A stretch of 64,000 nucleotides of DNA from Eledone cirrhosa (GCA_964016885.1 OZ024747.1:37138001-37202000), one strand, 5' to 3'; positions 1 through 64,000 are shown, counted from the first letter of the stretch. The notes: a model not told the origin generated them from the letters alone. Numbers and translations: made by a program.

Positions 1-159
1 TTCAGATCGAGTTTTCAAAAATTGAACTGTACGTTTAGCAATGTCGTTCAGAGATGAAGCATGTATGTCTTCTGTTTGGGAAAGGCAATGCCATGTGTTT
101 ATTAGAATGTCGATTTCATTATCAGACCAGTTCTGTTTGGATTTTTGCTGGTTAGCCAT
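1..159 (-). CDS. Possible N-terminus of a Myb/SANT-like domain protein, running off the window edge
   Basis: Manual translation from ATG at 159: MANQQKSKQNWSDNEIDILINTWHCLSQTEDIHASSLNDIAKRTVQFLKTRSE, open to base 1. The W(S/T)xxExxxLxxxW pattern resembles Myb/SANT-like helix 1. Confidence 0.35.
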   Translation of the reverse strand, partial: MANQQKSKQNWSDNEIDILINTWHCLSQTEDIHASSLNDIAKRTVQFLKTRSE

Positions 160-510
160 TCTAGTTTTGAGTGTGTGTGTGTGTTTTAGTTAAGTATTTC
201 AATATATATATATTTTTTTTTTTAAATTTATTTTTGATTTATTTTTGTTTTTTGTTTTTCTTGTGTGTGAGTGAGAAGAGTATATATATAAATATGAGTA
301 TATATATATATATATATATATGTATATTCTGGTTATTTGAAATTAATTAAGTTAATGAAAAGACGAAAGTATATAATAATAATTTGTAGTTAAAGGAAAA
401 TGTACTCACAAGTTCGAAAACACGTGGTTTCAAATATATAATAATATAGATGTATGTAAATGTATTAACCGGTCAAATGCAGATTGAACAACTGAGACTG
501 CACCAACGTG

Positions 511-546
<36 letters not shown>

Positions 547-1038
547 TACATACATACATACATACATACATACACACATATATGGTGCAGTCTCAGTTGT
601 TCAATCTGCATGTATACAAATATAACTTAATCGTAGACGTCGGCTGCAGGCGGCGCACTAATATGTGTATGTATGTACACACACATATCACACATATCAC
701 TAGACAGTTTGGCGTGTAGTTTGGGGCTGATTTTCTGTGTGGGGTGGGATTGTGGTGGTGATGGTGCCTTTATGATACTGGATGAAAGATTGCGATGTTT
801 TGGGTGTTGGGTGTGGTAGGGGATTGTTAAGGGGACTAATATTATAAGGAGTTAATGATCAGGTGTAAGTAGAAGCATATATATATATATATAATTAAGT
901 TAAAAGTGTGTGTATTCATATGCATACTAGTATTTCAGTATACATATGTGGATGTACATTTTTAACTTAATTGTTTAAGCGTCAGTCATACAAAAGTGAG
1001 TTACAAACGAAACGAAATTTAATTTCGTTTCGTTATTT

Positions 1039-1141
<103 letters not shown>

Positions 1142-1809
1142 TATAGGATATACATACACATGTCTGTATACACACTAGTAGGGAAACTTAGTGTGTGTAT
1201 GTGTGTAAACACACGTACACACATACACATACACACTCGTTCACATGCATGCACAAAGTATAAGCATATGGATCTATACACACACCCTCACACAAATCCT
1301 GGCAAGCGCACATACACACAATACACACACACACACATATAAATAAGATAGACATATATCTGTGTGCACACACACACACACACACAAGTGATGGAACCCT
1401 TTGTGGGCGGGGGTGTAGACGTACACACACACACAAGTGATGGATTCCTTTATGGGTGGGGGTGTAGACGTACACACAAACACACATACACATACACACA
1501 CAGGCACGTATAAATCCATGCACACGTAGACACCCACACACGCACACACATATAAAAAAATGCACATAAATACATATGTACATATATAAACACATATATA
1601 TATATATATACATACACACAAGATATACTCGGGTATGCGTGCACACACGCAAGTGGTGGGTGATATTGTGAGTGCGGGTGTAAACACACACATACACACA
1701 GAGAGTCACACTCATACATGTCTTACTGGCTCTCACTACCACACACACACACACGTATGGGACCCCTACACACACCCACATCTACACATGTACATTAGTA
1801 GACCGACGT

Positions 1810-4800
1810 GTACACAGGTACTCACGATCACACGTACATACAGACGTGCACTTCACCCTACACAGGTAATCACGATCACACGTACAGACAGACGTGCACT
1901 TTACCCTACACAGGTACTCACAATCACACGTACAGAGAGACATGCACTTTACCCTACACAGGTACTCACAATCACACGTACAGACAGACGTGCACTTCAC
2001 CCTACACAGGTACTCACAATCACACGTACAGACAGACATGCACTTTACCCTACACAGGTACTCACAATCACACGTACAGACAGACGTGCACTTCACCCTA
2101 CACAGGTACTCACGATCACACGTACAGACAGACAGACATGCACTTGACCCTACACAGGTAATCACAATCAGACGTACAGACAGACGTGCACTTCACCCTA
2201 CACAGGTACTCACAATCACACGTACAGACAGACGTGCACTTCACCCTACACAGGTAATCACAATAAGACGTACAGACAGACGTGCACTTCGCCCTACACA
2301 GGTACTCACAATCACACGTACAGACAGACGTGCACTTCACCTTACACAGCTACTCACAATCACAAGTACAGACAGACGTACACTTCACCCTACACAGGTA
2401 ATCACGATAAGACGTACAGACAGACGTGCACTTCACCCTACACAGATACTCACAATCACACGTACAGACAGACGTGCACTTGACCCTACACAGGTAATCA
2501 CGATCACACGTACAGACAGATATGCACTTCACCCTACACAGGTAATCACAACTACACGTAAAGACAGATATGCACTTCACCCTACACAGGTAATCATAAT
2601 CACACGTACAGACAGACGTGCACTTCAACCTACACAGGTAATCACAATCACACGTACAGACAGACATGCACTTCACCCTACACAGGTAATCACGATCACA
2701 CGTACAGACAGATATGCACTTCACCCTACACAGGTAATCACAACTACACGTAAAGACAGATATGCACTTCACCCTACACAGGTAATCATAATCACACGTA
2801 CAGACAGACGTGCACTTCAACCTACACAGGTAATCACAATCACACGTACAGACAGACATGCACTTCACCCTACACAGGTACTCACAATTACACGTAGAGA
2901 CAGACGTGCACTTCACCCTACACAGGTACTCACAATCACACGTACAGATAGACGTGCACTTCACCCTACATAGGTAATCAAGATCACACGTACAGACAGA
3001 CATGCACTTCACCCTACACAGGTAATCACGATCACACGTAAAGACAGACATGCACTTCACCCTACACAAGTAATCACGATCACACGTACATACAGACGTG
3101 CACGTCACCCTACACAGGTACTCACAATCACACGTACAGAGAGACGTGCACTTCAACCTACACAGGTACTCACGATCACACGTACAGACAGACATGCACT
3201 TCACCCTACACAGGTAATCACGATCACACGTACAGACAGACGTGCACTTCACCCTACACAGGTACTCACGATCACACGTACAGACAGACATGCACTTCAC
3301 CCTACACAGGTAATCACGATCACACGTACAGACAGACATGCACTTCACCCTACACAGGTAATCATGATCACACGTACAGACAGACATGCACTTCACCCTA
3401 CACAGGTACTCACGATCACACGTACAGACAGACATGCACTTCACTCTACACAGGTAATCCCAATCACGCGTACAGACAGACATGCACTTCCCCCTACACA
3501 GGTAATCACGATCACAGGTACAGACAGACATGCCCTTCACCCTACACAGGTAATCATGATCACACGTACAGACAGACATGCACTTCACCCTACACAGGTA
3601 CTCACGATCACACGTACTGACAGACGTGCACTTCACCCTACACAGGTACTCACGATCACACGTACAGACAGACATGCTCTTCACCCTACAGAGGTACTCA
3701 CGATCACACGTAGAGACAGACATGCACTTCACCCTACACAGGTAATCACGATCACACGTACAGACATACGTGCACTTCACCCTACACAGGTACTCACGAT
3801 CACACGTACAGACAGACATGCACTTCACCCTACACAGGTAATCACGATCACACGTACAGACAGACGTGCACTTCACCCTACACAGGTAATCCCAATCACA
3901 CGTACAGACAGACATGCACTTCACCCTACACAGGTAATCCCAATCACACGTACAGACAGACATGAACTTCACCCTACACAGGTACTCACGATCACACGTA
4001 CAGACAGACATGCACTTCACCCTACACAGGTAATCATGATCACACGTACAGACAGACATGCACTTCACCCTACACAGGTAATCATGATCACACTTACAGA
4101 CAGACGTGCACTTCACCCTACACAGGTAATCACGATCAGACGTACAGACAGACATGCACTTCACCCTACACAGGTACTCACGATCACACGTACAGACAGA
4201 CATGCACTTCACCCTACACAGGTAATCCCAATCACAGGTACAGACAGACATGCACTTCACCCTACACAGGAAATCCAAAACACACGTACAGACAGACATG
4301 CACTTCAACCTACACAGGTAATCACGATCACACGTACAGACAGACGTGCACTTCACCCTACGCAGGTAATCACGATCACACGTACAGACAGACATGCACT
4401 TCATCCTACACAGGTAATCATGATCACACGTACAGACAGACATGCACTTCACCCTACACTGGTACTCACGATCACACGTACAGACAGACATGCACTTCAC
4501 TCTACACAGGTAATCCCAATCACGCGTACAGACAGACATGCACTTCACCCTACACAGGTAATCACGATCACACGTACAGACAGACATGCACTTCACCCTA
4601 CACAGGTAATCACAATCACACTTACAGACATACGTGCACTTCACCCTACACAGGTAATCCCAATCACACGTACAGACAGACATGAACTTCACCCTACACA
4701 GGTACTCACGATCACACGTACAGACAGACATGCACTTCACCCTACACAGGTAATCATGATCTCACGTACAGACAGACGTGCACTTCACCCTACACAGGTA

Positions 4801-5942
4801 CTCACGATCACACGTACAGACAGACATGCACTTCACCCTACACAGGTAATCACAATCACACGTACAGACAGACGTGCACTTCACCCTACACAGGTAATCC
4901 CAATCACACGTACAGACAGACATGCACTTAACCCTACACAGGTAATCCCAATCACACGTACAGACAGACATGAACTTCACTCTACACAGGTAATCCCAAT
5001 CACACGTACAGACAGACATGAACTTCACCCTACACAGGTACTCACGATCACACGTACAGACAGACATGCACTTCACCCTACACAGGTACTCACAATCACA
5101 CGTACAGACAGACATGCACTTCACCCTACACAGGTAATCATGATCACACGTACAGACAGACATGCACTTCACCCTACACAGGTACTCACAATCACACGTA
5201 CAGACAGACACGGACTTCACCCTACACAGGTACTCACAATCACACGTACTGACAGACACGGACTTCACCCTACACAGGTACTCACAATCACACGTACAGA
5301 CAGACATGCACTTCGCCCTACACAAGTAATCCCGATCACACGTACAGACAGACATGCACTTCGCCCTACACAAGTAAACACGATCACACGTACAGACAGA
5401 CATGCACTTCACCCTACACAGGTAATCACGATCACACGTCCAGACAGACATGCACTTCGCCCTACACAAGTAATCACGATCACACGTACAGACAGACATG
5501 CACTTCGCCCTACACAAGTAATCACGATCACACGTACAGACAGACATGCACTTCACCCTACACAGGTACTCACAATCACACGTACAGACAGACATGCACT
5601 TCACCCTACACAGGTACTCACGATCACACGTACAGACAGACATGCACTTCACCCTACACAGGTAATCATGATCAGACGTACAGACAGACATGCACTTCAC
5701 CCTACACAAGTATTCACGATCACACGTACAGACAGACATGCACTTCGCTTTACACAAGTAATCACGATCACACGTACAGACAGACATGCACTTCACTCTA
5801 CACAGGTACTCACGATCACACGTACAGACAGACATGCACTTCACCCTACACAGGTAATCATGATCAGACGTACAGACAGACATGCACTTCACCCTACACA
5901 AGTAATCACGATCACACGTACAGACAGACACCATACACAGGC
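1810..5942 (+). repeat. 48-bp minisatellite array, about 86 units
   Basis: Unit CACACGTACAGACAGACATGCACTTCACCCTACACAGGTAATCACGAT; gives the 16-aa periodicity seen in the ORF track. Confidence 0.97.
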
Positions 5943-6299
5943 ACGTGTGGGAGTGGTAGAGAGGGTATGAGGAACGATGTGGAATAGAGGTGAAGTTAGA
6001 GATACAATATTTGGTGATGTGAACAGGTGTGGTGAAATGTGTGTTGTGTTGGTTGCATGGTCGTGTCTCGTGGGATATGGTATGTGGTGTTGATGGTTGT
6101 GGATGTATGGCGGTGGGTGTGGTGGGGGGGGGGGGGGGGTATGGCTGTGTGTTTGGTGGTGGTGGGGGTGATGGTTGTGGATGTATGGCGGTGTGTTTGG
6201 TGGGGTGGTGATGAACGCGACATGACTTTTACAAGATCGAATCTTGCATTGGGTTACAGGTTAAAGTATGACAGAGAAAACAATTCTACTGAAATGGTA

Positions 6300-7630
6300 C
6301 TCAATGATTGCCAATTAGATAGACTACACAAACGACTTAGATACATCTTTAAAACCCAAGGATTAGCGGTAGAAATAGAACCCAACAGTAGGACAGTAAA
6401 CTTCTTAGACAGTAAACTTCTTAGACGTCACATTAGAATTAGACACAGGTCTCTACCGCCCTTACCAAACACCCAACGAAAACCTGAAATATGTCAACAG
6501 AAACTCCAACCACCCTAGGAGCATAATTACTCGATAGTTAAAAGTGTTTCCCACAGAGTGTCCACCCTGTCGGCTAATAGATCTACGTATCTTCAACCAG
6601 CACGCGGAATACTATAACTCCGCACTTGAAAAGGCGAGGTACAATGAGAAGGTAACTTACAATGACCAAACCAGAAGCGCAACGCCGCTAAATCCAAACA
6701 GACCCTTAAAAACACAAATAGACGATGACACCCCGCCATAGAATAACTACAACACAAAGACCACCCTTAGCCGGCAGGACATACAACTACCAAGGAGATA
6801 AAGCTATACCTTCCAACCCCATTAAGGTCTCGGAACATTGCACATGACTACGTAGTAATAGAGACCCTAGATTAAACGGCGATAGAATAGCAGGAACTCC
6901 CAAGACAAATACACCTTACCAAAACACACCCACACACACTCACCATGCTAAAACAACCGCACTAAACGGTGTAAGGCCCGGAGCAGACCCGTGACCTGGT
7001 ACAACGCTCCGTACTCTATACACGTTTCTACCACTGTGACCGGGAACCTTCTTCAGGGCCCTTGACCAATCCTTCCCACCCACACTCAAATGCCACAAGC
7101 TCTTTAATAGGCACGCTATCAAATTCTCTTTCCCCACAACACCAAATCTAGGCGACACGATAGCATATACAAATAGGACAAAAATACGCAAACAGATGCA
7201 AGCATCACAACCAACCACTAGCACAGCTTAAAACAATACTGCACAAATAACACATCACAACAACCAACTACATGCTACCTCCAAACAGAATCCGAACAAC
7301 TGGAAACTTAGCAACAACCCCATAACCCCCAGCTGTAATTGCAAAAAGCGTGGATTGCCTCGTTAAAAACACTATACCGACCGAGAGGAATACCCCTATA
7401 AGGCGCCACCTCGACTACATTTAAAGAGCGTTTATAGCTCTTTCAACTACAGGCCCAAACTCTCCCAAACCACACTGGCAGATTTGATTTGAGACCTCAA
7501 GGTAAAGAACCTGGAATACCAGATCAAATGATCCGTTAAGAGATGCGTGGCCCAATCCCCCACTGGCGGAAACCACTGAAGGTTATGCCTGGCCGAGTCG
7601 GCCGTGATCATCAAATTGAAATCGGTCATA
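6300..7630 (+). pseudogene. Decayed Penelope-like element: RT C-terminal part, linker and GIY-YIG C-terminal region
   Basis: Frameshifted motifs RLRYIFKTQGL..VNFLDVTL..LYRPY..YVNRNSNHP, HKLFNRHAIKFSFPTTPNL, SCNCK, TTLADLI*DLK..IK*SV..RLCLAESAVII, typical of PLE RT-EN proteins. Confidence 0.8.
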
Positions 7631-7646
7631 AACTCTAGATCAGACA

Positions 7647-7830
7647 TAATTGTTTCTACTTTTGGCACAAGGCCAGCAATCACCCAGTACATTACTGGTA
7701 CTTTATTTTAACGACCCCGTAAGGATGGAAGGCAAAGTTAACCTTGACGGGATTTGAACTCAGGCCGTAAAGGGACGTAACTATGCTGGAAAGCATGGCG
7801 TCAAACCCACTACCGATACTTCCAAAACTG
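7647..7830 (-). mobile_element. tRNA-derived SINE copy
   Basis: Reverse complement of the SINE at 44985-45180, with B-box-like GAGTTCAAATCCC and GCCTTCCATCCTTACGGGGTCG body. Confidence 0.85.
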
Positions 7831-8194
7831 CAGACACACCAGGAAAAACATCTCCGCCCTGACATTCGCCATGTGCCACGGACAAACCCTGACTCGTACT
7901 CAACATAGGGATAAGGACCATTGCCTTATCACACCATTTCACATTTCAGTACCATTGGTTTCTCTGTCATACTTTAACCTGTAACCTATTGTAAGATTTG
8001 ATCCTGTAAATGTCACATACATCACCCCCATCACCACCACCACCAGACACACCACCATACATCCACAACCATCGACCCCACCACCACCACCACAAAACAA
8101 ATCTCCACACCTGTTCACATCCCCACATATTGTATCTCTAACTTCACCTCTATTCCACATCGTTCCTCATACCCTCTCTACCACTCCCACACGT

Positions 8195-9058
8195 GCCTGT
8201 GTAGGGTGTCTGTCTGTACGTGTGATCGTGAGTACCTGTGTAGGGTGAAGTCCATGTCTGTCTGTACGTGTAATTGTGAGTACCTATGTAGGGTGAAGTG
8301 CATGTCTGTCTGTACGTGTGATTGTGAGTACCTGTGTAGGGTGAAGTGCACGTCTGTCTGTACGTGTGATTGTGAGTACCTGTGTAGGGTGAAGTGCACG
8401 TCTGTCTGTACGTGTGATCGTGATTACCTGTGTAGGGTGAAGTGCACGTCTGTCTGTACGTGTGATCGCGATTACCTCTGTAGGGTGAAGTGCATGTCTG
8501 TCTGTACCTGTGATCGTGATTACCTGTGTAGGGTGAAGTGCATGTCTATCTGTACGTGTGATCGTGAGTACCTGTGTAGGGTGAAGTGCATGTCTGTCTG
8601 TACGTGTGATTGTGAGTACCTGTGTAGGGTGAAGTGCATGTCTGTCTGTACGTGTGATCGTGATAACCTGTGTAGGGTGAAGTGCATGTCTGTCTGTACA
8701 TGTGATCGTTAGTGCCTGTGTAGGGTGAAGTGCATGTCTGTCTGTACGTGTGATCGTGATTACCTGTGTAGGGTGAAGTGCATGTCTGTCTGTACGTGTG
8801 ATCGTGATTACCTGTGTAGGGTGAAGTGCATGTCTGTCTGTACGTGTGATTGTGATTACCTGTGTAGGGTGAAGTGCATGTCTGTCTGTACGTGTGATTG
8901 TGATTACCTGTGTAGGGTGAAGTACATGTCTGTCTGTACGTGTGATTGGGATTACCTGTGTAGGGTGAAGTGCACGTCTGTCTGTACGTGTGATTGTGAT
9001 TACCTGTGTAGGGTGAAGTGCATGTCTGTCTGTACGTGTGATTGGGATTACCTGTGTA
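8195..9058 (-). repeat. Inverted copy of the 48-bp minisatellite, about 18 units
   Basis: Reverse complement of the 1810-5942 unit; the adjoining unique sequence 7940-8210 is also an inverted match to 5930-6300. Confidence 0.97.
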
Positions 9059-9171
9059 CGCCTGGGTGTACTAATGTGCATATATATATATTATATATTA
9101 TATATTATGAAATACTGTTGGCTTCTTGTTACAATACTTTATATACCTTTCATTTATATATATATATATAT

Positions 9172-9281
9172 AAGTTATTCCGGGTTGAATTGGAGGTAAC
9201 CACAGTAAGTAAAGTACTCAATACAAAGCAGAGTATAAAAGTTTTAATATAGAAGAGCTTCTACAGGATTAGAGCTTCTAC

Positions 9282-9287
<6 letters not shown>
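9172..9287 (-). mobile_element. Short (TA)n-flanked element end, related to 17417-17582
   Basis: CCGGGTTGAATTGGAGGTAACCACAGTAAGTAAAGTACTC and GCTTCTACAGGA resemble 17419-17515; carries the ACTC..GAGTACT hairpin on the minus strand. Confidence 0.6.
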
Positions 9288-9326
<39 letters not shown>

Positions 9327-9381
9327 GTGAGGTTCTTTTTTACAAAATGAAGAAAAACCACAGACCCTCCATCTCAACTCA

Positions 9382-9419
9382 CCTTTTGAAAAGCAGAAGA
9401 ACTGCGAAACCGGTAAAGG
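9382..9419 (+). ncRNA. Minimal type I hammerhead ribozyme, U3-A8 variant
   Basis: CCTT-TTGAAAA-GCAG(AAGAA)CTGC-GAAA-CCGG-TA-AAGG: stem I CCTT/AAGG, stem II GCAG/CTGC, palindromic ACCGGT stem III, GUA triplet. Confidence 0.75.
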
Positions 9420-9488
9420 AACCAAATAAATATATATATTTTTTAAAAAAATAAGACTTCAGTTGCATTTTCGATTTCATCTCTTTTT

Positions 9489-9552
<64 letters not shown>

Positions 9553-10579
9553 ATTTATGTATGTATACACCTCTATATATACCCATGTAATTAAACACGT
9601 TTGTATGTCTGATTATTTTTATTATATGTATTTGTATAAGGAGGGTGCATGGGAGAGGGAGATAGAATGAGGAAAAGGTTTAATTGAACATAGACGCCTA
9701 ATCTAAGGCAATCTTCTTGTTCATTGTTCGTAGTAATGTGTTGTTTTTAAAGACAATGGCTGATGTCGGGAATATGAGATGGAAAATTTGATTTATGTTT
9801 ATATTGATTATTACTTTTGTCTGTGGCTTCTTTCCTGTTTATCTTAGACCACACTTAACCAGAAAATAAGATTTTCCTTCGATGCAGACAGATTTGGATA
9901 GATGAGGCATTTATAACACAACAATGTACTTCCTTCTCTCTCTCTCATTCTCTTTCATCACTTCCTTTCTCCTCTTCTTTCACTACTCTCATTTCCTTTG
10001 TGAAGTTCAATTTCTTGAGGTCATTCTTCACAACTTTGTCCTTTGTTTTTCTACGTCTCTCTCTTCCACGGGTCCCAACCACATCAAACATTTCTTTATA
10101 GAGTTCTAACTCTCTTTATGCATCATGATTCAATTCTTCTTATACTCAGCTTCTCTTTATGTTATAACTTGTAACTCAATAAAATTAACTAGGCTTTCAT
10201 TAAGTTGTATAATAGTATTGACTCAACTTAATTGACTTTCTATATATAACCCACTTGCATAATTTGCTGTGTATATCTAATTATTTAATGTTAAATATAC
10301 GAACCTATACGAGTAATCAAGTGAGCCATAATGTGGTCGTCCGACATACTAGAGGAAACAACCAAATCTCTCACAAATCACACGTAACCATCGTAAGATG
10401 GAAAAGACATACTGAATATTACGTTATGTCTGAAGAGAAAGACGGCATAGTAATTAGATATTATTTATTGAACTACAACTACAACTGCAACAACCATCTT
10501 AAATATGAAGCTTGTGTGAAAAATCTATGTTACTAATATTTTCCAATTGTTTCTTAATATTATTTCTTTCATGATCACC

Positions 10580-10775
10580 AGAATTGATAGAGCTTCGGAT
10601 AAAATGCCATTGCACAATTTGTTCTGGCTCTTTACATTCGGAGTTCAAGTCTCGCCGAGGACACCTTTGCATGTCATCATTCGGGGGTCGATAAAATAAA
10701 ATACCAGTCATGTTCTAGGGTCAATTTAATCAACTTAGCACTTGCCCCAATTTTACTGGTCTTGTGCCTAAATTC
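10580..10775 (+). mobile_element. Degenerate tRNA-derived SINE
   Basis: GAGTTCAAGTCTCGCCGAGG...CATTCGGGGGTCGATAAAATAAAATACCAG...CTGGTCTTGTGCCTAAA matches the other SINE copies. Confidence 0.7.
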
Positions 10776-11492
10776 AGCATTTATTTCATGCATATCCCAT
10801 ATTCATAAAACGAATTATATGAAATAAATAGTATGTGATGTATAATTCTCTGAGTAATTACATGATGGCTATAACCTGACATTAAATCAAGTTCACAGAT
10901 TCAGAGTACCTGATCGTATTACTACTGCTATTTTTCTTTTGTATACCTAGGACTAAATTTCCATACATGTCCTTATTTTCTTAAATAGGCAATGTGTGAG
11001 TTGGTGCAACGTTTGACTTCTATTTCTAAGCACATGGAGCAGCTACATTAGTGGCTCTTTCGCTGGCTAAGATGTAAGGTAAGATGTGTGAGTGTTTAGA
11101 AAGAGAAAGTTAGACAGACAGACATACCGAATAATGTAGTCTTAGATACACTACACAGAATAATGTAGTTTTAGTTACACTATTCTAGAAAGAATTAAGG
11201 AATGTTCATGACTGGGACACCATTAATCATAGGCTTGCTCTATCATAGTGACCTGGGGTTAAACAGCAGGAACAGAAATAGATTCAAAAGTATTTTAGAA
11301 CTGATAACATTGAGCATATTTCACATCTATCAAGTTTTACCCTTGCTTTCCTATAATCATCGACAGTCATTCTGACTTCAATCATCTTTTGTTGTATCTT
11401 TTAGTTTTGTTTTATTTCTAAAATTATTCAATGTCTATCGCATCTCAAAAAATATTTTCTAATTATAGTTTATGTATTTCATTTGATTTTTC

Positions 11493-11573
<81 letters not shown>

Positions 11574-12464
11574 TCCATATATATATATATATATAATTCA
11601 TTGTCTCTCTTTCTCTCTGCCTGTTTCCTTATGAATTCTCAAATGGTTCGACCAAATCAAATCAAATTTTACAATAGTATTAGACCCCGGGATTAACAAC
11701 ATGTTTTTATTTTCATTTGGATTAAAACAATATAACATTTTATCTAAAATAATCTTTATATAGTCAACTATACTACGACGGCAACGACGACGTCACATTT
11801 TGTATATGAGTGTGTATGTGTTTGTGAGTATGTGTATGAGTACGCGTTCGTTACGTACGTTAGGCCTTAGCAAGTTACATACGAATACATCTTCACGTAA
11901 ATATTCTATCAGATACTTAGAGAATTAAACATACACACACATCTTCACATGTGATGACTGACAAGTATATGTGTGTTACTTTATGTGAGAGTGTATGTGT
12001 GTGTGGATGTATGGGAGAGTGTATATGTGTGTGTGAGTATACATACATTTCTGTGACGACTGATATAACAAAGGCTGGGGGGTATACTGTGTGTGTTTTT
12101 TATAAGCGTATGTTTCTGTGAGTGTATGTGTGTCTTCGTAGGTGAAACTGTGTGTTTGTATGAATGTATGACGGTGTGTGTGTGCTTTTATAAATTTGTG
12201 TGTGTGTATCTGTGTCTGTTCGTGCGTGAAACTCTGTGTGTGTTTGTATGAATGTATTATGTGTGTGTTTGTATGAATGTATGTCTGTATGTGTTTTTTT
12301 ATAAGTGTATGTTTGTGTGAGTGTATGTCTGTTCGTTAAATTAGTTAAATCATTTGCTTATATTTGGTTACACTGCATACAAAAATAATAATTAATATAT
12401 ATTTCTTTTGGATGTTGATACTTATTTGTTTACAATATTGAAATAAAAAATGTCTTTATTCTAA

Positions 12465-12720
12465 AAATTCCCCTCGTACCTACAGCTGTTCCATTTGAAT
12501 TTAAGAGGCTTCAGTTTCCAGTCAAACTAAGTTTTGTTATTTCAATTAATAAATCTCAAGGTCAATCCCTCAAGGTAGTTGGACTTGATCTCTCTGCTAC
12601 ATGTTTCTGCCACGGTCAACTCTCTTAGTTGCTCACGAGCTGGAAGCAACAATAATTTATTCTTTTGGACACCAACAACAAAATCACACAATGAATATTG
12701 TTTACCCTGAGGTGCTTCAA
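12465..12720 (+). pseudogene. Helitron PIF1-family helicase C-terminal fragment
   Basis: IPLVPTAVPFEFKRLQFPVKLSFVISINKSQGQSLKVVGLDL..CFCHGQL..CSR..NIVYPEVL; a degenerate 3' hairpin GGGCAACGCAGGG lies near 12846. Confidence 0.85.
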
Positions 12721-13033
12721 GATTGACAGATTTTCATTTCTAGATTCTATTATTATTACAATTTTGATAGTTTTTTTTTACAACATATAGATATTTTGAA
12801 AAAATTATGAAAAAAATTTATACCTTCATATTTATTGTTTACTAAGGGCAACGCAGGGTTATATATATATATATATTATATATATATAACTAATTCTCGA
12901 CTGATGTACATACATACATATATATATATATAATCTGAGTTTTTCGTTTGCAATTATGTAAACAAGCCTCAATTGTATAGCCATGTCAGTAGAATGAACA
13001 CTTCATTCTTGCTCTTGTGTTGGCATGCCAACA

Positions 13034-13083
13034 GAACTGCAGACACTAATGTTTCTGGCTATCACCCTTCATCAGTACAGCTC
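13034..13083 (-). ncRNA. Type I hammerhead ribozyme
   Basis: Minus strand GAGCTGTA-CTGATGA-AGGGTGATAGCCA-GAAA-CATTAGTG-TC-TGCAGTTC. Confidence 0.8.
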
Positions 13084-13275
13084 ATTGTTCACCTGCCAAA
13101 CTGTCAGAGCTAGTGAAAATATATGCTAGTTTCAATAATACACAGTGACTGATCGACCTGATTTGCATATTGGCAGACTGGCTGATCAGTCAGATCTGCA
13201 TATTAGCAGATCCACTGATCAGCCAGATTTGCATATCAGCAGAGTGGCCAGTCAGTTTCCAGGCAGGTGAACAGT

Positions 13276-13325
13276 GAGCTGTACTGATGAAGGGTGATAC
13301 CCAGAAACATTAGTGTCTGCAGTTC
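13276..13325 (+). ncRNA. Type I hammerhead ribozyme
   Basis: GAGCTGTA-CTGATGA-A-GGGT(GAT)ACCC-A-GAAA-CATTAGTG-TC-TGCAGTTC: 8-bp stem I including G-U pairs, GUC triplet. Confidence 0.88.
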
Positions 13326-13489
13326 TGTTCGCATGCCAACACAAGAGCAAGAATGAAGTGTTCATTCTACTGACATGGCTATAAAATTGAGGCTTGTTTG
13401 CATAATTGCAAACGAATCGAATGTTATTATTAATATTCGAAAAACTCAGATTACATTTATTATATTCAGCCATGTAGAGCGAAATCTTT

Positions 13490-13590
<101 letters not shown>

Positions 13591-13842
13591 ACATATATGT
13601 AAACTTATAATATAACATCGGTGGTGTGAGGAGGGGAGACGGGTATGCATGGGCAACTGTTGGTCTTCCACAAACAACCTTGTCCGCACTTGTGCTTCGG
13701 AGGGGAATTTTCTAGATGCAAATACCATGGTCATTCGTGAACGAAAGGGGTCAGGGAATCGAACTCACAACCTCCTTATTGCAAGCCCAATGCGTCTTCA
13801 CACACACACACACATAGACGCAGACACACACACACACACACG

Positions 13843-13893
<51 letters not shown>

Positions 13894-14887
13894 GTATATA
13901 TATTACAATTTAGAAATTAAAAATTAAAAAATATATGATCAATACTACTGTGTTTTTTTTTTGCAAAATGACAATAATTTTTTTTATTATTTAAACATTC
14001 TGCCGCTATTTAGCACTGTCTTGTGGCGAACGAGAGTCCTTTCTCCCTCACGTGACGTCACTGCTCGCGGCAGTCAACTTTGTCATGGCAGTATTTCGCT
14101 TTCACGTTCACAGAGGAAAAGCAAATTTCATTTCTCTCTCCCACCATAATTCATTTTCTGCTGATGAAGCTAACGCATTAACACTGTTTTCGGCAAATTG
14201 CAAAGTCCACTTATGTGTGTATATATGTTTATATGAATGTATGTACGTATGTATGCATGTATCAATGTACGTATGTATATCTGTACGTATGTATGTCTGT
14301 ACGTATGTATGTCTGTACGTATCTATTTATGCATGTATGTAGTGTGTGTGTTTGTATTATGTATGTATGCATGTAATTAGGTATGTAGGGATTAGGTAGG
14401 TTTGGATTTACAAACGAAAGAAGTAAAGCTCAAATCATAAAGCAAAGAATGTATCATTTACTAACTTCAAACTTAATGATTGACATGGGATTTATGATTG
14501 ACCTGTGATTTTGCATGAAACTCTAGGTTTGTCAATCATTCTTGTAGCTTTATAGCTAATCGACTATATAAATAGCAATTTCTGTCTGTGAGTAACCAGT
14601 TGGCGTCTAAACCGTTGATCCGATCTTGATGAAACTTTACACATATATTAAGCTAATATTGAGGAATAGGACTAGCTAATTGAATTTCAATAATGGAACC
14701 CCTGGGGACATTAAACCCTCCCTCCCACTATTCCCATTTCTCCTCCCACAACTCACTCCTCCAAAGCGAGGTGACAACTTATTTGTTTTGTGTTCTCCAT
14801 TATGTAGAGAAAGAGGGAGAGGGGATGAGAGAGAGGAGATAAGAGAGAAAGAAAGGGGTGAGAGAGATAGGATAAGAGAGAGAGGGG

Positions 14888-14926
<39 letters not shown>

Positions 14927-15238
14927 CCAAAGAAAGAGAGAGAGTGGGTTAGGGAAGAGAAAGAAAGAAAACAGAAAATTGATAGTATAGTTCGATAACA
15001 AACTTTTATTTATTTATTTTTTAAACGCTTTTAGCTAACTCCTTTCTTAACGTTACTTCTTTTTCTCTCTCTCTTTCACAAAAGTCGTAATGAGACTATG
15101 TGTGTATGTGAGCGTGTGTGTGTGCACGCGCGCGCATGTATGTGTCTCGGCGTTCTTAAATTAGAGACACGTGTGTGTGTGTGTGTTTATCACCGTACTT
15201 AAGTTAGCGACATATATATCCCAGTCTACTGTCTCATG

Positions 15239-15310
<72 letters not shown>

Positions 15311-15541
15311 GCAAAAAAGAAAGGTTGTATGTGACACCTCGATCTACTAGAAATATTAGCAAAATCCATTTCAAATCACAGCGAACAGTCTTACACACAC
15401 ATGCATGTGGGTGTGTGTGTGTGTCATAGAAGCCACTATAACTGTTGGTGTACCTAAAAGAAATAGAAAACAAATCTCTCTCAAACAAGATCCTACTGCC
15501 ATATAGGTAAAAGTTGGTGAAATCTACAGTGTATTTTAATT

Positions 15542-15765
15542 AACCCAGGCTCTGCCGCACTTTGGCCCAAGGAGCGTAAACTTTCCAAATATCGGTCGCT
15601 CTCCGACAGGTTTGTAGTTGAGCCCATAGCAATGGAGACTACTGGCGTCCTTGGCTCTAGGGCTACCTTCCAACTCACCACCATCGGCACAGAGTTGGCT
15701 ACCCGCAGGGGTGAGCCTCGCCAGCCGGAATGGATTTTCCAGCGCGTCTCCCTCACTATCCTCTA
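15542..15765 (+). pseudogene. Fragment of the restriction-like endonuclease region of a CRE-like non-LTR retrotransposon
   Basis: PGSAALWPKERKLSKYRSLSDRFVVEPIAMETTGVLGSRA..IGTELATRRGEPRQPEWIFQRVSLTI fits the K..KY..F.P.A.ET.G..G..QR.S motif. Confidence 0.7.
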
Positions 15766-16300
15766 TTCCGACCACCGGGGATGCTGGGCGGCCAGCGCGT
15801 GGGCCCCCATTTGCTCATAATAGTGAGTGATGGAGAGATAGGGTGAGATGGAGGTAATGACAGTGGAAGTTTGGTTCCTGGTGTATATGTATATATTTAC
15901 CACACTTACACACATTTAGATAAACATAAACTTTTCTGAATTCCAGAAATGAGTAAGTAAATTCTTCATTCATTCATAAACCAATGGTAAATTTATTATT
16001 TTATCTTATGTTATTCCTGCCTTTTAAAATAGCCTTCATATTTTGTTTGAATTTCAGAGGTTCTGATTGTGCAAAAAAAAAAGGATAAATAAAATCTAAA
16101 TTTATTTTTTGGGTCATGGCCTTTTCACTGACAACATACCTAATGATTCTTCCAAGTACGAAGCATTATATATGCTGACTGTAATAGGGAGCAGTGTTTA
16201 AAAAAACACCACTGGACAAAACTAATAATATTTTTATCTACATGATTTGCTTTAAACAAATGTCAAACGTCAATAGTCAAATATTGTAACTTAAATAAAA

Positions 16301-16330
16301 TACCCGGCGATCACCGGGTAACTCAGCTAT
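16301..16330 (+). mobile_element. Helitron-like 3' terminus
   Basis: Hairpin TACCCGGCGATCACCGGGTA followed by ACTCAGCTAT (CTAG-like). The 5' end may lie near 14563 but is uncertain. Confidence 0.5.
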
Positions 16331-16338
16331 ATATAGAT

Positions 16339-16369
<31 letters not shown>

Positions 16370-16597
16370 CGTTTGTATGTATGAATGTGTGTGTATGCAT
16401 GTAAATGTAAATATATATTTTCTACCTACAGGTATTTTCTACCCATATTTTTCTGACTAATTAACGTATAAGTGTGCATTCTAATTTTCTTGGGTTCGTG
16501 TCTTAATAATACAGACTTAATCAAATTATTGAGTAAGTGAGAAAATGACCGAAGCTATGTAGATCCTATTGGAACGCTTCGGTTCATTATTTACACG

Positions 16598-17582
<985 letters not shown>

Positions 17583-17701
17583 CACACACACTCACATATA
17601 TATATATATATGTGTGTGTGTGTGTATACCTATATATATACATACACACACACACATACACATATATATATGTGTATGTGTGTAAGCCTATATATAAACA
17701 T

Positions 17702-17735
<34 letters not shown>

Positions 17736-17845
17736 GTGTGTGTGTGTATGCCTATATATATACATACACACACACATATATATACATATATATATACACA
17801 TATATACATATATATATACACACACACACACACACATATATATAT

Positions 17846-18050
17846 AAGTAGTTCCACAACTGTTAGTTCACCAACCGGGAACAAATGTTTCGCCTTATGC
17901 GGATCTTCAGCTCGATTTCATAAGATCCGCATAAGGTGAAACAGTTATTTTCGGTATGTGGAACTAACTGTTGTGTAACTACTTCTACCAAACTCGTACC
18001 ATGGACTGAGTGCTCTGCTACTACATATATACACCCAGTGTTCTACTATT
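17846..18050. mobile_element. Fold-back mini-element with a minus-strand hammerhead at 17876-17914
   Basis: Arms 17846-17907 and 17922-17984 plus a tail. Minus strand CGAG-CTGAAGA-TCCGCATAAGGC-GAAA-CATTTG-TT-CCCG. Homologous to 59770-59960. Confidence 0.85.
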
Positions 18051-20281
18051 ATATATATATATATATATAGGGATAACATATTTGCAGAGCTATATAAATA
18101 CATATATCTTCTAGTTGTCTATCTAATTTAAACTATATACAGCACACTAATTCGAGGGAGAGAGAAGAAAACGAGAGATAACGAAAGACGGAGGACAGAC
18201 AGGGTGAGAGAAAGAGAGAAGTATAGAAAGCGAGAGTGTGTTTGTGTGTCGTGTCCGAAGGAATACGAGAAACAACGCCTGGGAAAAGGTGAAGAAAGAA
18301 GCCACCGAATGATAAATACAATAGATGGAATACAAAGAGCTAAGAAGTATTGAGAAGACATGCATATGTGTAGAATATAAACCGCAATGATTTTAAAACT
18401 CTAGAAAAGGGAAAAGAAAAATCTATGCATTTGAAACAAGCGAATCTTTATTCAGGCGCAATATATTGAATTATCTGTAAGAAATTATGCGGAAAAATTA
18501 ATTTAATAACTAAGAATAAGGTGAAGATGTTTGTTATTAAAATTGTGTACTTATTTATTGAAGAAATTAAAATTCCTAACGAAAAACATCTAACTTTTCT
18601 CGAACATTCCTCCATTTCGTTTATTCTAATTTCTCTTGTCGTGCAGATTTTATTATATTTTTAGTTTTATTTTAGATGTTGTCTTAAAGAAATATAAACG
18701 ATTCATGCAAATTTTTATTAATTCTTTAAACTTGCCAATATGGAATTGAATTGAAAACAATTTTATTGCTTTTATTGGTTCTATTAACATTGTAGTTGTT
18801 GTTGTCCTTCTTCTTCAACGTCTTATTGCTATTATTACGCTTCTGATTGTCGGTTTCGATGGCAATATATGTAGAATGGTAAATAATATGTCTTGTAAAA
18901 CTTAATTTTTTCCTATTTACGTTCTCAGTTCGAATTCCTCCGACATACGACGGTGGTGACGTTGATCGTTAAATCATCGGTACTTAATTACAACTATTTA
19001 CATTCGGATTTCGAGAAGAGGAGCAATAGCAGCAGTATTCTGAGTATGCCATTTTCAAACTACCACCGGTTAAATCTCCAGAATTATCAGAGGTGTCTTC
19101 GCCATGTGTCTCAATGGCTCTACTATGCCATAGCCAACAATAACGGGGAAGAAAATATAATAAATATGCCCGAAAATGTGATAGATAAACGCGAGGATGG
19201 ATCTGATGAAAATACTCCGTGTTCAGTTGTGTCCTTCAGAACTCAAATAATTCTTGTATTGACATTTCCTTTCATTACTCCTAGTGCGTATTTATAACTG
19301 TTATAAATGTAAATACGTAGTGTGTGTGGTACGTCTGTGTTGTGCATTGATATATGTGGGAAGGTGGATGTGTAAGGAGAGCGTCTGTTTTGGGGTAGAT
19401 ACAAGTATGTGTGTTTGTGTGAGGAAGGAATGAACTAGAGAGAAGTTAGCCAGTTGTATAAACCATACAATTCACTTGTTCCGGAACGAGGGTAAGCTGT
19501 TTTCTACGTTGTAACTAATTATTGGAGAACCATAGAGTGGGGCATCACCGGAGATGGACATATGTTGATGTGCGGTTAGATCTCATATCACCTTTTTATC
19601 GCAAATTGCATTTCAGTCTCACCCTCACAACAAGCAAATCATTTCTACTACTGTACGCCAACATTCTTGCCTCCTCTAACTCATAACCAGCAACATCACA
19701 GCCTGTGCATCGCATTCTTCTCCTATTTACTTCCTCTCCAAATTCACAAACTTAACTCTGTGTTCAGTTGGATCCTACTACCATCAGAGTTCAAATATTT
19801 CCTGTGTTGACATTTCCTACTGTTACTCGTAGTTCATTAGCTAAGCAAGAGAAATACATTGGTAGCCGATTCAATTGACTACATACACTTTCCCTCTAAA
19901 AATATGTAGTAGCAATGTGTCAGTATATGAAATCAGAGTCAATGCAATTGTCTCATTAAAATTAATGGCTATTACAATTCTGATTCTATAGATTCATTTC
20001 CAATTTCGTATTTCTTTGATGAGTTATCCCCATAGTTGTAATATATTTCGACTTCTTCCTGATTTTCTTTTCTTTAATTTGAACATATTTCATTTCCATT
20101 GCGATGTGTACAAAATGTGGGAGAAAAAAGATCAAATACCATATGCTTTTCTACTTTATATTGTATTATCAAATTTAATGTATTAAGAAACATTCTAGAA
20201 AGAAATTATGTCGCTTAGGCACGAGATATGACGTCATTATGATAATATATTCACTTTTAAAATAAGTTTACTCAGAAAATA

Positions 20282-20844
20282 CTAGCAGAATGGCCCGGCG
20301 TTGCTCGGGATAGTAAACATAGATTGGCATGTTTACCCTCCCTTCTGATAGTTTACCGCCTCATTATATATATATATATATATATATTAAAACAACAGAT
20401 TAAAGTTTAAGCAAAGAATCGCTGCTTTCACCCTTAACGGGATGTTTTGAAACTAAAAAAAATCAATCTGTGAACGCAGAAGTAAATATTTCGAAAAACG
20501 TTACACACTACATATATATATATATACACACACTATATATACATATACACACACACACAGATAGCGAAGTCAATGTGTTCATAATGTCGTAATGCAGACA
20601 GCCAGACATACAGACAAATATTATAAGGGCGCGACGTTATATCTATGTATCTATCTAAAAAGACAGACTAAGAAAGAGAGAGAGAGATCGTTAACCGGCG
20701 CATTGAAAATTTGAAATATTTTTTGCTCAAAACACTCACATGACCATAAGTATTAATGTGTAAAGTTTGAAAACAAATCGGTTGGGTGTTTCTCGAGTTT
20801 TAGGTAGACAGACAGACAGACATTCTCTATTTTAGATATATAGA
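20282..20844 (-). mobile_element. Non-autonomous Helitron
   Basis: Minus strand begins A|TCTATATATCTAAAA and ends CCCGAGCAACGCCGGG-CCATTCTG-CTAG|T. Confidence 0.8.
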
Positions 20845-21279
20845 TGATATTAATATACATAGAGTCAAACCAAGTTTCTTGTTCAATTGGATTTTTAGAG
20901 ACTATTCGACTAAATAATGTGACTTCAAACGCCTCCTATCAATGTAGCGTTTATATTACACTAGAAGATTATCCGTCATATGACAAGTAAATATGGATGC
21001 ATATGTTGGCCACCGTAGATAACAGCAGGTAAATATATAAAAATGTATAAATATATAAATAAAAATAAATAAATACAGTATGCCCCTATTGTATTAAATG
21101 ATTTATTATATTCTCTCGGTAAACAGTTAGAATAATTGTTCTAACTTCTCTCAGAATATGAGAACAACCTTTTTATAAATATTTCATAAGATTGATATCT
21201 ATATATGTATATATATGTCCCAAGGCTCTGATACCATCAACACTATAAACACAGAGCTGGCATATCTAAGAACTGACTA

Positions 21280-21335
21280 ACTGCCTGATGAGGTCATAGC
21301 CATTCAATGGCTATCATCGAAATATATATAGCAGT
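21280..21335 (+). ncRNA. Type I hammerhead ribozyme in a short (TA)n-flanked element (about 21217-21380)
   Basis: ACTGC-CTGATGA-GGTCATAGCCATTCAATGGCTATCATC-GAAA-TATATA-TA-GCAGT: perfect 5-bp stem I, followed by AAATAAA. Confidence 0.88.
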
Positions 21336-21444
21336 AAATAAAGGATTATGAGTTCATGCAATTGACTTATGTTTCGTCACTATATATATATATATGTGTG
21401 TATATATATATGTGCGTGTGTGTGTGTGTGTGTGCATATGTATG

Positions 21445-21559
<115 letters not shown>

Positions 21560-21599
21560 ATACATATGTATAAATATCTTTTTCTTTTCTACCGCTTAT

Positions 21600-22200
21600 G
21601 TTTTGCTTACTTATTCTTGGGAGGATCACAGAGCAGAGTCTTCAAGCACTCATTCCAGCGGGTCCTGTCACAAGCAACTGTCTCCAATTGATCCGGCTGG
21701 ATCCCCAAGCCAGACGAACCGTGTTAAAGGAAGTTAGCCAACCATCTTGCTTGAAGTTTACTCCTCGGACTCCTGCTGGCTGGTTTTGCCCGTGCAGCAC
21801 TCAGCAGTATAACTGTCTAGCGTATGTTTGAGATCACTTTTCGTCAATTTATCATACCATGCCGTCTGAAAATTCCAGCCGATTGATCCTACACCTGCCA
21901 ATCTTGACAATACTTCCAACATGGCTGCCCATGATTACGAACAGAAGAGGAGACAATGCACACCCTTAGCGCTGTCCGATACCCACATTGAATGATTTCG
22001 ACTTAGCACTATTTATCTGAAATTAAATACTAGAGCAGTCGTATTGAGACTTCAGGGCATCAAGAAGCTGTCCATCGATCCCATTCTTCTGCATAACCTT
22101 CCACAACAGGTCCCGTGGAATGCGGTCATATTTATTTCGAGTTCTACGAAACAAGCATACATCTCTTGGCAGTACACCCACAATTTTTCGAAACCTGCTG
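21600..22200 (-). pseudogene. Highly decayed LINE 3' fragment, possibly RTE-like
   Basis: Minus-strand translation LETVACDRTRWNECL resembles the A.DR..W terminal motif of RTE-type ORFs. Confidence 0.3.
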
Positions 22201-23673
22201 CAGTGTAAATATTTGGTCGGCTGTGTGTGTACGTATGTGTATGTATGAGTGTGTATGTGTACTTGTGTGTGTGAGTAAATGTGTGATTATTATTTATGTG
22301 CATTGTTAAATTGAATCTAAATGTCCAGGCGGTTAAGCTATTGGATCAACCAAATCATTGCCCAAGCGTTCAAACCTGTGGTATAAGTTTAGCAACTTCT
22401 AAAGCACTTTACTCTATATCGCCTTAGTTTTCCTGTCAGGAAAAGATAAATAAGGTTTATCACAGATACCTTTGCTCACATTATATCAAGCAATTGACTC
22501 TATTTTTCGCACGATTGCTTGGAATATGCATATTTATATATTGTGTGTGAATGAGTTTACGCATGGGTGTGTATCTGCATGTATATGTAAAAGCAGTTAG
22601 CTGTTCTTTATACATAAGCTAATGCTTTTAGTTTATCATATAACCTCCAAAAATCTACAACATATATTCATGTTATTTTCTATCAGCTTTTACATTACCT
22701 TCCATCGACAAATATTTCGAAAAATAAAGGGTATAAGAACTTTCATATATAGAGAAAATGTGCATTAAGTTTGATGCCAACTTATTTTCTACTATTACCT
22801 ATAGAGAGAATAATTATTTTTTTTTTTTTGGTCTTTAGAATAAATCAAATGTTAATCTGCATATCACCTCCGTTACTATCTATTCATACTTACCACAGCA
22901 CAAATTTCATGCACAAAGTAAATAAATGTGTTTGAAAAGTGGAAGCTTTCTGCATTGCATTTGTGGCTGAAAGCGACTTACTTATCACATTATCGTGCGT
23001 CATGAAAGATAAAATATTGCTGAGTCCACGTCTGATAACATCCTTGTCATTTGTAAAAGTACTTTTATGTACTATATTTCGTAGAAAAGCATGAATATCT
23101 CAATATTCATGGATTAAGTAATACACTTTCATCTTTCAGCTAAAAGGCCAAACTTTAGTCCTTGCGCCTTAGTGTGAAATGAAATCATGAGAGAAAATAC
23201 AATTGTTTTTCCGTAGAAATAACATATTAAAACTCGATCTGTTTCGTAAAAGAGGAGAGAAAAAATAGGTAAAAACATTGAAGTAAAAGAATGGGGAGGT
23301 GGTGACGTTGTAGATTCTATTTTCAGGAATTGAATATATCCTGGACGGATTATCATCAATCGTGATATATAGAAGATCACAGGGGGATGCTAACGTCATG
23401 TTTCGTTTTTTTTCTCTCAATGATTGGAGTGAAACTAGTTTGGTATCTGCACTTTATGAATACGGCTCACAAACAATATGGAAACTACGGCTGCAGTCTG
23501 ATGGTGGTGGTGGTGGTGGTGGTGGTGGTGGTGGTGGTGGTGGTTTGTGGTGGTGGTGGTGTGGAAGGTGGTGGTGGTAAGGGTGGTGGTGTTCGTGGTG
23601 AGGGTGGCGGTGGTGGTGGTATTCGTGTTCGTGGTGGTGAGGGTGGTGGTGGTGGTGGTGGGTGGGGGTGTAC

Positions 23674-23830
23674 AGGCGGCGAATTGGCAGAATCGTTAGA
23701 ATGTCGGAGAGAATGCTTTACGGCATTCGTTTCGACTCATCTCTCACAACTCAAATCTCGCCGAGGTCAACTTAGCCTTTCATCCTTTCGAGGTCGATAA
23801 AAATAGGACCAGTCTAGTACTGGGTCGATC
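23674..23830 (+). mobile_element. tRNA-derived SINE
   Basis: GGCGGCGAATTGGCAGAATCGTTAGA..CTCAAATCTCGCCGAGGTCAAC..GCCTTTCATCCTTTCGAGGTCGATAAAA. Confidence 0.8.
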
Positions 23831-24094
23831 TTTCTCTCTATCTATTTCTCACTTCCTCTCACTCACTACCTCTACTTCTCTGGAAGAATCCTGCAGTATT
23901 CAGAACTGGAGAGAAATGGACTTCGTCAGGTTTTAAAATGTCCTAGAAACGTGATATGTCACATAGGGCGACCCAACGAATCCTTCGGGAGTTACAGGAA
24001 CATGTTATATATCCATCCATCCATCCATACATACATACATACATAATTGTTTCTACTTTAGGCACAAGGCCAGCAATTACCCAGTGCAGCACTG

Positions 24095-27000
24095 GATTGC
24101 CCCCTCGTTATCGAATATGGCCATTGCACAAAAAAAAACAACAAACAAAAAAGAAGCATAACGACAATAACAAAAATAATAATTTTAAAAAATATATATA
24201 TATACACACACACACACACATACATATCTATAATATATATACACACATACACACACACACACACACCATTAACGGTGCTGCGATCGAATGTGGCACTTTA
24301 ACCCAGCCAATTATCTAAAATGCCTTGCAACCAAAACATTCGCTGGGAATAACCGGCTGTGGTTGGAGTTCATGTACTTTTGTATGTCGTTTGAGCCCTG
24401 CTGCTGATTTACACTCTTTACCACATGCTTGGCAAGCATGATGAGTAGCATCTCCAACAGCAGCCTGGTAGTCAACCACTGGTCTCACTCTATGACCGTG
24501 AAGATGACTTTTGAGTTCAGCCTCGCCGAGTCAGAGTCTCGCACAGACGCTTTATGTCAGCGCCAGAGGAGGACCTTCGCCGTCTGGAGTGCAACAACAA
24601 TGCCCTTCCTCACACCCTTCTTTATTTTCTCGTATGCGATTCGAGATGCCTCAAAGGCAACTTCTCCCTCATATACAGTCTTTCTCCATTTATTACGATC
24701 AGCAGCAACATTTTCCCATGTATCAGCAGAGATATTAGCGTCTTTCAAAGAGGCTTTCAAGGAATCCTTATACCTCTTTTTGGGGTTTATGTGGCGGTCG
24801 TTTTCCTTTAACTAACTCTCCATAAAAGAGTTGTTATTGTATTCTAGAATCCTTCATCCTGGCAAGGTGACTACTCCAACGGAGTCTTTGCTTAAGCACA
24901 AGAGCTTCTATACTGTCACACAGAGAGCTTTCCAAAATCTCGACATCACTGATGTGGTCCCTCCAGTGAACGCCATGGATCCGTCTGAGACACATCTGAC
25001 GGAAACGCTCCAATTGTTTAAGGTGGTGTCGATATGTGACCCAGGTCTCGCAAGCACAAAGAAGAGAAGAGAGCACACGTGCCTTATACACCTTTACCTT
25101 TGTCTTCTTGCATATGTCCCGTCGACCCCAGAGGCGCCTTTCTAGCTTTCCGAAAGTATCAACTCCCAATCCTCCCAATCCTGAGTGGAACTTCACTATC
25201 AAGATTGCAGCAATCAAAATGTGCTGCATATCACTCTCTGTGTGCGCCACAAGATCGCAATCATCTGCATACAAGAGGTCTCTTATGATTGATGTGAATA
25301 CCCCCGTTTCCACAGCAAAGCGCTTGATGTCAAACATGCTGCCAGAGGTTTGATATTGGATGTAAACACCATGCTCGCAACTCCCGAATTCAACATAGAA
25401 AACCACCGCAAAGCACATGACAAACAGGGTCGGTGCTGGAATATACCCCCGCCTCACTCCATTTCCCACTGAGATAGGCTCCAACATGCCACCTCCGAAA
25501 TCAACCCAAACCCCCATGTCATCATGGAAAGGCCCAACCAAAGCAAAGAACCCATCAGGGCAACCAAGGCTCTGGAGAAGCCCCCACAATGCATCTCCGC
25601 CAACAGTATCAAAAGCTTTTGTCAGATCGACAAAACCCCGAGACAGACGCAAACCTCGCTCCACACACCTCTCCCGGAGTTGTCCAGCCGAGAAGACCAC
25701 ACCAGCAGCGCCGCGTCCATAACGAAAACCAGACCGACCATCAGGAAGAACACAATCCGCAATGTGTGTCAGCAGACGGTTCAGAAGCACCCTACATAAC
25801 ATTTTTCCTACGACAGAAAGCAATGATATACATCTGTAGTTTCCACAATCATTCTTGTCACCCCTTTCCTTGCACAAGACCACCATCACTGCATCTCTTC
25901 AGTCCTCAGGCACAGATCCACCAGCCCATATCCTGCCAAACAAAGAGTGAAGATGTTGCAGAAGTCCCTCATCAACATACCGCAAGAGCCCACATGCACG
26001 CCATCCACACCCGGAGACACTCCACTGTTCAGCTTCGAGATAGCTACTGCAACCTCCACAAGCGTCGGTGGCTCTGCAAGAGCTACTCCCACAGGTTTTT
26101 TCAGGAACGAGATTGAGGAAATCTTCATTGACGTCAGACGTCTGACCCAAACGTTTATCAGACTGATATCCCCACGAAGAAGTTCCCTGCCATCCTTGTT
26201 GCGAAGCGGTGTCACCAGAACATAAAAAGGTCGATAAACTTCACGCAAGCGACTGTACAACAGCTTTGTGTCATTGGAATCTGATGCAGCTTGCATCTCA
26301 TCAGCCCTCCCACTCCACCACTGATCCTTCATCTGAGAAAGCCTCGGCCTCACACGTGATTTCACATCCTAGAGTTCCTTATGCAACATATTCTTCTCCT
26401 GTGGTTTTGCCGTCAAGTAGCGTAACAGAGCACGCCACTTATCACCCAAAAAGTCATCTATATGTTCATCATTCTCATTAAACCAGTCTTGATGTTTTCT
26501 CTGCACCAATCCCAGAACACGCATGCCTACATCATAAACCGACTTTTTAAGGGTCGGCCAATCCTCACCAAGATCTGCAGCTTGGATCTCTTCTCACAAT
26601 GTCCTCTTCACATTATTATCTCTAAGACGAGCAGCATTCAATCTCCTAGGAAGGGTAACACCAGGAGCACGGATTTTACGTTTAGTGATTAGTTTCACTT
26701 TTGCATGTACCAGGTGGTGGTCCGTCCAGCACCCAGTCCCACCAAGAGCACGAACACACCGCTCATCCTGTCCGTCACGCATCCTGGCAAGGATGCAGTC
26801 AAAAAAAAATGCCATTTCCTAGATGCAGGATGCATCCATGTGGTCCCAAATTTGTTCTTTTGCTGGAACATGGTGTTGGCAACATACAGACCAGCTCCCC
26901 ACACATCTGCAACAGGAGCATACCATTGTTGTTACACTTTCCCACCCCACGCTTTCTAATCACATTCCATGTGTCAAAATCCCCACTCACTCTAGCATCA

Positions 27001-27430
27001 AAGCCCCCAAGACGACGACTTTGTCTGCTTGAGGGACATCTCTTAAAACACCCTTCAAGGTTTAGTAGAAAGACACTCCCTCCCCATCGACAGAACCCAC
27101 AACAGCAGCACACCCACCCACTAGGGTCGCACAGCTCCCGCGTCTAGCGGAACTCCCATGGACACAAGACGCTCACCAATCCCCACTGGGAACTCCTCCA
27201 ACTTACCCACAAGAGCAGTCCCAACAGCAAATTCCACCCCAGCTCTGTTCCAGTTCCTTCATCTCTTCCTTTCCAGAAGGATTTATATTCTGTAAGATGA
27301 GCAGCTCCAACTAGCCTCGACTCGGATAAAGTTGTCAAGATCGTAACGCCGAAGCAGATTTGCGGTCCCCCACCCAGGATGTCCAGAGTAATCCCTGTCA
27401 AGCAGCGTCCGCAGGCTCCAGCAGCCAATA
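24095..27430 (-). mobile_element. RTE-clade LINE, near full length and disrupted (APE, RT, C-terminal C2H2 region)
   Basis: APE motifs (TTWMHP, CWTDH), RT motifs (NYRCISLLSVVGK, DLTKAFDTV, LLYADD, CETW, RLRWSSHLARM) and a 3' hairpin at about 24098-24123. Confidence 0.93.
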
Positions 27431-27599
27431 TTAAAATGCCTTGTTTGGCTCTATTACAGTGCCACGATTACGAGCGGGCCTAGGCTGTGATACCGTGGTG
27501 CCCCTGCCCTTACTGCCAATTATCTCTTTGGTTCCAGAAACCTTATTACCAATTATCTCTTTTATATTATTTTGGAATATCATTGAATTGGGGGGGGGG

Positions 27600-27660
<61 letters not shown>

Positions 27661-27903
27661 TTTTCTTTATTAACCACAAGGGTTCACATAAAGTAGAGAT
27701 TAAGGACAGTACAGGACAATACAGGACGGTACAAATGGGCATTTCTGCGTGTAAAAAAACAGAGGTTGAAATAAAATAACAAAGAAAAAATTCCCCAATA
27801 GGGGGGAGACTTCCAAGGGACATTTGTGGAGAAAGCCCATTAAAAGACCACAGTGGCCCTGACCACCAGGGCAAGTGCCCTCTCCCAGTTTTCCACCTTT
27901 AAT

Positions 27904-30900
27904 TTACAGACACATACTCAGAGAAGGCCCATTCATTCGGGCCATACTTGCTTCTCTCACCCATCTTTCAACAAAATGCTGGGAAGAGAGCACTTCCCTC
28001 TCTACCCTGATTTTCCTTTTCAAATGAAATTTGAAAAAGTTAATCAGGGCATCACCGAAGAGGTAAGTGCTCGTCTTCAGCCCTTTCAAACGTGTCCACC
28101 ATACTATCTCTTTCGCCATGGCCACCAGACAGATAAAAACTGCCTGCCCTTCCAGGCTAAAGGAAAGGGACGGGGCAATCCTCACGATGGACTCAGCTGA
28201 TAGCTGGATCCGTCCTACACGTGACAGCAGGTGTTCGACATAAACCCACAAGTCAGCAATGCTCGGACACTGGACGAGTGCGTGCAGGACGGTTTCGTCG
28301 CCCTGCGCGCATCACGGACATGCCCGGCTGACGGCACCTCCATGCCTGTAGAGTTTATCCCGAACTGGCAAAGCTCCTCGGTAGCACTGCCAGGCCAGGG
28401 ATTTCTGGAAGTTGTCCATAGGCCCCGGCCCGAAAGTCCTTCCGAAGAGATTGGCTAGTTGATTTTCGTCGACGCCTAGAGTTTCTCCAAGTACGTCGTC
28501 GCTCTTCCCCTCCACTAATCCCCTATAGAACGCCAAGGTGGAGTTTCCACCGATCACATTGCCCGATTGGTCGAGGGCTGTGAGCGCCTGAAGACATTCC
28601 AGTCTCCAAGCGCTCCCTCTCGGTCTTCGCTTGACCCAGGACTGCAGCTCCGTCAAGGAGACGAGCTGGGGAAAAACGTGTCTTGCAAACGGCGACCACA
28701 CCTGATCACCGTCGAGGAAGAGGTGGAGATGTCGTAGCCTGAGCGCGTGTCTGCGCATCATCAGCCACGGCATGCCCAGCCCTCCACGTAGCGGGTGTTG
28801 ACAGCAGATGGACCGCCTGACCATCGGAGCGCGTCCCTTCCACAAGAAGCGAAAGAGCAAACGCTCCAGCGCAGTCAGGCGGGGCTTAGGACAAGGTACG
28901 ACGGTCAGGCGGTAGTAGATGACGGATGCGATGTACGCATTCGCCACCTCCGCTCGACCTTTCAGGGATAGCTTCCTCTCGGCCCATTTCTGGGTGAGAG
29001 AAGCCACCCTGCTCGTCACCTCGTCCCAGCTTTTGTCCGTCTGGAGGTCTGGACCGAACCAGACCCCTAGCAATTTAACCGGTCCGTCCGTCCAGCGCCC
29101 GACGACGCTGTTGGACGGCATGGACCTGCCTCTCCAGGTGCCGAGCTGCAGGCCCACTGACTTTTCCTGGTTGATCATCGCTCCTGTCACCGCTTCGTAT
29201 TCTCTTAGTGTAGTGCCGATCGCCTCGATGTGTTTGGCGTTCGACACCACTACGGTGACATCGTCGGCATATGCTGACACGGACCTTCCGCATCCTAGTT
29301 CGCGCGGGACCCCCCTCAACGTCTCCAGTTTGTGCAGTAATGGCTCGAGAGTCAATACGTACAATAGGGACGAGAGGGGACATCCTTGGCGGACCGAGCG
29401 CATGATGTTGAACGGTTCCGAAGGGTGACCGTTCACTCTCACTACAGAGCAGATGTCGCTGTCCATGGCAGCGATCCAGCCTCTGAAGACGGGCCCAAAG
29501 CCAGCCGCCCTCAGGACTGCCGTTAGGTAACGATGGTCGACCCTATCGAAGGCTTTCGACTGATCTAAATTGATCAAAGACCCACCCGTGCCAGGTTCCC
29601 TAGCTACCCTCTCTACGATGTATCGCATGAGGTGGAGGTTGTCGTGGATGGATCTGTCGGGAATGGCGCATGTCTGTGCCTCTCCCACCAGACCACCAAC
29701 GACAAGCGCCAACCTCTTTGCTAGCACCTTGGCCAAAATCTTGAACTCTGTGTTTAGCAGAGTTATGGGCCTAAAATTATCTATGTTATCCCCCTTGTTC
29801 GGATCCTTTCTCAGCAGCGCCACCGCTCCTCGGCTCACAGAGCTGGGAATTCTCCCGTTCTGTTGCCAGTTGCAGTAGACGTCCGCCAAGAGGCCTCCGA
29901 ACAAGTTTGGCATTTGTACGTAAAGTTCATAGGGCAGACCATCCAAACCAGGCGATTTACCCCTTGTGCAACTAGTCATTGCATCCCGTACTTCAGTGGC
30001 TGTTATCGGCTTTTCACAACACTCCGCCTCAGTGGCCGAGAGCCGCGGCAGTCTGTCGAGGTAGACACTAAAGTCCATCCCTCGATCCGGCCCACCGCTT
30101 CCCCCGAAAAGCTGAGCGGAGTGTCGCTGAAAAGCTTCACACATTTGCCCGGGATCGAGTAGCATGCGCCCGTCGTGGTCCACCAAAGACCGGATCGTGG
30201 CTTTGTTGCCTCCGTACTCGGACCCATTGAGCTGCTTTTGTCCCCTCGTGTCTGAGAGCACGCACCCTGGCTCTGACAACGCAGTCTTCGTGCATTGCAT
30301 TGAAGAATTGGTCAAAGGCCAATTTCACCGCAAGTACGTCGGCCGCGAAGCCTTTGCTAAGCGCCTCGTGTAATTTTCTAACGAGTTCTCCATGTGCTCT
30401 ATTTTTCTCTATTGCTAAAGCCTTACTAAACCTAATGGACTCTATTCTAATCGCTCTTTTTAGAGCAAACCACCACTTGTTGTTGACGATGGCCCCCGTC
30501 AACGCCCGCTTAACTAGTTCGCTAATCCGGTCTCTGTAGGCCTTGCGCGCTGGTAAGGACGCGTTTAGCTTCCAGTAGCCGAGTCCTTGTATATGAAGCC
30601 TATCTAAGTCAAGCACACAGATCACGAATTTGTGGTCCGTGTAGCTGACTATCTTTAATTGTAGACAGCCAATGCTAGACCTATCTATTTCCCTACAAAT
30701 TACTCTATCTAGATATGATCTGGATGACCCGATACGATTCGTCCAAGTCCACATTGGCACATTCGGGAAATCCAATCGGTACCTGTCAGACAGTTCAAAA
30801 CGCCTGAGCAGGTTGGTGCGGCTCTTTCACCCTCCACCCCTATCCGCTAATCCCACACAGTCCCAGCGTGCATCTAAGATCCCGTTCCAGTCGTCCACTA

Positions 30901-31312
30901 ACACTAAAGAGCGGGACTTTCCAAGAAAGGTCTCCAGACGCCGGAAGAAATCAGGCCGCCCTGCTCCTGTCGGGGCATAGACGGCCACTAGCCTGAAAGC
31001 TTGCCCGTCTTCGCTGGTCACGTCCAGCACCACCAACTTACCTTCTGGGTCCAGGAAGATGGCTCATATGGCGAGTTCCAAACCTCTTCGAAAAATCACA
31101 GCAACTCCTCCCTCCGATCCAGGACGGCTGGGAGATGCATACACATCGTAGCCGCCAAAGATCGGTGCGAAGGCCTGTGCTTCGGAGATTCTGGTCTCGC
31201 TGATGTCCACTACATCTATGTTTAGTGACCTGACGACGTTGAGCAGGTGACCCTGCTTCCATGACGACCCCAAGCCACGCGCATTTATGCTGCCTATTCT
31301 GAGTGAGGTCAT
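27904..31312 (-). pseudogene. Tx1/L1 ORF2 (APE endonuclease, RT, zf-RVT), frameshifted
   Basis: SINARGL, ISET, VYAP, DWN, SYLDR, TDH, GYWKLN, KSPGLDGLP, FRPITLLN, DQSKAFDRVDH, VRQGCPLS, AYADD. Confidence 0.93.
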
Positions 31313-31971
31313 GTTGAAATGGAGTGGAAAAGATGGGAAAGACCACTTACCTTACTTCTCGTAGAGGAAGGATGGTTTGTCCATCCTTTTCACTGCTTGT
31401 GGCCTCCTCCGGAAGGATGTCCTTATAAATCCTCCTGGAGAGTGCTTGTCGGAAGTCTCCGATGTCTTTGCGGAATTTTTGTTTTAATGTCGTGTAAGTT
31501 TTCTGTGTGATGCGAGTGATTTGTATGTGTGGAGGAGGTGTGAACATTTGGGGTGTTGTGTAGTCTTTTTCTGTGATGCTGGTGTTGTGTTGGATGTAGT
31601 GTAATAATTGGTTGTTGTTCAAATTTAATGCTGTGTAGTGTGTATTGTTTTGGTTGTTTTGTTTTGTTTGCGTTTGTTGTGGGTTTGTTTCTGTTTCGCT
31701 TTTTGGTGACTTTTGTGGTGTTGGTGATGGTGGTGTTGGGGTTAATGATGGTGATGGTGTTGGTGTTTGTGGTGATGGGGTTGGTGATGCTGGTGTGGAT
31801 GGTGGCATAGCTGCCCTAACTTTTTTGTTTGATGGTTTATTTGTTTCCTTCTGTATTTTGTTTTTGGAAGGGGAAGGAAAAGGATTTTTTTCTTTTTTGG
31901 CTTCTTTTTCTTCTTTTCTTTTTTCCTGATACCGTTTCCCACTCCTCGTCATCACAATCTTTCTCCAGTTG

Positions 31972-33312
31972 CTATAGGTCGGGGAGTGGAAAATCATCCA
32001 CAGACGTTGGTTTTGGTTGTGGCGTGGTGGATGGTGTAGGCGCTGGTGCTAGTTCTGGCGCGTTGAGTGGTCGTGGTGTTGGTTTTGCTACTGTTGCTGG
32101 GGTTGTTGCGGCTAAGGTTGCTTCTGTTGTTGCGGCTACAGTTGTCGCTGCCATTTCTGCTACTGGTGGTGTTGATGGTTGAGTCACTGGGGTGGGTAAG
32201 AGAGGTGGCCTCAACTTTTTAGCCTGAGGGCAGAAAGCCCTTAGGTGGGTTCCTTCACCACAAACGACACACCCAGGCCTTCTGCCCTCGACGATTACGG
32301 TGAGGTGGCTGCCGTCATTGGGGTCTTTTACCTCTGGGATCTCCTCAATGCTTTTAGGGTCCGCTTGGATCAGGAGCTCCATCCCAGATCCGGACCAGTT
32401 CTCCTGCTTTTCTTTTGCTATTTCTATTATTTTAGTGTTGGCCTCAATGCCGGCGAGGACGGCAGCCATTAGCCAGTGAATTTCGATGGCCGGTGGAACG
32501 TGGGTCACCCTGATCTTTACGAGTCTCTGGCCACAATAGCTTGGGACGAGTGTGAAGTCGTCGCTTCTTAATGGGGCTGTGGATTGCTCTCTGGCCTCCT
32601 GTGGTGTTCCAAAGAACACATCCACGGTTCCATATTTCTGCCCATGTCTGATGTGGGTTTTTTGCCCAGACATGTTCCAAAGCTTTTTGGATTTGGGACT
32701 CAGATGCCCGTTCCACTCGGCGCGATTTTATGTTAATCGTCCGCTAAGAGACGGTGCATAGGCGCTGATGCTCCATTTTATTAGGTGTGGGGGGAGGGGG
32801 TGGCTGACCCTGTAGCCATCTTTCTTTACCATTCTGTTGGCTTCATCTAATTCCTCCTGAATTACCTGGATTGTTTCGCATTTTTTGGCTGCTTTGGCAA
32901 ACGACACGGTGTTGTTATTCTCATTGTTGTTGTTGCTGTTGTTGTTATTGTTATTTTTGTTATTGTTATTTTTAGTTTCAGTTGTGGTGATGGTGGCGTC
33001 AGTGGTGTTCGGTGTGGAAGAGTCGATTCTGGGTGAATCCATTTCGATGTCACGAGATTATAATTTATTTTTTTCTTTTGATTCTGTTGTCGCTGTGGTG
33101 GTGGTTGGAGTGGCAGCTTTAACACCTGCAGTTATTGGTAATGGCGGGAAATGAATGTCTGCATGAGACAAATTTAAATTATTGCTACTGCTTATATTTT
33201 TAGTGTTGCCAAACGTAGAAATATTTACAATGGTGGTGTTGGAGTGAGGTGTTAGTCTGTGAGGAAGGCTGTCAGCTTGGTGTGGCTGTGAGTCGTCCAT
33301 GATTTTTTTCAA
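31972..33312 (-). pseudogene. Tx1/L1 ORF1 (gag-like, zinc knuckle) with two in-frame stops
   Basis: ORFs 33058-33312, 32728-33042 and 31972-32673 share one frame; CVVCGEGTHLRAFC is a CX2CX4HX4C knuckle. Confidence 0.8.
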
Positions 33313-33516
33313 AGGTAATTTTTTGTTTGATAATTATAAAAGTTTAAATTATGGGCTCAAGGCCCCAATCTTTTTGAGTGTCCTTTTCTGAAAACAAATT
33401 ATGTGACCTTATAAATACTTAACAACAAAAATTTTCCATAAATGGCAATTTGAAACAACTGAAAACAACAAATCTTTGCGGAGCTCACGATGATACGATT
33501 TCCTACGTAGGTCGCC

Positions 33517-33600
<84 letters not shown>

Positions 33601-34340
33601 AAGAAGAAGAAGAAGAAGAAGAAGAAGAAGAAGAATGGCAAAATGGCTAAGTGGACAGACAGGTAAATAATTTCACCACCAACACCACCTCCGCCACCAT
33701 CACCACTACCACGCCAACAACTCTAGTCAAGTTACCTCAACTTCTATTTCTACTTCAACTTCAACACCATCACTACAGTACTACGATCACATCACCACCA
33801 CCACTGCCTCATTATCGCTACCGCCGCTATTCTCTCCCAATACCTCCTGCTAAGTACTACTAGCACAGCACCACCACCACCACTACCACTGCCTCATTAT
33901 CGCTACCGCCGCTATTCTCTCCCACTACCTCCTGCTACGACATGCAACGTAGTATTCCAACTAAAAGAGGAAGGCATCAAAAGATATAAATAGACTGATT
34001 TGATGACCCGGTCAAAAAATCAAAAAACCAAATATCAAAATCAAAACAGCACAGCAGCAACGATATAACGTAAAGAAAAGAAAAATGAAAAGAAAAACAA
34101 ACAAACAGACAGAGAAGGAAAAAAAACTAAGTCAGACATTCAAACATTACATTACAATGAAACTTATGCTTATTCTTTTTTGGGGAGGTTTTACCTATTT
34201 GTTTGTTTGTTTATTTATGTTCGTCTACAGCGTGATAGTGCCACACTAAAATCACCGGGGGTGATGAAATCACCGGTGGTGATGAAATCACCGGTGGTTA
34301 TGTAACCATACATTCACCAATCCTCGATAAGAGTGTTTAA

Positions 34341-37300
34341 ATGTCGAACCTAAACAGTTCGAATAACGGTGAAGTGGAGACTGGAATGTCATGTGACAGA
34401 CTCTCACCCAGCAGGTGCTCCCTGGCTCAGCAGCAGGGACCTGGCTGTCATCCAAATACTGCTGGTATCGGAGGGAGAAGAAGAAGGAAAGGGACCAGAA
34501 CCAACTGGACGAAAGAATTGAATAGAACTGTTATGCAATGTTACCTGAAGAGTAACCCCAAGGAGAAAGGCTATAGGAAACGGATGCATAACATCTGGAA
34601 CGAGATTGGTCTATTTAAATTAGATGAACAAAAATTGGCCGGGCAGGTTCGGGTAATAAGAACTAATGGGTGGATAAGCGAGCTGGAACTGGAGGAACTG
34701 AGCAGAGAGATTAGGTTGGAAATGGAGAGTGGAGTATGCCAGGCAAACGAGCCAGTGGGAAATGAAGGTGAAGAGGTTGAGAGAACGGAGGAACCATCCG
34801 AAACAGACAATGATCTGAATGCTGAAATAAATAATACCTGGAACAAAGATACGGCCATTGAGGAGATGAATGCTGACGGGCTAGGACAAGATTTAGTTGA
34901 TATACTAAACTTAGTGGTAGATGAATTGAACAATGGTAGTGGGAAACCTATGAACCTAAGATTTGTAGACAGGAAAAAGTTAAAAGAAACAACAGCTAAG
35001 GTAAACAAAGTCATCCCATACCTTGAGGCGAGGAGCCTTCACCAGTGCAACAATATCCTCAAAGCAACAGCAAATGCGGTGAGGAAATTACTTGGCATAA
35101 AAGCGAGAGGAAACAACAAACAAGAAAGATCAGAACCTTGGTGGAAGAAACGACTGAATGGTCAAATCAAGGAAATGAGAAATGACATTGGAAAGCTTGA
35201 GTCCCGACTGAATGGGACACTAAAAAACATAGACACTAAAAATAGACTGGAAATAAAGTACAAAACTAAGAGGAAAAAACTAAATATTATCATAGAGGAA
35301 CTGAAGCAACGCATTGTAGTAAAGAGTACAAAAATTAGGCGATACGAGAGATGAGCTAGTCAGTATAGACAGAAGCGCAAGATGTTGTTTGGACAGCTTG
35401 AAGGGAAAGCAAGAGGCAACGAATTGATCCCTGAGGCGGAACAAACTAAGATATTCTAGAGAGGAATATGGGGCAGGATGTTAAACATAATGACCAGGCA
35501 GTGTGGATTGAGACAGTACATAAGGAGATTAGTGAACAGGCACACCAACAAACTGATTTGAGTATCACAGTCGAAATTCTTAAGGGGCAAGCCAAAAAAC
35601 TAACCAACTGGAAATCACCAGGCCCAGATGGTGTGCAGGGGTATTGGATTAAAAATATAACATCCCTCCACCCGAAACTGACAACCATGTTCAATGACTG
35701 CTTGATGTCAGGTGAGGTACCAGAGTGGTTGACAAAAGGTACCACAGTTCTGGTAATGAAAGACCGAATCAAGGGTAATGATGTTACCAACTATAGACCT
35801 ATCACATGTCTGTCCTTAATGTGGAAACTGTTGACAAGCATTATGTCTGAGGAAATCTACCATCACCTCCACACAAACAACTTGTTACCGGACGAACAGA
35901 AAGGATGCCGAAAGAAGTCCCGTGGTACAAAAGACCAGTTACTTATTGATAAGATGGTAATGAGGAATTGCAAGAGGAGACACACTGTTCTTGCCATGAG
36001 ATGGATAGACTACAAAAAGGCATTTGACATGGTGCCTCATTCTTGGATCACCAAAAGCCTAGAGATATTCAAGGTGGCAGATAACATCAGACAGTTGTTG
36101 GGCAAAAGTATGAAGTCCTGTAAAACAGAGTTAACATCAGCTGGAGAATCCTTGGGAGGCGTGAAGATCAAGAGAGGTATCTTCCAGGGAGATAGTCTGT
36201 CCCCTCTGTTGTTTGTCCTTGCCCTGATGCCCCTGACCATTATACTGCGAAAAGTGAGAGTAGAATACAAGTTGGGAAAGGGAGAGCTTACCATCAATCA
36301 TCTCCTCTTCATGGATGATCTTAAGCTCTTCGGGAATAGTGAGAAGGAGTTGGATGTGCTTGTTGACACTGTCCGTATTTTCAGCAATGATATATGTATG
36401 CAATTTGGTATTAGTAAGTGTGGAGTCCTTGTGATGAAGAGGGGTAAATTGAGCAGAAGGAACGGAATCCAGGTACCAACAGGTGAGATGATAAAGGAAA
36501 ATTACACTGAAGACGGATACAAGTATTTGGGTGTCTGGAGGCTGATGACATCAAGAACAAAAAAATGAAGGAATTGATAAGATCTGAATACATTCTTAGA
36601 ATAAGGAGCGTATTAAAGTCACATCTGAACAGTAGGAATGCCATAAGTGCAGTAAATTCCCGAGCTGTGTCTATTATTAGGTACAGTGCGGGAATTCTGA
36701 GATGGAATGTTGCTGAACAAAAAGAAATGGATAGGAAGACTAGGAAGCTATTGACTATCTACAACATGTTCCACAAGAGGAGTGATGTCGATAGACTCTA
36801 CTTAAGGAGATCTGAAGGTGGAAGATGTCTTATCAGCATAGAGGACTGTGTTCAGATGGAGAAAAACAACCTACACAAATACGTGACTGATAGTAAGGAG
36901 CCAATGCTCAGAATTGTACTGAAGGAGAGGACAATAGACCAGGGGATGTCCAAGGAGGAAATAACAAGGAGAAAGAGCAGCCTTCATGAAATATCCCTTC
37001 ATAGTACCTTCTTTGAGAAAACTGAATTCAGAGATCCACAGACATGGAACTGGTTGAAAAGAGGAGACCTTAAAAAGGCTACAGAAGGAATGCTAATGGC
37101 TGCGCAAGAGCAGGCCCTCAAAACGAAGTGGTTGAAACACCATATTTACAAGGAGGAGGCTAGCCCACTGTGCGGGATCTGTGGAGAGAGAGAGGAGACT
37201 GTGGCTCACATTGTATCCGAGTGTAAACACCTAGCCCAGACTCACTATAAGGGCTGGAGACATGATGTGATGGGCAGGGTGATCCACTGGCACCTATGCA

Positions 37301-37742
37301 AAGTAAACAATTTACCACATTCTGAGAAGTGGTATGAGCATAAACCAGAGTCGGTGATAGAAAACGATCAGATGAAGGTGCTGTGGGATTTCAGGATACA
37401 GACGGACAAGAAACTGGAACACAATAGACCTGACCTGGTGGTTTTGGACAAGGAAAAAAATCGTGCCTGATTGTGGATGTGGCCTGCCCATTCGACACGA
37501 GAGTGCAAGAGAAGGAGAGGGAGAAAATTAACCAATACCAGGACTTAAAGTGGGAGGTAAAAAGGATTTGAAACTGCCATGAAGTCAAAGTGGTCCCGAT
37601 TGTCATAGGCGCACTAGGTACTATCTCAAAAGCTTTCCAGGGATGGTTAAAGAAAATTGGCCCCACCACGCTTTTTGGAACGCTTCAAAAGGCATGCTTG
37701 TTGGGAACAGCAAGAACCCTCCGATACGTCCTGAATATCTGA
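34341..37742 (+). pseudogene. R4/Dong-clade non-LTR retrotransposon ORF (RT, CCHC, RLE), disrupted
   Basis: WKSPGPDG, YRPITCL, DYKKAFD, GIFQGDSLSPL, LFMDDLKL, CGICG..H..C, RHD, RPDLVV; TAA-rich 3' end near 37830. Confidence 0.93.
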
Positions 37743-37879
37743 GGCTGCAGGTAGTGGCTTGATATTCATTTCAACAAACTTTCCAGTTAACTAACATCAA
37801 TGACTGAGACTCAAAGAACAATAATAACACTCTTAATAATTATTAATTAATGCAATCGTGGGTGAAGAATATTTTTAAA

Positions 37880-38125
37880 ATGAGGAAAGATTGTGCACTG
37901 AGCCAATCCCAATCTCTGAGCGACAGTAGCTATAACCCGAAAAGAAGAAAAGATCAACATCATCGGTAACTACTGAGCCCCAGTTTTTATGTTGGAGTTA
38001 ACCCAGTTTCCTGAGATGCCTTCTCCTAGAATGCCCTGACAAGGGCTAGGGGTCCTTCACTCTCAGTGGTTTAACTGCGCGATTGGGTATCCAGCCCGAT
38101 TATTTCTATGTCGCCGAGGATGAAA
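37880..38125 (-). mobile_element. RTE-type 5' UTR fragment
   Basis: Similar to 42450-42610, including minus-strand CCCTTGTCA..CTAGGAGAAGG. Confidence 0.5.
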
Positions 38126-38158
38126 AGAAAATAATCACTTATTGACACTCATACGTAC

Positions 38159-38262
<104 letters not shown>

Positions 38263-38264
38263 AA

Positions 38265-38678
38265 TAATATTAATAAATGGAAACTATATTTATAAACCAT
38301 ATTTATTCTATTATATATATTTCAAGAGTACCAAAACTTTAGTACGCACTCATCAGATAAAATACAAAGTTTGTTTTATAAATATTGACATATCCAGGAA
38401 TGAGACCTTATAAAATATAAAGTTTGTTTTATAAATATTGACATAACCAGGAATGAGACCTTAACGGTTCAAGTTCACCGTTAAGATCTCATTCTTGGAT
38501 ATGTCAATATTTATAAAACAAACTTTGTATTTTATCTGATGAGTGCGTACCTAAATTTTGGTACCCTTGAAATATATATAATAGAATATATATGGTTTTA
38601 TAAATATAGTTTCCATTTATTAATATCATTGATATTATACTCCAGAAAATATGTCGAGTGCTTCGAATCTGTTATAAA
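38265..38678. mobile_element. Fold-back element with hammerheads in both arms (38306-38362 minus, 38530-38586 plus)
   Basis: Arms about 38265-38467 and 38478-38627. TTTTAT-CTGATGA-GTGCGTAC..GTACCCTT-GAAA-TATATA-TA-ATAGAA. Tail with ACTC..GAGTGCT; (TA)n flanks. Confidence 0.85.
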
Positions 38679-38735
38679 TATATATATATATGTTGAATTA
38701 CCAACAAATTAAATATCCCTTTGCTTATATATATA

Positions 38736-41157
38736 CTAGCAGCTGAGCCCGGTTGCACCCGGGGCCACTTTTTATTAAGTTAATAATTTGAAAAATATTA
38801 TTGAAAGTTTATTATAAAGAAGCAGTATCAGGAAAAAATAGAAATATGTCCTTGGGGCTGGACGGCGTACAATGACAAGTGGGGCGACGTGAAAAGCGTT
38901 CAGAGACGTTGAGTGGCGACGGAAGAGGAATGGCGGAAGCTTCAAAGGTGTTGTTGCAGTGCTTCTTTGTAGACAACGTTCCTGGTATTACCTGGATTAC
39001 CACAAATGTAGAGATTGTGTGGACTGCTGACGCGTGAGCACTCGACGTATAGTTGACCGTGGGTAAATACCTGCTGTGTCAGATTTAGACCAACTACTTG
39101 CAGCGACTGTCCCTGTGCCTTGTTGATACTCATTGCAAAGCAGAGTTTTACGGGAAACTGCCGTCTCGTAAAATCAAATGGGACGTCAGAGGGACTAAGG
39201 CTTATGAGGGATAATAACTTTGTCCCGCCAGCAGACGGTCCGCGCAGAATTTTTGTCGTAAGAATTCGTGTCCCAATTTTTTTGATGATCAGACGCGTCC
39301 CGTTGCATAGTTCTGGTGGTTCCACGTTTCTTAGTAGCATAACTGGAACACCAACCTTCAGTCTAAGGTCATGAGGTGGAAGTCCGGGAGGTTGTTGACT
39401 GTTGAGGAATTCAATCGGATAGTTGACGGCGTCGTCCGCGTTTTTGTTGGTGTCAATTGACTTGAAGGAGACTTCACCTCCTGGAATCTGATCAAGCAGG
39501 TGTTGATTCATTGCGTCAACGGTGGCATTATGTGGTGCTAAAATAGCTCTCCCTTGCAGCCAGTTGTGATCAAGGAATCGTGCTTCGAAGTCTGGGAAAA
39601 CAGATGACATTAATTCCTCTATGCTTGATACAAAGTTTCCAAACGGCAGACGGATGTGCTGTTCATCGATTCCAGGTGTAGTTCCATTAGTAACTTCCAG
39701 TAGCTGTTTTGAGAAATCCTCAGATTCTGTGTCGCCATGCACATGCACTCTCATGTTAGTAGTCAGGTTTAGTTTCTGGACATCTGAAGTCTCCTCCAGA
39801 ATTGTGCTTTGGTGCTGATGGAGCAGCTCATAAGGAGAGGTTGCCTAAATGGGTAAAAAAAAAATAACCAACATAGATGTGATCTATTAGCTGTGTGTGG
39901 GCATCTTATTCAACATTATAATGGAAAAACGATATTAAAAGAAGACATGAAGGCGAATTAGCCTTCGAAGTAGTTATAAAAGGATAATAGCAATAACTGC
40001 AAATTTAGAAGGTGATCGTTTATTAACAGCGAAATAGCAATGTCGATGCTATGCAAGTTTAAAAATGCAGATTATGAAGGTTTGTAGGATAGTTTACACT
40101 TTCATTGCCCTGGTAGCAAGAGGGGCCTCTATATATTAGACGTTTATTAGAAGAGGGGGAAATAACTAACCCCAGTATTAGAACAGGGGGTTCGCAATGT
40201 AAGGATTTTATTTCTTTTGTTAGAAAACAGTGACCTTTTTCGGTTTGGCATTTCGTAAAATTCTACTGCAGAATCGATTTCATAAAACGGTACTGTATGA
40301 TCGTTATAGAAGTATTTAAATTTAATATATAGCAACTGTAATTGAAACATGAAAATGAAACGTACTGTAGAAGGCAACAGTTTATTAACAGCGAAATAAC
40401 GTTGTCTTTGATATGTTATTTTAAATAAGACAATGAATATTAAAAAAAAGACTGAATTAATTAACTCGGCAACTTATAGATCCCATTCATTAAGTTTACA
40501 ATGGATATTTAAAAAAAACTGAATTAATTAACTCGGCAACCAAACGGCTTATAGATCATTAAGTTTACATGCATGTATTCTTTAAACTTTTCATTTGACT
40601 TTGAAAAATACTACTTACTGTTAGTGGTGGTTAACATGTATTAGAATTAAAATAAAAATTACATCGGAAAAAACGTACCTGAGAACACGCCTCCCTTCTT
40701 CGCAATTTAAGGGTTTTATTTCTTTTGATGGAAAACAGTGACTGTTTTCGGTTTGACATTTCGTAAAATGGTACTGCAGAATCGATTTCATAAAACGGTA
40801 CTGTATGGTAACAGCGAAAGAACGTTGTGTTTGATATGTTATGAAAAAGTTGATGAGTTTTAAAATTTGTATGAAATTATAAATACGACAATGAATATTG
40901 AAAGCGACTACGGAAAATAACTCATCCAAGTATTAGAACAGGGGGAAATAACTCACTGAAAGCGATAGTAAATAGACCGTTTTGGGGCCCTAGGGACCAC
41001 ATTTTTCAAGTTAGAGATTTGAAACCTCATCTATTTTCTTCCTTGGCACTTTTTACATAGGTGTGTAAATGTTCATGTCCGTCCGACCACGTCTACTACC
41101 ATTTAACCGTGCACAACTGAATTTCAACCACCACCCATTTCACAAATATATATTAGA
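38736..41157 (-). mobile_element. Internally deleted Helitron
   Basis: Minus strand 5' A|TCTAATATATA at 41157 and 3' CCCGG(GTGCAA)CCGGG..CTAG|T at 38736; contains a PIF1 fragment. Confidence 0.85.
38942..39790 (-). pseudogene. Helitron PIF1 helicase C-terminal half
   Basis: LTTNMRV, RAILAPHN, PPHDLRLKVGVPVMLLRN, LCNGTRL, RRQFPVKLCFAMSINKAQGQS, HGQLYV.CSRV, NVVYKEAL. Confidence 0.93.
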
Positions 41158-41247
41158 TATTACCGTCATTACTGATACTAGATTATGTCAACTAATGACC
41201 TTCGAAAGAGTTCGTATAATTAAAGCTGTTCGTGTGTTACTGTTCAG

Positions 41248-41552
41248 TATGTGGATTGGCAATATTGGTAGAGCGTCAGACACCTTGCTTTGCAGCATTG
41301 AGTTATAGCCCTTTACGTTCTGAGTTCAAATCCTTCCGAGTTTAACTTTGCCTTTCATCCCCATGGGGTAGGTAAAACAAATCACCAGTAATGCACCAGG
41401 ACAATCGCTGGCCCCGTGCCAAAAGCAGAAATAATTATTATTATTATAGTTGTTGTTAACTTTGCCTTTCATCCTTATGGGGTCGATAAAATAAAGTACC
41501 AGTAATACACTGGGTAATTGCTGGCCTTGTACCAAAAGTAGAAACAATTATT
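41248..41552 (+). mobile_element. tRNA-derived SINE plus a tandem partial second copy
   Basis: GTGGATTGGCAATATTGGTAGAGCG..GAGTTCAAATCC..GCCTTTCATCC; the body is repeated at 41455-41552. Confidence 0.85.
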
Positions 41553-42202
41553 ATAGTTGTTGTTTTCTTAAGGCATGATCGCTGACCGAGTGGTGATGGT
41601 GATGGTGATGGTGGGGGTGACGGTGGGGGTGATGGTGGGGGTGATGATGGCGGCATTTGTTGTTGTTGTTGTTGTTGTTGTTTGGCTTTTTTACCGTTTG
41701 ATGCCGCAGTTGTTGTAGATGTTGGGGTTGAAATTTGGTCGTTTTGACTTAGTGATATTTATATATATATATACACACACACATTCAACATAGAGTGTAG
41801 GGAGTTCGGTAGCAAGTCAGTGACTTTAGTCCAGATAGGGTATTGACTTGTGTAAATGTAAATGTGGTGGTGGGGAGAGAATGTAGACGTTATTGAGGTG
41901 TCAGGAGCAGTGAAATGTATCTAGTTCATTTGTCCGTTTTCTTCTCTTTTCAAAATTTGAAATTTAGCCATGTTACATTAGGATGTAAGTAAAATATATA
42001 ATGTAAAATGTAAATCACGATTGCTCTGTGTAATATATGAAAATATTTATGCAACTTCCACAACTTCTGTCAGGATATTTCCCGAGTCTAGTGAGCAAAC
42101 ATTTTGTTGTATTTTGATGTTTCATAATACAAAGATTAATCAAAACTTACCCCACGAAAAGACATCGTGCGTTGTCCGATCTATAAGCTCCCTACATACA
42201 TA

Positions 42203-42793
42203 CATGGTGGCTGCCAACTCGTTTTCGAGTACGGCCACTACTTTATATCCATGTAGGAGAACTCCTACCGATGCGCTGAACGAGTGTGACTTTTTAGTCC
42301 AGCCAGCGACTTGAAAACTCTGGTACAAACACTACACTTGTGACAATTATTGACACATAGTGCTGGGCCCATGGTACCATGTGGCGACAAGTGCAGAGAG
42401 ATCTCCAGATATAAAGCAATGCCTGTGTCGTGAAGCTTTTATAGTGAGCAAAGGCACTGCACAAAGCAAGTCCCACTCTCTTAACCAAGATGATATTTAC
42501 CAAAAAGAAGAACATGTCAACATCATTGGATACCATCAGAGTTGCAGGTGTTATATCAGAGTTTTCCTTCTCCTAGAATTCTGCCTTGACAAGGGCTAAG
42601 GGGTCATCTCCCCCGGTGATTTTGGATGGCCATTGACTCTTAAGAGCTCCTTTGCCCTTTGACAGGTTTTGTTTTTAGTCCTGCAGGATGTCCAAAGTCA
42701 CCTTCCTCACCAAGAAACCTTGGTGGGGTTGCCAGTTTAGTCGCCAACGACCCGACCATGAGACAGGTTGTACTGGCATACATGTTACCAGTT
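42203..42793 (-). mobile_element. Short non-autonomous RTE derivative (5' UTR fused to 3' end) with an (ATGT)n tail
   Basis: Minus strand has CTAGGAGAAGGAAAACTCTGA, a remnant zinc finger KCSVCTRVFKSLAGLKSH and the RTE 3' hairpin; near-identical to 50143-50745. Confidence 0.75.
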
Positions 42794-43632
42794 ACATACA
42801 GTTACATACATACATACATATATACATACATACATACATACATACATACATACATACATACATACATACATACATACATACATACATACATACATACAAG
42901 AAGTGTGAGGCTGTATGGAGCAGAACTAATTAACAAAATGATCCATGAAAAAAACGCCATCAATAGCAGCAACCTGGCTGTAGTACAGCTGGATTACCAG
43001 AAGGTTTTTCATAGTATAGCACATCTGTGGATCATTAGTTGCCTAAAGTCCCACACTCACTAATATCTGCTATCCAATACCTAACCATGACTTGCTATTC
43101 CACTTTTTTTTTAGACGTGGTAAGAGGCAATTTAAGCCTAATACGTATGGTTTGGTTTATGCTGGAGAATACTGCAATTTTCTTACTCCATTGTTTCAAA
43201 CTCTGATTTTATAGTCATTGAGACAGTTTAAAAACTATGAGTATTAGAACAGAGTTAACCCACTCGTTACTACATATCTAATAGAAAGACATCGCCTGTT
43301 CATTTCAAATAATATTTTAAATAATCAAGAATTCCAGAAGATGCAAATATAACTATCTTTGCCCTCAATCTAAGTTCTTTCATAAAATTATGAGGGGCGA
43401 GTTTTAGACACAAACAGTATAGAATCGTAACAAAAAAATGGCGGTTTCAGGTGGTTTAGTATGAAAAGGATTATGATAGTTCTTATAATTTGTTATTTTA
43501 TTTCTCTCCGTCGTTGAAAATTTTCTAGAATCCGGTATGAGAATAATTAATTCAGTAACTAATGTCAAAAGTGGTTTTCTGTCGCCAAAAGATATTCCCA
43601 CGTGCCTATGAATATATATATATGTGTGTCTA

Positions 43633-43692
<60 letters not shown>

Positions 43693-43704
43693 CGTGTGTG
43701 TATG

Positions 43705-43801
<97 letters not shown>

Positions 43802-43845
43802 GTACATATATAAATATATACATATATGCAAACATACACTCATGC

Positions 43846-43885
<40 letters not shown>

Positions 43886-44250
43886 ACATAAATACATACA
43901 TATATATGCAAAAATATATATGCAAACATACATAAACACACACATGTATATATATAAACAGATAGACACATTCTGTGTGGAGAGGACAGACACTTTTGTA
44001 TAATTTTCCCTTATACATATAAATATATGCATAAATTTATCGATTAGGTCGAAACGATTTGACGCCGAGGAAACCCTTGTGTTAAATTTATGCTAATGCA
44101 AGAAAGCAAGACGAGCGCCAATGGTCTATTCCAAGGCCTCTGTTTTGAGTAGGGGAAAATGAATTTGTTCATCAGATCGGAGATGGACGACAAAATGGAC
44201 CCCATTAGAAGACAACAAAGGTGACTGATTAAGGTTACTATCCAAGTATA

Positions 44251-44449
44251 CGAGAGTCGGCTGAAAAGTTCATAGGCTGAATACGAAGAAGTGATGCTAT
44301 AGCTGTGAAATCTTGCATGCATCAATTTCAACTCTTTTTATTAATAACTGCAATGTCTTGTTTTTTCAAGGACTATGTGGAAAAAAATCTCATTTGGTCA
44401 TTCCATGAGAGAATCTTGAGCAGCCTATGGACTTTTCAGCTGAACCTCG
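44251..44449. mobile_element. Tc1/mariner-type MITE
   Basis: TA|CGAGAGTCGGCTGAAAAGTTCATAGGCTG ... CAGCCTATGGACTTTTCAGCTGAACCTCG|TA: about 29-bp imperfect TIRs and a TA target duplication. Confidence 0.85.
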
Positions 44450-44780
44450 TATGAAGTGTCCTTCCGATTGTTTCTCCACAATTGGGGTCTAACAATTCTA
44501 CTCACAATTCTTTAAATGATCCGAGGCTATGATAGAAAATCCCTAAACAGCAATGCTAGGGGTCAAATCAGAAACCAATTGCAAAACGAATGTTTTAACT
44601 ACAAAATCACGCCTTTGTTAGAATGAGGTTCTTAGAAAATATATTTATTACTTCCTGCCAATATTCATTAAACCATTGCGGGGACAGGAACTGTTCTTAG
44701 CCAAATTTTCACACTTTTTCTATTTTTCTTATATGACTACATACAAATAGAGCAGTTTCTTTATTGAGACATATAAACGC

Positions 44781-45180
44781 GTCGGTGGATTGGCAGTATC
44801 GGTAGAGGGTCGGGCGCCATGCTTTGAAGCATAGAGTTACCTCCCTTTATGATCTGAGTTCAAATCCCGCTGAGGTTAACTTTGCCTTTCATCCTTACGG
44901 GGTCGATAAAATAAAGTACCAGTAATGCACTGGGATAATTGCTGGCCTGGTGCCAAAAGTAGAAACAATTATTTATTCAATCAAGGGCGGTGGATTGGCA
45001 GTATCGGTAGAGGGTCGGACGCCATGCTTTGACGCATAGAGTTACGGCCCTTGCCATTCTGAGTTCGAATCCCACCAAGGTTAACTTTGCCTTCATCCTT
45101 ACGGGGTCGATAAAATAAAGTACCAGTAATGCACTGGGTAATTGCTGGCCTTGTGCCTAACGTAGTAACAATTATTTATT
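44781..45180 (+). mobile_element. Two tandem tRNA-derived SINEs (44781-44975 and 44985-45180)
   Basis: A-box-like TGGCAGTATCGGTAG, B-box-like GAGTTCRAATCCC and conserved body GCCTTTCATCCTTACGGGGTCGATAAAATAAAGTACCAG. Confidence 0.9.
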
Positions 45181-46899
45181 CAATCGTAGTCAACCCAACA
45201 CTAAATATGGCTTATTTGTTTCGACATGTTATTTTGTTCATATTTGATTTTATTTTATATCCTCTATCTTTTCATGCTTAGTTTTATATTTGCTTGACTC
45301 TCTCTCAATTAATCTAAGAATAAATATAGTGAAGAATAAATACACACACGCTGGCACCTGCATACACACACACTCACATGCACTCACTCGATAAAAAAGT
45401 AGCAGTCTAGTACTAGGCTCGATTCTTCATTTATATCTCTTTCTCACTTCCTTTCTCTCATTCTCTCTATCCTTCTCTGAAGATATCTGCTGTATTTAAA
45501 CCTGGAAAGGAGATGAGCTCTGCCAGGATGTTTGTAATGCCCCAGAAACGCCATGCGTAAATATGGTGCCTCTACGACCCCCTCCGAAGTTACGGGTCCA
45601 TACACACACATAAATACATGTGTCATTTGTCGTATAGAATGCATTGAGGTATTTCTTTCGGCTCTCTGCTTTCTGACTTCAAATCCTGCAGGAATCACTT
45701 TTGCCTTTCATCCTTTTCAGGTCGATAAAAAAGTATCAGTCTAGTACTGGGGTCGATTCCTCCTCTATATCACTTTCTCACTTTCAGTCTCTCACTCTGT
45801 ATCCTTCTCTGGGGGAAATCTGCTGTACGCAGACCTGGCGAGGAAATAGGGTTCACCAGGTTTAAAAATGCATGCATGAACAGTGATTGGCTTCACATCC
45901 CTAAATACGTTACATGAATCAATGAGGACGTCTACTGGAAATAGCAGCCAAATCTTCCTGAAATCATAACTTAATGTTTTATTGTTTGCTCACCACAGCA
46001 ATGATAAAAGAGCAGCTGATATGTGTGTTATGGTTTTACATACACTAAACGCATCAGTTTGTTTAGAGTAAATTATATTCAGTGAATTCGTGATTCACTC
46101 GAAAAGAAATTCCATAACTGTAAACTGGAATCGAAACCAGGTCACGCAATAAGCATCGTGTAATGTGGGGCATGATAAAGAATAACATATATGTTAAATC
46201 TCTAAGAAATTGACTTAATGTATGTATGATAGGTGCAGTGTTTTTTTCTTATGATTGTAGTTAATTGCCACTTAGCATACACTCGCTACTACCGGTAACA
46301 CGAGATTCTATAGAAGGACAGAAAAAATCTAGAAAACAGTTTTACTTCTAAAAATCAGTTTCCTACCAATAAAATCTTTGCACGTATTCATCTATGGCAC
46401 ATTGAATGCAATTATTTATTTGTTGACGGTTTGGCATAGAATAAACTTATACAATTAGTACAACGAACCTGATCTACATGTGTTAGCGATTTAGCGAAAT
46501 TCTTCTTGTTTTAGTAATTTCGTTTCGTTTCTATTTTCTCTACCACGTATTTCTTGTCTCTCTCTCTTTTTTTTTTTTTTTTTTTAGTCTACATCATCTA
46601 AGTATGATGAAATCGAAAGATTTCGACAGATTCCTTCCACTTTGGAAATGGCAATTAGAGTGAAACATGGAATACTGAATAAGGAAAAAGCTGTACCAAG
46701 CGATATCGAATTTACGCACTCAGATACTTTCTTCTACATACAAATATACTGGAAATAAAAGTGCCAGTGCAATTATCCCACTACACACATATACACACGC
46801 ACACACATACAAATACACACGCACACAAACATGCACAAGGGCATATTTAAGTGCATTCCTAGATGATAGAATATCTATCTATTTTTCAAAACGAGAAAC

Positions 46900-46972
<73 letters not shown>

Positions 46973-46976
<4 letters not shown>

Positions 46977-47176
46977 AGGGGAAGCTTAGGAAAATCGAAG
47001 CTTTGGCTGCGGATAAGCAAAGTCGACCTACAATTAGGAATGAGTAGCAAAGCACTCAATAAGGGTAGGACCTTAGAGTAATAACCTACGCTTAGATAGC
47101 TTGACAAATTGAAAATTGCGGCAGGCAAAACTCCAAAACCCAGCCATACAATACCAAAACAAAGAAAAAACTAATC

Positions 47177-47180
<4 letters not shown>
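46973..47180 (-). mobile_element. (TA)n-flanked element 3' end, same family as 62351-62567
   Basis: Inverted homology to 62368-62562; carries the TACTC-TAAGG..CCTTA-TT-GAGTGCT hairpin. Confidence 0.75.
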
Positions 47181-47221
<41 letters not shown>

Positions 47222-47507
47222 ACAAATCACAGAGGCAATAAACATAAATGAACTCCAAACAAAATTAAATACAAAACATGAATGGAATAGCAACATCACA
47301 ACTTACAATTAAGCACAAAAATGAAAACACACACACATAGAACAAACAACTAACTAGTAACATGTAAATAAACAAATAAATAAACAAATAAAAACACACA
47401 CACACCTCCGAATGTAACGCATGCGCAAACTAAGCACACAACACACTAAAACAAGATAGCGTAGGATAGAACAAAGGAGAGGCACAAAACAAAAAAAAGA
47501 CTCACCA

Positions 47508-47550
47508 GTCACTGAAGAGGTCACAGAATGTGTGATGAAAGAACTTTGAC
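47508..47550 (+). ncRNA. Degenerate type I hammerhead motif
   Basis: GTCA-CTGAAGA-GGTCACA(GAATG)TGTGAT-GAAA-GAAC-TT-TGAC within a (TA)n-flanked segment 47221-47680. Confidence 0.55.
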
Positions 47551-47673
47551 GATATATAAACAACCATCCGGTTGTGGAACCAACCAACCAACCAACCGGA
47601 AATTTATAATAAATTGAAGTGAAAGCAACTGGTGCGTGTGTTTCTTATTGGCAACATGACCCTCCCAAAGTAT

Positions 47674-47720
<47 letters not shown>

Positions 47721-47726
<6 letters not shown>

Positions 47727-48953
47727 GATAAGCAGAACAAGTAAAATTCAATCAATTTTTCAAAATACATTAAAAAATATAATATAAATATTTACCTCTT
47801 CTAGTGGCCCTTACTGATCAGTTTCGCTTTGTAAAACCTCATAAATCCGATGGATTTATGATGGAAAACCAAAGCTCATCAGAGAAGCATTTTCCCTTCC
47901 TAGGGCTAAACGTCCCAGGAACGACAAAATATACAACCTCCTGCCAGCTAATAAAGGTCTGAAAGGTCGTAAAAGTGACCCGTATGTAAACTGGACCGAA
48001 GTAAAAGCGGGAAAATCAAAGACTTGCTGTCTACAATTACTACTAAAAAAATAGCAGCCAAGTAAAGCAACAGATTTGTTCTCAACGGACGGAGAAAAAG
48101 GTAGAAGTTAATATGTCCAGGGATACTAGGTACCCCTAGAAATACATAGGTTGTCTATGATTCAGGGTTGTTCAATGGTGTTAATTTGATACACCAGAAC
48201 TTTAATATTAAGATAAGCAGAACAAGTAAAATTCAATCAATTTTTCAAAATACATTAAAAAATATAATATAAATATTTACCTCTTCTAGTGGCCCTTACT
48301 GATCAGTTTCGCTTTGTAAAACCTCATAAATCCGATGGATTTATGATGGAAAACTAAAGCTCATCAGAGAAGCATTTTCCCTTCCTAGGGCTAAACGTCC
48401 CAGGAACGACAAAATATACAACCTCCTGCCAGCTAATAAAGGTCTGAAAGGTCGTAAAAGTGACCCGTATGTAAACTGGACCGAAGTAAAAGCGGGAAAA
48501 TCAAAGACTTGCTGTCTACAATTACTACTAAAAAAATAGCAGCCAAGTAAAGCAACAGATTTGTTCTCAACGGACGGAGAAAAAGGTAGAAGTTAATATG
48601 TCCAGGGATACTAGGTACCCCTAGAAATACATAGGTTGTCTATGATTCAGGGTTGTTCAATGGTGTTAATTTGATACACCAGAACTTTAATATTAAGATA
48701 AGCAGAACAAGTAAAATTCAATCAATTTTTCAAAATACATTAAAAAATATAATATAAATATTTACCTCTTCTAGTGGCCCTTACTGATCAGTTTCGCTTT
48801 GTAAAACCTCATAAATCCGATGGATTTATGATGGAAAACCAAAGCTCATCAGAGAAGCATTTTCCCTTCCTAGGGCTAAACGTCCCAGGAACGACAAAAT
48901 ATACAACCTCCTGCCAGCTAATAAGGTCTGAAAGGTCGTAAAAGTGACCCGTA
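47721..48953 (-). mobile_element. Retrozyme-like tandem array: about 2.5 copies of a 485-bp unit, each with a hammerhead
   Basis: Units start at 47721, 48206 and 48691 and are nearly identical; (TA)n on both flanks; hammerheads at 47807-47888, 48292-48373 and 48777-48858. Confidence 0.88.
47807..47888 (-). ncRNA. Type I hammerhead ribozyme, copy 1 of 3
   Basis: Minus strand GCTTCT-CTGATGA-GCTTTG..TCATAAATCC(ATC)GGATTTATGA..CAAAGC-GAAA-CTGATCAG-TA-AGGGC. Confidence 0.85.
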
Positions 48954-49764
48954 TATATATATATATTTAATTACATAATAAAAAACACAATATAATTATT
49001 TCATTACCAAAGTTTTCTAGAAACTAGACGAGCCTTATAGGAAAAATCAGATAGTTATATTTTGGATATAAGTTTTCAAATTGGTATCTATTAAAAATGA
49101 AAGTGAGTTAAAATAACGTATTATAAAAGGAAAAATATATAAATATATATACATCCACACACACATAAAATTACATGCTCGCATTTATACGTACATCCAT
49201 ATACACGCTTATATAGATATATAAGCGCATCAACCACATATATACACTTATACACACGCACACATACATCCACACATATATATATACACACACTCGCACA
49301 TACATAGACACAATATACATAAATGCATATATACATACACACACACATATATATACACACATATATATATACGCACATACACGTACGCTCGCATACATGC
49401 ATACACATACATACATACAAACATACATATATACATACAATATCTACACGCACTCACGATAATACCGTAAGAAAGTACATGTATAGATATATTTTAAAAA
49501 TTATAAAGATTAACAGCGTATGAATGTATATATATATATATATATATATATTTATTTACGTACGTATAGCACGTAGTGCATGTGTATAAACACACACGCA
49601 CCGTGTTATATTTTTACGGTATTGTATTAGCTCAATGTATGTAAAAGAAACCAAAGAACGCTTACATACTCAAACAGTTTTTATTTGTTTACAATGTTTC
49701 ATCCATACGGTATACATACATACATACATACATACATACATACATACATACATACATACATACA

Positions 49765-50080
49765 ACTAGTTAGGAAATTACAAGTACAATCCATTAATGG
49801 AACAGTAAAATATGTAAAACATTCTAAAAATGTTGCATCTAATAATTGCATATAGACATGTACAGATACAAAGCATATACACATGCACACATACAACTCA
49901 AAACATACACATCCACACATACAATAACATCCATATCTACACATGCATGCATGCAGACATACATACATATCTACCTAGTTGATGTTGTGTAAATTCCAAT
50001 GAGAGAGCCTTGTGTCTATATTAGAAACCGACTCTCTCTCTATTGGTAAAACTTTGTGAAATTATAAAACCAGAAGAACA
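49765..50080 (+). mobile_element. 3' terminal fragment of an R4/Dong element in (TACA)n
   Basis: Near-identical to 51777-52078; flanked by (TACA)n. Confidence 0.85.
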
Positions 50081-50142
50081 TACATACATACATACATACA
50101 TACATACATACATACATACATACATACATACATACATACATA

Positions 50143-50745
50143 CATGGTGGCTGCCAACTCGTTTTCGAGTACGACCACTACTTTATATCCATGTAGGAGA
50201 ACCCCTACCGATGCACTGAACGAGTGTGATATTTTAGTCCAGCCAGTGACTTGAAAACTCTGGTACAAACACTACACTTGCGACAATTATTGACACATAG
50301 TGCTGGGCCCATGGTACCATGTGAGGACAAGTGCAGAGAGATCTCCAGATATAAAGCAATGCCTGTGCCGTGAAGCTTTTATAGTGAGCAAAGGCACTGC
50401 ACAAAGCCAGTCCCACTCTCTTAACCAAGATGATATTTACCAAAAAGAAGAACAAGTCAACATCATTGGATACCATCAAGGTTGCAGGTGTTATATCAGA
50501 GTTTTCCTTCTCCTAGAATTCGGCTAAGGGGTCATCTCTCCCGGTGATTTTGGATGGCCATTGACTCTTAAGAGCTCCTTTGCCCTTTGACAGGTTTTGT
50601 TTTTAGTCCTGCAGGATGTCCAAAGTCACCCTCCTCACCAAGAAACCTTGGTGGGGTTGCCAGTTTAGTCGCCAACGACCCGACCATGAGACAGGTTGTA
50701 CTGGAATACATGTTACCAGTAGCACCAACTGGTGACCTGACACAA
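50143..50745 (-). mobile_element. Second copy of the short RTE derivative
   Basis: High identity to 42203-42793. Confidence 0.8.
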
Positions 50746-50825
50746 ATATACATACATACATACATACATACATACATACATACATACATACATACATACA
50801 TACATACATACATACATACATACAT

Positions 50826-52078
50826 CAGTCCAGACAGCATTTTAATGTCGAATCATATGCCTCCGACAACATCTACGAACCTCGAAGTGTAGGAGCCCGT
50901 CTCTCGAGCAAGTCTATCTGCATGAAACAGATAAGATCATGAGAGATGGGAAGGAACTCATCGAGAGATATTTCCTGTGTGATAATCAAAAACGCACACC
51001 CAGGGAAGTCTCTTAGCAGTATCGCAGTGAATCCATGGATGAAAATCAGCATGCTTATCAGCAAAAAATCATGCATGGATATGTTGTCAGGAAGCTCCAG
51101 AGTGAGAGTAATATAGATAAGGACCAACAACCGTTATATTGGCTCCCACTTTGAAGGATACGCTTTTGCAATCCAAGAACAGGAAATTATCACGAAATAC
51201 CTGATTCACAAAAGAGATAGGGATGCAGGCAAAATACCTAAATGTGATAACAAGTGCAGACTCTGCAGAATTAACATCGAAGATGTCACCAATGTCATTA
51301 TCAGCTGCCCAAAGATGTCATCGCGGTACTATCTACCTATGAGGCATGATGTAGTGGCCAAAACACTGTACAATGCAATCCGTAGAAAAGATAGCCCCGA
51401 TAATAAACACATTAAAAGCTACAGCAATGTGGAAGACATCCATGTACATAATATGAAAGAGTACTGGTGGAATATTCCAGTAAAAGCCCCAATAAAATGC
51501 AGGCATAACAGACCAGATATTATGATAAGGGACAGGGAAAAAAAGCATGCACAGTAGTGGAAGTTAGCTGCCCAGCAGATGCCAATATAATACCAATGAT
51601 TAACGAAAAGGAGAATATTTATGCAGAACTGATGAGAAATCTGCAGATACTCTACCCTGATTTCACATTCAGATTTATGCCTGTGATTATTGGGGCACTG
51701 GAGTATGTTAGTAACTGCCTCAATACAAATCTTGAGAAGCTAGGCTTCACGGGATCAGAAAGAACACATCTATTTAAGAAATCACAAGTACAATCCATTA
51801 ATGGAACAGTAAAAATATGTAAAACATTTCAAACGTTTTGCATCTAATAACTGCATATACACATGTACAGATACAAAGCATATACACATGCACACATACA
51901 ACTCAAAACATACACATCCACACATACAATAACATCCATATCTACACATGCAAACATGCATACATAATCTACCTAGTTGATGTTGTGGAAATTCCAATGA
52001 GAGAGCCTTGTGTCTATATTAGAAACCGACTCTCTCTCTATTGTTAAACATTTGTGAAATTATAAAACCAGAAGAACA
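50826..52078 (+). mobile_element. 5'-truncated R4/Dong element in (TACA)n
   Basis: EGYAFAIQEQEI, KCRLC, MSSRYYLPMRHD, RPDIMI, EVSCP, PVIIGAL, VKICKTF; (TACA)n on both sides. Confidence 0.88.
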
Positions 52079-52112
52079 TACATACATACATACATACATA
52101 CATACATACATA

Positions 52113-55100
52113 CATAAATGGCGACCGTTGTGGTCAGTGTCCGATAATCGGACGTGTGTAATTACGGCTTACATGAAGGCAACATACCATATATTGGAAA
52201 AAGTTGTGCTACATTACGCGGTAAGATTACATACAATAATTCTACATAAGTGTTTAAACTGTAAGTGTGTTGTAAAACACCTATTTATATGAACGATACA
52301 TACACTTATGATATATGAACGATACATACACTTTAACATATAAATGCAACGTTGTTATATTACATTTATAAAGAAATATGCAAGTAACGTTTTCGATTCA
52401 GAAACAAAAATATAAGTGTTTGAACTGTGAATATGTTGTGAATAGGTTGTAGAACACCCATTTATATGAAAGATACATAAACTTTAACATATAAATACCG
52501 CGTTGTTATGTTATATTACATTCATAAAGAAATATACTAAGTAACGGTTCTTTTTGTTCTCGATTCAAACGATTCAAGAACAACGTTTAAAACACAGTTG
52601 TAGAATTAAAAACTAACTGAAAAGAAATATTACCCAAGCTGTGAATAACTTTAAATTTGATTCTGACAGAACTTTGTCGTAACTTTTAAAGAAGATCATC
52701 GACTATTTTGAAAAATAAATACGAAATATTAGTGAATAGACGAACTCATCATGGCAAAAAGTACAAGTCTCCTTCGACCAAATCGCAACTACAGCCGTTG
52801 TACACAGTGGAGCTACGAGCTTAACAAAGTATTATATGAAGCATACAAACAATCTGAACCCCAAAAGTTCGGTTTTATGCAAAGGCTAAAAACTTTATGG
52901 AACTCCAAACACCCAGAATTAGACTTTTCTCCAAAGCATTTAAATGAACAGGCAAAACGTATCATTAGATGTAAATTGATACATCTAACGGAATTGAGTG
53001 ATACTACAAATACAGCCCTTGTAGACAACCACCCCACCTCCACTGACAGACAAATTGAATGGCCAGCTAAATCTAACAGTGAACAGCTCACCCATAATTT
53101 TGCTGAAATCCATCCCACTTCCACTGAAGAACAGCGAGAAAGGTCAGCTGACTCTAGTAGTAATTGTCACCACATCAACAACGAAGCTGAAATTCATGAC
53201 TCTACTGTACAAACAGAGCACCAAAAACTTGTGGGCACCCTACAAGTGATATGGAACGATATGTTTCAAGAGATACACAGCCTTAATGTGAGTGACAGAC
53301 CATACAACACTAGAGTCAGTAAAGAACCCACTAAATTGGAATTGGAAGCGGTGAACGAAATAGCTGGCAATTATCTGAAGGCTATACGATCTAAAGGTGT
53401 AGAAACGACATTTGAAACGCTTAATGTTTTGTTATATGTTTCAGCTGTCACATTGCTATCATATAACACACATCTAAAACCACGCAATCAAGATACAAAC
53501 AGAAAGCCTGAACCAGCGTGGATGCGAAATTTAAAAACCAAAATTTTGTCCCTGAGACGAAGTATCTCACACATCGCAGTCGTTATGAAATGCAACATAG
53601 AGAGCAACTTCACACGACACCAGGAAGACCTAAAGAAAAAGTTAGAGAGACGATTTGGAGATACAAAATTTAAAACTTTGAACTCCAAATTACACCAGTT
53701 GAAACAACTCACAGCTACAACAGAAAGACTAAAATATAAGTCAACAGCACATAAACGACCAGTGCTAAATAGATTGTTTGCCAGAGATCCTAAATCAGTT
53801 TATCGCAGCTTCGGTGGCAAAAGCTCAATCCCTGTAAACGACACCCCTTCAAAAGAACAGGTTGAGAGCTACTGGAGATCTGTATGGGAAACGGATGACG
53901 GATTCAACAGACAAGCTAATTGGCTAAAAGAACTGGAACAGGACTACTGCCAACATGTCCAGACAAAACAATATGACATAGATGGGTCAATACTGGAAAC
54001 AGCTCTACAGAAAATGTCGAATAGGAAATCACCAGGCCCAGACCTCATTACAGGATACTGGTTGAAGAATTTCACTTTCTATCGGCAAGATCTCATACGG
54101 CTGTTTACAGAAACCATTGAGGGCACACAAGAACTGCCCAGATGGTTATCAACTGCCACTACTCCCCTCATTCCCAAAAATAGCCAAACCACCTTGCTAA
54201 AAATTACCGCCCAATTGCCTGCCAAAATATCATGTATAAATTATATACTGGGTGCCTTAACCTGTTCTTACAGGATCACTGTGCTACCAACAACATCATA
54301 ACACCTGAGCAAGCTGGTGGAAAGAGGGAGGTGTGGGGTTGCATAGATCACCTACTAACTAACAAAATGATTCAGGAAAAAACAACAAAGAATCGCAGAA
54401 ACATGACTGTCGTGTGGCTGGACTATCAAAAAGCATTTGATAGTGTACCTCATGGGTGGATTATTAAGGCTTTACAGTTAGCTAAAGTCCCACAACCATT
54501 GGTAGCTGCTGTTGAACGCCTGACCAAGAACTGGTACACCAATTTGATCCTTAGAGGTGAGAAGGAGCAGGTTAAGACTGATAAGATACATTACCAGAAG
54601 GGCATCTTTCAGGGTGATAGCTTGTCAGTGCTACTCTTCGTTCTCTCACTGAATCCACTATCTTACCTACTCAGGAAACAAGGTGGACAAAAAGGTGGGC
54701 CCAGAAGTATCTCCCATCTTTTCTTTGTTGATGACCTGAAGTTGTATGGGCCAAATATCAATGACATCAAGAAACAATTGGACCTCATTACACAATTTTC
54801 AACCGACATTAAAATGAAATTTGGTGAGTCCAAGTGTGCATATTTGGCAGTAAAACGTGGAAGAGCTGTGCCCTCCTCTAGAAATCTAGAGATGAACGGC
54901 CTGACAATACAACCTCTGCAGTCAGGTGACAACTACAGATATCTTGGACAGGATGAGAATGTCAGATATGATGGACCCATAAATAAGGAGAGAACCAGAA
55001 CTGAATACCTCAGAAGAGTAAAGAAAATATGGTCATCAGAACTGTCAGCATACAACAAATACATTGCCCACAATACTTATGCTGTGCCAATTCTAACGCC

Positions 55101-56340
55101 AACATTTGGCCTACTCAACTGGTCATTGCAAGAACTAAGTGAGATGGATGTTAGAACTCGAAAACTTCTCAGTGTTACTGGCAACTTTAACATCAATGGT
55201 GATGTGGATAGGCTATACTTCTCACGCAAGGAAGGTGGCCGGGGTCTAAAATCAATATTAACAACATATGAGACCCGGATAGTAACACTGAAGCAACACC
55301 TTCAACAGAGGAAAAAGGTTGGCAACCATCTTGCCCAGGTTTATGAGCATGAAAAAAGAAATATCATTAGAATAGCGACTGATTTGGAGGAGAGATATGG
55401 AATAAAGCTTGATATAAATCTCTCACCCAGAGAAATCGGAAGATCCTATTCAATGTTCAAACAAGATAAGAAAATTGACCAATTTACAGAAAAAGTTGTG
55501 CATGGATACTTGAGGCGTAAAACACAGACCCTAGAGGGGATAAACCACTCAAAAAGCCTGGCATGGAGTTCCGACAAGATTATAACATCACACCTTGAGG
55601 GATATCTCTATGCAATACAGGAACAAGAACTCCCTACCAAATATCTGCTGCACAAAAGAGGAGGGCCAGCAGCTGACAATAAATGTAGGCTATGTAAAAC
55701 AAAGATCGAGGATGTAAGCCACATTGTTGCCAGCTGCGAAAGAATGTCATCTCGCTACTACCTCCCCATGAGACACGATGGGATAGCTAGAACCATCTGG
55801 AACGCACTTCGGAAAACAAAATTAACAACAAACGAGGATGAATATATTGAGACAGATGGCACTAAGGAATACTGGTGGAACCTGAAAATAAAAACTGCCA
55901 CCAAATTAAAGCACAACCGGCCTGATATTGTAGTTTGGGACCACACATTGAAAACGTGTTCTGTTGTGGAGATCAGCTGCCCACTTGATGTAAAGGTTGT
56001 CAGAAAAATACAGGAGAAGGAGGACATCTACGGACCATTGATGAGGAGTTTACAAATCCAGTATCCAAGATACACCTTTAGCTTCATACCCATCATTATT
56101 GGTGGTACGGGTTATATACCAACCCGCTTGGACCAAAGTATGACTGAACTTGGATTTGCGGACAAAAAGCGCAGCTCCCTAATTCATAGTCTGCAAATGG
56201 CTGCGATAGCTGGCACCTTCAAAATTTGCAAAACATTCTGCGATTCAAGGGATGACAATTTCTTTTCTTTTACAACCTTGCCACCAGGAAGGTGGCCGGT
56301 CAAAAAAATATACTCGAAATTAAGAGAAAGAGAAAACATA
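52113..56340 (+). mobile_element. Near-intact full-length R4/Dong element in (TACA)n
   Basis: Starts after (TACA)n with AAATGGCGACC and ends ..AAAGAGAAAA(CATA)n. Confidence 0.9.
52751..56250 (+). pseudogene. R4/Dong ORF (RT, CCHC, RLE) with a frameshift near 54190
   Basis: KSPGPD, DYQKAFDSVPH, GIFQGDSLS, FFVDDLKL, CRLC..H..C, RHD, RPDIVV..EISCP, KICKTF. Confidence 0.93.
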
Positions 56341-56349
56341 CATACATAC

Positions 56350-57232
56350 ATGATGGCTGCCCCCTCGTTATCGAGTATGGCCCTTCTACGAGAAAAAAAA
56401 ATATATATATAGATATATAGATATATATAGAGGAAAAAGTATGAACCCGACGGCAGAGCTGAAGCCGTTTCGACGGCTATTTCAATACTAATAGGTAGTC
56501 CAGAAATAGCCGTCGAAACGGCTTCAGTTCTGCTGTCGGGGTCATAATTTTTCCTATTTCCCACTCTACTACCCTAGGTATTGAGTACTCTGGTGCGTTA
56601 TAGTGCATCTGGTTCTTTACCACATTGCCTTTGTTATATATATATATATATATTAATAACAATAATAATAATAATAACAATAATAATGACAACAACAACA
56701 ATAATAATATACATATATATATATACACACACACACGCACACACATAAACATATCTATACCCACACACGATAGCGATTAACAGCGCTGCGATCGAATGTG
56801 GCTTTTTAGCCCAGCCAATGATCTAAAATGTCTTGCACAGAGTCGGCAACCAAAACATTCACTGGGAATAGCCGGCTGTGGTTGGAGTTCATGTACTTTT
56901 GCATGTCGCTTGAGCCCTCCTGCTGATTTACATTCTCTACCACATGCTTGGCAAGCATGATGAGTAGCATCTCCAACAGCAGCCTGGTAGTCAACCACTG
57001 GTCTTACTTTATGACTGCGAAGATGACTTTCGAGTCCAGCTTTTCTTAGGCAGAGTCTCGCACAGACGCTGCATGTCAGCACCATAAGAGGGCCCTCGCC
57101 GTCTGGAAGTGCAACAGCAATGCCATTCCTCACATCCCGCTTCACTTTCTCGTATGCGATTCGAAATGCCTCAAAGGCAACTTTTCCCTCATATACAGTC
57201 TTTCTCCATTTATTACGACCAGTTGCAACATT
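56350..57232 (-). mobile_element. 5'-truncated RTE copy encoding three C-terminal C2H2 zinc fingers (56777-57145)
   Basis: Homologous to 24268-24712. CSVC..HLRSH, CQAC..HAKVH, CRLC..HIRS. The 3' hairpin at 56350-56385 is separated from the body by later insertions. Confidence 0.85.
56431..56635. mobile_element. Fold-back mini-element with a one-sided tail
   Basis: Arms 56431-56483 and 56503-56555, tail with ACTC..GAGTACT at 56563-56589, TA-rich flanks. Confidence 0.75.
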
Positions 57233-57809
57233 TTGTATGTATATATGTATGTATATATGTGTGTGTATGTGTGTATATATATCTATATACGGTTGTGCGT
57301 AGGTATGTGTGCGCGCGTATGTGTGTGTATGTGTGAATGTTTGCGTGGGTCATGCGTGTCGGACCTGATATATGCCTGACTTAGGCAGGCGCTAATAGGC
57401 TTGTGGCGGTCGGTATATAGAAGTGGGTGTGCCTGGGTTTGTGGAAGAGAGGGAGAGTGTGTGCGTATATATATATATGTATGGGTGTGTATGTCTACGC
57501 ATGTATGCGTACATATGTGTATGCACGCATGGGTCTGTGTCTGCCTGTGTGTGTATATGTGTGTGTATATGTATGTGTGGGTACATACTCTGGAGTGTGA
57601 ACAGACGTGTGAGATACCGAACCCAGCATGACCCCATTGAAGTATGTCGGACGGAAAATGATGGCCCGTGTAGCAGTAAATAGTGACCAGAACTTAAGAT
57701 GACGTGGAGTAACAACAGTCAATGGCATGACAAGAGTGGAAGAAGTTTTTTGAAGGTGTTTTTTTTATGATAACACCCCAGTGATAAAATTTTACCCGAA
57801 CGAACTACC

Positions 57810-57900
57810 CGTGTCTGAAGGAACCTGCAGCCGTAGAGTCATCCAGATCCATACAGTGACCATGTCTCGAGCTACCTGCCGGCGAAACAATTGTAACACG
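57810..57900 (+). ncRNA. Type I hammerhead motif with a long stem II and a core variant
   Basis: CGTGT-CTGAAGG-A..(about 60 nt)..C-GAAA-CAATTG-TA-ACACG, followed by AATAAA and the ACTC..GAGTGCT hairpin. Confidence 0.7.
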
Positions 57901-58030
57901 CAATAAATTGAGTCCAGATGCATCACTGATTTTTCGTTTTTTTATACTATCCACACTCTACTCGGTTGAATATTGAGTGCTAATTTTGGCATACCGCCTA
58001 TGGAAGCACCATAGCTACCATTATACACAA

Positions 58031-58065
<35 letters not shown>

Positions 58066-58072
<7 letters not shown>

Positions 58073-58720
58073 GACGTAAAATAAGAAAATTAAAAAAAAA
58101 ATTAAAAATTAACTTACTTACTAAAATTTTCACTCCAACTAATTAGTTTCTGTAATGGGATAGAGGTATACTAAATTCTCTATATTTATCTCCAAATTAT
58201 TTATTTGTTGAGCAAACCTGCCAAATCCACTACTAATTCATTGGTGTGGTAGTAGGCCTTTGTCATCTTACCAACCCACTCCTTCCGACTAGCCTCAGTG
58301 TCACGTGATTGATTCTTTAGAATCTGCCATTTGACCAGAGACAGCGAACTTTATCAGTGCACGGAATCCAGTCCCCGCTAGCTGTTCCATCCACCGAATT
58401 ATTATTATTTTTATATGAGTCCCCAGTGTCCGCGCATTGCCTGGAGACTTAGCTGAGAATAGACTCCCTGATGAAGTAATGAATTCTCGATGGTTATATT
58501 ACGTAACTATCTCTATCCCATTACAGAAACTAATTAGTTGGAGTGAAAATTTTAGTAAGTAAGTTAATTTTTAATTTCTTTTTAAATTTTCTTATTTTAC
58601 GTCTTTCATATTATTGTTCTGCATCCTCCTGCATTGAACCACCTAGGTACTATGACATAACTTATGTATTTGCTAGCATTAGTGTACATCTGTACGCATA
58701 TGTTGGTAGATATACTAAAT

Positions 58721-58725
<5 letters not shown>
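58066..58725. mobile_element. Fold-back element with a plus-strand hammerhead at 58463-58544
   Basis: Arms 58066-58168 and 58508-58610. ACTCC-CTGATGA-A-GTAATG..CATTAC-A-GAAA-CTAATTAG-TT-GGAGT. Confidence 0.87.
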
Positions 58726-58747
<22 letters not shown>

Positions 58748-58752
<5 letters not shown>

Positions 58753-59727
58753 CTATATTATATTTAGAGATTAAACTCTTAGTCGTTTACAATTAATCAG
58801 CTCAAAGAAAGAGGCATTTCTGAGCAGTGAAATACAAGTTATATATTAATATATATGATAAACACAAAACGTGTTTGTATTGTAACAGACAAAGTTAGCT
58901 AGCAATGAAATAAACTAATTAAAGTAAATACAATTTGTCTGTCTCGATATAAGTCAATAAAGACAAGCATATATTGGCAAAAGCCGTGATTTCTGGACAA
59001 ATTTAAATTTCAAAATCCAAACCCGCTCCGTAGATGAATTTGAACTTCGAAACCCAAATATGTTTCGCAAAGATGGTACATGAATTGAAAAATAAAGAGA
59101 ATCGAAATGGAATTGAAATAAAAAGTGAAATATCCAAATCTTATGTGCTTATCAACAGGAATCCAGTAAAATTAGTACATTCCACCTTCAAAAATTTTGC
59201 AGGTCTGATCGTTGAGCTGATTAATTGTAAACGACTAAGAGTTTAATCTCTAAATATAATATAGTATATTGCTCCTTAACTGTAGAGCTGATCTTTAATC
59301 CCGTATAAACGGCTGTAATTTCTAGCACCGGGTATGCGGGATGGCTAGTTTGGCTGGCTACACCACGTGTAATTAGACCTGCAAAATTTTTGAAGGTGGA
59401 ATGTACTAATTTTACTGGATTCCTGTTGATAAGCACAGAAGATTTGGATATTTCACTTTTTATTTCAATTCCATTTCGATTCTCTTTATTTTTCAATTCA
59501 TGTACCATCGTTGCGAAACATATTTGGGTTTCGAAGTTCAAATTGGGATTTTGACATTTAAATTTGTCCAGGAATCACGGCTTTTGCCAATATAAGCTTG
59601 TCTTTATTGACTTATATCGAGACAGACAAATTGTATTCACTTTAATTAGTTTATTTCTTTGCTAGCTAACTTTGTCTGTTACAACACAAACACGTTTTGT
59701 GTTTATCATATATATTAATATATAACT

Positions 59728-59732
<5 letters not shown>
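58748..59732. repeat. Interleaved double inverted repeat (A-B-A'-B') in (TA)n
   Basis: A 58748-58805 with A' 59212-59269; B 58832-59206 with B' 59375-59732. Confidence 0.9.
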
Positions 59733-59769
<37 letters not shown>

Positions 59770-59774
<5 letters not shown>

Positions 59775-59959
59775 GTGGTTACACAACAGTTAGTTCACCA
59801 TACCGAGAACAATTGTTTCACCTTAGCGGATCCTCAGCTCGTAATGGTGAAACAATTGTTCTCGGTATGGTGAACTAACTGTTGTGTAACCACTTCTACC
59901 TAACTCGTCCCATGGACTGAGTGCTCTACCACTACGGATATTACCTTCCAGTGCACTAC

Positions 59960-59960
<1 letters not shown>
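59770..59960. mobile_element. Fold-back mini-element with a minus-strand hammerhead at 59804-59841
   Basis: Perfect arms 59770-59822 and 59846-59898. Minus strand CGAG-CTGAGGA-TCC(GCTAA)GGT-GAAA-CAATTG-TT-CTCG. Tail hairpin at 59903-59925. Confidence 0.87.
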
Positions 59961-60033
<73 letters not shown>

Positions 60034-60989
60034 GGAAAAAATTAAACGAAATTTCATTTCTCACTCTTAGTACGGCTGTTACTTAAATATAAGTATGTAT
60101 ACGTACATACATATATGTATACAGACGTACAGTAGTATGTATATATACACATACATGCACACATATATATATGTACGTATGGATTTACCAAACATTTATT
60201 ATAACGCTCGGTTTGTTTGTGTGCATGTATGTATATATGTACATACTACTGTACGTCTGTATACATATATGTATGTATATATAAAGGCATATATACACAC
60301 AAACACACATCTATACAATTTATATATACATATATATATATTCGGCTATATATGCATGTATACGATATTTATACACCCATATTATATGAGTATATACATA
60401 TATACATACATATTTAAGTTAATACATATATGTATACAAAACATACATAGATACACATAAAACCGTACGTACAAAAAATTATATTGACATACATATAAAC
60501 GCATACGTAAGTTCATACAAAGAAAAAATAAATATTAGCACTCAAAAATATTCATACATATCTATGAATATGTTAAGTATATTTTCAGGGGACAAAAAGA
60601 ATTTACGATACTATAATTAGAATCATGAAGACATGAGGTAAAATTGGATATAAATCATATGTATGTGTTATAAGTATAATTAAAGGTATGTGAACTTATA
60701 TATGTGTGTGTCAAATATATTATTAGAAAGAACGAGTGTTCGATGCGTCTTATAGAGTCATCAAATGTATATACTTACATACCTAAATGTACGCAAAGCG
60801 AAAGAAAGAAGTGAAAATAATCAATATGTGAGTGTTATCTGTGTGTTTTGGTTATAACTACATGTATGTGATCATTTTAAATATACGTTCAGAGTAGTTA
60901 TTGTTAATGCTATTTCATAATTGAAATATATGTTCAGGGTGGCTGTGTGTCCATATTGGTGCTATTTTTATTCCAACAGGTAAGCAGAT

Positions 60990-61800
60990 GTGATCTTATA
61001 TGCGAGCAGCCTAGATTAAAGAAAGTTTTTATCAAATCTTTACGAAATTTGTGAAGATCATGACCATTGGTGGTATGAGAGACTTCTAGTGCGTCATCTC
61101 GATATAAACCTATAGTGTGATTGGGGAATTTCTCTTTAAGTGTGTGGAGGAGGAATAACCCAACTAAATCGCACACATCGCCACTATCAAAAGAACCCAT
61201 TTAGACATCAAAAGGATTTTCTAGGTTTGATTTTTTTACCCAGGTTTCGTCTTTGGCAAAAATTAATGTTTTTTATGGCATGCAAAATGACATCTTTCTC
61301 TAGTTCTGATATATCAGTAAATTGTCTAGCAAAATCTAATGATTTGGCTAATAAGGAGCGAGTAATAGAAGGGTAGAAATCGATATATCTAATTAGGTAA
61401 ATCTAGACTTATTTTTCTCTTATATATTATCAAACCAAGATATAACTGAGGAAGCATTTAACCATTGAAATAATTCTGTTTTACTTCTTGTTTGTTTAAT
61501 GATATTTCTTAAAATTTTTTACTAGCAAGACCAATTTCTGTTTTAGCAGGGTTAATAAGTCTACAACTAGGTCGGTTATTGACATCTATATTATGGCCCT
61601 TAATTGTAATATAAGCTTTACGTCTTGCTTTACTCGTTGCTTAAATGTGAACATTTCTGGATAACAAATAATTTTCCTGAATTCTTTCATGATATTTTGG
61701 TCCGACCATTTCTAATATTAAATAATTAAACAACAACGGTTTTTGTCTCATCAAACATAGAATTTGTAATGATGTCTTCTTTACAAGAGAATTTCCGCAC
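60990..61800 (-). pseudogene. Decayed Penelope-like reverse transcriptase core
   Basis: KAYITIK, CRLINPAKTEIG, DFYPSIT, MGSFDSGDVCDLVGLFLL, GLYRDD. Confidence 0.85.
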
Positions 61801-62020
61801 AACTCTATGACAAATCCTACTCTGTGTGTGTGTGAATGATTTTTTATGAGGCGGGTCTGATTTTAAATTTTTTAATAATTAATTTGAACACGTAACATAC
61901 GAAATATTGGAAATTCCAATAATCAAAGCTTTGGGGTTGTAATGAAGAAATATATAATAGTACATTGTATATGGTTTGAGACAAACCACGACAGAAACAC
62001 AAACCTTCCATCTCAATTTC

Positions 62021-62058
62021 ACTTTTGAAAATTATAAGAACTGTGAAACTGGTAAAGT
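62021..62058 (+). ncRNA. Degenerate U3-A8 hammerhead, same family as 9382-9419
   Basis: ACTT-TTGAAAA-TTATAAGAACTGT-GAAA-CTGG-TA-AAGT; flanks are homologous to 9355-9490. Confidence 0.55.
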
Positions 62059-62115
62059 AAATAAATAAATATTCTTAAAATACTCCAGTGGCATTTTCAA
62101 TTTCTTTTCCATATT

Positions 62116-62299
<184 letters not shown>

Positions 62300-62350
62300 T
62301 GTGTGTGCGTGTGTATGTGTGTGCGTGTATGTGGGTATATATATATATGT

Positions 62351-62567
62351 CCAGGTCTGTTGTTTTAACCTGATTAGTTCTTTCGTTGTTTTGGTATTGT
62401 ATGGTTGGGTTTTGCCTACCACAATTTTCAATGTGTCAAGCTATTTAAACGTAATGTTATTACTCTAAGGACCTACCCTTATTGAGTGCTTTGATACGCA
62501 TTCCTTATAGTAGGTCAACTCTGCTTCGCCACAGCCAAAGCTTCGATTTTACTAAGCTTCCAATTGA
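62351..62567 (+). mobile_element. (TA)n-flanked element 3' end, same family as 46973-47180
   Basis: Sequence homology to 46973-47180; hairpin at 62462-62490. Confidence 0.75.
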
Positions 62568-62616
62568 ATATATATATATATAGATAGAAAGATAATAGAT
62601 AGATAGATAGATAGAT

Positions 62617-64000
62617 TTCTTTATTTACCATAAAGGCATAAAAAGAAGGGACAAATACAAAGGGGGAGTTTACATATAATCGAGTAAAAAGGGTGTAACA
62701 TGAAAATAATCGAAAATAACCTCAAAAGGGAGGGGACGTGATGGGGGTTGCACACACCCCCGAAAAAGTGTGCAATCCTTTGCCCAGGGAGCACATGGAG
62801 AAGGTGCTCCCCTCTCCTTTACTTCTTTACCTACAGGATGGTATACAGAGAAGGCCCATTTACACGAGCCATTCTCGCCACTATCACCCACCTTTCATAA
62901 AACTGCCTGTGGCCAAGCACCTCTCTCTCCATTCTTATCCTTCTTCCGAAGTGATATCGGAAGAAGTAGACCAGACTATGGCCAGAGAGGAAGTTGCCTG
63001 ACCTCAGACCTTTCAATCGTGTCCACCAAACAACCTCTTTCAACATGGCTATTACGCACAGAAAAACCGCCTTTGCTTCCTTTGTGAAGAGGGGAGGCGG
63101 TTTGATTGTCATCACGGACTCGGCTGTCAATTTAATCGGCGCCACCCGCGACAGCAGTTGTTCGGCGTAGCCCCACAGATCAGCCACGCCCGGACATTGC
63201 ACCAATGCGTGCGCCACGGTTTCTTCGTGACGCACGCATCTAGGGCAAATCTTTTTTGAGGGATCCCTGCCCGGGCGCCCGTGTCTGTAGAGCCTCTCTC
63301 GAACGGGTAGAGCCCCTCGGTAGCACTGCCAGGCCAGTGACTTCTGGAAGTTGTCCATTGGTCCTGGGCCGAAAGTCCTACCGAACAGGCTGGCCAGTTC
63401 GTCTTCTTCCATGTCCAGCGACTCTCCAAGGGTGTCATCGCCCCTGCTAGCCACCAGCCCTCTATAGAATGATGAGGTGGATTCTCCACCGATGGCCCGG
63501 CCCGCTTGCCAGAGAGCCCTGAGCGCCTGAGCACACTCAGTGTGCCAGTCTCCCAGTTTTCCGGATCTTTGCTTGACCCAGGACTGTAGCTCGGTGAGTG
63601 AGACGAGTCTCGGAAAGGCTCGTTTCACGAACGGAGCCCACACCGGTTGACCAGTGAGGAATACCTGTAGGTGCCGTAGCCTTAATGCGTGCCTACGCAT
63701 CATCAACCACGGCATCCCCAGCCCTCCTTTCGAAGGTTGTTGGCAGCAGATGGATCTTCTCACCATAGGAGGACGCTTCTTCCAAAGAAATTGGAAGAGC
63801 ATGCGTTCCATGGTGGTGAGTGTTTCCTTAGGGCAAGGCACGACAGTCAGGCGGTAGTAAGTGACGGACGCTATGTAAATGTTCGCCACCTCCGCCCGGC
63901 CTTTTAGGGACAGCTTACACTTGGCCCATTTCTGGGTTAGTGCAAACACCTTGTTCGTAACCTCGTTCCAGTTCTTTTCCACCTGGAGGTCCGGTCCAAA
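62617..64000 (-). mobile_element. Tx1/L1-clade LINE 3' part (ORF2 C-terminus 62831-64000), a second subfamily
   Basis: The 383-aa ORF is similar to the C-terminus of 27904-29050 (LSLKGRAEVAN, GGLGMPWL, CPRC..ETVAHALVQC); the 3' end abuts (TAGA)n. Confidence 0.92.

Follow-up and report, generated by a model that had tools for sequence, protein, structure and literature searches.

Clustered sense-strand A>G hypermutation of an RTE-type LINE copy in Eledone cirrhosa, a probable genomic record of ADAR-edited RNA

The window analysed here, the whole stretch of 64,000 nucleotides at OZ024747.1:37138001-37202000 of the Eledone cirrhosa assembly GCA_964016885.1, contains on its minus strand a copy of a non-LTR retrotransposon that is presumably a LINE of the RTE type, a label given from its architecture, the homologues found carrying no clade names. 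The original prediction had placed the element at 24830-27430; the element is real, but its body is larger, and a further part of it lies upstream (Table 1). Since its own 5′ UTR continues beyond the sequence that splits it, the window copy was considered a near full-length insertion. The splitting sequence is younger: the stretch 27680-30600 is 98% identical to many copies, and RVT_1 matches were found within the insertion at 28315-30324 (minus strand) and 35450-36565 (plus strand). A target-site duplication was not callable for the window copy, both ends of which lie in microsatellites or later insertions. The 170-bp gap in the alignment was also considered as an intron and rejected, the GT-AG ends being absent.

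Table 1. Features of the window copy and of the sequence interrupting it, in positions counted from the first nucleotide of the window.
Feature	Position	Strand	Basis or remark
RTE-type LINE body	24097..27659	-	blastn to the intact young copy L079; ends compared
Contents of the body: last part of the 5′ UTR, including its (TTA)n; one ORF, broken; microsatellite-rich 3′ UTR; conserved 3′ end	24097..27659	-	
Domains of the broken ORF: APE endonuclease, RT, C2H2 fingers		-	Pfam domains on L079
Upstream part of the 5′ UTR	37814..38262	-	83% match to L079 positions 702-1184
Younger sequence of about 10.1 kb inside the 5′ UTR (TTA)n	27660..37813		two LINE pieces, one minus and one plus strand
Small A>G cluster	27349..27416	-	8/20 As in that 100-column bin
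Dense A>G block 1, endonuclease region	26960..27262	-	39/91 As read G
GDFN endonuclease motif, now GGFD	26997..27008	-	two non-silent A>G
Dense A>G block 2, RT region	25300..26150	-	80/230 As read G
Junction of the 170-173 bp deletion	25208..25211	-	directly follows YADD, close to the 3′ limit of dense block 2
Nearly unaltered 3′ part of the ORF, internal control	24545..25147	-	6/173 As; bins 2601-3200
Small A>G cluster near the 3′ end	24486..24527	-	6/27 As in that bin

The young, intact copy used for comparison, L079, has a stop-free frame of 1166 aa with matches to Exo_endo_phos (1e-11) and RVT_1 (1.5e-30); its C2H2 matches are weak and below the cut-off. The conserved 3′ end is followed by (ATGT)/(AT) repeats. 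Among the copies of the family, the 5′ truncation points vary, and one copy (L092) carries a 5′ inversion. These sequence features, together with the intact endonuclease-RT ORF, indicate that the family moves through RNA. An 80-bp probe returned 1,046 candidates and the whole element 4,480, which amounts to more than 1,000 relatives in the genome. The family tree is ladder-shaped, with the window copy as an old and basal member.

Compared with the per-column majority of 24 other copies, 173 of the 906 As of the window copy read G, against 17 of the 850 Ts that read C (Fisher p=7e-35). Because the window copy is old and basal in the family tree, the changes were recounted against 17 copies of the basal subfamily (A>G 165/886 vs T>C 15/827, p=5e-34) and once more with the basal states inferred from the tree as the reference (160/926 vs 15/849). 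The sense-strand hypermutation that had been proposed was thus found, with A>G exceeding T>C about tenfold, and the excess comprises approximately 150 changes on the sense strand over 2.3 kb. As had also been anticipated, the G states are not the family consensus, being absent from all 24 other copies at 141 of the 173 sites. In the upstream part of the 5′ UTR, A>G changes (6/98) and T>C changes (3/158) were few, and five of the six A>G follow a T. No APOBEC-type excess of G>A on the sense strand was observed in the window copy (G>A 36/862 vs C>T 35/629), and a CpG-related origin was rejected, the change being one-stranded and lowest after C and G.

The A>G changes are blind to their coding effect and show no selection, as 110 of 429 nonsynonymous and 36 of 142 synonymous A sites were altered. 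Eight of the nine changes that the original prediction had listed in conserved motifs were confirmed against L079: AFDTVNR to AFDTVGG, LWK to LWG, NGVKQG to NGVRRG, SQSGFR to GRSGFR, QLQEKCIEQ to QLRERCVER, LLY to LLC, GDFNARV to GGFDARV, and RFH to RFR. The ninth, in DYIL, was not located by the pattern search, although an A>G is present at 26796. The described richness of the translation in Gly, Arg and Val held over 1071 codon columns for Gly (from 69 to 103) and Val (from 84 to 95) but not for Arg, which fell from 99 to 91. The residues of GDFN are catalytic in endonucleases of the APE type. The YADD motif survives in the window copy.

The changes are strongly clustered. Between successive As, the state changed 194 times, against 268.6 ± 8.9 in 2000 shuffles (minimum 237), and the chi2 over bins was 196, compared with a shuffle maximum of 64. 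They also follow the neighbour pattern for which a check had been suggested, with depletion of G at the 5′ side: in columns 100-2340 the rates were 0.46 after T, 0.33 after A, 0.20 after C and 0.14 after G (G vs the others, p=1.4e-6), and the counts against the basal subfamily were T 47/142, A 62/267, C 27/206 and G 27/264. That 27 of 264 As after G were nevertheless changed is a point against an ADAR origin. On the 3′ side the rates were 0.30 for G, 0.29 for A, 0.22 for C and 0.21 for T, the preference for G not being significant (p=0.14-0.19). The 3′ preference of ADAR is weaker, for G, or for A in hyper-edited sites of invertebrates. The 5′ preference reported for metazoan ADARs (PMC9989829, PMC5625713) matches the order T>A>C>G seen in the window copy.

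The presence of the G states in the DNA could be verified in short reads for the block they cover. A Logan contig of 649 nt from run X1 spans 26920-27568 with its 49 A>G sites and one other letter, at a depth of 7.7, compared with 1e3-1e5 for words of the family, as would be expected for a single copy; contigs from run X2 agree with it over block 1. Because these contigs carry block 1 at single-copy depth, block 1 is not an assembly artefact. Two heterozygous sites were observed over the block, so both homologues appear to carry the window copy. X1 and X2 come from one sample, possibly that of the assembly, and the contigs listed cover block 1 and not 26150-25300; the RAD runs X4 and X5 come from two other individuals, and their reads fall outside the dense blocks.

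Neighbouring LINEs did not show the bias, in agreement with the original prediction: the counts were A>G 8/679 vs T>C 8/657 for the nested LINE, which is younger than the window copy and so a weaker control, and 3/130 vs 2/116 for an RTE fragment on the same strand at 56.3-57.2 kb, 29 kb away. The 25-copy family of the nested LINE gave 28 vs 19 sites (p=0.25). Within the RTE-type family itself, 52 baseline copies were flat (A>G 184/36064 vs T>C 163/35432, p=0.36) once 205 of 3468 columns, in which the minor letter occurred in at least 3 of the 52 copies, had been dropped. The family-wide excess of the old copies that the pooled counts had suggested before this step (387 vs 246, with L052 and L057 as outliers) was rejected, as it consisted of subfamily variants.

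A second heavily altered copy was found at G000:C14:14392121-14394327 (hereafter C14). It is truncated at the 5′ end, is also old and basal in the family, and has A>G at 141 of 588 As vs T>C at 16 of 560 Ts, again on the sense strand, with 18/161 changed after G, 27/91 after T and 63/175 after A. The clustering exceeded all 2000 shuffles in both copies, and the patches differ: in C14 the 3′ third is altered and part of the RT is not. Only 25 G sites are common to the two copies, while 60 and 71 are unshared. Because the patches differ, the two events are considered independent. C14 emerged from a series of five pattern screens, each requiring G at chosen A columns. One screen returned only the window copy; another gave six matches (the window copy, C14, two copies of the young lineage and two of the background); another gave three (the window copy, C14 and a 240-bp fragment with 6/68 vs 1/59, which is not significant); a weak one, in which three adjacent Gs were demanded, returned the window copy alone; and another gave 16 matches, C14 and 15 unremarkable copies. 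The search for similar outliers among the copies of this family yielded one further copy, and no third was found by the five screens among more than 1,000 copies, nor any heavily altered copy among the 90 of 125 young copies analysed. Since both informative screens built from the window copy recovered C14 and neither yielded a third, heavily altered copies are rare, probably well under 1%. The proposed role of ADAR as a restriction factor for LINEs is not demonstrated by such copies, of which just two turned up among more than 1,000, each with its insertion completed. Heavy editing kills the copy, yet both copies inserted, and the family is active.

A bias of the same direction was observed in the active young lineage. 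The young subfamily comprised 125 pattern matches, of which 90 were analysed (the first 30 and 60 of the next 70), the remainder being 7 copies from an earlier set, 3 further ones and 25 other matches. Polarised by the basal copies, 59 of the 85 shared variant sites of the 90 copies were A>G, compared with 5 T>C. Only 4 of 58 such A>G sites follow G, and 34 of 58 precede it. At synonymous sites alone, the inherited A>G had a 5′ G in 1 of 40 cases (p=1.8e-4) and a 3′ G in 25 of 40 (p=1.1e-4); at non-silent sites a 5′ G was present in 4 of 49. Because the motif holds at synonymous sites alone, selection on the protein is not its source. The trunk of the tree agrees, with 64 A>G vs 26 T>C, a 5′ G in 4 of 64 (expected 0.30) and a 3′ G in 32 of 64 (expected 0.27). 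The tips leading to older copies, mostly representing ordinary ageing, had 208 A>G vs 173 T>C, without the motif. Among the 450 private changes of the young copies, 91 were A>G and 26 T>C, and among the 99 of the 61 youngest copies, 52 and 8. The A>G bias in the inherited changes of the active lineage is a new observation made here.

For this lineage-wide bias, low-dose ADAR editing is somewhat favoured as the source. A serious rival, although one that we judge rather unlikely, is that the reverse transcriptase of the element misinserts dC opposite template A, with no editing involved. According to the accessible part of a study in vitro, LINE reverse transcriptases most often misinsert cytosine, at substitution rates of 1.2-2.2e-4 per base, and thymine was the substituted base in 40-47% of the errors of human L1-RT and of an R2-RT (PMC11331410). 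By arithmetic from these figures, an error rate of about 2-3.5e-4 per template A is obtained, which lies within about three- to fourfold of what the 61 youngest copies show in excess, (52-8)/49,302 or 9e-4 per A, a value that possibly covers more than one round. Also in agreement with misinsertion, the motif of the private A>G is weak (5′ G 20/91, p=0.055; 7/27 at synonymous sites, with no depletion), and the enrichment of 3′ G could come from primer slippage. Against it, the inherited A>G avoid a 5′ G strongly even where they are silent, a hallmark of ADAR, and L193, which is very young, carries 23 A>G against 0 T>C. Furthermore, in a first set of 31 young copies, itself biased because it was picked by likeness to one member, 25 of 27 shared sites failed the four-gamete test, as expected of recurrent hot sites; these failures are consistent with such sites, or with conversion or template switching. 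Nor does misinsertion explain patches in which 35-45% of the As are altered.

For the two hypermutated copies, other origins had to be weighed. A one-off failure of DNA synthesis at insertion, through a skewed dNTP pool or a faulty RT (which would favour G opposite T in second-strand synthesis), would likewise affect a single strand, disregard the coding effect and accompany retrotransposition. In runs of A, moreover, the last A was changed more often than the first (45/182 vs 35/182 in the window copy, 47/117 vs 22/118 in C14). We nonetheless find this origin improbable: the last-A effect follows from a preference for 5′ A and 3′ G, an imbalance of the pool should span the whole 4-kb copy whereas zones of 42% alternate with zones of about 3%, these zones sit in different places in the two copies, and the 5′ order T>A>C>G is that of ADAR.

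Error-prone repair after insertion, with WA>WG changes like those of polymerase eta, or a transcription-associated strand asymmetry at the locus, is already largely refuted and was held to be very improbable. Polymerase eta favours T and A as 5′ neighbours, as found here, and both hypermutated copies are old and basal. Mutagenesis of this type, however, increases A>C and A>T together with A>G on one and the same strand, and no such increase was seen: their sum was 24 vs 16 for the T mirror in the window copy (15 vs 16 in C14), with 9 A>C/T in the dense zones and 17 in the sparse ones. All other changes were about equal inside and outside the dense patches (0.063 and 0.057 per column), which, with the lack of excess of A>C and A>T, disfavours an error-prone repair polymerase. 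In addition, both copies are biased on the sense strand of the element, and no bias was seen in the 3′ third of the window copy itself, in the nested LINE or in the same-strand RTE fragment. Finally, it is hardly credible that the G states were produced by the assembly or its polishing, or that the window copy belongs to an overlooked G-rich subfamily. In favour of such an origin, the contigs listed leave block 2 unspanned, the confirming runs represent one sample and the window copy is older than most copies of the first yardstick. Against it, block 1 is found in contigs of two runs with at most one difference, and most of the G states are missing from all 24 other copies. The altered RT block has no close sibling among its best 39 non-self matches, which are only 84-85% identical; silent sites are not over-represented among the changes, and the bias persists with the basal subfamily as the reference.

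The window copy very probably records an ADAR-edited RNA that was retrotransposed, a reading that we infer from the signature of the changes. The host encodes candidate enzymes. The ADAR-family deaminase domain PF02137 was found at four loci, and one exon carrying it is 95% identical to ADAR2 of Octopus vulgaris, in line with the coleoid background on which the original prediction had relied. Hyper-editing and the potential for dsRNA in octopus are among the highest measured, as given in the accessible text of PMC5625713. The sense transcript would have paired over several hundred bases with antisense RTE sequence. An intramolecular duplex was rejected, as there is no inverted repeat inside the element, and for the same reason the duplex partner should lie outside it; the inverted repeats among the top 25 of the window derive from a 48-bp satellite that is unrelated. 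The candidate partners are another transcript and an inverted copy in the flank, an antisense partner being plausible given more than 1,000 copies. In the paired stretches, ADAR would have deaminated 35-45% of the As, its activity on RTE RNA in the germline being assumed, and target-primed reverse transcription would then have read inosine as G, so that the approximately 150 excess A>G became fixed, on the sense strand alone. With conserved endonuclease residues lost to the edits, the protein for the insertion was probably supplied in trans by another copy, or made before editing. The dead copy would thereafter have aged normally, through about 6% of other changes, the 170-bp deletion and the later LINE insertions.

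ADAR as a heritable mutator, which the original prediction had put forward, is supported, and this role may extend to the whole lineage. We incline, if only slightly, to the view that it drives how the sequence of the active LINE lineage evolves, with most new substitutions being fixed edits. If so, a few RNA edits enter germline DNA with every round of retrotransposition, including amino-acid changes that are now the majority state in the master lineage; the heavily edited copies would be the tail of the same distribution as the low-level edits of the lineage, and old copies would keep a datable fossil record of the activity and specificity of ADAR. Editing would then be the chief source of mutations in a transposon family that is still active, with consequences for TE dating (A>G inflates divergence) and for base-composition theory, and past ADAR activity could be tested for in any genome from sequence alone. 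A-to-I editing is generally regarded as non-heritable, and octopus-type animals are famous for their neural editing. If the reading of the window copy is correct, the approximately 150 fixed edits in a germline LINE show directly, at the level of the genome, that edits made in RNA can be inherited as DNA, and ADAR acts on the RNA of retrotransposons in cells of the germline or the early embryo. In the literature covered, which is incomplete, no description was found of germline LINE copies with fixed hypermutation of the ADAR type, or of a LINE lineage whose evolution bears an ADAR signature; a preprint on dog SINEs likewise contained nothing pertinent.

Several known systems can be compared with this case. 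Active LINEs of the RTE clade are described in the accessible text of PMC9115989 for Octopus vulgaris (RTE-2_OV) and O. bimaculoides; by description, these elements resemble the present family in having one ORF, about 1100 aa long, that encodes an endonuclease and an RT, and in their recent activity in octopus genomes. The sole mention of editing in that text is a general remark in the background section. A review on TE base composition (PMC9099904) discusses APOBEC and is silent on ADAR; in its account, C>T and G>A are the dominant changes of non-LTR copies of recent origin. In metazoans and cephalopods, ADAR hyper-editing falls mainly on repeats, and cephalopod editing outside the nervous system targets repeats, according to the accessible texts (PMC5625713, PMC9989829 and PMC9068888 for the first point, PMC9068888 for the second). 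The change, the clustering and the 5′ preference are the same as observed here, octopus being extreme, but that editing is described for RNA only and as non-heritable, whereas here the pattern lies in genomic DNA. In human cells, ADAR1 binds L1 particles, and no editing was detected in more than 2.5 kb of L1 RNA, as far as the available text of that report extends (PMC5224506). There too ADAR meets a LINE ribonucleoprotein, but the restriction is independent of editing, while the footprint described here would be one of catalysis, as judged from the sequence.

Further parallels come from retroviruses and LTR elements. ADAR-type hypermutation has been reported in avian retroviruses, as summarised in the accessible part of a review (PMC12925331), where clustered A>G at nearly 50% of the As in the affected region are ascribed to an action of ADAR on RNA. 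Those cases come from retroviruses and are linked to an LTR or to an inverted repeat of the RNA, whereas the window copy is a non-LTR element with no internal inverted repeat, inherited through the germline and altered at approximately 150 sites over 2.3 kb. APOBEC 'DNA editing', in the available text of PMC4866542 and PMC2873906, has left G>A footprints in LTR elements of vertebrates, with invertebrates as the negative control. Like the changes described here, these footprints are rare, strand-biased, clustered, fixed in single copies at insertion and damaging to the ORF; they differ in being G>A from cytidine deamination of cDNA, while here the change is A>G, apparently at the RNA level, in a mollusc LINE. 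If our reading is correct, the window copy represents an RNA-level counterpart of the APOBEC footprints, in a group that has served as their negative control.

The sense-strand A>G hypermutation of the RTE copy in the window is not unique in its family. A second copy, L071 (G000:C14:14392121-14394327), which is truncated on its 5' side, showed A>G at 141 of 588 sites vs. T>C at 16 of 560, and is a second case, independent of the first. Measured against the majority letters of the young, active subfamily, the very young copy L193 (G000:C4:283886065-283889865) differed by A>G at 23 sites and by T>C at none; 10 of these A>G changes were private and scattered over the length of the element. L193 is a candidate for a recent insertion with moderate editing. 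Elsewhere in the family, five near-identical copies (L039-L043, G000:C4:351.9-352.3 Mb), four of them spaced at ~27-28 kb intervals, likely lie within a tandem segmental duplication.

Matches to the adenosine-deaminase (editase) domain were found at four loci, namely G000:C6:13.64 Mb, C1:146.4 Mb, C1:320.7 Mb, and C25:17.35 Mb, and an ADAR2-like identity was assigned only to the first.

Within the window, the hypermutated copy has a run of 13 C (sense strand, 27590-27602) where other copies have a pre-ORF run of about 25-30 T. The inverted block of the 48-bp repeat lies 2.3 kb from the main array with 93-94% complementarity, and the two, if transcribed, would form a long duplex.

Other features of the window
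Feature	Position	Strand
48-bp tandem array (86 copies) and inverted block (18 copies)	1811-5930 and 8207-9058	
Two LINE pieces in opposite orientations, nested in the RTE 5' UTR microsatellite	27660-37813	
RT of nested LINE piece	28315-30324	minus
RT of nested LINE piece	35450-36565	plus
485-bp unit, 2.5 repeats, 99% identity	47720-48954	
3' fragment from the RTE family of the hypermutated copy, unedited	56336-57234	same as hypermutated copy
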